This document shows, piece by piece, positions 1 through 64,000 of a stretch of DNA of 64,000 nt (position 1 is the first letter of the stretch; the number at the start of each line of letters is the position of its first letter). The stretch is from Mobula hypostoma (taxonomy: Eukaryota), in the NCBI RefSeq assembly GCF_963921235.1, contig NC_086112.1, forward strand, positions 53,816,001 to 53,880,000. Reading direction: 5' to 3'. The translations under genes and the position numbers were made by a program. The notes under the pieces were generated by a model that searched no databases, was not told where the DNA came from, and worked only from the letters and a program-made list of their open reading frames with translations.

Positions 1-2071
1 ATACAAAGTCAAACAACCAGGGTCACTCTCCATTCAAGACATCCACGGGCACAACATAAATATGAAGAGCAAGAAGGTGCAAGTAGCATTTCTGGGTGAC
101 AACGGCGCTGGCTCCAAATATCATTGTTATTATAATGCTATGTACACAAATATACTTGTCATATTTTCTTTAAAACACATTTATTCTAACTGCTTAAAAT
201 ATAGCAATAATCAAAGATAGATTTAAATACATAATGTTATTGTTTGCTATTTCCAAAAATGCAATGTGTATGATCTTTTCATTATTCAAGTGACAACCAC
301 ATTACCAGGGAGTTGCATTGCAGGAAAATGGGTAGTATCACGACTCTCTGTAATGTGAACCCATGTTATCTGTACACGCATCAAAAAAATGCAAATTGAA
401 AAATTAATTTACTTTGCCCCCCCCACCACAATTTCCACAAGTGTGAATTTTATTCTCTATCTCAACTTTTTTGGACAGCAACATACAACTTCTGCAAAGG
501 CAAATTTCTGTAACACAGGCATCATCTCTAGGTAAATTTGCAATCAGAGGCATACTAGCGTACTAGCCAGTTATCCAAACATAACATGTGTCTGTGCATT
601 CAAAATGTATGATACATTATTTGGTTCTCCAGGTGTTTTGGGCACAGCTCAGTGACATACTAATTCTTACAAGGGAATGAAAGAATTCCCTCCTTTGGGT
701 TCAGAATAAGAAGTAGTAAAGCTTCTTGAAAGTAGATGGAATGCTAAAATTGTACGTGTGTTTGATTATAAAGAAAGAGGCACACATAGCCATCATGTTT
801 TTCCAAAGACTACTCTCTTTGGTTTCCTAGAAATAGCCCTTACCAAATAGCAACCCTGGGTGCAAGTAAGATGCCAATGCAGCATCATTTCAAACAAACC
901 TTGATAGATAATGATAGAATGGGAAAATGGGTAACATAGAATCCAGAATATTAATGGTCAAATGGAATTCTAACACTTCATATTCATAACTCAACCACAT
1001 TAAGTGAAATTCTAGTCTTTAGTGAAGGTCATTCTGACTTCTGATCGAATTTAGAAAAGAAACTTCCAACAATAACCCCTGGCATGGATGGTGTTCAAGT
1101 GCATATTGAAAGTTTTATTACTCCGAGCTGCCCACAAAAAAGGTACAGAAAGCAGAAAGGAACAAAAAATATTCACCCTATAAAATATTACACTAACATC
1201 ACATTAATCTCTGAAAAAAAAGGGAGAGTGAAATCATTTTTTGACCATCACTTGCTCACAACATCTGGAAACCACTTCATCATTACTCAAGGTTTCCTAC
1301 AGAAAAGTAAGCATGCCTTTTCCTGGTTGAAATTAAACCTAAGGATTATGACTGGGTGAAAATAACATTCTTAGAACAGAATTGCCCGAAAATCTGCTGT
1401 TACGGTGCAATTATTTTGGCACCCATGAGGGATCAATGAAAAAAATCTTCCATGAACACGTTTCTTTCAAACTACAATCATCTGTAAATGAAAATAAGCA
1501 ATGTAAACATGCCAGCCCAACTCACCCCTTGATACTATTTCCTTCTACACAAGTCCTGAGGCAGGGTCACCAAGGGACACATGGACTATCCTTCTGCCTC
1601 CTCAGATGCTGCTTAATCTACCAAATTCGAGTTCCTCCAGCATTATTTTGCTCCAGAACCAAATATCTAAATTCTCGTGTCTCAAACTTCGGTTTATCAT
1701 CCCATTGTATGAGATGTATTCATACACAATTCCCAATAAACGTGGACAAATAGATGCACTTCTTCAAAAGTAGAGATTTAACTATACTATTTAAAATATA
1801 AATCAGTCCCAGTTCTCCATCCTATTACTCAGTTTGACCGAAGGTACAGTTTACCTCTGTCAATGAGCAATGGGGGGGGGGTGAGAAGAAGGGGGAGAGG
1901 GCATATCACTTCACCTTGAAAGATCTTGGGACATCATCAACAACTTCGCATACCATTTTTAATGGAATGTATAATACACGAGTCTTGCTGATTTCCGTAC
2001 AAAGCTTCTAACAGCCGACAAGATGCAAAACTGAATGCAAATAAATTGCTGTAGAAGAGATAGATACGTAC
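1..2071 (-). other. SLC12A2: 5' part of SLC12A2 intron 1
   Basis: AT-rich sequence following the GT donor. No further NKCC1 exon was recognised before the window edge. Confidence 0.85.
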
Positions 2072-2737
2072 CTTCTCGAGCTCATCGTGCAGCTCGGCCA
2101 GGCTGGGTCTGATCAGCTTCTCCCCCAGTTGGGCTACCGTGTTGCGGTAGTGGTCGATTCTGGGCACCGCGTCGATGGTGTTATGCCCGAAGGTCCTGAG
2201 ATAGTAGGTGTTACTGTGCGTGTCGTAGTAGTGGTGAGCGCTGGTGCCTGATGAGTGCAGACTACCCTCGCTGAGCATGGTATCGCCGTTCTGCGGGTAG
2301 CCGTTCATGGCTTCACTAGCTGTCGGCTGCCCGTAGGAACACGACGCCGAGGAAGTGGCGCCGGTGACGGCAGAGGTGGCTCCCGGCTCGCCCGAGCCCG
2401 GCTCCACGAAATTGACACGGAATCGTCCCTTGGCCTCTTCGGCGTCCGTGGCGGGGGGTAGCGACGACTCGACCGGGTTCGGGGCCGCGGCGCCACCATC
2501 CCTCCCGTCCTTGGTGCCGGGAGGCGGTGGCGGCGGCTGACCGGCAGCGGCATCGGCATCGGCGGGCGGGCTCCGACCCTTCTGGTCGTCGCCGGTGCCT
2601 CCTCCTCCCGCCTCGGTCACCAGGTCGACCTGGAAGCGGCTCTGACTCGCCACGGGTCGGAGCGGCGCTGCGGGCTGCTGCTGCGGCGGCGGCTCCCCCC
2701 CGGGCTCCGTGCCGACCTGGGGCTGCTCACCCTCCAT
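2072..2737 (-). CDS. SLC12A2: Na-K-2Cl cotransporter NKCC1, coding part of exon 1 (222 codons, cytoplasmic N-terminus)
   Basis: ATG at 2737 in strong Kozak context (AGAATGG). The translation contains [41 protein letters not shown] and [13 protein letters not shown], all hallmarks of NKCC1. It ends at a phase-0 donor AAG|GTACGT (GT at 2071-2070). The ORF-track extensions beyond these limits are UTR and intron read-through. Confidence 0.96.
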
Positions 2738-3140
2738 TCTCACCCCGCTATCAAACGGATTAAAAGTAACCAAACACCGACTTCTCCCCGGCTCCCTTGG
2801 GTCGCTGCTCCCGGTTCCCCCGCTCCCGACCGGTCAGGGCCGGCGACCACAGCCGCCGGTCATCAATGGCGAGGGTGGCCAAGCGCCGCTCGCATGGCCA
2901 CGTCTAGCTGAATGAAGCAAGTGAAGCGGTATATTTGTTTCCTTCCTTGTGCCTCTACCCTTTCCGTTCTGCTGGGCTGTTGAGCTTTCTTTTATCTGAC
3001 GCCGCGCCGGGCGGGCTGCCGCCACCGCTCCTCCCACTGGAGGCTGCCGACTACGGCGAGGGTGCTGCTGCTGGAGACGCTCAGTAAACATCGCGAGAGA
3101 GAGAGCGACCGCCTTCACCGCTGCGCTGCCTTTCGCTAGT
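2080..3140 (-). promoter_or_regulatory. CpG island over SLC12A2 exon 1, 5'UTR and proximal promoter
   Basis: Sharp rise in GC and CpG content compared with the AT-rich, CpG-poor flanks. The TSS cannot be fixed from sequence. Confidence 0.8.
2834..2895 (-). promoter_or_regulatory. Two overlapping short upstream ORFs in the putative SLC12A2 5'UTR
   Basis: ATG 2895 gives MRAALGHPRH*. Its TGA overlaps ATG 2863 (TGATG), which gives MTGGCGRRP* ending at 2834. Confidence 0.45.
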
Positions 3141-3687
3141 ATACATACATATATCGTTCTTTCCATAGATGCTGCCAGGTCTGCAGAATCTCTTAAATAC
3201 CTCCAAGGGCAGCCTAGTGCTTTATCTCCCAAGTTCGTGTCATGAGAAACGCAAAACATCTATGAAAACTCAACGTCAAGCTTACGATACCCTGCTGATA
3301 ATGGAACTGGTGTGTTTACTAGAAGGCTGTTAAAGCACAAGAGAAAATCGTGCTGCATTAGGACTCAAATCTTCAATAAGACCAATGCGTATAAGGAAAA
3401 AAATACGAACAGGTGAGGATAAGAAAAAGTGGGAGATTAGAGAGGGTAAAGTAAAATCAAATGCGATGCATGGAAACTACAATGGGAAAATCAAATGGTA
3501 TTTGGTGAATAAATAGACCAGTCATAAATTTGTCTTTCGAGGGAAAAAAAAGTGCCTGCCACAGATGTGTTAGGTTAGGATGTCAGTGTTTGCACCTCCA
3601 TGCTCCCAACCCAAATTTCTTTCAGGTATTAGGGCACTTCCTATCCTCCTGCATGAACAGCACCTTAAAGAGAACAAACTGTTCTTA

Positions 3688-3846
3688 AGTAAACTTGAGG
3701 AATTCTGCAGATGCTGGAAATTCAAGCAACACATATCAAAGTTGCTGGTGAACGCAGCAGGCCAGGCAGCATCTCTAGGAAGAGGTGCAGTCGACGTTTC
3801 GGGCCGAGACCTTTCATCAGGACTAACTGAAGGAAGGAGGAACCAA
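3688..3846 (-). mobile_element. Penelope-like terminal-repeat (pLTR) fragment carrying a hammerhead motif
   Basis: Flanked by the 12-bp direct repeat aaactgttctta (3676-3687 and 3847-3858). Similar to the 3' end of the Penelope element at 34860-34990. Confidence 0.75.
3788..3825 (-). ncRNA. Minimal type I hammerhead ribozyme motif
   Basis: Minus strand reads UAGUC-CUGAUGA-A-AGGU CUCG GCCC-GAAAC-GUC|GACUG. It has the conserved core, a 5-bp stem I and a palindromic ACGU stem III. The first stem II pair is an A-C mismatch. Confidence 0.75.
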
Positions 3847-4052
3847 AAACTGTTCTTACGCCAATTTTCACACTACTGCATAGTCAACTGCATTAGAAAT
3901 CAGGGCAGAAGTGCAATTTAAATTAGAAATGATTGAGAATGTACATGAAAGCCATACAAAATTGCAATTGAAAAACGTGCTGCAGAGTTCTGGGCAGAGT
4001 AGCGACTATTATCAATGGTTGTCTTTTGCAAATGTTACTATGTTTAAGCTAT

Positions 4053-4710
4053 TCAGAATCAGGTTTATTATCACCAGCATGTGACGTAAAATTTGTTAAC
4101 TTAGCAGCAGCAGTTCAATGCAATACATAATCTAGCAGAGAGAAAAAAATAATAAATAAAATAAAACATAATAATAATAACTAAACAAGTAAATCAATTA
4201 CATATATTGAATAGATTTAAAAAGCTTGCAAAAACAGAAATAATGTGGATTTTAAAAAAAGTGAGGTAGTGTCCAAAGCTTCAATGTACATTTATGAATC
4301 AAATGGCAGAGCTGTTCCTGAATGGCTGAGTGTTTGCCGTCAGGCTTCTATAGCTCCTACGTGATGGTAACAGTGAGAAAAGAGCATGCCCTGGGGGCTG
4401 GAGGTCCTTAATAATGGATGCTGCCTTTCTGAGACACCGCTCCCTAAAGATGTCCTGGGTACTTTGTAGGCTAGTGCCCAAGATGGAGCTGACTAGATTT
4501 ACAACTTTCTGCAGATTCTTTCTGTCCTGTGCAGTAGCCCCTCCATACCAGACAGTGAGGCACCCTGTTAAAATGCTCTCCACAGTACAACTTTAGAAGT
4601 TTTTGACTGTATTTGTTGACATGCCAAATCTTTTCGAAGTCCTAATAAAGTATAGCCACTGTTTTGCCTACTTTGTAACTACATTGATATGTTGGGACCT
4701 GGTTAGATAA
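4053..4710 (-). mobile_element. Rex1/Babar-type LINE, 3' fragment
   Basis: C-terminal ORF2 peptide ESILTGCLTVWYG...IIKD..PGHALFSLLPS, followed by 3'UTR and cagaatcag tail. Near-duplicate of 7683-8340. Confidence 0.75.
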
Positions 4711-5178
4711 TTTTCATGGGTATTGTAGCAGTTTAAACTGTTTTCACCACTGTCCACAAATTTACATCAGCCTCCTACACTTAGGATTGCATGGCTAAAT
4801 TCTGCTCCAACTTCAAGTACAAAGTTGCAGATGTACGTGCACTATAGTGGGCTAAATCTCAAACAATATTGAGTCAGAGTACAGGAAGGAGATAAGAGTG
4901 CTCAGAGATATGATGTCATGACAACAATCTTTACCTCGATGTCAGGAAACAAAAGATCTGGTCACTCACTTCAGGAAGAATTTGTGTTTCTGTGGTGGGT
5001 TACACCTGCTCCTGACTACATCAATTCTGCTGAGGTTGAGAGCATTAAGAGCTTCAAATTCCAAGGAGTGAAGATCACCAACACCCCATCCTGGTTCCAC
5101 AGCCTAGAAAGCTTCTAATTCCTCAGAAGGCCAACCAAATCCAGCATGTCCCTACCGACCTTTACCAATCTTTAATCG

Positions 5179-6808
5179 ATGGTATCCTTGGACCTGGAGA
5201 CGGCCTTTGGCAGGATATCACACACGTACACGATGGACTTGCTTACCAAAATGGCTTCTTTGGAGGGAATCAGAAATTATCAAATCCAACTCTGCCAAAT
5301 TAATAGCGTAGTTCAAATTAATAGGTGTGAGCCTGGAGTCAGGCAGAGTTGTCCACTCTCCCCTGTCTGATTTGGGTGTTGATGGAACCCTTTGTTGAAT
5401 CCATCAGGAAGGATTGGGGAATGGGGAAAAGACTTACCAAAGATTGCCCACATCCTGATGATCACCTTCATGTGTCAGGCTGGATGTGGACCCAAAGTTC
5501 ATGCACACCAGGTGTCTTTATATGCTAAGGTTCTACCTGTCCCTGGTTTTGCACAATTTAGGCCTGGCTCCTTTACTGTACAATGGCTCAGTCAGCTGGT
5601 CATTGCTACAATATCTGACCTCTGCTAGAATTCTTCCAAGTAAACGCCTTTGACCACAAGTCCATCAGGGTCAACGTGAAAAGTCATGCAGACACTGCAG
5701 GACTGGAACACTGTGGATTCTGGGTTTGTTCCCTGAGCAAATGGTCCAAATAATGGCAGAATGCCTCAGCACCTGATCTGATCAACAAGCCCATGTGTAC
5801 CTAGGAAGTGCCCTCCCAGTCAAAGCTTTATTCTACAGATGCTACATCAACCCCAATGTACACTGCCCTTGGGATAGCTGTGGTGGAGAAGAGACAGTCA
5901 CCCACCTCTTTGCAAGGTGTGGATTTCCTAAGAGGATGTGGAGAAGGATACAAGAGTCCATGTCCTGGTTCACACTCAACAGTTGCGTAACAAAGGACTC
6001 TGTGATCTATGGGCTGTTCCCAAGAACACAAACTAAGACAGATATCAGGTGTTGCTGGAAGGTCAACAATTTGATGAAGGGTATCCTTTGGTTGCACGAA
6101 ACTTGTTGGTCTTCCAGTCCAGCAAACATCTAAAAGGGAATGAGCAAACTGGCTGATTCCAGGCTACAGGTGTACATGGTAAAGGATGCAATGAAGCTTG
6201 GTGCAGCCAAAGTTTAGTCTCTGTGGGGAATGACCACAGTACAGGCACCTTCCCTCAACAAACACAGAGGAGCTGAGTTGGGTGGGGGAAGCCCTTTGAA
6301 CAATGAAAGAAAGCCGTATAAGACCATAAGATTTAGGAGCAGAATTAGGCCATTTGGCCCATCAAGACTGCTCCACTATTTCATCATGGCTGATCCAATT
6401 TTCCTCTCAGCCCCAATCTCCTGCTTTCACCCCGTATCCCTTCATGCCCTGACCAACCTCTATCAACCTCTGTCTTAAATTTACATAAAGACCTGGCCTC
6501 CACAGCTGACTGTGGCAAAGAATTCCACAGATCACCACTCTCTGGCTAAAGAAATTCCTCCTCATCTCTATTCTAAAAGGACGCCCCTCTAATCTGAGGC
6601 TGTGTCCCCTGGTCTTAGACTCTCACACCATAGGAAACATGACCATATGACTGGCAATGGTGACATGTTTGTTTGTTACCTTTTCTCTTTAAAGTTCACA
6701 CTACTGAATGTACCAACCACAAATGTAAGCATTTTATTTTTTGCAGTTTCTTCATTTGTGTGTTGTTTTTTATCATGAATAAATTCTTATTTCTGAAATA
6801 AGATAAAA
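5179..6808 (+). mobile_element. Tx1/L1-clade LINE remnant (internally deleted RT plus C-terminal zinc knuckle)
   Basis: SLDLETAFGRISH (SLDxEKAFDRV-like), GVRQSCPLSP and CPWDSCGGEETVTHLFARC. AATAAA and an A-rich end near 6780-6808. Confidence 0.7.
6318..6645 (-). mobile_element. CR1 LINE 3' end inserted in the Tx1-like element
   Basis: Typical CR1 3'UTR with taagacca tail. Similar to 18066-18360 and 48375-48700. Confidence 0.75.
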
Positions 6809-7682
6809 ACCCTAGAAAGCATCCTACCTGAATTCATCGTAGCTTAGCATGACAACTGCTGTGCTTGTGACTGCAAGAAAATGCAGAGAGTTGTGGACAC
6901 AACTTAGACATCACAGGAATTAACCGCCATCTATACTCGACAATGCCTCATTAAAGCAACCAGCATAATCAAAGCCCCCACCCATCCCAGATATTCTCTC
7001 TGCTTTTTCCTATTGGGCAGAAGATACACAGCCTGAAAGCACTTCCCACCAGGCTCGAGGACAGTTTCTGCCCTGCTGTTAAAAGTTTTTGAATGGTTCC
7101 CTAGAATGGTAAAATAGATTCTTGACCTCATTATGATCTTACATCTTATTGTCTGCCTGCACTACACTTTCTCTGGAGCTGTTACAGTTTATTCTGCATT
7201 CTGTTACTGTTTTCTCTCGCATAACCTCAATACACAATGTAATGATTTGATCAGTATGAACAGTATGCAGGACAAGCTTTTCACTGTGCCTCAGTACATA
7301 TGCCAATGATAAAACAATTTCAAGTCATATTTTTAAAACATTTATATCATATTTGGGGAGTAACCATCAAGTTTATTTCACTACAGTGCAGTTAATTGTT
7401 CTAATGTAAGAATATAATTAATTTGGTTCCTAGGGGTCTGCTACAGAATCAGAAATCTGGGACAGACAAGCCTCAAGAGCATCCAAGAGTTAATCCAGAG
7501 GCCTGAAAGCAACCAAGGACATGAAAGACCTGAGAAGTGGCCCTACCTTAATTGCAATACTGTACACCAGTTTCCACAATACTCTATCACAGTTTAGAAA
7601 TAACATTAGTGAATCACTGAGGGGACAATGCACATTGCATAGTGTTACACAGCTTTGACAGCACAAATTAGACTATATAGTC

Positions 7683-9095
7683 CAGAATCAGAATCAGGTT
7701 TATTGTCATCGGTATGTGACGTGAAATTTGTTAACTTAGCAGCAGCAGTTCAATGCAATACATAATCTAGCAGAGAGAGAAAAAGTAATAATAATAATAA
7801 ATGAAATAAAACATAATAATAAATAAACAAACAAGTAAATCAATTACATGTATTGAATAGATTTTTTTTTAATGTGCAAAAACAGAAATACTCTATATTA
7901 AAAAAAAAGTGCTGTAGTGTCCAAAGCTTCAAAGTCCATTTAGGAATCGGATGGTAGAGGGGAAGAAGCTGTTCCTGATTTGCTAAGTGTGTACCTTCAG
8001 GCTTCTGTATCTCCTACCTGACAGTAACAGTGAGAAAAGGGCATGCCCTGGGTGCTGGATGTCCTTTATAATGGGCACTGCCTTTCTGAGACATTGCTCC
8101 CTAAAGATGTCCTGGGTACTTTGTAGGCTAGTGCCCAAGATGGAGCTGACTAGACTTACAACCTTCTGCAACTTCTTTCAATCCTGTGCAGTAGCCCCTC
8201 CATACCAGACAGTGATGCAGCCTGTCAGAATGCTCTCCACGGTACAATTATAGAAGTTTTTGAGTGTATTTGTTGACATGCCAAATCTCTTCAAACTCCT
8301 AATGAAGTATAGGAGCTGTCTTGCCTTCTTATGACTACATCGTAATGTGGGGACCAGGTTAGATCCTCAGAGATCTTGACACCCAGGAACTTGAAGCTGC
8401 TCACTCTCTCCACTTCTGATCCCTCTATGAGGATTGGTATGTGCTCCTTCGTCTTACCCTTCCTGAAGTCCACAATCAGCTCTTTCATCTTACTGACGTT
8501 GAGTGCCAGGTTGTCACTGCGGCACCATTCCACTAGTTGGCATATCTCACTCCAGTACGCCCTCTCGTCACCACCTGAGATTCTACCAACAATGGTTGTA
8601 TTGTCAGCAAATTTGTAGATGGTATTTGAGCTATGCCTAGACACACAGTCATGTGTATATAGAGAGCAGAGCAGTGGGCTAAGCACACACCCCTGAGGTG
8701 CACCAGTGTTGCAAGGAGGATATGTTATCACCAATCCGCACAGACTGGGTCTTCCAGTTAGGAAGTCAAGGATCCAATTGCAGAGGGAGGTACAGAGGCC
8801 CAGGTTCTGCAACTTCTCGATCAAGTTTGTGGGGATGTTGTATTAAATGCTGAGCTATAGTCAATGAACAGCATCCTGACGTAGGTGTTTGTGTTGTCTA
8901 GGTGGTCTAAAGCCGTGTGAAGAGACATTGAGATTGTGTCTGCCGTTGACCTATTATGGCAATAGGCAAATTGTAATGGGTCTAGGTCCTTGCTGAGGCA
9001 GGAGTTCAGTCTAGTCATAACTAACCTCTCAAAGCATTTCATCACTGTCAATGTGAGTGCTACCAGGCGATAGTTATTAAGGCAGCCCACATTAT
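7683..9095 (-). mobile_element. Rex1/Babar-type LINE, 5'-truncated, with degenerate RT
   Basis: [47 protein letters not shown] and SFKFLGV motifs; (cagaat)n tail. Confidence 0.88.
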
Positions 9096-9363
9096 TCTGT
9101 GGTTTGTGTTATTGTTTATATTGCAGCTTTTTGCTGTAATTTTCAATGTTATCTCTTTTTGGCATACCTTTCATTTCTTCCTCATTTGGTTCCTTATTAA
9201 ATAATGCTTGCAGTGAGATGCCGACAGAAAGACAGACGAAAGGGGCAAAAGATAAATTCTAAAATGGTATAATTTCATTTGAAATAAAATTTTATTTCTC
9301 AATCTCAGGACATCATCAAACATCTACAGATAAAATTCAATACTTTAATCTTGTAAGTTTAAT

Positions 9364-9925
9364 ATTCGTGTTCATCCATCATTGTCGATGAAGACCTCGA
9401 CACCAATTGATGGTGTCGAGACTAGCGCATGATTTGGATTTAAATGAGGGAGAGTTGCGCAGCGTCAGCCTCACTCTCTCTTCCCAATTCCCATCCTGAT
9501 CCAGTGGCAAGACAAGAGTCGAGACGGCTAGAGATGGGACTAGGCGCAGTGGATGACCAGGACAACTTCTATGTCTTGTCGTGCTCTACGCATTCCACAA
9601 CGCTTGCAGAGACCACCTTCTTGACCATTGGACCTTCCATTGGTCTCGTCCGCTCAATCTGCCGCAGTCCATCTTCACATGCTGGGATAGACAACTCCCT
9701 ATCTCACTGAGGGTTTGGGACCCATCAGCTACCCTCACCTGGTTTAGCCGGCTTGTCGAAGCCGATGCCCGGGGTGTGGCCGGTGTTGCATGCAAACAGC
9801 TACGGGGAGCCACAGGTGAGAGCTGAGTGCCAGATGGGACCAAAGGTGGACTAACTGCCTTGAAAAGGATGCAACATGTTCCCCCACCAGAGGTGCTACC
9901 CCTCCCTGACACCCCCATACACCCC
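9364..9925 (-). mobile_element. Non-autonomous, ribozyme-headed short retroelement (probably RTE-clade derived)
   Basis: 12-bp TSD with one mismatch (tgtaagtttaat 9352-9363, tgcaagtttaat 9926-9937). GC-rich, no recognisable coding domain. GATG-like 3' tail and a perfect 10-bp hairpin at 9396-9420. The RTE assignment is from recalled similarity to RTE 5'UTRs. Confidence 0.75.
9732..9925 (-). ncRNA. HDV-like (nested double pseudoknot) self-cleaving ribozyme
   Basis: P1 GGGGUGU (9925-9919)/ACACCCC (9777-9771); P2 CUCUCACCUGU (9822-9812)/ACCAGGUGAGGG (9743-9732); P3 GGC/GCC; L3 starts UCCCCG; P1.1 CC/GG; GGGCA linker; P4 CGGCUU-CGAC-AAGCCG; J4/2 G-C-U-A-A with the catalytic C at 9747. Confidence 0.8.
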
Positions 9926-10726
9926 TGCAAGTTTAATGAGCATGTATTGAAATCACTTCACCTTGAAGAAAGAAAGAATTCTAGGACTGGAAGTCAGAGA
10001 TGGACTGTGAGTAAATAAGAGATGAGTAGAAATTGCAAGCATCATTTTTGAAAATACAGGAAACAATGACATCATTTTATGGAGATTGAGTTTTAGGTAT
10101 CTGTGAAGAATAAAGATGCATTTAACACAGCAAAATTTTCAAAAGCACAGAAATTGATGATAAGCATTTTTAGTCCAGTCGTAGTCACTCTGTTGTACAA
10201 TCCCCGCACCTTTATCAACAGTAGGAAAACAGGTATAAATGATGTGAGTTCAGAATTTCCAATACTTCCCATTTTTAGTGAAATAATAAAGCCATATGTT
10301 TTGCATTATTGGTTAATTTTTATATTTAAAAAGAAAATTATTAAATTTTCATCGTATATTTTAGGACTAAACTACAATTCATTTTATGTAAATTATATTA
10401 AATCTTTGGGATATTTCAACAACACATTATTTTGTCCTTGGTTCTTAAAATACAGCTAGTTAAATTATGTTTTACAATTCATTCTCAAGATTACAGTAGT
10501 TGTAGTAATGTATTAAAAATGTGGACCAATTCATCAACGTTATTCAGCTGGGCTTCTGTGCAATGTATTGTACAAATAGTCATCTATTAGCTTTGTAATA
10601 AATTGCACATAAGAAAAAGCTTGCAATGTGTCTTTTTATTAATAAAAATGTGATTTTAGGAGGGTATTTGCTGAGAGCCATATCAGTTAGGTACAATGGA
10701 TCCACTAGATATTTAGATTAGATTAT

Positions 10727-11573
10727 CATTTTGTCATCTTCAGAAGTTTTCTGATGACTCTGCCATAGTTGGATGCATCAGCAAGGGAGATGAGACTGAG
10801 TACAGGGCTACAGTAGGAAACTTTGTCACATGGTGTGAGCAGAATTATCTGCAGCTTAATGTGGAAAAGACTAAGGAGCTAGTGGTAGACCTGAGGAGAG
10901 CTAAGGTACCGGTGACCCCTGTTTCCATCCAGGGGGTCAGTGTGGACATGGTGGAGGATTACAAGTGCCTGGAGATATGAATTGACAATAAACTGGACTG
11001 GTCAAAGAACACTGAGGCTGTCTACAAGAAGGGTCAGAGCCGTCTCTATTTCCTGAGGAGACTGAGGTCCTTTAACATCTGCCGGACGATGCGGAGGATG
11101 TTCTACAAGTCTGTGGTGGCCAGTGCTATCATGTCTGCTGTTGTGTGCTGGGGCAGCAGGCTGAGGGTAGCAGACACCAACAGAATCAACAAACTCATTC
11201 GTAAGGCCAGTGATGTTGTGGGGATGGAACTGGACTCTCTGACAGCGGTGTCTGAAAAGAGGATGCTGTCCAAGTTGCATGCTATCTTGGGCAATGTCTC
11301 CCATCCACTACATAATGTACTGGTTGGGCACAGGAGTACATTCAGCCAGAGACTCATTCCACCGAGATGCAGCACAGAGCGTCATACGAAGTCATTCCTG
11401 CCTGTGGCCATCAAACGTTACAACTCCTCCCTTGGAGGGTCAGACACCCTGAGCCGATAGGCTGGTCCTGGACTTATTTCCTGGCATAATTTACATATTA
11501 CTATTTAATTATTTATGGTGCAACTGCAATGAAAACCAATTTCCCCCGGGATCAATAAAGTATGACTATGACT
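10727..11573 (+). mobile_element. Rex1/Babar-type LINE 3' portion inserted into the tail of another element
   Basis: QKFSDDSAIVGCI and LQLNV.KTKELVVD motifs, ORF 11089-11460, aataaa plus (tatgac)n tail. attat is duplicated at 10722-10726 and 11574-11578. Confidence 0.8.
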
Positions 11574-12245
11574 ATTATGAGGACACGCAGTCCTCTTTTA
11601 TTGTCATTTAGTAATGCATGCATTAAGAAATGATACAATTTGTTCCTCCAGCATGATATCACAGAAACACAAGACAAACCAAGACTAAAAAAAACTGACA
11701 AAAACTACATAATTATAACATATAGTTACAACAGTGCAAGCAATACCGTAATTTGATAGAAGAACAGACCATGGGCACGGTAAAAAAAATCTCAAAGTCT
11801 CTCAAAAGTCCCAACATCTCATGCAGATGGTAGAAGGAAGAAACTCTCCCTGCCATGAGCTTCCAGTGCCGCAAACTTGCTGATGCAGCATCCTGGAAGC
11901 ACCCGACCACAGTCCAACTCCGAGTCTGTCCAAAAACTTCGAGCCTCCGACTAGCTCTCCAACACCGAGCACTGAGCACCATCTCTGCTGAGTGCTTCGA
12001 CCCCAGCCCCGGCAACAGGCAATAGGCAAAGGTGAGGATTTGGGGCCCTCCCCTCCGGAGATTCTCGATCAGGCAGTAGCAGTGGCAGTGAAGCAGGCAT
12101 TTCAGAAGTTTCTCCAGATGTTCCTCCGTGCTTCTCACGGCTGTCTCCATCAAATCAGGATTGTGCATGGCATCCTACTTCACAAATACAATATCAAATC
12201 AGAACGGCTGTGCGCGCTGCGTCGCGCCGCCATCTTCTCCTCCCC
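11574..12245 (-). mobile_element. Non-coding SINE-like element with an AAGATGGCGGC 5' end (tail continues at 10713-10726)
   Basis: 5' end GGGGAGGAGAAGATGGCGGCGCG (YY1-like motif) and a LINE-type 3'UTR with AATAAA. Its (agatt)n tail is separated from the body by the Rex1 insertion. Confidence 0.6.
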
Positions 12246-13519
12246 TGTGGAGAAAAGTCATTGTGGATGGGTGGTAGTGATAAGCAAAATAATTTTGGGG
12301 GAAAAAAGCTGAATGTACTCATAATGTTCATCATGCTGGGGAGCATCTATGGATGGGGAAACAGAGTTACCATATTCCTCCTGCATTTTATATGTTTTGT
12401 TCAAGACTTCCAGCATCTGCAGAATCACTTGTGTTTATGACTTGCTGAGTTCCCCCAGCACTTTGTGTGTGTTATCATTCTGGTTGATGTTTTTTCGAAA
12501 ATTGTAACTTTTATCTGTCTGCCTCAGAATTTCACGTTGGTAAGAGTAGTGTTAATGATGTACATTGGCCAAGAATTTGCTGAGGAAGAATAATGGCACG
12601 TGAACATTGGTGTGCAAATTAGGAAGGAACTCGTGAGGAGGACATTCTGTGAACTGTGATTCACTAGATGCTGTCAGCCTATATTCACTGATCTGCCTTT
12701 TGCTTCATTAAAATAGTACCTTGCCTTTAATTTTCTTATGATTTTCCTGAAGATTCAACTCTTGGTATTAATTGGCCATTGAATTCATCAAAGGAGGTTA
12801 AGTCTGGTAATTTAGAAATGTCATCATCATTAATGATCACATTGGCTCTTTTTGAAAATATGCTCTGTTTTCTGCTTTCTTTCTTTATCCAATATTTCTT
12901 TCCTCCCATGAATTAATCCTCTATATCTTATTTGGAGATAAATTCACTCACTCTTCTTCCTCATTGGTCAAGTAGATATAATGTTTCTGCAATTGTTCAA
13001 CAGGTTCCCAGATAGCCTTTGGTCCTGTCCACATAGTTTCAGTGTCAACAATTTTTTAGCCAATGAGTTTTTGAGTTAAAGGGTGCAAGAAGAAGTCTAG
13101 CTTTTATCATGTTTATGAACTCTGAGCCGTTTTATAAGATCTTATATAAATTTCATTGACTGACAATTACTCATTCTATTCATAATGTGATTAGTGTGGC
13201 AAAAATTAGAAATGTGAAAAAAACTTTATCTACTTTGAATTCCCAGAGTTAGGTTGATATTTCCTGTTATTTATTTCAACTGTGTATTTTAAAAGCTACT
13301 AATTGTTTTGAGAAATTCAGTAAAATTAGCGAGGAAAATCCCTCTTTTTTCCGAGCAGGAACAAATAGATGTTGAGCTCTAATTATAGAGTTGGAAAATA
13401 TGATCAAAGATAAGAAGGTAGATTTTGAAAAATATTTTGTGAACGGATAGGAATAACAAGGCAAAATTAATTAGGAAAGAATTCAAAGTGTAAACTAATC
13501 TCGGAATAATTCTTTCTGT

Positions 13520-13763
13520 ATCACTACCGCTGTTCTGTTACCCACACTAATGTTCCTAGCGTCACTTTATGGACATGCAATTAATCTATGTATATAAGCT
13601 ATCTTATGTATTTATATTTATTGTGGTTTTTGTATTATTATTCTGTTCTTTATCTTATTGTGTGTGTCAGATCCAGAGAATGAGAACTATTTCATTCTCC
13701 TTACCACATATGTACTGGAAATGGCATTAAATGATCTTGAATCTTGGATTGTGAATCTTGAAT
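13520..13763 (+). repeat. LINE-type 3'UTR remnant
   Basis: T-rich 3'UTR ending in ATTAAA and a (tcttgaa)n tail. Confidence 0.45.
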
Positions 13764-14845
13764 ATAGTGTCCTCAGAATCATTTTTGAAATATGGCAATC
13801 AAAAAAGAATATTACCTAAAGGCCAGCAAAGTTCACAAGGAGAACAATCAAACCCCTGAAAAAAAGTTGGTGGTTTCAGCTACTGATGGTATCTTCTTGG
13901 TGGAAGGGAAGATGAAGTGATGGGTGAGCTACAGAGTTTTGGAGGAAACTTGCACAGCATTATGCTTTAGATACTGTTGCTTGAGTAACGAATGTTAATC
14001 AGGTACTGAGAAAGCTCCCCGGTGGTTAGCAGGTCATTTTCCTCCGTTTATTGCTACTACAATCCTACCATTTATCGCACCTTTCTAATCATTCTCAACA
14101 CAAGCTTGAGAAACAGCATTCATTGTTCTGTTAAACACTTTGCATCACACTTTGGCTTTATACTAATTTAGTAAATTAAGATCCTAATTTTAGCTTCCAT
14201 TTTCTTTGGAGTTTGCTGCCCACACTTTGGATTAAAATAGATATCTTGATGCTCGGCATGGGAATCCTTTATTGGAACATTATCTTGATTGGGCAATCTG
14301 TTTTAGTGTCCACGTGTTTTTCTTGGACTCTATTATTTTGTAGATTTTCCCTCTTTTAGATCAGACCTTCCTTACTGCACATTATGTCAGCCAACTATGT
14401 GCTTTCTGAATCTCAGAAATGTTTTTGATTTCTTTCACTTTTTCTCAATATATCAACAGGCAGTCAACAGTCCATCTTTTCTTCAATGTGCATTATTTAC
14501 AAGTCATTGTATTATACATTTATGTATGGATTCGAAACCTGCGAGGCAGGCAGAATAATTTAAATTACCCTTGCAACACTGAATCGGAATTACTTACACT
14601 GTCCAGCTCCAAACCAGGTGGAATAGCAGCAGAGACAACAAAGAAATGTTGGTGGCAAAGTATACCCATCACCTAGTTGCCTCAACTTTAATATAAAATA
14701 TCTAATTTCTTTCCTTTGGAGTCATAGTGATCATTATAGAAGAAAGGGGCCTTAGGAGTGACGTGCCTTCCTCTGTTTTTCTCTGCATGCTTCTGAATGA
14801 TCTCCCATGAGGCAAAATGATTGCTGCAATCCTCACGGCTCTGTG

Positions 14846-15097
14846 ACATAGAACATTACAGCACAGAAACAGGCCTTTTGGCCCTTCTTGGCTGTGCCGA
14901 ACTATTTTTCTGCCTCGTCCCACTGACCTGCACCTGGACCATATCCCTCCATACACCTCTCATCCATGTACCTGTCCAAGTTTTTCTTGAACGTTAAAAG
15001 TGAGCCGGCATTTGCCACTTCATCTGGCAGCTCATTCCACACTCCCACCACTCTCTGGGTGAAGAACCCCACCCCCCCCAATGTTCCCTTTAAACTT
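14846..15097 (-). mobile_element. CR1 3' end
   Basis: FFTQRVVGVWNELP...FKKNLDRYM peptide followed by a CR1 3'UTR and tail. Confidence 0.85.
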
Positions 15098-16539
15098 GTT
15101 AACTTGCCTCCTGCTTCTTCCGGTGCTGCAGTGGGAGATTTGATAATAGTTTCAGACCCAATGGTTGATATCAGGCATTCAGTCATGATGATTACAGAAA
15201 TGTATTATCCCAGAATGACTGTGCCTTGGTAGGATCTAAATGAGCAATGTAAACCCCTTTAGGAACAGAGAAAGAAAGATCTGCTATGTCCACCAGTTTG
15301 AACTTGTTCAGCCACACGCAACAAAAGTGAAAGAAAACAACTAACCACAATGCATATCATATGTGTTTTGTATACAACTTAAAATGTATTTTTTATATAT
15401 TTACTGTATGTTTTTCCTTGTGCCAAATTAATACAAAACTCTATTTACACCTGCTATCGATAGAGCCTCTTTTCTTTCCCAGGAATGAAAATTATGTATA
15501 ACCCATCTTTATCTTTGACAAGGTAGGATGATAATTCAACACAATAATAAGTATCTTCTTAAGACATAATAATCATATTCATGTTATTGATGTGATAAAC
15601 AATTATTATCTCAAGAGATTGCTTTTATCCAATTAGTCATGTCCCTTCCTCGGGAGATGAGTATTCATTTGAACACAACCTTATGATGGCAGCAAAGGTG
15701 CAATTTGCTAGTCATATCTTTGTTTCTAGCTGTTACTGCAGTGAGGGACCCAGTCACCTTACTATATGCATTTGTGTAAGCCAGGTGACAGCTGTTTCAT
15801 TCGGAGTGGCAGTTTGCCATATATGTTTTCCAAATACAAAAGTTCAGTAATGAAAAACACAGATGGATAATATTGCTAAAGTTCACTTCCCAAGTGTGCC
15901 AATTGCAATGCATTGCATGCACGATTAAAGACACATTGAAGAGATTCAGACAACAGTAGTTTATATGGAAAATAAACCCCAAGTGTTATTGGCCATATAA
16001 CTAATCTATGTTGTAGGAACAAGGCAGCCACAATGTAAGCAAATATTTTACCCAAAATTAATGGAACCACATCTGGAGGAAGTTAACAGGTCACAGTGAC
16101 CTGAGGATGATTAGCAACATGTTCCACAGGTTAAATATGGAGGTTAGAACTCAAATGTAACTCAACTTTAATCCAAAGGCTCATTGAGTTTAAACTGTAG
16201 ATTTATTATAACCTTTTTTCCTATATATTATTAATATCTTGATAACTTGTGTATTCTTCTTGAGAGTATTGAATGAATATGTTGGGTCTATTATTTTGTA
16301 TTATTTTTATTCTTAATCCAATTTGAGGTAATTAGATCTGGATTTGAACATATGACAAATTGGTCAATGTGTTGATTATACTCAAGAGAAGAAGGTAGGT
16401 AGGTCTGAAGAAGCAAGTAATGGTATTGAAGTAGATGTTCGAAAGGTTTATCTGGAGTTTTGAAAGGCAAGTCAGAAGACATTGCGTAATGGAATCATGG
16501 CTAAGGTTAGACTATGGAGAATTAACAGATGGGGAACAG

Positions 16540-17200
16540 AATTGATGGTGAGCTATTTCAAAAGAGAAAGCAGAGTGTGAGAGGGATAATTACTCAGACT
16601 GGAAAGAGATCAGAACTAATGCTCTATGGAAGTAGGGATCATTGTTTAGTATTTAGTGGCTGGCACTGAGTAAGGGTAGGATAATTAAAACATTATTTTG
16701 GCAATGAGATTGGAGTGGCTGACGCAAAATAAGGCTATTGATATTAACTCTGGCATATAATTTCAAGTTGATTTCAAATGTACAGTAGATAAACATAAAG
16801 CATTGGATTTTGGTAAGAAGAATAAAGAAATGACATAATACAAAGATAATTAGAAATGGGCAGCAGATATTTCATTGATTACTAAGAGTAACAATGCAGG
16901 TGATTAAGGACATTTAATGTAAAGTAAGAATTGGTACCCCTTGCTGGGAATAAAATTGGAAATATTAAAGGAACTTATGCTACATATGGAGTACTGCACA
17001 CATTTCTTGCTCTGTTTTGAGAGAACAAACTGTTCACATGAATAAACAAGAACTCTGCGCTTGTAGTTATAGTTATAACTAAGCAGGTTAGGAATCTTTT
17101 CTCTGGAAGGAGGATAAGAAGTAGAATGATAGATATCCAAAAACATGAAATTAATTAACAAGACAGAAAAGGAGAAAACCTAATTTATGCTGAAAACCAT
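16540..17200 (+). mobile_element. Highly decayed CR1 RT fragment
   Basis: Residual similarity to CR1 ORF2 (for example ggagtactgcacacatttc), with many stops. Confidence 0.4.
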
Positions 17201-18065
17201 AACTAGAGATTCTGCATTTTAGAGAGGAAATACTTGAGGTGCTTAGAGGGGGTTCTGAGCAAGTGTTTCCTCGGAATCTGTGGGAAACAAGGATTGAAAT
17301 TGTTGAAGCACTGGTAGAGACTTTTGAATCTTCATTACGTACTGGTAATTGAAGACTGGAGGGTAACTAATGTTGTACCATTAATTAAGAAGGGCAAAGA
17401 CATGGCAGGGAACAACAGGTTAGTGAACCTAACATCAATGGTGGGAAACCAAATGGTATAAATTCTGAGAGACAAGATCTAACTGCATTGTGAAATGCAA
17501 TGGTTGATTAGGTTAGTTACCATGCTTTGGGTGTGGAAATCATGTCTCATAAATTTTATTGAGATTTTTGAAGAGGGAACCCAAAAGCATTGATGAAACA
17601 AGATAGTAGACACACAAGTTTTTGAGAAAATCTTGCATAGTAGACTGGTCTGGAAGCTTAGATTACATTGGGTCCAGGGTGAGTTAGATGTAAAATCAAT
17701 TTACAGGAAGAAGTCAGAGGACAGAAATAGAGGGTTGTTTTTCTGATTGGAGGCCAGTAGTGCATCATTGGGATCAGTGCCGGGGCTCCTGTTGTATACA
17801 TGAATGATTTGGATATGAATATAGTTTGCAGATGACACCAATATTTTTGTCATTTGTGGTGTGGTGGACAGTGAAGAAGTCTATCTAAGGTTACAACAGG
17901 ATGTGGATCACTTGGGAAATTAGGCAAAGGAAAGGCAGATGGAATTTAACTCAGACATGTCTAATGTGGTGTATTTCGGGAAGTTAAACCACGCAGAGCA
18001 TACACAGTGATGGCAGGGTGCTGGGAAGTGTGTAGAACAAGGAAACTTAGGAGTACAAGCAAGAG

Positions 18066-18930
18066 CATAAAACCATAGGCATAGGAGCAGAATTTGGCCA
18101 TCTGGCCATCGAGTCTGCTCCACCATTTACCATGGCTGATTTATTATCCATCTCAACCCCATTCTTCTGCCTTTACCCGATATCCTTTGATGACCTTCCT
18201 AATCAAGAACTTGGCCTCCACAGCCGTCTTTGGCAATGAATTCCACAGATTCACCACCCTCTAGCTAATGAAATATCTCATCATCCCTGTTCTGAATGGA
18301 TGTCCTTGTATTTTGAGACTGTGCCTTCTGGTCCTAGACTCCCCCACTATTGGAAACATTATCTCAACGTATACTGTATCTAGGTTTTTCAATATATGAT
18401 AGGTTTCAATGTGATCCCCCTCATTCTTCAAAATTCCAGCAACTACTCGCCCAGAACCATCAAATGCTCCTCATACATCACCGTTTTCATTCCCGGGATC
18501 ATTCGTGTGCACATCCTCTGGACCTGCTCCAATGCCAGCACATCCTTTCTTAGATATGGGGCCCAAAACTGCTCAAAATACTCCAAATGCAGTCTGACCA
18601 ATGTCTCATAAAGCCTCAGCATTACATCGTTACTTTTACATTATAGTCCTCCCAAAATGAATGTTAACATTTCATTTTGCTTTCCTTTCTACTAACTCAA
18701 CCTGCAGGGATTCTGCATTAGGATTCCCAAGTCCCTTTGCACCAGTGATTTCTAAATTTGTTCCCCATTTAGAAAATAGTCCAAGCATTTATTCCTTCCA
18801 CTAAATTGCATGACCATACACTTCTTTACACTGTTTTCCATCTGCCAATTCATTGCTCATTCTCCTATCTGTCCAAGTCCTTCTGCGGACTCCCTACTTC
18901 CTCAACACTTCCTGCCTCTCCACCTATCTT
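18066..18930 (-). mobile_element. CR1 3' portion nested in the older CR1
   Basis: CR1 3'UTR and tail at 18066-18200, followed by ORF2 C-terminal similarity. Confidence 0.75.
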
Positions 18931-18988
18931 TATATAATTGCCTAAAAGTAGTGACACAGTCAGACAAAATGGTGAAAAAAGTGTATGA

Positions 18989-20041
18989 CAACATTCCCTC
19001 TAATTTTTTTACTGCTGGACAAGAGAACCATTGCACTGAGTAGGAAATTTTTACACGGCCTGAAAACTAAGTGCCACTTTAAATGTTCTTTTGTTTGTAA
19101 TATGTATACTATGGATACTTAGAATGAAAATTAAAAAACTCACATACTTTTGATGTTATTTATTAATTGAAGGGTATAATGAAATACAGTACAACAAAGA
19201 AAATCTGGCATGTTTGGTAAACTTTTCCTTGTTTGTCTTTATTACAAATCCATTGTCTATAAACACTGCCCAGATTAATTTTGCCTCCAGATGAAAGATA
19301 CATCTTAATCCTCATTAGACCATCAAAATGTTCCACTTCTTGTCTGATTCTGGATTTACATTTGATACAAGAGTTGGCAATTCTTCAAATTCTTTGTTTC
19401 TAGGCACGTAGTTCAACATACCAGTGAACATCTTAATTGAACCAGTCTTACCTTCCTCAGAAACGACAAATTTGAAATCACAGTATTGCTGCAATATTTT
19501 GAGGCAACACTTTTGTGGTATTTTGTAATAATAGCTGAGTATTTTTCAGCAGTCTACAACATTCTCTTTCCCAATTCATTCGCGGTAACAACAGGGTTAA
19601 AAGCTTGCCATTCTCTAACTCATCTTCAGGAAATCTATTATCCAAGTGATTACACATACATTGAATGAATCGAATAATAGGTGCACTATCGATGTCATAA
19701 TTTACAGACCCAAGGAGATCTTTCACTCTGTCACTCCACTTAATAATATCACCAACTTGAAAGACTGACAATGTAAATATGTTGAAGCTTTCAAATGTTT
19801 CAAAGTAAAGGTCGTGGTATGTATTATTTAGAAAATATATTGATTATATTCATTAACATAATTAATTACAGAGTATTTCACAATTATATTAACAGATTTC
19901 AAAATTATATGCACATAATGTCAACATCATATTAACATTATGTAAAAGAAAATTCCATCTGTGTGGCAACAAAGGCTATGTGCGTGGGAGCATTTCAGTT
20001 ATTGCACAGCCACACACCTGCTCAGCTTAGAGGGAGTAGTG
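18989..20041 (-). mobile_element. Internally deleted hAT DNA transposon
   Basis: Degenerate TIRs caacattccctctaa and ttagagggagtagtg. 8-bp TSD gtgtatga/gtgtgtgg (6 of 8 match). Minus-strand peptides LDNRFPEDEL and IKCKSRIRQEVEHFDGLMRIK resemble the hAT C-terminal dimerisation region. Confidence 0.7.
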
Positions 20042-20091
20042 GTGTGTGGCCTTCAATGGTTGAGGGATTGGGACATCATGCTACCCCTATA

Positions 20092-20248
20092 CCCTTTATG
20101 GCCCTTGTGGCTAAAGGGATCAGGGGGTATGGAGGTAAGGCTGGTACAGGGTTCTGAGTTGGATGATCAACCATGATCGTACTGAATGGCAGTGCAGGCT
20201 CGAAGGGCCGAATGGCCTACTCCTGCACCTATTTTCTATGTTTCTATA
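20092..20248 (+). mobile_element. Short young CR1 3' end
   Basis: Nearly identical to the reverse complement of the 48375-48530 3'UTR. Confidence 0.8.
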
Positions 20249-21044
20249 CAAGACATAAGTAGAACCAGACTAGAATATTGTGTGCTGTCAGGTCACTATG
20301 CTCAAGGAAGATGGCGATTAAGCTGGAAAGAAGGTGCAGAAATGATTCATAAAGATGTTGCTGGGACTGGAGCACTTGAGTTTTAAGGAGAGACTGGGAC
20401 TGTTTTCCCTGGAGTTAAGGGGGCTGAGGGTAACATTATAGAAATTTATAAAATCAGGTTGGGCATAGATAAGGTCAATGGTCACAGTCTTTTTCCCAGG
20501 GGAGAGTAGTCTAACACTAGAGGGCATGGAGTTAATATAATTAAAGAAAGATATAGGATATGAGGGACAAGTTCTTTTCACACAGAGACTGGCAGGTATA
20601 TGGAATAAGTAGAGGAGGGTACAATTACAACATCTAAAGGGCACTAAACAGGTCATAGATAGGAAAGATTTAGAGAGATATAGATCAAATGCGGGCAAAT
20701 AGCACAGTTAGGCACCTTGATTGATGTGGACAAATTGGGCTGAAAGACTTGTTTTGATGCTGTGTAACTATGATTTGAAGGTAATAGGAGAGAGTTTTTT
20801 CCACAAACTGTAGGAAAAAAGTGGAGGATGTGTGGTGAATGACAGGGATTCATTGCAGGGCGGGCGTGTGAGGTTGAGTGAGAAATTTGTTAATGAACGT
20901 TTTAAGGTAAAACAAAGCAGGGTTGGAATAGGGTCATGTGGAAAGTAATTACTGCTGCTGATCTGTTAGACCAAATAACCCGTTTCAGTGCTATATACAG
21001 TACACAATTTAATTCAAAATGCTCAGTTTTTCATCTCCTATTAA

Positions 21045-21852
21045 AAATCAAATCAAACGGTTCAATTTAATATCAGAGAAAGTATACAGTATACAACCTG
21101 AAATTCTTACTCTTCGCAGATATCCACGAAACAGAATAAAACCCCAAAAAATGTGTGACAGAAACATTAGAACCCCAAAGCCCCCTTCCCCCTCCCACGC
21201 ACAAGCAACAGCAAAAGCATTAAGCCTTCCCCTCCTCCCACCTGCTCCAGCAAAAGTGCCGATTCCCCACCATCAAAAACTACTGCCTATCTCAACACTT
21301 CAACATCTCAGACAGGCTCTCTCTCACTAGCAAGGGAGAGAGAGAGATATCGCTCCTGCAACTAACGAGAGTGGGAGATCAGCAGCACATCACTTCGATG
21401 TTCCAATCTGCTGCATTGCTTGTCCATTTGGTGAGCAGCAGTTCTGTATGTGAAAATGCCTTGTTAATGAGAAAGGTCAGAGGAGAATGGCCAGACCGGT
21501 TCAAACTGACAGGAAGGTGACAGTAAATCACCACGAGAGAGGGAGAGAGAGAGAGAGAGAGAGAGAGAACTTGAGTGCAGGGGCCTTCCGACAGCAGCAC
21601 ACACCACCTGATGTCTCGACGTTTCAATGTCCCGTGATGCTTCAGTTTGCAATATCAGTGAGGAACCGGGTTGTCCACAGGGCCACACCTCAAAGGCACA
21701 CATCTTCCAGGCTGCACCGACAGGACGCAGCCACCCTGAAAAGAAAAGAAAGACACAAGAAAAAAAAGAAGAAGAAGGAGAAACAACAATAGTTTCAGAG
21801 ATGGACTGGAAGAAGTCAGCTGGGTCTGCAAAAACCTCTGGCACCATCTTTT
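21045..21852 (-). mobile_element. SINE-like/non-autonomous LINE derivative with an AAGATGGTGCC 5' end; contains (GA)n and a captured Tc1 segment
   Basis: 5' AAGATGG motif at ~21850, (aaatc)n tail at ~21045 and a microsatellite at 21535-21568. Confidence 0.5.
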
Positions 21853-22149
21853 ATAGCTCCTCGCAGTCAATAGACAAAAATGATATATCTTGCCTTTGTT
21901 AGGCTCAATGGTATTAATTTATTCAGTGAATTGAGATAACAGAAAGAGATATCAGAAAGATTCTTTGGGTTGCAACATGGATGTTTTTCTCTGACTCTGC
22001 TGTGCTCAAAGAAAGTTGTGAAAACAACTAGTAGAGAAGTTTTCAATTAGTTACAGTATACCAGATTCATTCACTGTAGGGCAGCAGTCATAAACAGGAT
22101 TCAGAGTTGAATGCGGGATAGAAGAGTGAACATTTTATCTATTTTTTCT

Positions 22150-22710
22150 GAGGCTGTGGCCAATTTATTCCGGACACATGTACTCCTTATTAATGCAAAT
22201 ATCTAATCAGCCAATCATATGGCAACAGCTCAATGTATAAAAGCGTGCAGACATGGTCAAGAGATCCAGTTGTTGTTCAAACCAAACACCAGAACGAGGA
22301 AGAAATATGATCTAAGTAACTTTGACCATGGAATGATTGTCAGTGCCAGGTGGGATCTCAGAAACTGCTAATCTCCTGGGATTTTCACGCACAACCGTCT
22401 CTGGTGGTTACAGAGAATGGCGTGAAAAATTAAAAAAAACATTTGGTGAGCAGCAGTTCTGTATGTGAAAATGCCTTGTTAATGAGAAAGGTCAGAGGAG
22501 AATGGCCAGACTGGTTCAAACTGACAGGAAGGTGACAGTAAATCAACTAATCACGCATTACAAGAGTGGTGTGGAGAAAAACATTTTTGAATGCATAACA
22601 TGCCAAATATTAAAGCGGTTGGGCTACAGCAGCAGCAGACCATGAACATACACTCAGTTGCCACTTTATTAGGTACAGAAGGCACCTAACAAGGAGGACA
22701 CTGAGTCTAT
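22150..22710 (+). mobile_element. Tc1/mariner non-autonomous element retaining the transposase N-terminal HTH region
   Basis: Degenerate DLSNFDHGMIV..., SETANLLGFSRTTVS, KCLVNEKGQRRMARLVQ.DRK and GYSS. TIR-like cactcagttgccactttattaggtac at 22651 in a head-to-head arrangement. Confidence 0.8.
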
Positions 22711-22929
22711 TATACCTCTATTTTATCTTCAAATCTTTTAGGCAGTGAAGGTTGTTGCCATTGAGTAAGAGGGATGTAATTGCAAGACAGTGGGAACCTG
22801 AGCCTGCATCTGCAAACTTTACATTGATATTATTTAACTCAGATTAATACTAATTGGTAAAAGCGTGCTACAGGTGAGTGATTGACCTCCTGTCGAAAGA
22901 AACAGCAAAAATTGAGAAGTTGGAATGTA

Positions 22930-23645
22930 TACCACTAGAAGGCAGGCATTTAAGGTGAGAGGATGAAAGATCAAAGGAGGTGTGCAGGGCAATTTGTTTT
23001 TACAGCGTGGTGAGTACCTGGAACGTGCTTCCAGGGGTGGTGGTAGAGGCAGATACGATAGAAGCATGTAGGAGGCTCTTAGACAAAGATGACAAAGATG
23101 TGCAGTTTCGGCCGAAGTGCCCAGAGAGTGACACTGAAGCCGATCCACAGTTCACTGACTTTTAATAGGAACTGAAAAATAAAGAAAATAAAACAATAAA
23201 AGCTGGGCTAACAGGGTGGTTAACTAGAAATTTTAAACTAAAGCTAATGCCAATACAGCAGCTCAGCAGTAATAGATTAATACTAAATAAATACCACTTA
23301 ATGGTATTCTTCTTTCCTAGAACCAGGACAATGGTAAGCAAGGAGCAATGACGTTGCTCTGCTTTTGGTCAAATCTTAACAAGACTAAAATGACAGGGGG
23401 AGAGTTAAATACCACCACGATGAAACATTAATTGGCTGGAATATGTACACCAACAAGCATGATTGCCAAACCCAATCTGCAGCCCACCTGTGAGGGCATG
23501 TAAATCCCACAACAGAGTCCGTGCTTGTGAGAGACACATGAATTTGCAAGGAATGGAGGAATATGGACCATATTCCGGCAGAAAGGCATCATTAACTTAA
23601 TTTAGTTCAGCACAACACCGTTGTAGTGCTCTATGCTCTCTGTTC
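22930..23645 (+). mobile_element. CR1 3' end split by a ~450-bp insertion
   Basis: VVSTWNVLPGVVVEADT on the left. The 3'UTR resumes at ~23532. Confidence 0.65.
23085..23531. mobile_element. Unclassified insertion, possibly a decayed solo LTR
   Basis: Interrupts a CR1 3' end, with agac on both sides. The termini only loosely resemble TG...CA. Confidence 0.35.
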
Positions 23646-25974
23646 TGTTGGCCCTCTTGGATTACTGGTGGCTGTCCATCGGTATGTCCTGGGATGAAAA
23701 TCAGGAAGAAAATATTTTTAAAAACTGCAGATGCTGGAAATCTAAAACAAAACAGAAAATTCTTAAAACTCACAGCAAATAAAGCAGCATCTGTGGAAAT
23801 GTTTCAGGTCGAAAGGACTTTTGATTGGCTGAGTGCTTCCAACATTTTTCGTGCTTATTTTTTGTTCTAATGTTGCTGTTGACTTGTGGGAACACTTCTG
23901 TTCCTCCTGGCTCTAAAGAAATGCACTGGTGGCTAGCTTTTCTTATGGCACAATGGCTGATGAATATTCTTGAGCTCCACTCACTAGAAACATGTTTTCC
24001 AGAGAAGTCCTTGCACTGACATTGGCCTCTCCCTATCATTTCAGCCAGTTCTATAACATGTTTTAGAAATGCCTAAATATGGGCCAATGAATTTACAACA
24101 GCACGGATGTATGCGCAGATAACACATCAATCTGTGTTTTCCATCTTGCCTATTGCATTTGGTGCCTGACAATGTGACATGTATTTCTACTAAAATGATG
24201 TTTTTCTGCTACGAATAATTGAACAGTTTGTATCAAAATTAAGGCTATATCATGATATATTGTATGTTAGCACCATTAACATCTAAGTCTCCCACTGATG
24301 ACCAGGGTTGTGCTTTCTGGGGTCTTTCAACTACCACATTCAAAAGATGTGTTTACAAAATATTGCTAATAACACGTGACCATGTCTAACAGTCTTATCG
24401 GAGCTTAAATGCAAACGGAGGGAAAAGATATATTTCAGAATCTTGACTTGAACAGAATTTTTAATTAGTCTTCCTTTAACAATCCTTTAAAATGGACAAA
24501 AAATTGTGAAACCTCACCACAGATTGTATTTTGTTTTGAGTCAAATCATTACTATATATTAAATAGTTTTGACTAGCCTGATAAAAAGGCAATAACAATG
24601 GATAATGAAGCCACTGCCTGAACAAAAGATTAAATCAATTTTCAGCATCTAAATGTTTATTAATCTATAAAAGGATGTATGAACTCAAGGAATTATCCTT
24701 CTTCCTGAAATGAAAGATGGAAAATTATCTTTTAATGCAAAATACTACTGGAATCTGACATTAAAAAATTGGCAGTGTTCAGCAGTTTCGGTAACATTTG
24801 AGGCAAAAGATGAAAAATTAATGTGTCAGGTCAATGAACGTTCAACAATACCTGTTAAAGTTAGAGATAAGCAGTATTTATTAAAAATGCAGATTGTGGA
24901 GGAGATGGAGAGAGAGATCAAAAGAGAATGGAACAATGATGGGTCATAGAGATATACAGCCCTGAAATGGGCCTACTGGTCTACAATGCCCATGCCAACT
25001 TTGCCCATTTACACTACACTAATGTTTGCATTAGTATCGTATCTTTGTATTCCCTGACTATTTTAATGTTTGTCATTATGCATGCCACTGGAAGGTTTTT
25101 TTTACTAATATCCATTACCTCTGAGACCAGAATAAAATGTCATTTTCCTTTTGCCCAGTGGTTATCATGCAGTTTTTAATATGCATTTATGCTAACTAAC
25201 TTCTCTCATTCTTCTGCAAGAATTTTCAAGTTTTTTTTTCCTTCTTAGTTCACAAACTGTTGAGGAAGATATCTGGTTAGTTTTTTGTGTAATAACTTTT
25301 TTTCTGTTGTTTTCTAAACAAATACATATTTTGAAGCAAAGTATAATTTGGGTTACACAGCAAAAATAGAAGAATAAAAATTAGAGGAGGTTCCCATTAA
25401 ACTACAGAGTGTTCAGGCTAGTTTGACCTTCAATACTGGATCTAGTTTCAGACCTATAAAGAAGATATTGATGCAAGGATTTGTAATCACTCTGGGAGAA
25501 TGCTATAAGTAGCATTCTTCAGGGGTCTGTTCACAAGATTCTAACTGCTTAATGACTTTGTAACTGTTCCATGCCAGAAATTACAAACTAATGAAAGTGT
25601 CCAACTCCAAAAAGAGCACTCTACAGTTGAAGTTGAATGTAATCATGAAGTGACAACTGAAATGTAATGTACACTAATACAAAGTGTTTTCTATGGGAGG
25701 ACAAAAATCAAGTAAGTGCTAACATCAAACTGAAAGAATGTGCATAGAAATTGTAAGACGTCCATTAGGAATAAATTGACGCTTTTGCAATGCCGATGAG
25801 TAAAGAAAATCAAATGCTGGAATTGTCACACTGAGCCAAAATGCTGAGTAAATCCAGCTAACTTAGAAATAAGTGCAACTACACTCATTTTGTTATGTAA
25901 GGTTCTGATCTTCTCCTCCAGCTGTTCTTCACCTGGACATTAGCACTCTGTTTATTCCACTCCTGTGGTCATGG

Positions 25975-26535
25975 AGTATGAGAGTCAGGAAGTCACAATG
26001 CGGTTGTGTAAAACTTCAGCTAGATGCACTTGGAGTATTGTGGATAGTTCTGATTGCCCCACTACAGGAAAGATGTTGAAGCCTTGGAGAGAGTGCAGCC
26101 GAGATTTACCAGGATGCTTCCTGGATTAGAGAGTATGAGCTATAAGCACAGGTTGGGTCAATTTGAATTGTTTTCTCAGAGTGTCAGAGATTGAGGGGAG
26201 ACATGAGAGAAATTATAGGAGCCATGCAGAATTTTCTCCCAGGGTAAAGATGTCAAATACTAGAGAACATTGCTTTAAGGTGAGTGAGGGAAAGTTTAAA
26301 GGAGATATACAGGACAATTTGGTAGGTGGCTGGCATGTGCTGGTAGGGGTATTGGTGGAAGCAGATATGACACTGCTATTCAAGAGGCTTTTGGATAGGT
26401 ACATGAATATTCAGAGAATGGAGGGATATACTGTAGATCATGAGCAGGCAGAAGGGATTGGTCTAAATTAGCACAATCTTCTGCACAGACATCATGGGCC
26501 AAAGGGCCTGTTCCTGAACGGTATTATTCTGTGTA
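25975..26535 (+). mobile_element. CR1 3' fragment
   Basis: LEYCG.F..P.YRKDVEALERVQ.RFTRMLPG motif followed by a 3'UTR. Confidence 0.75.
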
Positions 26536-26619
26536 TGTTATCCATCCAACCGGTGTCAGAGAATCACTTTCAATAGCATCCCCACCATCACCTCTTGGTG
26601 TTCCCAAGAATCTAACTTT

Positions 26620-26770
26620 GCTCTTCATCAGTTCTGAAACATTGACTGTTTTATTCCTTTCCATAACTGTCAACGTTTCCTTTCAGCCCGAAACGTCGAC
26701 AGTTTATTCCTTTCCGTGGATACTGCCTGACCTGCTGAGTTTCTCCAGCATTTTGTACGTGTTACTAGAA
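26620..26770 (+). mobile_element. Penelope-like pLTR fragment with the 3' half of a hammerhead motif
   Basis: gcccgaaacgtcgacag followed by the gatactgcctgacctgctgagtttctccagc repeat. Confidence 0.6.
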
Positions 26771-26937
26771 TTTTACCTATTTTTATATACTTCAGTTCTC
26801 TAGAGACAATATTGAGTTTGCCTATTTCAGATCATAATCATTGAATTGTTTCTTTCCACAACAGAATCCACTGTTGCGATTTTACAGCTCTTATAGATTC
26901 ATTATTTTTGTCTTTCGTTGTGAATTCACCATCCAAG

Positions 26938-27068
26938 CATGGGGTGAAAGCAGGGGAGTGGGGATGACTGGAAGCATTGGATCAGCCCATGATTGAATGG
27001 CGGAGCAGACTCGGTGGACCGAATGGCCTGCTTCTGCTCCTGTATCTTATGGTCTTATGGTTTTATGG
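26938..27068 (+). mobile_element. CR1 3'UTR and tail
   Basis: gaatggcctgcttctgctcctg followed by a (tcttatgg)n tail. Confidence 0.7.
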
Positions 27069-28574
27069 TAATTTTTGTATCAGAAAGCTAGCTCTGCAGC
27101 CAATTTAAGATGACTAAGTTGTTTTGGTAAATTAGCATTTCATACGGTGATCTTTGTCTCCAGCTTTCATGCAGTATTAATGTGTTAACTGATCCAAGGG
27201 AGTGTGTTGTGGGAAGAGCGAACAGCCCTCTTTTGTGGATCATTCATTTTGGAAGTGACATTATCAGAGGAATAATTAAGCAATCATACATATTAATAAT
27301 AACATTTAGTCTGTTTTTAAATCCATCCCAGAATTTACTACACATTCCATAGATTTCAAAAGCCAAAATAAAGTCTTTTAAGCTTCAGAACTGATAATCA
27401 ACAAAGGAACAAGTAGGGTGGCAGTGGTGGGTGCAATACGTATCAGTGGTGGGCTTAATAGAACTGAAAGTGCAAGCTAGAGTGCTCATTGACTTGAAAA
27501 TAAGACCTCTGTGCCTAGAAATTCCTCACGTCTTGGTAGCACTGAACAAGAGCACATTATATTCCAAAGTGGAACTGAATATCAGACAAAGTGTGCTGTC
27601 ATTACTATATAACATACTTAGCACAATTGACTAAGGACGAACAGCTCTGAATAACAAGACTTGAATGTAGTATAAAAGGATTAAAGAGATATGATTTGAT
27701 ACTGTCAGAAAATGTGTATAGTGAGAGAATAAGAACATGCAGGAAGTTTATTAATTTCACACTAGCTGCTCATTAGTTTGACTGCAGTCTACAGCCTGCA
27801 ATAATCACCCTGTTAATTGGATACACTGATACTTGAGAGATTAGGCAAACTTGAAACTTGTCTGCAATACTGAAAGCCACTTCTTAAGGATGAAGTGCCA
27901 CTATGGTTGTAGAAGACTGTAATTTAAGCTACCCTGGATATCACGGTAAAATGCAAGACATTCCAGGATCCTCCACATCACACAGGAGGCTTTGGCAGAG
28001 AGGCAGAGAGAGGAGAAGAGATATGATCTTGCTTTGAGAAGCTAGCCAGCAATATCCAGAACCTGAATGGAGGCATGGTCATCCTCCAGGCCACTTTAAA
28101 TTAACAGCCTGTTATCAGGCATGCTGCAGATACAGGAGAGGGACTAGAACAGGTAAAGAAAGACAGAAGACATCAATGCATCTGGGCAATGTGCTATCCT
28201 TCAATCTATGAATTTGCTTTCAAATCTTTAATTTGCTTTGCTTTTTATTTTTGCAATGTGCCCATAGATCAGTGGCAGCAGGAAGATAATCTGTGACACT
28301 GAGAGTGAATGAAAATAAATGCAACACTTACTGTTTTTGCAGGTACATGATTCATTCATGGACGTTCTGGCAAAAGAGAGAGTCTAAATAACTCACTCTT
28401 TCCTTTTGCTTCACTTCTGTTTGTAGACAGTAGTCTAGCTTAGATACTTAAGCAAGTCAGAGCATCTGGAGGACACATTTAATATTCTAGATGAACAGAA
28501 AATAGTTAATACTGTTATATGTAAAACAATATGTATTGACAGTAAAGCATAAATAAAGTATGAACAATAAGAAA

Positions 28575-28980
28575 CAGATCAGAATCACGGGTTTGCATGA
28601 CATGAAACTTGTTGTTTTGCAGCAGCAGTGAACTACAAGAGGGCAACTCCCAGTTGGTGAAGGTCCTTAGTAATGCATGCTGCTCCCTTGAGACCCTGAT
28701 TTTTGAAGATGATCTCAGTGGGGATGGTTGTGCCCATGATGGAACTGGCTGAATCCACAATCCTCTGCAGTTTCTTGTTATCCTGTGCATGGGAGCCTCC
28801 ATACCAGGCAATAATGCAACTACTCAGAATGTTCTCCACCATACATCGATAGATATTTGCAAGAGTCTTTGTTGATATACCAAATCTCCTCAAACACCTG
28901 ATGAATTAGAGCCAAAGGCATACCTTCATTCTAATTACATCCATGTGTTGGCCCCAGGATAGCTTCCTATAGATGTTAAT
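28575..28980 (-). mobile_element. Rex1/Babar-type 3' fragment
   Basis: RRFGISTKTL...ENILSSCIIAWYG peptide; cagaatc tail. Confidence 0.7.
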
Positions 28981-29238
28981 TAAACTTTGTAAGTTTCATC
29001 ATATCAATGTTACCATTTTATAAACCAGTTCTGATTTAAATGCCTGAATTCTACGAGTTGTATTAATAGTGAAGCAAATTAAATAAGGAATTGCCAAGGA
29101 TTTAAAAAATGACAATAAACTTGAGCTCAGACTTTTGAAATAAAGTAACTGTAAGCAAACTGAACCAACTTCACTGAGAAATTAGCCATTTTTCAAAATT
29201 AGCAATTCTTGTTCCAAATTAAAATAGGAAAACAAGTA

Positions 29239-30045
29239 CAGTGGATTCGGGTTAATCGGGTCACATTGGGATCAATCATTTTGGCCCAATTAAGGGCTGC
29301 CTCAATTAGCCGAAGATTCATGGAAATAATTAAAAACCTGTAAAAAAGACAAACTACCATTTAACTGAGTAACAATTATGTACTTAAATGAAATACAGAA
29401 CAAATGAGAACACTAACAATACTACGATAGTACTATAAAACTAGTTCTTAATAGATATCGACAGAAGAATTCGTACACTGCCATGTTCTTTTGATTGACT
29501 GTAAATGAACAAAATCAGTGTAGGTAATGGACTGCCTTCATCCAATTCTTTAATGATTACCCACTCTAAATCTTCATTTTCATTTTAACATTCAAGAAGA
29601 TTGTTGATACTTTCTAGTTCTTCATAGCTTCTAACTTGTGGAAGTAGTGCAATTGTTCCATTTTCACTCTGTGCCGTTTCTGGCAACTCTAAGCCCGAAT
29701 GCTTGAAACCACAGTGAGCAAAACAGTTATGAATTGTCTCACTGCTTATTTCTCACCAACTATCAGTATCAAAAATCACTGCTTTGCGAACACAAGCATA
29801 CGCAAATGACGCTATTTAAAAACTTCTCACTTTAAGCAAGGTGTAGTGTCTAATAGCCACACAAGTGCACACGACTGACATTAGAAAATTTGGCAATAGT
29901 CTCCTGTCCCAATTAGATGGCTAATGTTGCAAATAAATGAAGGGAATCCCAGCTATTTTCTTTATTAGTTTTTTGTTCTTTAAGGGTTATCCCAAATAAG
30001 CGGCTGCCTTGATAAACCACTGACCTAAATAACCAGAATCCATTG
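29239..30045. mobile_element. Tigger/pogo-type MITE
   Basis: TA-flanked inverted termini cagtggattcgggttaat ... ataaccagaatccattg, with subterminal cccaa.taag.ggctgcc repeats. Confidence 0.78.
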
Positions 30046-32559
30046 TACTCTGGTTATTAGCTAACAAAGCCAGAATTTAGACAGCAGTCAACTGCTCTCA
30101 TCTGTTGTCAGTGGCTCAGAGAAGGACTGTCAATGGGGTGCTCATAGGGGTTCAGTGTAATTTTTACTTCTGTACTTATGCAGTAAAGCATAGAACTACG
30201 ATGAACACTGTAGGTCAGTTGTCAGTCTACCTGATCTCTTGCTCCACTGAGTCCAGAGGCAGTATCAGATTATTATGAACTGAAGGGTCAGATAAACTTT
30301 GTATGTAGTCCCTCAGCTTTATATCACCCATGTGCAGTGCATATAGCACAGGCTCTCTCCTTTGGGTAGTGGCCATACCTGTGTAGAAAAGGTAAGTAAA
30401 GCATTAATATTTTAAAATAATTCACAAGAAGTTATCAAGGTGATCTGGGGTAGGAGCATAGGACCGGCTATTCCTTGGGTGGTCACAGCAACAAGGCTTT
30501 GGGTCCATTTGGAGTCATTTGAGTGCAAAGTGTCCTGAAGGGATAGTGAAGAGGGTTAATTCAAGGCAAGGCCTGGATCTAGCACAATCTGGAGCATGTG
30601 ATCATCATTCACTGGGAATTTCCTTCTTGTCAACATCCCAATGCCATTTAATTGGAAATTTTCTCATCCCAGTGGGAATTCCTGACTGCTTATTCCAGGG
30701 TGATGGTAATTAAAATGAGTTTGGTGAATTCTGAGCAGGCACTTGCCCTTGTTGAAGGTGATGATGCTGGAAGAGGAAGTGTTAGACGGTTGAAGTGGAA
30801 CCTGCTGAAAGAGTATATCAAATGACTGTTTCGTGTACTGTAAGCGAGAACACAATGAAGTGAAATACATCAGATGATATGTTCTGGTCAGTTGAGTGTC
30901 ATTTGTTTTTGCCCATTAATACTTTTATCTGGATATTCTACAGCTTTGTTTGTTCTGGCAGAAAATATGGCAAGAGGAATGGAACAGGGGATTTCATATA
31001 ATTCTAGATGTAATTCCATCCATTTAGATATAGAATAACTATTGATTTGAGCCTGGGTAAAGACAGAAACAATAGTTAGAACAGTTCCTGGTACTATTTT
31101 TAAAAAGGACTTGAATAAGAGAGAATTCTGGCTGCACCAAATAGCTTTCTTCCCAGATTGTGTTTTCAGCTCAAGTGGAGTAACTTTATTTTGAACTATC
31201 TTCTTAGTATGTGTGGGGTTTGCAATAAAGAAAATAAATTAGATCTGAATAAAATCAGAAGAAGTCTTATTTATGTTTCAAATACTGCTTCCAAATTGCA
31301 TATAACACTTCATAGAATTTCACTAAGGAAAATGCCGAGCATATTGTGTAATGAATCATATGATCATTTCATAGATGAATCTGTCGAAGCTCTAAAAATA
31401 CAATACAAAAGTAGTTTAAGAATCTGAGCGACATCGAAAGCATTAAAGAATTGATGCAAAGAAATATTGATCAAATGCTGCATAAACTGAGAAATTAAAC
31501 CAGAGGAAATTAAATTGACAAGGAACAATCTTGACCGAACTATTGGAAACCATTTCTGTAGTTTTCTTTAAAAAGAGTGGCAGGGAAGAACTTATTGCAT
31601 AGTCAATACTGCACTTCTAAGCTTAGGGCAATAGATCAAAATAATAATGGAATGAACGACTTAGAACTCAATCGTGCAGCAAGTTTTATTATGGGAATTC
31701 ATGTAGGAAATCCAGAGATATGCTTGGAAAATAACCTATGTACAGATCTTGGAAAAAGAAAACTAGGATTTGATATGAAATTAAATTATAGGCAAGAGGA
31801 TGAGAGAGAGAGAGAGAGGGAAAGCTTGCCATTGTGTTCTGGTGCTTTACTTCAAGGCTATAACCAGTTGCAGGGAATTCATATCGGGTAATAAAGAAGA
31901 TATGAAACTGAAAATTAAAATATGCTAATCCATAATGGGTATGTAACTAGATAATAATTTACAATATATTGACTTAGAACAAATAAGTTGTTAAGGAATA
32001 CTGTAGTTCAAGAAGGTATATCTATGTGTTATTGAATAAATTGATACACAGAATTGTTTCATACACTATGCTGTGTAATTAGTATCATGGAATTAGAAGA
32101 AAATCAGAAGAGCTATCAGAGGAACAATAAGAAATGTTCACAGAAATAAAAGATAATCTGGAAGCAGAATGTAACAGCTGTCAAGATACTTCTTTTATTT
32201 ATGTTTGTATGGTTCTGATTGCTTACACAGTGTTCTTCACGAATGTAAAGAACAACAAAGAGTGCAACAATGAACAAAGACAAGTCTCGCAGCAACTTAA
32301 AAGAGCTACGATATCAGGATCAGTAGTCATGGAGAACACACTTTGTTCTTATCTTGTGCTTTCGGTCTTGTGCTATTGGTCTCGTGCACAGTTGTTACAC
32401 TTGGCAAGCACCTTCTGTTCGTCAAGCCTGACACTGTACTATGCATAAGTAAGCTATTAATATTCTGCTTTCATAGACTGATTTAAAATCTGCATCCCAC
32501 TTCTTATGAATTATAATTGGTTAAATAAAATGCTGCATTTACCTTCACTTCATAAGCTA

Positions 32560-34990
32560 TAATCTCTGCTGTGTTTTCATCATTCTCTCTGACCTTTCCC
32601 TGTCCGAGGCAGAACATTCTTTCCTTGGCAAGGGCCTTACCTTTGTTTCCCTTTGCCCATATCTCACAGAGTTCTGCGCCCACCTCTTCCCCCATCGCCT
32701 CCATCTCCGAGCCCGCTTCTTTGGCAAGAGTTCCCCACCCTCACCCGATAACCCTTTCTCCTGTCCCCAACTCTTCCTCCTCTTGGACATCCTGCTCTGG
32801 ATCTTTTCATCTTAAATTGTCAATGAAACATCACCCGGCTTAACTTCCGCACTCTTCTCACCTCTTCAGATATTACCTCCTCTAAATGCACTACTCTCAA
32901 CTCTCTCTGCACCAATCCCAACCGTACCATCGATCCTGCAGACAAAGGGGAGCCATTGCAGTTGTGGTTGACTGATCTCTACCTTGCTGGGGCCAGGTTT
33001 CAATTCTCAGACACCTCCTCTAACTTACCCCTTATCAGCTGTCTACCGGCCATCACTAACCTCATCCAATCTGGAGATCTTCCATCCACTGCCACTAAAC
33101 TCATAATTATCTTACATGGCACTGCTCATTTCTACCTCCTACCCAAGATCCACAAGCCTGACTGCCTATTGTGTCTGCCTGCTCCTGCCCCACTGAACTC
33201 GTGTTCGTGTACCCTGACTCCATTCAATCCCTCTTGGTTCAGTCCCTTCTCAACTACATTTGCTCCCTGGTTCAATTCCTTGGTTCTGACCGCCTCATTT
33301 TCACCATAGATGTCCAATCACTACATACTTCTTTCCCCCACCAAGAAGACCTTAAAGCTCTCTGCTTCTTTCTCAACAAAAGACCCAACCACCCTTCTCC
33401 ATCTGGCAGAGTTGGTCCTCACTCTCAATCATTTTCCCTTGGCTCCTCCCACCTTCAACAAACTCTACGGGTAGCCTTGGGCACCTGCATGGGCTCCAGT
33501 TATACCTGCCTTTTTCGTTGGCTATGTGGAACAGTCCATGTTTCATTATCTTCCATGGTAATGCTTCCCAACTATTTCTGACTATGTTGATTACTGCATG
33601 GGTGCTGCTTCATGCATCAACGCAGAGCTCATCAATTTCACCAACTTTGGCTCCAACTTCCACCCTGTTCTTAAATTCACTTGGTCCATTTCTGACAACT
33701 GGCTCCCCTTTCTCCAACTCTCTGCCTCCATCTCTGGAGACAAACCGTCTAGCAACAACTTTTATAAATGTACCAATTCCCATGGCTATCTTAACTGTAC
33801 CTTACCTACCGTATCTTCTGTAAAAACACTATTCCCTTTTCTCAGTTCCTTCAGATATGCCATGTCTGTTGCCAAGACAAGGCTTTCAGAGGTCAGAGAT
33901 GTCCTCCTTCCTCAAAGAACAGGGTTTCCCCTTCCTCAACCATTGATGCTGTTCTCACTCGCATCCCCTCCATTTTCAAAGAACAGGGTTTCCCCTTCCT
34001 CAACCATTGATGCTGTTGTCACTCGCATCTCCTCCATTTTCCAAGAACAGGGTTTCCCCTTCCTCAACCATTGATGCTGTTCTCACTCGCATCTCCTCCA
34101 TTTTCCCAAAATCTGCTCTCACCCTATCTTCCTGCCACCTTAACAGTGATAGAGTTTCTCTTGTGTTCACCAACCACACCATGAGCATCCACATCCAAAT
34201 CAGCATTCTCTGCAACTTTTGCCACCTTCAATAAGATCCTGCAACCAAATACATCTTTACCTCCTCCCTGTCCCCTTTCACTTGCCCAGGGAATCGCTCC
34301 ATCTGATCCTCTTGTCCATTTGTCCCTCCCAACTAATCTCCCTCCTGGCACACACCCTACAAGCAAAAGAAATGGTGTACCTGCCAATTCACCTCCTCCC
34401 TCACCTCCATTCAGGGTCCCAAAAAGTCCTTCCAGGTGAGGCAACAGTTCAGCTGCATTTCTAATGTATCTAGTGTTCTTGATGCAGCCTTCTCTACATA
34501 GGTGAGACCCAATGTAAATTAGGGGGCTGCTTTGTCAGGTACCTACACTTTTTAGTTTTCAACCTGATGGTATGAACATTGATTTCTCTTTCCAGTAATT
34601 TTTTTTTTCTTAGCCCCTCTCCCTTCCCTCTTATTCCATTCCCCGCTCTGGCCTCTTACCTCTTGTCCTCACCTGCCTATCACCTCCCCCTACCGCCCCT
34701 TTTCCTTCCATTTCCCTCACAGTCCACTCTCCTCTCCTATCAGATTCATTCTTTCACCAGTCCTTTACCCTTCCCACCCATCTGGCTTCACCTATCATAT
34801 CTTAGCTTGCCCTCCTTCCCTTCCCCTCCCTTTTTATTCTGGTGTCTTCCTCCTTCCTTTCCAGTCCTGAAGAACTGTCTCAGTCTGAAAGGTCACCTGT
34901 TCAATCATTTACATAGATGCCGCCAGACCTGCTGATTTTCCAGTATTTTGTGTGTGTTGTTCTGGACTTCCATCATCTGTTGAATCTATG
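32560..34990 (+). mobile_element. Decayed Penelope-like retroelement (RT region, remnant endonuclease region and 3' pLTR)
   Basis: PADKGGAI, FYLLPKIHKPD, TIDVQSLHTS and LKFTWSIS..LPFL motifs with frameshifts. Degenerate hammerhead (CTGAAGA...GAAA) at 34862-34899 in the terminal repeat. Confidence 0.82.
33913..34104 (+). repeat. Tandem triplication of a 64-bp unit
   Basis: Near-identical units start at 33913, 33977 and 34041. Confidence 0.92.
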
Positions 34991-35084
34991 TATCTACCTT
35001 CACTTCGTGTTTAGACTGAATTTAATTTTCATGACTTGACTTCTTATGACATACTATACAAATCAAGTCATATTTTGGTTCCTT

Positions 35085-35260
35085 CTGTCTTTCTGAGTAC
35101 TTACTCTCTCTCCCTTTTTCTTTCACTCTCTGTCCCTCTGTATTTCTTTCTCCCTGACTCTGTCTTTCCTTCTGACTTTTTTTCTCAGTCTGTCTGTCTG
35201 ACTCTGCATGTCTATCTGTTTCTCTGTCTGTTTGTCTATCTCTCTCTGTAATCTGTTGTT
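35085..35260. repeat. CT/TCTG-rich low-complexity tract
   Basis: Degenerate (tc)n and (tctg)n sequence. Confidence 0.7.
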
Positions 35261-35693
35261 CTCTGACATTTATCCTCATTCCAGCAACCTTAAACACTAA
35301 CACTGTTTCCCTACACACAGATGTAATTTAAGTTTCTACGGTATTTTCTCTTTTATTTTCAGATTTCTATCCTAGAGAATTCTTTTTTTTTGACTTTTCC
35401 TCACAATATGTATAATTTCCCCTTTGACATTGTTTTTCTTATGTCTTATCCTTTCCATCTCCTGCTCCTTCTGTATATTTCTATCCAGGACTCTGCATGT
35501 GTGGCTATCTTTCTCTCCTCTTCCCTTAACTCTGACGGGTAATGCAAGCCATTGCTGTAGGCTGTTGGTTGGGGCTCCAAGCACAAGGGACCTTGTACAC
35601 CTAAATACATTCTTGATGAAAATCGATGCTGATTTCAACAAAAACAAATACATTGGGGGCAAAATGGAATTTGATTTTAAGATGGTAAGATTG

Positions 35694-35881
35694 NNNNNNN
35701 NNNNNNNNNNNNNNNNNNNNNNNNNNNNNNNNNNNNNNNNNNNNNNNNNNNNNNNNNNNNNNNNNNNNNNNNNNNNNNNNNNNNNNNNNNNNNNNNNNNN
35801 NNNNNNNNNNNNNNNNNNNNNNNNNNNNNNNNNNNNNNNNNNNNNNNNNNNNNNNNNNNNNNNNNNNNNNNNNNNNNNNNN
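35694..35881. other. Assembly gap (188 N)
   Basis: Run of N. Confidence 0.99.
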
Positions 35882-37141
35882 TTGCACTGCTGGATGATGA
35901 CATTCAGAAGATTTACAAGCTTTTGCCACTCTTCCATGAGGATTCCCTGTATTAAATATTTGCCCAGAGTCCCCAGGTATATTTAAAGATTTCCAAACTC
36001 AAACCAATGCAATGCGGGATTTCTGAGATAATGCAGAAAAGATGGAAGTACTCAGTAGGTCAGACTGACTATGGAGAGAAAAGCAGGGTTAAAGTTTCAA
36101 GTTAATGACCTTTAAGTTAGTTATTGAAGATCATTGACCCGAAATTCTTTGATGCTCTCCCTGCAGATGCTATCTGACCTCCTGAATAATTTAAACTTTT
36201 CATGGCTGCGTAGATTTAAAGAATTGTCCCCTTTGGCAAATTATAACTGCTATGTTGTAATGCTTTATTAGAAAGTGTTACGTGCATTGTTATTCTTACT
36301 GAAGTTTTCTAAAGGTTCAATGAGGCAAACAGGCTAAAATGGGTATTTGCAATGCTGCAATTTTAAAAAAAGTTGCTAATCGTCTTCCTTGTTTCACATC
36401 AAGAAAAATAAATAAATCTGAAATCTTAGTCAAAAACTCAAATACCAAATAGCGTAAAAGTAAGTAGCTGATGTATATATTTTCACTGCTGTGGTCATTC
36501 TTGTTTTCTCTCATTTATTTAAAGATATTTGTACAAATATACAGTAATCAATTATCTGTTGTCTTTGTGCTTTATGAAAATCTCCCCTTATTTCTTCACT
36601 CTCCAATGCACTTTGAACTAATTATTATGCGGGGTAAGTATGCATGCATTTGAAATATTTTACATGCAATTTTCCAACACTAAAGTACAATCCTATAATA
36701 GGAGTAAATTTTGGGGATTTTGGATGACCATATCTGATAAAATCATATGGTTAAAATACTCAAAACAGACACATTCATATTTTTGGATCTACATTTTTAA
36801 TGAATTTTTTGCCTTATTCTCAACAAGTTTTTGTCCTCAACAAGTTTGATGCAAACAGGAGCATGTGCACCCGCAACACTTCTTGAAGAGAATGACTAGG
36901 TCTTTTGTTTTGCTGACATTGAGGAAAGGGTTGTTTTGATGACACCATGTCACTAGGCTTTCTATCTTCTTCCTGTACTCCAACTCATCGTTATTTGAGA
37001 TGCGGCCCACTACAGTGACATCATCTCCAAACCTGTAGATGGAGTTAGAGTAGATTCTGGCGAATAAAGAGTGGTTCAGGGAGCTAAGGATACAAGGCAC
37101 TAGAGTTAAGGATAATATTGGTGAATGTGTTGCTACCTATC

Positions 37142-37818
37142 TGTCCTGTCCTCTTCACACACCTTGCATGAATTGACAGGCAGATGAACTCCATCCCCAA
37201 TTACCACACTGATAAAGGTGTTCCAAGTTGACTTTCTTTAATGTAGTAACTGGCCGTAGGGTAAAACTGACAGAAAGAAAAACATACAATCAAAAGGTGT
37301 CCAAATTCCCATTACGGTTAAGTACAAGGCAAGCATTAAGTATACCACAAATGATACAAAATAATACACAAGAGACTGTATACAAGTAAGTTCCAAATAT
37401 ATCATAAAGGTAGGCTACTGGTGAGCAAGATGTTGCTACATACAATGTATCTTATGCACATTTTCTCACTATAGGTTAGCCAGAACATGTGGCCCGCATG
37501 AATATTCCATCTGTATTTTATCTGCACACAAACCATTCAAATATCTCTGATTTGTGGAAATATGCATATACATCAATAAATAATAAACCCAGAGATTACT
37601 TTTACATACCGACGATGCTTTCAAAGACCTGAACGTCAGAATGATGTCGAATGAAAAGGCACAAGCTCTCCCTCAACTCTACATGGAGAACTGTCTTGAC
37701 GCCTACTAATGATGTCATCAACTAGAGACACAGATCACATGACCTAAATGACTGCTATACAAAACTACCAGCAAAGGGTGCTAAATGACAAATAAAATAA
37801 CTGACTTAAGGCAGCACA
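37142..37818. mobile_element. Solo LTR (677 bp)
   Basis: TGTCCTG...CAGCACA termini with a perfect 5-bp TSD ctatc (37137-37141, 37819-37823). It interrupts a LINE. Confidence 0.75.
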
Positions 37819-37918
37819 CTATCCATATTGAGTGTGGTCTGTTGGTGAGAAAGTCATGGATCCGGTTGGAAAGGGAGGTGTTGAGTTCAGGTCCAGGAAA
37901 TCAGCTTGCTTGGAATTA

Positions 37919-40900
37919 TATAACCATATAACAATTACAGCATGGAAACAGGCCATCTTGGCCCTTCTAGTCCACGCCAAACTCTTACTCTCACCTAGCC
38001 CCACCGACCTGCACTCAGCCCATAACCCTCCATTCCATTCCTGTCCATATATCTATCCAATTTAACTTTAAACGACAACATCGAACCTGCTTCAACCACT
38101 TCTGCTGGAAGCTCATTCCACACAGCTACCACTCTCTGAGTAAAGAAGTTCCCCCTCATGTTACCCCTAAACTTTTGCCCTTTAACTCTCAACACGTCCT
38201 CTTGTTTGAATCTCCTCCATTCTCAATGGAAAAAGCCTATCCACGTCAACTCTATCAATCCCCCTCATAATTTTAAACACCTGTATCAAGTCCCCCCCTC
38301 AATCTTCTACGCTCCAAAGAATAAAGACCTAACTTGTTCAACCTTTCTCTGTAACTTAGGAGATGAAACCCAGGCAACATTTTAGTAAACCTCCTCTGCA
38401 CTCTCTCAATTTTATTGACATCTTTCCTATAACTCGGTGACCAGAACTGTACACAATACTCCAAATTTGGCCTTACCAATGCCTTATACAATTTCAACAT
38501 TACATCCCAACTCCTATACTCAATGCTCTGATTAATAAAGGCCAGCATATCAAATGATTTCTTCACCACCCTATCCACATGAGATTCCATCTTCAGGGAA
38601 CTATGCACCATTGTTCCTAGATCCCTCTGTTCTACTGCATTCTTCAATGCCCTACCATTTACCATGTATGTCCTATTTTGATTAGTCCTACCAAAATGTA
38701 GCACCTCACATTTTTCAGCATTAAACTCCATCTGCCATCTTTTCAGCCCACTCTTCTAACTGGCCTACATCTCTCTGCAAGCTTTGAAAACCTACTTCAT
38801 TATCCACAACGCCACCTATCTTAGTATCATCTGCGTACTTACTAATCCAATTTACCAACCCATCATCCAGAAAATTAACATATATGACAAACAACATTGG
38901 ACCCAGTACAGATCCCTGAGGCACACCGCTGCACACCATCCTCCAATCTAACACACAGTTATCCACCACTACTCTCTGGCGTCTCCCATCCAGCCACTGC
39001 TGAATCCATTTTACTACTTCGATATTAATGCCTAATGATTGAACCTTCCTAACTAACCTTCCATGTGAAACCTTGTCAAAGGCCTTACTGAAGTCCATAT
39101 AGACAACATCCCCTACTTTACACTCATCAACTTTCTTAGTAATCTCATCAAAAAATTCAATAAGATTTGTCAAACATGATCTTCCATGCACAAATCCATG
39201 TTAACTGTTCCTCATCAGACCCTGACTATCCAGATAATTATATATACCATCTCGAAGAATACTTTCCATCAAGTTACTCACCACTGACGTCAAACTCACA
39301 GGCCGATAATTGCTAGGTTTACTCTTAGAACCCTTTTTAAACAATGGCACCACACGAGCAATACGCCAATCCTCCGGCACCATCCCTGTTTCTAATGACA
39401 TTTGAAATATTTCTGTCAGAGCCCCTGCTATTTCCACACTAACTTCCTTCAAGATCCTAGGGAATATCTTGTCTGGACCCAGAGACTTATCCACTTTTAT
39501 ATTCCTTAAAAGCACCAGTACTTCCTCTTCTTTAATCCTCATACTTTCCATAACTATCCTTCTTGTTTCCTTTACTTTACACAATTCAGTATCCTTCTTC
39601 TTAGTGAATACCAAAACAAAGAAATTGTTGAAAATCTCCCCCATCTCTTTTGGCTCCACACATAGCCGTCCACTCTGATTCTCTAAGGGACCAATTTTAT
39701 CCCTCACTATCCTTTTGCTATTAACAATACTGTAAAAACCCTTTGGATTTATTTTCACCTTACTTGCCAAAGCAGCCTTGTATCTTCTTTTAGTTTTTCT
39801 AATTTCTTTCTTAAGATTCCTTTTACATTCTTTATATTCCTCGAGCACCTCATTAACTCCAAGCTGCCTATATTTATTGAAGATCCCTCTCTTTTTCCAA
39901 ACCAAGTTTCCAATATCCCTTGAAAACCATGGCTTTTAATCTTTCCTTTCAAGCTAACTGGAACATAAAGATCCTGTACCCTCAAAATTTCACCTTTAAA
40001 TGACCTCGATTTCTCTATTACATCCTTCCCATAAAACAATCTGTCCCAATCCACTCCTTCTAAATCCTTTCGCATCTCCTCAAAGTTAGCCTTTCCCCAA
40101 TCAAAAATCTCAACCCTGGGTCCAGTCCTATCCTTCTCCATAATTGTATTGAAACTGGTGGCATTGTGATCACTGGACCTGAAGTGCTGCCCAACACATA
40201 CCTCCATCACCTGACCTAACTCATTCCCTAACAGGAGATCCAACACTGCCCCTTCTCTAGTTGGTACCTCTATGTATTGCTGCAAAAAACTGTCTTGCAC
40301 ACATTTTACAAACTCCAAACCATCCAGCCCTTTTACAGAATGGGCTTCCCAGTCTATGTGTGGAAAATTAAAATCTCCCACTATCACAACCTTGTGCTTA
40401 CTACAAATATCTGCTATCTCCTTACAAATTTGCTCCTCCAGTTCTCGGTCCCCATTAGGTGGTCTATAATACACCCCTATAAGCGTCACAACACCTTTCC
40501 TATTCCTCAGTTCCACCCAAATAGCCTCCCTAGACGAGTCCACTAATCTAACCTGCCAGAGGACCGCTGTTATATTTTCTCTGACAAGCAATGCAACACC
40601 TCCCCCTCCTGCCCTTCTTATTCTATCACACCTGAAGCAACGAAATCCTGGAATATTTAGTTGCCAATCACACCCCTCCTGCAACCACATTTCACTGATA
40701 GCTACAACATCATATTTCTGGGTATCAATCCATGCTCTAAGCTCATCCACCTTTCTTCAATGCTCCTAGCATTAAAATAGATGCATTTAAGAAATTCTCC
40801 ACCTCTTACTCTCTGTTTATCCTCAATGGAGCAAACAACTTTGTTATCTTTTTCTTCCTTGTCCCCTACATCTTTGGTCTGAGTGCTCCTGATCTCTGTC

Positions 40901-42206
40901 CCCTGCCTATCCTCCCTCATACACTGTCTACTAGCTTTCTCTATTTATGAACTAACCTCTTCTCTCCTAGTCTCTTTAATTTGATTCCCACCCCCCAACC
41001 ATTCTAGTTTAAAGTCACCTCTGTAGCCCTCGCAAATCTCCCCACCAGGATATTGGTCCCCCTAGGATTCAAGTGTAACCCGTCCTTTTTGTACAGGTCA
41101 CACTTGCGCCAAAAGAGGTCCCAATGATCCAAAAACTTGAATCCCTGCCCCCTGCTCCAATCCCTCAGCCACGCATTTATCCTCCACCTCATCGCATTCC
41201 TATTCTCACTGTTGCGTGGCACAGGCAGTGATCCTGAGATTACTACCTTTGTGGTCCTTTTTGTCAACTCCCTTCCTAATTCCCTATATTCTCCTTTCAG
41301 GACCTCTCCCCTTTTCCTACCTATGTCATTGGTACCTATATGTACCATGGCCTCTGGCTTCTCCCCCTCCCACTTCAGGATATCTTGGACATGATCAGAA
41401 ACATCCCAGGGAGGCAAACTACCATCCGGGTCTCCGGACTGCGTCCACAGAATCGCCTATCTGACCCCCTAACTATCGAGTCCCCTATTACTACTGCCCT
41501 CCTCTTCCTTTCCCAAACCTTCTGAGCTACAGGGCCAGAGTCTGTGCTGGAGATACGGCCACTGTTGCTTCCCCCAGGTAAGCTGTTCCCCCCCCCCCGC
41601 CGCAACAGTACTCAAACAGGGTACTTATTGTCAAGGGGCACTGCCACTGGGGTACTCTCTATTACATGACTCTTCCTATTCCCCCTCCTAACCGTGACCC
41701 GCTTGTCTGCCTCCCGTGGCCCCGGTGTGATCACCTGCCTGTAACTCCTCTCTATCAACTCCTCACTCTCCCTGACAAGATGGAGGTCATTGAGCTGCAG
41801 CTCCAATTCCCTAATGCAGTCTCTTAGGAGCTGCATCTCAGCACACCTGGTGCAGATGTAGACGTCCAGGAGGCTGGGAGAGTCCACGACCTCCCTCATC
41901 TGGCACTGAGAACAACAAGCTGCCTTACACTCATACTTCCCCTCTCCTCAAATAACAACAAAAAATGAATACCAAACCTTCCTCGCCTCACCCGTTCCCG
42001 CCTAAGCCTGTTGAGCCAAAGCCCTTAAGCCTTCACTCTGCTCCCGGCTCACTCTGCTGCCCGCAAAACGACACTGCCTGCTGTATAAGGCTGTATTCCT
42101 TTTAAATCTTCTGCGCTTCACTCCCCAACGTCACACGCCTGCGCAGTCCCTCCTCTCTGAATGGCTTCCTCCGCACTCCCGCTCCGATTCTCAGACTTCC
42201 TTCTCC
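37919..42206 (-). mobile_element. Near full-length CR1 LINE (5'UTR, ORF1 Zn-finger/leucine zipper plus SGNH esterase, ORF2 APE plus RT), disrupted
   Basis: ORF1: CTRC, ELELQL, VIGDSIVR, HIGTND, DGLHLN. ORF2: YRPP, GDFNFP, SDHN, NYRPVSLT, DFSKAFD, GVPQGSVLGP, YADD. Tail taaccata; possible TSD gaatta (37913-37918, 42207-42212). Confidence 0.93.
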
Positions 42207-42689
42207 GAATTAGGGCAGAGCTTAGTCAATAAACCATTGTCAGACATAGGTGTCTTTACTGAACAGATGTTCCAGAGATGAATGCTGAGCCAAGGAGATG
42301 GCATCCATCATGGTCCTGTTTCAGTAGTAAACGAACTACAGTGTGCTGGGATTGCCTCGGAGGCTGGAACTGATGTGTGCCATGAACAACCTGTCGAAGC
42401 TCTTTGTGATAGTGGATGTCAGAGCCACTGGGCATTAGTTATCAAAGCATGTTTCCTCATTTTCCTTTGGTACTGCAATCATAATGATAGAAACTTCAGA
42501 TTGAAGTAGGGAGAGGTTAAAACTGCTGATCTGTCAGGATCTGAGGAACAGCTGGAAACTCCATCAGGACCAGGTGCTCTCTGTGTGTTCAATAATCTGA
42601 ATAAGACTGTCCTGGCATCAACAACAGTGTCTGTGGATTCAGTGTATTGGAAGCTGTCAGGGCAGGTAGTGACATTCAAAGTTTTAAAG

Positions 42690-42940
42690 ATTAGCTTTGT
42701 TTAGAGAGTTAAAGATTAGCTTTTTTAAAAGTTAGCTTTATTTGTCACACATTCATCAAAACATTAAAATATACAATAACATGCGTTGTTAGTGTCAACA
42801 ATCAGCACAATCTGAATATGTGTTAAGGGCAGCCCACATGTTTCCAGTGCCAACATAGCACGTCCACAACTTACTAACTCTAACCCACATGCCTTTGGAA
42901 TGATGGAGGAAACCACAGGGACAAATGTACAAATTCCATT
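42690..42940 (-). mobile_element. V-SINE-type element, 3' part
   Basis: (aaagattagcttt)n tail and a ttggaatg..ggaggaaacc V-domain-like core. Confidence 0.55.
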
Positions 42941-43108
42941 CCATTCTCCTTCTGTTCAAAATGTGTGTGGAATGCATTAAGCACATTGAGAAGGGAGGTG
43001 CTGTTGTCTGCAATGCTGCACAATTTTGTTTTGCAACCGTTATAGCATGTACATCCTTCCATAACTGGTGGCTCACCAGGACCTAATTTTGGCCTGGTAT
43101 TGTCTCTT

Positions 43109-43458
43109 GGGTGGCGGGGTGGAAATACAGCTCCACCAAAGGAGGCGTAAGGCACTCTTCCCCTCTCTTAGCCTGCATTTCACCCTTGGGCAAGATGTAG
43201 CACCTGCTTAACCTCTGATCAGGGTCACATGAAACAGTTGTGGATGGTCATATGAGCAGCTGGTGCATATCACAAGTCCTGGTTATGCAACAGCCTCTAA
43301 AGGATATTGGTAACGGCTGGGGTCGCCCACCTTGTAAAGACACTGACCAGAAGGCAATAGCAAACCACTTCTGTAGAAAAATTTGCCATGAACAGTCATG
43401 GTCATAGATAGACTATGATCGCCCACATCATATGACATGGCAAGTAATGATGACAAAA
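43109..43458 (+). mobile_element. Short RTE-related non-autonomous retroelement
   Basis: Perfect 10-bp TSD attgtctctt (43099-43108, 43459-43468), an RTE-type ggcaatagcaaaccactt motif and an atgatga tail. Confidence 0.7.
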
Positions 43459-44750
43459 ATTGTCTCTTAGCATCCCTGATATCTTACAAAGTTTTTATCT
43501 CAAACCATGTATAGGTCAGGGTTACCTGATTCAAATGTCAACGTTCTGGACTTCAGTAGGGAGTGGATCTGTTTCATCTAGGGTTTCTGGTTTGGGACCA
43601 TCTAGATTGATTTCTTAGGTACACAGTCCTCCACACACTTGCTGATAAAGTCCACGGCTATGGTGACACACTCAAAAAATGCAGCAATCCACATATTTGT
43701 AAATGTGGAAAGAACAGAGGGAACACAATAGCATCATATTCATCATTTGTTTAGACATTTCTTCTTGGTTAAAATAGTTGCGGGGTGTTATATGATCATT
43801 TGTGCACCTGTGTTATTGTGTTTTTTTAAATTTTTTTAGTTCAACTCACTATCTCCATCTGTGGAATTACAGTAAATGGCCACGGGGGAAAAATACACAC
43901 AGGATTAGCAGTATCAGTGACACAGCTGCATTAATCCTTCTATATTTAAATTCAGTTCTCCTTTCACACACAAAGGAATCTTTCAAATGCTTTGGAAATT
44001 CATTTATTGATTTTTCCTGTAGGTATTATATTGCAGCATGTTTTGAAAGAGATACTTCTATTAACTGGCAAGCGAAATGCTGCATAGAATATTAATAGGT
44101 CAATTTTGAACTGCTCCAGAGTTAAAATGAACTTTGTTTGGAACTACAAATTATTAATTAGTGTTTTTGGAATACAGCAACTCTGACTATATTATGTTTT
44201 TTTCTGAAACAGTTGAATGATTTATTATGTGCAAGTTTTTTCATAATTGTGAAAAATCAGTATATAGTGTTACATTGTTGATATGATTTATAATAAATAA
44301 TTAAAGATAAAATAAACAGCCAGGTTTATTTTGGCTGAAATCAGATTTGCATGGCCACATATAAACTAAACATTTCAGTTTAACACAGACTGAAAGCCTT
44401 ATTATAAAGTTGATGCAATACTTTTGGATTTCAAGGAAAAGTCTCCAGTACTCACACTTAAACTAACATTTATAAAATATCATTGTCACATTTTTAGTTC
44501 AGCTATTCCCACAGCTTGCTGCTACGCAACTGTAATCTCGTTAAATAAATGCAACCTAGAGCATTGTAGTGCAGAGAATCTATCCCTTTACGTTGAATGT
44601 TTGAAAGAGTAGAACAGAAATCAACCTTAGGTGTTTTCAAAAGCAAAGTGTACAGTACTGACACAGCATCTCATTGTGCTTCTTGGTCATAATTCACATC
44701 AATTCAATTCAAATTTAATTGTCATTCAACCATACATGAATGAAATAGTG

Positions 44751-45444
44751 TGTAGCCCCCCTGGCCAGCCTCAGGGTCGCTCGGCTCGCTGTCGTCTAAG
44801 GAAACAGCCCTCGGCCCTGCCAAACTGGGTAAGTGGTTTGTGTGGATGCTGTGCGATGTACCCCACCCCGCCCAAATAACAGACAATACAGCAGATACGA
44901 TTAAATGATTTACAGTTTATAGATATTACTGGAACTATATAATTAATAGAGAATAAAATATAAAAGGAAAATAAAAGGTGCCACACTTATCAAAGTTCAA
45001 TCTCTTCGTGCACAAACAGTTGGAGCTCAGGACCGTTCTTCTTCACCCTGCGACCCCTCTGACCAACTCAACCGGCCGACTGGGACCAACAACAGTGGTC
45101 GACCAGACGCGCCACACGAGTCCGTCTCCGTCTCCTTGCCAAACGCCCTCCTTGGGGTTCGACCCCATTAGTGGACTCACAGCACCTCGTCCATCCTCTG
45201 TCTCTCTCTCCTGCCTTCTGCCCCAAAATCCAGCGCATATGATATCTTACGGATACACCAAAAACATAACAAATATCGCAATTGGTTCATAACATCTTCT
45301 TATCAGTAACATGATTTAACAAACTGCTAGCAGGAGGACTTTCTCAGCGTTTAACATAACAAAGAAGCATTCCCAAGTATAACATAACAAAGAAGCCATT
45401 TTAATGAGCCTATGCAGTAACATAAGAGACGAAACCCCCTTACA
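44751..45444. mobile_element. Solo LTR (694 bp), probably Gypsy-type
   Basis: TGTA...TACA termini with a 4-bp TSD agtg (44747-44750, 45445-45448). Relatively CpG-rich, suggesting it is young. Confidence 0.82.
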
Positions 45445-45734
45445 AGTGTTAATCTGGGGCCAAGATGCAAAGCACAATACCGACAGTCATACACAAGTCA
45501 CATATAGCGCATACAAGATAGCAAGCACATATAAGACATAGTCGCACAAAAAATATATATCATTCACTCACATTGTGAGTGTTTCCTGGATTTCCTGCAT
45601 CTGCAGATTTTCTCTTGCTTGAAGCTATATCTTCTTTTGGCTTCACAAATAATGAAAATCAAACATGCATATACAGTACGAACTGGATAACGTTCAGTAA
45701 GACAAATTGCTTTTCCAATGAGTGAAAGAAAAAG

Positions 45735-46025
45735 AAAGATACATTTGCATTGTGCAGTTCCTTTCATATACCTTTTAGGACATTCAAGAGTTCTTTATCA
45801 TCAATGAAATACTTTGTCACTGTAATAGTGTAAGAAATGTGACAGCCAATTTACAAACTTTAAGCTCTCACTGGATAATCTATTTTTAGAAATGCTGAAT
45901 AATAGATAAGTTTTGGCCAGGGTACCTAGAATAACTGTCCTCCTCTTCATCAAAATAGAGCTGTAGGATGTTATAAATCCATTTTAGACAGTAGAGAGGG
46001 CCCTGGTTTAATGTCTTATTCCGTA
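45735..46025 (-). mobile_element. Ancient Deu-domain (SacSINE/AmnSINE-like) SINE remnant
   Basis: Recalled similarity: ttggccagg...ctcttc..aaatag...gggccctggtttaatgtc core and an L2-like tail. Confidence 0.5.
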
Positions 46026-48306
46026 ATTACAGACATGCATTTCAGGCTAATTGTTCATGCCAGTGGCTTGAGAGGACATGATACAATTTTCCATTACACG
46101 CATGGAATTAGCTAACTCCTTTCAACATCACATTTAAGCACAAAAATATGATAGAATTTCTAGCCCTTAGTACTTCTTGCTTCACACAGTAGAGTCCTAT
46201 TCCATTACTATTGTTAGAATAGTTAATTGGATGTAGATATAATTTTGAGCAGTAAACTTTAAGATTCCTTTCCTAATTGCCTCTCTCTTTTCCCTTCTTT
46301 TATATCACTAATTAAAGCTTACTCATTAAATTGAAATTTTACTCATCTGCTGCAATATTTCTTTGCAATATTTCCAGTATCAAATTGATTTGCTAATATT
46401 TCTGTGAAGCACCTTTGGATGTTTTCCGAGAAGATTTGTGAATTTTCAAGTGATTGTAATAATTGTGGGTATGCTACTTGAACATATCAGATGTTCATTA
46501 ACAGGCATTTGGAGGACTGTGTAATCTGCTTCTAAGTGTATTTCATTTCAAGTAGCCTTGTAGTATTTGGCAGAAAGCTGCTAATGTATTATACATGTTC
46601 TTGTTACATTGAAAACTTGAGCAGACATGAAGAACACCAAATCAAAGCAGGTATGATCTCTCGTTCAGCTATTTTTGAGCAAAGTTAACTTGGCATGTTT
46701 TGCTTCTGGAACAACTTGTAAGAATTTGGTCAGTACCCATAGAACAGCATTAAGAATATACTTAATCTCCCATTTCCTACAACCAAAAACTTTTGACAGC
46801 TGCTTGATTATGCCCTTGAGCTGAAATTCAAGTGAAATACGTACTCTTAGAACACCTGTATCAGATAATGTTAACATTGATTGTGCTAGGTGACTTTGCG
46901 TAGAAATATTTATCACACACATGTAAAGTTGACTCTCTAATGACTGGGTGCTGACAATTGTTAAGCCTCTAGGCAAAAAACTCATAAATCCATTTTGTCA
47001 ATTTTAATGAATAAAAACCAAAGATTGATTGATTGATTCATTCCTTCATTCATATTTATATATGTTCCAGGTCTGAGCATTCAACCAGCCAAAAGAGGGT
47101 TGTGGAACTAACAATTACCTCATGAACACATTTAATAATGAGATGATTATAGCAACAAATGGGAAATGGCATCTATTCCTTCTTGCTTGTTCATTCTAAT
47201 CTTTTATGTTGGGTTGGGTAACTGACAATCTCGCAAACAAGTCAGTTTAATCATTAAATTAAAATTGAGGTTAAATCTCATAATTGTTTTTTTTTGCCAC
47301 AGTGTCACTACCTGGTCCTGCTGCAGGTGAGGCAAGTTCACAGGTGAATGTTTTCTGTGATGTTTAGAGTAATTCTTAACTGCAGGAACTTTTTGCTAAT
47401 ATTATGTGTCTGAAAGAGCAATAGTTTATGATATTAATTGTTTCAAAGTCATAATGTGGCTGAACACTGAAATGGATTTGGCCAAGGGAGCACGTTCTTC
47501 TTGGTATCAATGTATTCTGGCAAGAGAAAAAGGTAAAGTGAGCAGAGAAAAGAGGGAACAAGCAGAGCAAAGACTGAATGAAGGAGAAGTGAAACAGCAC
47601 CAAACAGAGTAAGTGGAAAGGTGAGAGCTTGTGGGAAGGGTTTTCCACCCAACTAAGTTTCTTGGGCCAGAAAAATACTCTTGCAGCTGCTTGAGAAAGA
47701 GACTTCTGCTCTCTAGAGAGTTGCCACCAAGTTGCATTACCTCTTGCCAGGATCTGCTACCACTGCCACATACCTGCTTCCATCCGACCTGAAGTTTGAA
47801 CCTTTGCTTTCAGCTCCTTTCAGTATGCAGCAGAGGATATCAGTGAGATTAGCTGATCTGACTTCAGTCTTGCTTTAACTAAGTGAGTGGAGCCAAGATT
47901 CCTGAGGGAAAAAGCAGTCATCACTTCCCTCGTGGACAAATGTAATCAGGAGATTAGCACTCTGCCCTACAGTTCAAACAGACTGCAGTTTTCTGCTACC
48001 CAATTTATTGATTTTATCCATTATGGCACGCAATCTCCATTCCCTCCCTTCATTATTATGCTGTCCATAATAATGGAGGGAGTCCATTTGCCTGCCAGGG
48101 GCTGTGATGCTTCATGTAGTATCCTCCCACTCTTGCCATTACACAGGCAGAGAGAAACTGGTGCCTGGGGCAAGGGCTGGTCAGGGAATGCATGAGTTGC
48201 AAATCATTTTAGACCTCATTGGGAGTATCCTGGCTGTACTTCAGTTAAAAGTGGTGGCAGATTTTGAAGGTGTGTGTTAAAGCAGAGGAAAAAAACATAT
48301 GGAAGA

Positions 48307-51300
48307 TGTTATGTTTTGTAACTCCAAAACATAAAATTGGAAAAAAAACATAGAGCCAGTGAACAACTTGTGTAACATAGAAACATAGAAAATAGGTGCA
48401 GGAGTAGGCCATTTGGCCCTTCGAGCCTGCACCGCCATTTATTATGATCATGGCTGATCATCCAACTCAGAACCCCGCCCCAGCCTTCCCTCCATACCCC
48501 CTGATCCCCGTAGCCACAAGGGCCATATCTAACTCCCTCTTAAATATAGCCAATGAACTGGCCTCAACTGTTTCCTGTGGCAGAGAATTCCACAGATTCA
48601 CCACTCTCTGTGTGAAGAAGTTTTTCCTAATCTCAGTCCTAAAAGGCTTCCCCTTTATCCTCAAACTGTGACCCCTCGTTCTGGACTTCCCCAACATCAG
48701 GAACAATCTTCCTGCATCTAGCCTGTCCAATCCCTTTAGGATTTTATACGTTTCAATCAGATCCCCCCTCAATCTTCTAAATTCCAACGAGTACAAGCCC
48801 AATTCATCCAGTCTTTCTTCATATGAAAGACCTCCCATCCCAGGAATCAATCTGGTGAACCTTCTTTGTACTCCCTCTATGGCAAGGATGTCTTTCCTCA
48901 GATTAGGGGACCAAAATTGCACACAATACTCCAGGTGTGGTCTCACCAAGGCCTTGTACAACTGCAGTAGTACCTCCCTGCTCCTGTACTCGAATCCTCT
49001 CGCTATAAGTGCCAGCATACCATTCGCCTTTTTCACCGCCTGCTGTACCTGCATGCCCACTTTCAATGACTGGTGTATAATGACACCCAGGTCTCGTTGC
49101 ACCTCCCCTTTTCCTAATCGGCCACCATTCAGATAATAATCTGTTTTCCTATTTTTGCCACCAAAGAGGATAACTTATCCACATTAAATTGCATCTGCCA
49201 TGAATTTGCCCACTCACCCAACCTATCCAAGTCACTTTGCATCCTCTTAGCATCCTCCTCACAGCTAACACTGCCACCCAGCTTCATGTCATCCGCAAAC
49301 TTGGAGATGCTGCATTTAATTCCCTCATCCAAGTCATTAATATATATTGTAAACAACTGGGGTCCCAGCACTGAGCCTTGTGGTACCCCACTAGTCACCG
49401 CCTGCCATTCTGAAAAGGTCCCGTTTATTCCCACTCTTTGCTTCCTGTCTGCTAACCAATTCTCCATCCACATCAATACCTTACCCCCAATACCTGGTGC
49501 TTTAAGTTTGCACACTAATCTCCTGTGTGGGACCTTGTCAAAAGCCTTTTGAAAATCCAAATATACCACATCCACTGGTTCTCCCCTATCCACTCTACTG
49601 GTTACAGCCTCAAAAAATTCTATGAGATTCGTCAGACATGATTTCTTAAGCACTCTAAGATGCAGACCATCTGGCCCTGGGTATTTATCTGCCTTCAATC
49701 CCTTCAATTTACCTAACACCACTTCCCTACTAACAAGTATTTCGCTCAGTTCCTCCATCTCACTGGACCCTCTGTCCCCTACTATTTCTGGAAGATTATT
49801 TATGTCCTCCTTAGTGAAGACAGAACCAAAGTAATTATTCAATTGGTCTGCCATGTCCTTGCTCCCCATAATCAATTCACCTGTTTCTGTCTGTAGGGGA
49901 CCTACATTTGTCTTTACCAGTTTTTTCCTTTTTACATATCTATAAAAGCTTTTACAGTCAGTTTTTATGTTCCCTGCCAGTTTTCTCTCATAATCTTTTT
50001 TCCCCTTCCTAATTAAGCCCTTTGTCCTCCTCTGCTGAACTCTGAATTTCTCCCAGTCCTCAGGTGAGCCACTTTCTCTGGCTAATTTGTATGCTTCTTC
50101 TTTGGAATTGATACTATCCCTAATTTCTCTTGTCAACCACGGGTGCACTACCTTCCTTGATTTATTCTTTTGCCAAACTGGAATGAACAATTGTTGTAGT
50201 TCATCCATGCAACCTTTAAATGCTTGCCATTGCATATCCACCGTCAATCCTTTAAGTGTCACTTGCCAGTCTATCTTAGCTAATTCACGTCTCATACCTT
50301 CAAAGTTACCCCTCTTTAAGTTCAGAACCTTTGTTTCTGAATTAACTATGTCACTCGCCATCTTAATGAAGAATTCCACCATAATATGGTCACTCTTACC
50401 CAAGGGGCCTCTCATGACAAGATTGCTAATTAACCCTTCCTCATTGCTCAAAACCCAGTCCAGAATAGCCTGCTCTTTAGTTGGTTCCTCGACATGTTGG
50501 TTCAAAAAACCATCCCGCATACATTCCAAGAAATCCTCTTCCTCAGCACCTTTACCAATTTGGTTCACCCAGTCTACATGTAGATTGAAGTCACCCATTA
50601 TAACTGCTGTTCCTTTATTGCACACATCTCTAATTTCCTGTTTAATACCATCTCCGACCTCACTACCACTGTTAGGTGGCCTGTACACAACTCCCACCAG
50701 CGTCTTCTGCCCCTTAGTGTTACGCAGCTCTACCCATATCGATTCCACATCTTCCCGGCTTATGTCCTTCCTTTCTATTGCGTTAATCTCTTCTTTAACC
50801 AGCAACGCCACCCCAGCTCCCCTTCCTTCATGTCTATCCCTCCTGAATATTGAATATCCCTGAACGTTGAGCTCCCATCCTTGGTCACCCTGAAGCCATG
50901 TCTCTGTGATCCCAACTATATCATAATCATTAATAACAATCTGCACTTTCAATTCATCCACCTTATTACGAATGCTCCTTGCATTGACACACAAAGCCTT
51001 CAGGTGCTCTTTTACAACTCTCTTAGCCCTTATACAATTATGTTGAAAAGTGGCCCTTTTTAATGCTTGCCCTGGATTTGTCGGCCTGCCACTTTTACTT
51101 TTCTCCTTAGTACTTTTTGTTTCTACCCTCACTTTACACCCCTCTGTCTCTCTGCACTGGTTCCCATCCCCCTGTTGTGAACTAACCTCCTCACGCCTAG
51201 CCTCTTTAATTTGATTCCCACCCCCCAACCATTCTAGTTTAAAGTCACCTCAGTAGCTCAGTAGTGTACATTTAGTTTTTACTTTAGTGAGGCGTGCACA

Positions 51301-51434
51301 TATGGTAAGGTGGCATAATGACATATGCCATTCACGTACTTTTACATATAAACCATAATGAATCATATAAACAACAAAGATTGCTGAATCAAAAAATATA
51401 TTTACAATATCACAGAAATATTAAGTACACAACA
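48307..51434. mobile_element. Short solo LTR (~235 bp) split by a CR1 insertion (48307-48374 and 51269-51434)
   Basis: TGTT...AACA termini, with flanks gaaga/gaaca as an imperfect 5-bp TSD. Confidence 0.55.
48375..51263 (-). mobile_element. Young CR1, truncated just upstream of the ORF1 stop; ORF2 has an in-frame deletion
   Basis: 699-aa APE+RT frame and a 211-aa C-terminal frame. (acatagaa)n tail; gtgta TSD (48370-48374, 51264-51268). Confidence 0.93.
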
Positions 51435-51539
51435 GAACAGTTTTCCTGTTGGTCCTAAGGTTTTGCGTGGAGAAGGGAAGGATTGATAATACTGGAGTCA
51501 CATCAGGTTTAGTGGATAGTAAGAGAGTAAATCATAATT

Positions 51540-51668
51540 AAAAGATTCTGCTGATGCTGGAAATCCAGAGCACCATACACAAAATGCTGGAAGAACAAGC
51601 AGATCGGGCAGTATCTATGGAAATGAATAAACAGTTGACGTTTTGGGCCTTGACCATTCATCAGGACA
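51540..51668 (-). mobile_element. Penelope-like pLTR fragment with a mutated hammerhead
   Basis: Minus strand reads GUC-CUGAUGA-AUGGUCAAGGCCC-AAAAC-GUC-AACUG. The G of GAAA is changed to A. Confidence 0.7.
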
Positions 51669-52069
51669 ATTCTCAATTGTTAACATCATTAATATTTTTA
51701 TTTCTGGATTGCAACTAAGTCTGAACACAATGCTGGTGACATTTTACTTATTTTAGTCCTACAGAGAAATGTTATCACTAGTTGGAGAAGATCTGCTACT
51801 TCTTCCACATCTACCTTTGTACCTTGAGCCAGGCCAATGCCACAAAGAAACATTCAAACAATTTGGCCCCATCTCTACAAATGGTGGTACGAAGGAGAAA
51901 AAGTACTTTTGAAGAAGCATAATGAATTTAAACTATTTTTGGAATGGAAAATAAAATGAGAAAAAGCAGAGCAAGCTCTGTAATGAAAGGTTAATAGAGA
52001 AAAATGCAAAACTGCTGCAATTCCAGGCACTAGTTCCTTCTTTTATCAGTCCCACTGATCAGGGATAAA

Positions 52070-53710
52070 AGAGAAACATGTCTGGAGTCGGAGGAGATAG
52101 GGAAGTCCTTAATGAATAATTTGCTTCAGTATTCACCACGGAGATGGAATTTGATGAATGCGAGGTCAGCATAAACAGGTTGATATGCTTGAACTTGTCT
52201 GTGTTAAGAAAGAGGTTGTGCTGGAACTTACGAAAAACATTAGGATAGATAAGTCTCTGGGGCCAGAAGGGATATACCCCAGGTTATTACAGGAAGTGAA
52301 GGAAGTGGGTGCTGTAACTTTGATTCAAGATTCATTTATTATCAAAGAATGTATAAATTATACAACATTGAGATTTGCTTGCTCACAGGTAGTCACAATG
52401 CAAGAAACACAAAAGAACCCAATTAAAGAAAAAAAAGAATAGAACCAACACTTGATGCATAAGAGAGAGAAAAAAATCGTACAAACAATTGAAGTGAACA
52501 ACAGCATTCTAACCCAAAACTGAGTCCTCAGATCTGAACCCCGGAGCAGTCTGAAGTCGGCCCAAAGTGTCACCCATCCGTTCATCGCATTAGTGGGCAC
52601 GGAGGTCTTTGCTCTTCACTGGATACAGAAGTAGTACCAGAGGATTGGAGAGTAACAAATGTTATTCCTTTGTTCAAGAAAGGTAATAGGGATATCCATG
52701 GGAATTACAGACCAGTGAAACATACATCAGTGATCGGCAAACTAATGGACAGGATTCTTAAAGACAGGATTTACAAACATTTGGAGAAGCATAGTTTGAT
52801 TAGATATAGTCAACATGACTCTGTGAGGAGAAGGTTGTGCCTCATCCCAAAGAGGAAGAAGTATTCTAAAGGAAAGATGACACAACCGTAGCTAACAAGA
52901 GAAGTCAAAGTCAACATAAAAGCCAAAGAGAGGGCATATAATAGAACAAAACTTAGTGGAAAGTTAGAGGATTGGGAAGCTTTTAAAAACCAACAGAAGG
53001 CAACCAAAAATGGCATTAACAAGGTAAACATGGAATACAGAAGCAAGCTAGACAATAATATTAAAGGGGATACCAAAAGTTTTTTCAGATACATAAAGTG
53101 TGAAAGAGAGGGAAGAATGGGTATTGGACTGCTGGGAAATGATGCTGGAGAGATAGTAATGGGGAACAATGAAATAGCAGATGAACTGAATAAGTATTTT
53201 GCATCAGTCTTTACTGTGGAAGACACTGGCAGTAGGGTGGAAGCTCCAGGTGTCAGGGGGCATGAAGTGTGTGAAGGTACCCTAACTAGAGTGAAGGTTC
53301 TTGGGAAACTGAAAGGTCTGAAGCTAAATAAGTCACCTGGACCAAGATAGTGTACCTCTCAGGGTTCTGAAAGAGGTGACTGAAGTGATAATGGAGGCAT
53401 TAGTAATGATCTTTCAAGAATCGCTAGATTCTGGAATGGTTTCAGAAGACTGGGAAATTAAAAATGTCACCCCTCTCTTCAAGAAGGGAGATAGGCAGAA
53501 GAAAGGAAACTATAGGCCGAATAATCTGACCTCAGTGGTTGGGAAGATATTGGAGTTGATTATTAAGGATGAGGTCTCAGGGTACTTGGAAGCACATGAT
53601 AAAATAGGCCGTAGTCAGCATGGTTTCCTCAAGCACAAACCTTGCCTGACAAATCTGCTGGAATTCTTGAAAGAAGTAACAAGCAGGATAAACAAAGGAG
53701 AATCAGTTTT
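52070..53710 (+). mobile_element. Composite of two CR1 ORF2 fragments (52070-52845, 52845-53710) with a SINE/LINE-tail insert at ~52320-52610
   Basis: DKSLGPEGIYPR, FKKG..GNYRP, LNKYFASVFT and CLTNLLEF motifs. Confidence 0.75.
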
Positions 53711-56221
53711 TAAAATCCACAATACCAGTTAAATTCAAGGGAAATACCAGTAACTATATGCCGATGAAACAGCATATAATTGACAATATGCTGGAGGAAT
53801 TTTTGTGTGTCAAGCAGCATCTGTGGGGGTAAAGGACTCAGGGTTTCAACCCAAAATGTCAACAATTCCTTTTCCCCCCTTCAGATGCTGCTTTAACTGC
53901 TGAGTTCCTCTAGCAGATTGTTATTTGGTCCAGTCTCCACTGTCTTCCGTGTCTCTGAGGAAATCAGGTCTACTGAGAGGATATCTATAAGAAACAGTCC
54001 AGAGGTCTGTGGCACAGCATTGTGTTTGTACAGCTTGCATTCAAGTCAGTTTTATACCATCATTGTAACAACTGTAATTCTGCTGTAAACTCTACAACTG
54101 AAACATTACTTCATTATCTTAATCTAATTAATCAAATATAAGGTAATTGATGAATAATACTGCATTGTTACCAGAATGTCAAATCTCATTTCTTTACAAT
54201 TAATTTATTTCTCAAACCTTTTTTTAACTATTCTTTTCAAAAATGTGTCAGCCTATGTTCAATTTAAATGAAAAACATCTCTCAGGAAAAATTCCCTGAA
54301 GGCGGTATTATTCCTTTTGTTCTGAGTCCTGAATCAGTCCTATTTGTGTCAGTGATAGTTAAAATGGGGCTTGCAATGGTTCATGCCACATCACTAGCGA
54401 ATGACCAGTGGCCTCATAAGTTTTACGCAAGAGGAGCATCACCCTAGAGAGACAGGGTCTCATTACATTTGAAAGTCATGACAAAATAATATTGAGCTGC
54501 TGTGCTGCTATCTCAAGGAAATGCCTACAAAACTATTAATTTGTCAGAAATCTGAAGGTAGGCTGCAATTATACTGCTCGTAATATGCACCAAATGTTTT
54601 CTACTTTACAATCTGTGTCATATGGTTACCTTATTACAACTATAAAACTTCCTGTCAGGTGGAAAATCACATTTTACAGTTTATGTGATGATGTAACTTC
54701 TCCACTTTGTCAGATCATGTGATAAAATTTCCCTTAAATAATCAAACTCTCATTTCTAAATAAAGAAAAATAATTATATTGTACTGTATCATACCCCTCC
54801 CTATCTGGATCAGATGAAATAGCTGTGCCTGATATTGTGTCCTCATTGAAAGAGATAGCTTTAGACCACAGAGAACATTTTACAAAGAAACTTGCTAGGA
54901 TCCTGTTCTACACCACTTGATAATTTTCAGGCTGACTTACAACAACTGAGAAATACTGGCCAGAACTCAAGTTTGCATTTGTCACGTTTGCTGGGAAACA
55001 AATTGCCATTTAGTTCTGAAATTATGATGAGTTTCCTAATTTTAATCTTAATTAAGAAAAGTGGTTGATATTTCTGATTAATTTCAGGAATGATGTAAAT
55101 TTTAAACCTCGGGAGTAATTCTTACTGATATCATAAATAAGATATAATGCAATATGGAGAAAAAACTGTATGTATATATGAGATGAGACCAAACAAAAAG
55201 GAGAACATTTAAACTGGAGGGATTGGAGTGAAAATAAGTTACTTTTATTTCAAAAAAAATCAAAGGATCATGTATTTTGAATTAAAAACAATCCACTTAT
55301 ACTATTAAACCAATAGACCATAAGCACAACTTGACATCAAAACTGTAAGCAAAGAGATAACAGTTAAAATAACAGTATTTAGTAGACATTCACATCACTG
55401 AGTCAGAACACATCTGATCTCCTCATGGACTCATCAGAGATAAGTTTGTCTTGGCAACTGTGGAGAGCTATATGTCACTCAAACATATTTTCCTTGTCAT
55501 CTCATTTCCCTTCCATGATTTGCTTGATAGAGCATTGTATGTTCAGGTCCCTGGAGATAGAGGACTGTAGGCCTACCATTTCCCATCTTGATTCTGGGAG
55601 GGTGACTGCTGAGTGAAAGTCAATTTAAGGCTAAAATGGTACTGGCCTGATGCTGAGGATTCTGTAAGGAAAACAGCCTGTTCTAAATCTAATCCCGGCA
55701 GACCTTCGGATAATATTTCAGTGTTTGTGAGACAAATGCCCCCTCTGTTTATTTAAGGCCTGAATGAGTGGGCATGAGAATGCATGAACTGAAAATGGCT
55801 TCTGTCTGTCAAGCAGAAAATGCAAGAAAGGGAAAGAAGGGAACAATTGGATGAAGGGGCACATTAGAAAGGGATTTAAGATTGACATGCCTGTTGAGTG
55901 GGAGATAATCGGAGCCATGGATGATGGTGATAGTTGGGAGTTGGCATTTAGGATTTAATAGAATTGCAGGGCAGAGGACGTGTGAGTGATCACAAGGAAT
56001 TTAAAAGGGTTAGTTTCTGGACCTGGAGGAACCATTTCCATTTCACTTCACCCACTATCAATGATATCAATACACTATCTTTTGACTAACTGCAGTATTT
56101 CTTGAGCTCAATCAAATATGTTTTAAGCATATCAAAAATAAAAAGTCTGCTAAAAAGAAGCTTTCTTCACAGATTGTAAAGGATTTTAATCTGAAACATG
56201 CTACATACAGTCTTATTAATC

Positions 56222-56497
56222 TTTATATTTTTATTTTATTTTGAAATACAGTGCGCTGACCAGCAACCCACCGATTTAACCCTAGCCTAATCACGGGACA
56301 ATTTACAATTTACCAGTTAACCTACTAACTGGCACGGCTGGACTGTGGGAGGAAAGGGGAGCACCTGGAGGGAACCCACATGCACACGGGAAGGAACGCG
56401 CAAACTTGCTTATGGAGGACACCGGAAAAGAGCCCCGAACTCTGACGCCATAAGCTGTAACAGCGCCACGCTAACTGTTACACGACCATGGCACCCC
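56222..56497 (-). mobile_element. tRNA-derived V-SINE
   Basis: tRNA-like head at the right end, V-domain gactgtgggaggaaa..ggagcacctggagggaacccac, and an A-rich tail on the minus strand. Confidence 0.7.
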
Positions 56498-56599
56498 AAT
56501 TTGCCTTCAAAATCAGAGGACTTGGCTTAATCACGGCTGAACTGAAGCTGAAAGCATTCAGCATGTTTGTTTCTCTTTGCTGTTCTTGCTGGAGAGCCC

Positions 56600-56950
56600 A
56601 GGATCATTGAAACCTATCAAATATTGAAAGACCTAGGCAGAGTGGATGTGGAAATGGCATTTCAAATAGTGGGAGAGTCTAGGACCACAGGGCAGAAGCT
56701 CGGAATAGAAGGGTGTCCTTTAGAACAGAGATGAGGAGGAATTTCTTTAGCTAGAGGGTGGTGAATCTGTGGAATTCATTGCCACAGACAGCTGTGGAGG
56801 CCAAGTCATTGGGTACATAGTATTTATATTTAAAATAGAGTTTGATAGATTCTTAAATAGTAAGGGCATCAAAGGTTATGGCAGGAAGGCAAGAGAACTG
56901 GGATGAAAGTGAAAATAAATCAGCCATGTGATTGATTGGTGGAGCAAACT
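56600..56950 (+). mobile_element. CR1 3' end
   Basis: RVVNLWNSLPQTAVEA region followed by a 3'UTR. Confidence 0.75.
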
Positions 56951-57087
56951 TAAAGTTGAAAGCAAATTTATTACCAAAGACAAAAAGGAATAAAAAGAAT
57001 AATAATGATAAATAAATAAATACGCAATACATATCGAGAGTATGAGATGAAGAGTCCGTGATAGTGAGTTTACAGCGTGTGGGAACA

Positions 57088-58382
57088 GTTCAGAATCAGA
57101 ACCAGGTTTATTATCACCGACATGTGTCATGAAATTTGTTAACTTAGCAGCAGCAGTACAGTGCAATACATGATAATATAGAAAGAAAAAAGTAAGTAAA
57201 TCAATTACAGTAGGAATATCTATGTGTATTGATTAGATTAAAAATAGTGTAAAAACAGAAATGACATTTTTTTTTAAAAGTGGGTTCAATGTCCACTTAG
57301 GAATTGTATGGCAGAGGGGAAGAACCGTTCCTGAGTTGCTGAGTGTGTGTGTGCTCAGGCTTCTATACATCCTTCCTGGCAGTAACAATGAGAAGAGGGC
57401 ATGCCCTGGGTGATGGGGGTCTTTAACAATGGGCGTCGCCTTTCTGAGGCACTGCATATTGAAGATGTCTTGGATACTACAGAAGCTAGTACCCAAGATG
57501 GAGCTGACTGATTTTACAACATCCTGAAGCTTCTTTCAGTCCTTTGCGGTAGATCCAACCCTCCCCTCCCCTCCATACCAGACCATGATGCAGTCTGTCA
57601 GAATGCTCTCCACAGTACATCTATAGAAATTTTCAACTGTTTTAGTTGACAAACCAAATCTCTTCAAACTCCTAATGAAATATAGTCGCTGTCTTGCCTT
57701 CTTTATAGCTGCATCGGTATGTTGGGACCAGGTTAGAATCTCAGAGATCTTAACATCCAGGAAGTTAATTGCTCACTGTTTCTACTTCTGATCCCTCTGA
57801 CAATTGGAGTCTGTTCTCTCATCTTACCCTTCCTGAATTCCACAATCAGCTCTTTCATCTTACTGACATTGAGTGCAAGGTTGTGGTTGCGACACCACTC
57901 AACTAGCTGGTATATCTTGCTCCTGCACGCCCTTCATCTTCGCCTGAGATTCTACCAACAATGGTTGCATTAACAGCAAATTGATAGATGGTATTTGAGC
58001 TATACCTAGCCACAAAATAATAGGTATAGAAGGAGTAGAGCAGTGGACTAAGCACACACCCCTGAGGAGCGCCAGTGTTGATCATCAGCAAGGAGATATT
58101 ATGACCAATCTGCGCAGATTGCGGTCTTCTGGTTAGCAAGTCGAGGATCCAATTGCAGAAGGAGGTACAGAGGCCCAGGTTCTGTAGCTTATTGATCAGG
58201 ATAGTGGGAATAATGGTGTTAAATGCCTAGCAATGTTCAACAAACAGCATCCTGACTTAGGTGTTTTGTTTTGTCCAGGTGATCTAAGGCCGTGTGAACA
58301 GCCATTGAGATTGCATCTGCCGTTGACCTGTTGCGGCAATAGGCAAATTGCAGTGGGTCCAGATTCTTGCTGAGGCAGTTCA
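57088..58382 (-). mobile_element. Rex1/Babar-type LINE, 5'-truncated
   Basis: [15 protein letters not shown] and [12 protein letters not shown] motifs; cagaatcag tail. Same family as 7683-9095. Confidence 0.85.
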
Positions 58383-58399
58383 GTGATGGGGTGAATGAA

Positions 58400-60480
58400 G
58401 ATGAGTAAAGTTCAAAATCCTGATGGTTGCGGGGTAATAGCTCTTCCTGTGGTGTGGGACCTGAGGCTCCTGTATCTCCTTCCACTGGCACCAGTGAGAA
58501 GACTACATGGCCTGGATGGTGGGGGTCCTTGATGATGGATGCTGCTTTCCTGTGACAATGCTCCATGTAGATGTGCTCAGTGCTGAGGAGGGCTTTACTG
58601 ATGATGGACTGGGCTGTATTCACTACTTTTATAGGCTTTTTCATTCAAGGGAAATGGTATTTCCACATCAGGCTGTGATATAACCAGCCAATATACTCTC
58701 CACTACACACCTATAGAAGTTTTAGGTGACATACTGAATCTTTGCAAACTTCTAAGAAAGTATAGGCACTGGCTTTCTTTGTAATGGCACTTCTGTGGTG
58801 AGCTCAGGAGAAAGCCTATGAAATTAGAAACGCCAAGGAATTTAAAGTTGCTGCCCCTCTTTATTCCTTATCTCTCTGAGAACTGGCTCCAGTTTCCTCC
58901 TCTAGAAGTCAATAACCAGCTCTTGATCTTGCTGACATTGAGTGAGAGTTTGTTGTCGTGGCACCGCTCAGCCAGGTTTTCAGTCTCTGTCCAATATGCT
59001 GATTTGTCTCCACCTTTGATTCAGCCAACGGCAGTGGCGCCATCAGTAAACGTATGGTGAACCTTTGCTGATGGAGATTGTGGAGGAGATGTTGTTGCCA
59101 ATGCAAACTGACGGGGGTCTTCAAATGAGGAAATCGAGGATCCAATTTTGCAAGCAGGTATTGAGGCCTAGGTCTGAAGCTTATTGATTAGTTTTGAGAG
59201 GATGATAGTATTGTATCCCAAACTGCAGACAATGAAGAGCATCCTGATGCATGCATCTTCATTGTTCAGACATTCCAGGATTGAGTGAAGAACCAATGAA
59301 ATGGCATCTGCTGTTGACCTGCTGTGATGTTCGGCAAATTGAAGTGGATCCAAAGTCACTTCTCATGTAGAAGTTTCATTATCAAGCTCTCAAAACACTT
59401 CATCACTATGAATGTAAGTGCTACTGGACGATTATCATTGATGCAGGTTGCCATGTTCTTAGGCATCAGTATAATTGAAACCACCTTGATTGCTGGAGCA
59501 AGAGGTTAAAGCTTTCGGTGAACACTCCAGCTAGGAGATCAACTGGTACTTGGCCAGGTATTCTGTCTGGGCCTGATGCTTTCCGTGAGCTCACCCTCTT
59601 AAAGGATGCTCTCTTGTTGGCCTCAGAGACTGAAATCATCTGGTCACTGGGGGCCATGGGAGTTTGTGAAGATGCCTCCGTGTTTTGATGGTCAACACAA
59701 GCATAAAAGGCATTGAGCTCACCTGAGAGTGAAACCTTGTTGTCACCTTTGATGCTTGGTTTCATTTTGTTGGATGTGATAGCATTCAATTCCTGCCACA
59801 GGTATTGAGCATCCTTCAGTGATTCAAGTTTAGTCTGGAATTGCCACTTCTCATGTAAGGTGACTTTCTGGAGACCGTAGCTGGACTATTTGCAGTCTAC
59901 TTGGTTGCCTGACCTGAATGCCACTGACCTGGCCCTTAGCAGATTGCAGATCTTGTGGTTCATACAGGGCTACTCTTTGGGGAAGACTGAATGATTTTGT
60001 GGGGACACACTCATTAACGACTGTTCTTACAAGGTCCATGACAACCATAGTGTTTTCATTCAGATCCTTGGAGTCCTTGAACATGGTCCAGTCCACTGAC
60101 TCAAAGCAATCGCTTAGCTGCTCCTCTGCTTTCTGTGACTACCTCTTCATTATCCATGTTTCTGGAGCCTTGAACGTTAGCCTCTGCCTATATGCAGGGA
60201 GGAGAAGGACAGCCAGATGTTCCGATTTTCTGAAAGGGGTCTATGCATGGAACGGTAGGCATTCCTAATCATAGTATAGCAGCGGTTGAGTGTGTTGGGA
60301 CCCCTGGTGCTGCTGGTTATACTGTATGTTGATGATAATTGAGAAGCGATTGTCTTCAAATAAGCCTTATTGAAGTCCCTGACAATGATTTGAAAGGCGT
60401 CGGGATAGGCTGTTTCTTGTTTGCTGATGGTGGTGCTCAGTACCTCAAATGACATATTAACATCAACCTTTGGCAGTCAG
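58400..60480 (-). mobile_element. Older Rex1/Babar-type LINE with endonuclease and RT remnants
   Basis: PDAFQIIVRDFN, TRGPNTL, KASGPD.IPG, DPLQFA and [10 protein letters not shown] motifs. Confidence 0.8.
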
Positions 60481-60592
60481 GCTCACGGATGAGAACTTCC
60501 TTCGCAAGACTCGATCAGCTGAATGGTCGAATACCTCTCCTATGTCTTTTAGCCTTATGGTCTTAAGTACTATTTCAGTTGGTGCTCCACAC

Positions 60593-63500
60593 TTAACAAT
60601 AGGTACTCCTGTTTGAGTACTGTTGGGGGGGACAGCTTACCCGGGGGAAGCGACAGTGGCCGTGCCTCCGGCACAGAGTCCGGCCCTGTAGCTCAGAAGG
60701 GTAGGGAAAGGAAGAGGAGGGCAGTTGTGATAGGGGACTCAATAGTAAGGGGGTCAGATAGGCGATTCTGTGGACGCAGTCCAGAGACCCGGATGGTAGT
60801 TTGCCTCCCTGGTGCCAGGGTCCGGGATATCTCTGATCGTGTCCAAGATATCCTGAAGTGGGAGGGTGAGGAGCCAGAGGTCGTGGTACATATAGGTACC
60901 AATGACATAGGTAGGAAAAGGGAAGAGGTCCTGAAAGGAGAATATAGAGATCTAGGAAGGGAGTTGAGAAAAAGAACCGCAAAGGTAGTAATCTCGGGAT
61001 TACTGCCTGTGCCACGTGACAGTGAGAGTAGGAATGCAATGAGGTGGAGGATAAATGCGTGGCTGAGGGATTGGAGCAGGAGGCAGGGATTCAAGTTTTT
61101 GGATCATTGGGACCTCTTTTGGCGCAGGCGTGACCTGTACAAAAAGGACGGGTTACACTTGAATCCTAGGGGGACCAATATCCTGGCAGGGAGATTAGCG
61201 AGGGCTACTGAGGTGACTTTAAACTAGAATGGTTGGGGGGTGGGAATCAAATTAAAGAGGCTAGGCGAGAGGAGGTTAGTTCACAACAGGGGGATGGGAA
61301 CCAGTGCAGAGAGACAGAGGGGTGTAAAGTGAGGGTAGAAGCAAAAAGTAGTAGGGAGAAAAGTAAAAGTGGCAGGCCAACAAATCCAGGGCAAGCATCA
61401 AAAAGGGCCACTTTTCAACATAATTGTATAAGGGCTCAGAGAGTTGTAAAAGAGCACCTGAAGGCTTTGTGTGTCAATGCCAGGAGCATTCGTAACAAGG
61501 TGGATGAATTGAAAGTGCAGATTGTTATTAATGATTATGATATAGTTGGGATCACAGACACATGGCTTCAGGGTGACCAAGGATGGGAGCTCAACGTTCA
61601 GGGATATTCAATATTGAGGAGGGATAGACATGAAAGAAAAGGAGGTGGGGTGGCGTTGCTGGTTAAAGAGGAGATTAATGCAATAGAAAGGAAGGACATA
61701 AGCCAGGAAGATGTGGGATCGATATGGGTAGAGCTGCATAACACTAAGGGGCAGAAAACGCTGGTGGGAGTTGTGTACAGGCCACCTAACAGTAGTAGTG
61801 AGGTCGGGGATGGTATTAAACAGGAAATTAGAAATGTGTGAAATAAAGGAACAGCAGTTATAATGGGTGACTTCAATCTACATGTAGATTGGGTGAACCA
61901 AATTGGTAAAGGTGCTGAGGAAGAGGATTTCTTGGAATGTATGCGGGATGGTTTTTTGAACCAACATGTCGAGGAACCAACTAGAGAGCAGGCTATTCTA
62001 GACTGGGTTTTGAGCAATGAGGAGGGGTTAATTAGCAATCCTGTTGTGAGAGGCCCCTTGGGTAAGAGTGACCATAATATGGTGGAATTCTTCATTAAGA
62101 TGGAGAATGACATAGTTAATTCAGAAACAAAGGTTCTGAACTTAAAGAGGGGTAACTTTGAAGGTATGAGACGTGAATTAGCTAGGATAGACTGGCAAAT
62201 GACACTTAAAGGATTGACGGTGGATATGCAATGGCAAGCATTTAAAGATTGCATGGATGAACTACAACAATTGTTCATCCCAGTTTGGCAAAAGAATAAA
62301 TCAAGGAAGGTAGTGCACCCGTGGCTGACAAGGGAAATTAGGGATAGTATCAATTCCAAAGAAGAAGCATACAAATTAGCCAGAGAAAGTGGCTCACCTG
62401 AGGACTGGGAGAAATTCAGAGTTCAGCAGAGGAGGACAAAGGGCTTAATTAGGAAGGGGAAAAAAAGATTATGAGAGAAAACTGGCAGGGAACATAAAAA
62501 CTGACTGTAAAAGCTTTTATAGATACGTAAAAAGGAAAAGACTGGTAAAGACAAATGTAGGTCCCCTACAGACAGAAACAGGTGAATTGATTATAGGGAC
62601 AAAGGACATGGCAGACCAATTGAATAATTACTTTGGTTCTGTCTTCACTAAGGAGGACATAAATAATCTTCCAGAAATAGTAGGGGACAGAGGGTCCAGT
62701 GAGATGGAAGAACTGAGCGAAATACATGTTAGTAGGGAAGTGGTGTTAGGTAAATTGAAGGGATTAAAGGCAGATAAATCCCCAGGCCCAGATGGTCTGC
62801 ATCCCGGAGTGCTTAAGGAAGTAGCCCAAGAAATAGTGGATGCATTAGTGATAATTTTTCAAAACTCGTTAGATTCTGGACTAGTTCCTGAGGATTGGAG
62901 GGTGGCTAATGTAACCCCACTTTTTAAAAAAGGAGGGAGAGAGAAACCAGGGAATTATAGACCGGTTAGCCTAACGTCGGTGGTGGGGAAACTGCTGGAG
63001 TTAGTTATCAAAGATGTGATAACAGCACATTTGGAAAGCGGTGAAATCATCGGACAAAGTCAGCATGAATTTGTGAAAGGAAAATCATGTCTGATAAATC
63101 TCATAGAACTTTTTGAGGATGTAACTAGTAGAGTGGATAGGGGAGAACCAGTCGATGTGGTATATTTGGATTTTCAAAAGGCTTTTGACAAGGTCCCACA
63201 CAGGAGATTACTGTGCAAACTTAAAGCACATGGTATTGGGGGTAAGGTATTGATGTGGATAGAGAATTGGTTAGCAGACAGGAAGCAAAGAGTGGGAATA
63301 AACGGGACCTTTTCAGAATGGCAGGCAGTGACTAGTGGGGTACCGCAAGGCTCAGTGCTGGGACCCCAGTTGTTTACAATATATATTAATGACTTGGATG
63401 AGGGAATTAAATGCAGCATCTCCAAGTTTGCGGATGACACGAAGCTGGGTGGCAGTGTTAGCTGTGAGGAGGATGCTAAGAGGATGCAGGGTGACTTGGA

Positions 63501-64000
63501 TAGGTTGGGTGAGTGGGCAAATTCATGGCAGATGCAATTTAATGTGGATAAATGTGAAGTTATCCACTTTGGTGGCAAAAATAGGAAAACAGATTATTAT
63601 CTGAATGGTGGCCGATTAGGAAAAGGGGAGGTGCAACGAGACCTGGGTGTCATTATACACCAGTCATTGAAAGTGGGCATGCAGGTACAGCAGGCGATGA
63701 AAAAGGTGAATGGGATGCTGGCATTTATAGCAAGAGGATTCGAGTACAGGAGCAGGGAGGTACTACTGCAGTTGTACAAGGCCTTGGTGAGACCACACCT
63801 GGAGTATTGTGTGCAGTTTTGGTCCCCTAATCTGAGGAAAGACATCCTTGCCATAGAGGGAGTACAAAGAAGGTTCACCAGATTGATTCCTGGGATGGCA
63901 GGACTTCCATATGAAGAAAGACTGGATGAATTAGGCTTGTACTCGTTGGAATTTAGAAGATTGAGGGGGGATCTGATTGAAACGTATAATATCCTAAAGG
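60593..64000 (+). mobile_element. Young CR1 (partial ORF1 esterase plus ORF2), running off the window end
   Basis: ORF1 60613-61227 has GDSIVR, GTND and DGLH motifs. ORF2 APE and RT carry one premature stop (61839-61841) and a frameshift near 62460. Confidence 0.94.

Follow-up and report, generated by a model that had tools for sequence, protein, structure and literature searches.

A putatively self-cleaving HDV-like ribozyme heading an RTE-type LINE family and its SINE-like deletion derivative

The stretch of DNA analyzed here (the window, 64,000 nucleotides) carries on its minus strand a SINE-like retroposon enclosed by a target-site duplication. A gene on the same strand lies ~6.6 kb downstream, and its first exon (1940-2773, minus strand) carries an AA_permease_N domain, as SLC12 transporters do. 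An earlier reading made from the letters alone (the sequence-only reading) had named this neighbor SLC12A2; the domain fits an SLC12-type gene, and the paralogue name is putative. The same reading had the duplication begin at 9926, right beside the first base of the element (G1, 9925), which is confirmed. No further copies of the retroposon were found within the 64-kb window. The features of the insertion are listed in the order in which they are read on the minus strand.

9926-9937, no strand assigned: 5′ copy of the target-site duplication, minus-strand sequence ATTAAACTTGCA, adjoining G1 (9925)
9364-9925, minus strand: SINE-like non-autonomous retroposon, 562 nt
9364-9420, minus strand: retroposon 3′ tail, comprising a perfect 10-bp hairpin (9396-9405 paired with 9411-9420) and a stem-loop at the end
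9352-9363, no strand assigned: 3′ copy of the target-site duplication, minus-strand sequence ATTAAACTTACA, matching the 5′ copy at 11 of 12 bases

The retroposon is composed of ~515 nt of homology to a LINE 5′ UTR and ~50 nt of a LINE 3′ end. Relatives were retrieved from other assemblies with a spurious ORF running across the retroposon head as bait, and ~500 nt of the retroposon proved to be 71 to 78% identical to the 5′ UTRs of LINEs at loci L001 to L005 and L010. The matched 5′ UTR directly precedes a single ORF for an APE endonuclease and a reverse transcriptase. L004 and L005 have intact versions of this ORF (1069 and 1076 aa, respectively), both with Exo_endo_phos and RVT_1 domains. The last ~50 nt correspond to the extreme 3′ end of the LINE, which comprises a small stem-loop, GGACGAAC, and a short simple repeat. 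More precisely, the retroposon tail ends in ...GGAUGAAC-ACGAAU, is homologous to the LINE 3′ end ...GACGGACGAAC followed by a short simple repeat, and can be aligned with the 3′ ends of L003, L004, L005, L007, L010, and L012. The tail is presumed to be the recognition site for the LINE reverse transcriptase. Given its homology to both the 5′ UTR and the 3′ end of the LINE, the retroposon is thus an internally deleted, non-autonomous LINE derivative. As in SIDE-like elements, the retroposon retains both ends of the parent LINE and lacks its ORF, and the junction between body and tail is common to the repeat family. A classical SINE would start with a Pol III head derived from tRNA, 7SL, or 5S RNA, whereas the head found here is the LINE 5′ UTR homologue; ARAGORN detected no tRNA-like head, and Rfam likewise returned no match. 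Judged from its sequence, the retroposon is therefore SINE-like in size and number and appears to carry no Pol III head.

To gauge copy number, Logan contigs from four runs (two DNA, two probably RNA) were aligned to positions 9200-10100. The summed contig depth was ~17 in the flanks compared to 2-7 × 10^5 inside 9386-9925. This jump at the retroposon was repeated in four organisms, and several further organisms contained parts of the element. In each DNA run, the body-tail junction and the tail were common to 66 to 75 contigs, with loose ends at 9408.

As described in PMC2887409, RTE elements have a single ORF, an extremely short 3′ UTR, and a simple-repeat tail. The LINE partner has a single APE and reverse transcriptase ORF and a very short 3′ UTR with simple repeats, the stop codon lying ~40 nt from the end and the tails consisting of (ACA)n, (GTA)n, or (ATC)n. 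Its ORF, 3′ UTR, and tail thus point to an RTE-type LINE, an assignment made by architecture. Identity with fish Rex3 was rejected, as the LINE tail is unlike the published Rex3 tail, GCG(GAA)2(GATG)n.

The first 195 nt of the retroposon (9731-9925, minus strand) contain all helices of an HDV-like ribozyme in the HDV order, as found by reading the sequence and with a descriptor script. Its features are listed from 5′ to 3′ on the minus strand.

9919-9925, minus strand: P1 5′ strand, GGGGUGU, with cleavage predicted 5′ of G1 (9925)
9824-9918, minus strand: J1/2, a structured peripheral domain of 95 nt
9906-9914 with 9825-9833, minus strand: closing helix of J1/2, P1.2-like
9813-9823, minus strand: P2 5′ strand, 11 contiguous pairs with 9731-9741, two of them G-U
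9809-9811 with 9778-9780, minus strand: P3, GGC/GCC
9781-9808, minus strand: L3, expanded to 28 nt, with U-CC, N-N-G, and an inserted 5-bp hairpin
9796-9800 with 9782-9786, minus strand: inserted hairpin of L3, 5 bp
C9807 and C9806 with G9770 and G9769, minus strand: P1.1, two base pairs
9771-9777, minus strand: P1 3′ strand, ACACCCC, seven Watson-Crick pairs with 9919-9925
9765-9770, minus strand: P1.1 GG (9769-9770) and, after it, J1.1/4, which is GCAU in the window copy and GCAA in the family consensus
9749-9764, minus strand: P4 hairpin, six pairs (9759-9764 with 9749-9754) and a 4-nt loop
9742-9748, minus strand: J4/2, GCUAAAC, with C9747 as the candidate catalytic base
9731-9741, minus strand: P2 3′ strand, which forms the 3′ edge of the ribozyme

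These elements form a nested double pseudoknot in the order P1, J1/2, P2, P3, L3, P3′, P1′, P1.1, P4, J4/2, P2′, and the helix order is identical at ten related loci. The sequence-only reading had proposed a complete HDV-like ribozyme whose cleavage site coincides with the 5′ end of a mobile element. At the family level this proposal is supported by the covariation and the 5′ ends described below, with catalysis being a prediction. The seven Watson-Crick pairs of P1 were re-derived, as were, by the descriptor script, P3 (GGC/GCC), P1.1 (CC/GG), and P4 (six pairs and a tetraloop), and the cytosine at 9747, which would be the catalytic base, is present in J4/2. For P2, the count of 11 pairs stood; they were re-derived as contiguous, and the version of the sequence-only reading, shifted by one base with a U bulge, is equivalent. 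The self-folding J1/2, first given as 96 nt, measures 95 nt and is borne out by compensatory changes in its closing helix, whose 5′ strand repeats the P1 sequence GGGGUGU. L3 departs from the canonical length of ~7 to 8 nt, with 28 nt here and 26 to 28 nt in the close family.

With a permissive descriptor requiring at least 6 pairs in P2, ~2.4 matches arise by chance per shuffled 64-kb window, and ~0.2 when at least 9 pairs are required; the window site has 11 pairs in P2 plus the P4 hairpin. At ~2.4 chance matches per 64 kb, a match in a single sequence is suggestive only, and it is covariation that bears the weight. The folding energy of the nested fold was no better than that of shuffled sequences (z = +0.66, for a G+C-rich sequence whose pseudoknot lies outside the energy model), and Rfam gave no ribozyme match at the gathering score in the window or at E values up to 10 in 9500-10100.

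The ribozyme is shared with ten loci from other assemblies and metagenomes, including L001 to L006, L010, L012, and L031. Nine of the ten have a LINE ORF with APE and reverse transcriptase domains downstream, and the ORF starts ~800 to 930 nt after G1 in the eight loci measured. Locus L006 is a 510-bp contig without a LINE ORF. The ribozyme-bearing LINEs reach APE domains only 54 to 69% identical to the query. In the divergent copies L006 and L031, the conserved block stops a few bases past the P2 3′ strand; across subfamilies, ~640 nt of the 5′ UTR downstream of the ribozyme fold are also strongly conserved.

Eight sequences were aligned with MAFFT in the ordinary way, and pairs were counted with the pseudoknots spelled out. 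In this alignment, 93.3% of cells were paired compared to 33 to 47% when partners were slid by 1 to 3 columns. Eleven pairs were changed on both sides compared to 0 to 3 in the slid controls, and none of 500 shuffles reached 11. These double changes fall in P1 (two), P2 (one), P4 (three), the L3 hairpin (one), and the closing helix of J1/2 (four). In P1, L031 has A-U in place of G1-C, and L012 has U-A in place of G2-C. One pair of P2 alternates, with U-A and A-U each in four sequences, three pairs of P4 are replaced on both sides in L031, and a G-C pair of the L3 hairpin becomes A-U in L003 and L010, the loop sequences being unrelated. P3 and P1.1 are invariant among the close-family sequences, so that covariation is silent on P1.1 either way. 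The check for covariation in P1 to P4 suggested by the sequence-only reading thus finds compensatory changes in P1, P2, and P4, and in P3 within the wider clade; covariation of P1 rests on two sequences and that of P3 on a model-fitted wider alignment. RNAalifold, run without pseudoknots, recovered P2, P4, and the L3 hairpin, and it drew J1/2 as a long rod-like stem in which additional pairs are compensated. It also offered a pairing of nt 2-6 with CACUC directly before P2. This pairing was rejected as the main fold because it has no double changes and is broken in L012, which compensates P1-P1′; it may represent a possible competing conformer.

Two covariance models, R1 (core) and R2 (broader), were run on both strands of 92 sources totaling 503 kb, namely the window, 11 loci obtained via proteins, and 80 metagenome loci obtained via the LINE N-terminal domain. 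R2 returned 25 cores, every one on the ORF strand and none elsewhere in the 503 kb, starting ~380 to 850 nt upstream of the LINE ORF where the ORF is on the sequence. Fifteen divergent cores have a 7-nt L3 (e.g., UCCUCGU and UCCACGU) with no inserted hairpin. Since these relatives carry a canonical 7-nt L3, the 28-nt hairpin-bearing L3 is a derived insertion. It sits after the conserved G at L3 position 6, and in the HDV crystal structure the L3 bases at that place point outward. In the wider alignment, which is model-fitted and hence leans towards the structure, 94% of cells are paired and 18 of the 20 pairs are changed on both sides. This includes 10 of the 11 pairs of P2 and all three pairs of P3, which occurs as GGC/GCC, GCC/GGC, or ACC/GGU. 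All relatives keep the U-CC and G6 of L3, with positions 4-5 varying, and the GG of P1.1 is invariant in the close family and in the wider clade. The C-N-R-A pattern that contains the J4/2 cytosine is likewise kept across relatives as CUAA, CAAA, or CUGA. Among the Rfam ribozyme models, the only match in 12 relatives was a subthreshold one to drz-agam-1 in L009 (26.7 bits, below the gathering score of 37). Three weak int-alpA matches in J1/2 of L049, L054, and L060 were taken as chance. Our own descriptor was set aside as a clade-wide test, being unspecific (10 forward and 10 reverse matches in 54 LINE 5′ regions). It also missed real cores with an imperfect P1. Exact-pattern scans of viral contig and genome contig sets gave no match.

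Plus-strand contigs of the family run ...ATACACCCC, past ...ACACCCC, and into unlike A/T-rich flanks. Because they diverge right after ...ACACCCC, family copies start at GGGGUGUAU on the element strand. The question raised by the sequence-only reading, whether the 5′ ends of copies sit at GGGGTGT, is thus answered in the affirmative for family copies in four species. The end of a contig at a repeat boundary is in itself uninformative on cleavage. Identifiable target-site duplications lie at G1 or no more than 11 nt from it, as follows.

Window insertion: duplication flush with G1
L003 insertion: duplication flush with G1
L001 insertion: one base short, starting at G2
L005 insertion: four extra bases between duplication and element
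L002 insertion: duplication directly abutting the second GGGGUGU, 10 nt into the element

The second GGGGUGU normally closes the J1/2 rod, and the descriptor also accepts it as an alternative P1. As it is usable in this way, the L002 insertion may reflect cleavage at an alternative site, or else a short 5′ truncation.

Variants with a frequency of at least 5% were surveyed among thousands of genomic contigs from four species. They avoid P1′, P1.1, P3, J4/2, and both P2 strands, the exception being 9771, where a CpG transition would give a G1-U wobble in P1. They cluster in J1/2, at L3 positions 4-5 (C to A), in the loops of the hairpin and of P4, and at P4 positions that are still paired. One genomic subfamily flips G9763-C9750 to C-G, as seen in a loose-end consensus together with a 9750 G>C variant. 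Under neutral decay after insertion, frequent variants mirror differences between master copies, and their distribution fits selection on the ribozyme core in these master copies.

The window copy itself has all helices, P1.1, and C9747 intact. It carries U at 9765, where ~92 to 99% of the summed family contig depth in four species carries A (minus strand). It also has C instead of the consensus G at 9783, leaving a C-C mismatch in the L3 hairpin, A instead of the consensus G at 9787 in the loop of that hairpin, several changes in J1/2, and an extra G near 9912. The changes at 9765 and in the L3 hairpin make the activity of this particular copy uncertain, and we would give roughly even odds that it still cleaves.

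Our preferred reading, to which we assign a probability of about 85%, is that an HDV-like ribozyme, putatively self-cleaving, occupies the first 195 nt both in an RTE-type LINE family and in the SINE-like deletion derivative of that family, the 562-nt element being one insertion of the latter. The fold with its covariation and position, the structure and copy number of the element, and its LINE partner were observed; catalysis, an origin of the RNA from a co-transcript, and mobilization in trans are inferred. The element would be transcribed, probably often inside a longer read-through RNA, in which the nested double pseudoknot would fold with the structured J1/2 rod holding P1 beside P2. The J4/2 cytosine (9747 in the window copy) would then catalyze scission just 5′ of G1, and the released RNA would consequently begin exactly at the first base of the element. 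The LINE endonuclease/reverse transcriptase would bind the 3′ stem-loop, in trans in the case of the SINE-like element, and the RNA would be copied into an AT-rich target, giving a full-length insertion whose first base abuts the target-site duplication.

Covariation demonstrates a conserved fold, not catalysis, and the same observations could arise if the pseudoknot were a non-catalytic 5′ UTR element, with proposed roles in binding an element protein, protecting the 5′ end, or recruiting ribosomes, and if an internal promoter set the RNA 5′ end at G1. A sharp 5′ end is also expected from a promoter start, the conserved ~640 nt downstream suggest that the UTR holds other functional RNA, and R2 HDV-like folds have been reported to bind protein and to aid translation (PMC6765202). 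However, the invariant bases are those of the HDV catalytic core (the J4/2 C, U-CC...G of L3, and GG of P1.1), which are needless for architecture, and independent insertions of the element begin with the first base of P1. To our knowledge, every tested RNA with an HDV-like fold cleaves, and we regard a purely structural role as improbable. Far less credible still is a chance resemblance to HDV pairing in a G+C-rich repeat head. The descriptor background of ~2.4 matches per 64 kb, the reverse strands of LINE 5′ regions that it matched as often, the silence of Rfam, and the unremarkable folding energy would all be compatible with chance, but five helices show compensatory changes, the observed values exceed those of every shuffle, and 25 of 25 covariance-model cores share the strand of the LINE ORF and precede it wherever such an ORF is present.

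A further alternative, whose chances we put only a little short of even, is that the ribozyme is active in master LINEs and that the window copy is a dead relic, either through its substitutions or through lack of transcription. It narrows the preferred reading and does not contradict it. Most SINE copies decay neutrally once inserted, and the window copy is off consensus at 9765, 9783, 9787, and several J1/2 sites. In addition, flank depth in the probable RNA runs is zero, bar a trace well upstream, beyond 10006, in one run. Against a loss of activity, the helices, P1.1, and the J4/2 cytosine are intact, and the changed sites involve neither a catalytic base nor the substrate helix.

A self-cleaving ribozyme at the head of the element, as in the preferred reading, would have close parallels. 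HDV-like ribozymes free the RNAs of R2, L1Tc, baggins, and RTE elements from longer transcripts (PMC6765202). Those at the 5′ ends of RTE and baggins elements, including the large drz-Agam-2 with its P1.2, were described by Ruminski et al. in 2011, as related in PMC6765202 and PMC4908430. In large HDV-like ribozymes, a structured J1/2 (the P1.2 "pinch" domain) speeds up the reaction by drawing P1 towards P2 (PMC4908430). The family described here resembles the RTE/baggins ribozymes in its pseudoknot order, its position at the very 5′ end of a single-ORF LINE with APE and reverse transcriptase domains, and the short simple-repeat 3′ end of that LINE. As in drz-Agam-2, the cleavage site (predicted here) is the first base of the element, and a long J1/2 is closed beside P1/P2. 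Unlike these ribozymes, the window family has an L3 of 26 to 28 nt with a 5-bp hairpin, a tandem P1 5′ strand, and no Rfam model.

A further parallel is R2 with its SIDEs, short internally deleted elements in which the 5′ ribozyme and the protein-binding 3′ end are kept and the ORF is lost (PMC3414825; PMC3774820). Ribozyme-headed, ORF-less R2 derivatives are mobilized in trans (PMC3414825). In the R2 system, the ribozyme releases the RNA from a co-transcript (PMC3414825; PMC3774820), as is proposed for the window element. R2 and its SIDEs differ in being site specific in 28S rDNA, in using a restriction-like endonuclease, and in their low copy number (PMC3414825; PMC3774820). The window element, in contrast, is dispersed, has AT-rich target-site duplications, belongs to an APE-type LINE, and exceeds single-copy flanks in summed depth by about four orders of magnitude. 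Pr77 of Trypanosoma cruzi is similar in that an autonomous LINE (L1Tc) and a truncated partner (NARTc) share a 5′ HDV-like ribozyme (PMC3185411; PMC3383444). It differs in that it is 77 nt long, doubles as a promoter, belongs to a protist host and to another LINE clade, and has neither an L3 insert nor a long J1/2. With genomic HDV and mammalian CPEB3, the fold shares a 7-bp P1 starting from G, the U-CC of L3, a 2-bp P1.1, and the J4/2 cytosine. The J1.1/4 region of the family consensus reads GGGCAAC, as in genomic HDV. Genomic HDV and CPEB3 differ in being compact (~68 to 85 nt), with an L3 of 7 to 8 nt, and in not lying at a transposon 5′ end. Finally, the retroposon resembles classical SINEs in being short, non-coding, and high copy, with target-site duplications and a LINE-derived 3′ tail, whereas its head is the LINE's own 5′ UTR with a ribozyme instead of one derived from tRNA, 7SL, or 5S RNA.

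HDV-like ribozymes on RTE elements have thus already been published, and the window family adds a structural variant. Its additions are an L3 enlarged by a hairpin, a P1 strand present twice, and a SINE-like derivative that is headed by the ribozyme and occurs at very high copy number; no active HDV-like ribozyme with a comparable L3 insert was found in the searchable literature. The joint claim, that an RTE lineage carries a new form of HDV-like ribozyme (with L3 hairpin and tandem substrate strand) together with a promoter-less, very-high-copy derivative in several species, is held tentatively, and we think it rather unlikely to be right in all its parts. If it were true, self-cleavage from read-through transcripts could replace the Pol III head of vertebrate SINEs. 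Cleavage by the consensus would mean that the HDV catalytic loop tolerates a whole inserted helix and that a ribozyme head alone is enough for very high-copy, SINE-like amplification in a vertebrate. It would also make available thousands of natural variants in several species for sequence-function study of the fold. A tolerated L3 insert would explain the misses by standard descriptors and Rfam, and it would suggest that other members are being missed as well. With respect to annotation, such repeats are RTE deletion derivatives and not unclassified SINEs. The tandem substrate strand, if it does act as such, would provide either two alternative cleavage sites or a conformational switch, and it is at the second of its copies that the L002 insertion begins.

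The region between the predicted HDV-like ribozyme and the LINE open reading frame (ORF), a 5′ UTR of about 640 nt, is strongly conserved at the nucleotide level across subfamilies, and the subfamilies that share it have diverged ribozymes. The SINE-like element in the window retains its first half. The region was located as follows.

Window 9410-9728, minus strand: conserved 5′ UTR region
L004:10410-11053 (related locus): conserved 5′ UTR region
L003, L007-L010, L012, L043, and L074 (related loci): same region

Apparently complementary blocks occur in this 5′ UTR, among them GAGAGAGUGAGG with CUCUCCCUCAC and GAGCAGCCC with CACUGCUC. The region may constitute a second structured RNA, e.g., a translation or protein-binding element.

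At the 5′ end of the element, the 5′ strand of P1 occurs as two tandem copies, GGGGUGU-AUG-GGGGUGU (window 9906-9925, minus strand), and the same duplication is found in the related LINE copy at L002:10041-10060. The 11-bp target-site duplication of the L002 copy is flush with the second GGGGUGU repeat, which could reflect either cleavage at an alternative position or an exact 10-nt truncation. Another LINE copy, in L005, has two tandem copies of a 10-nt unit, UGAGGGUAGC, at the P2 3′ strand (L005:10280-10299), as well as four additional bases, AAAT, separating the target-site duplication from the first base of the element (L005:10092-10095).

In three loci from relatives whose L3 is canonical, the J1/2 domain weakly matched int-alpA, a bacterial Rfam family (24 to 26 bits), each time at the same relative place, directly upstream of the ribozyme core.

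L060:47-133: weak int-alpA match in J1/2
L054:356-408: weak int-alpA match in J1/2
L049:301-376: weak int-alpA match in J1/2

While the resemblance to int-alpA is probably due to chance, these matches mark a conserved three-helix J1/2 domain, unlike the rod of the window's family.

Two neighboring ORF fragments with RVT_1 matches (window 8294-9090, minus strand) lie about 270 nt past the 3′ target-site duplication of the element and are what remains of a separate LINE that has no relation to the RTE-type partner. Near its RTE-type copy, L002 also contains an intact 999-aa APE+RT ORF of another LINE (L002:5391-8390, minus strand), the upstream region of which gave no match by BLAST with the element or by the covariance models. 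Farther downstream, at a distance of about 6.6 kb and on the element's own strand, a G+C-rich first exon encodes an AA_permease_N domain (window 1940-2773, minus strand); the G+C content is 0.60 to 0.67 at window 2001-3000. This domain is likewise present in SLC12 cation-chloride cotransporters.
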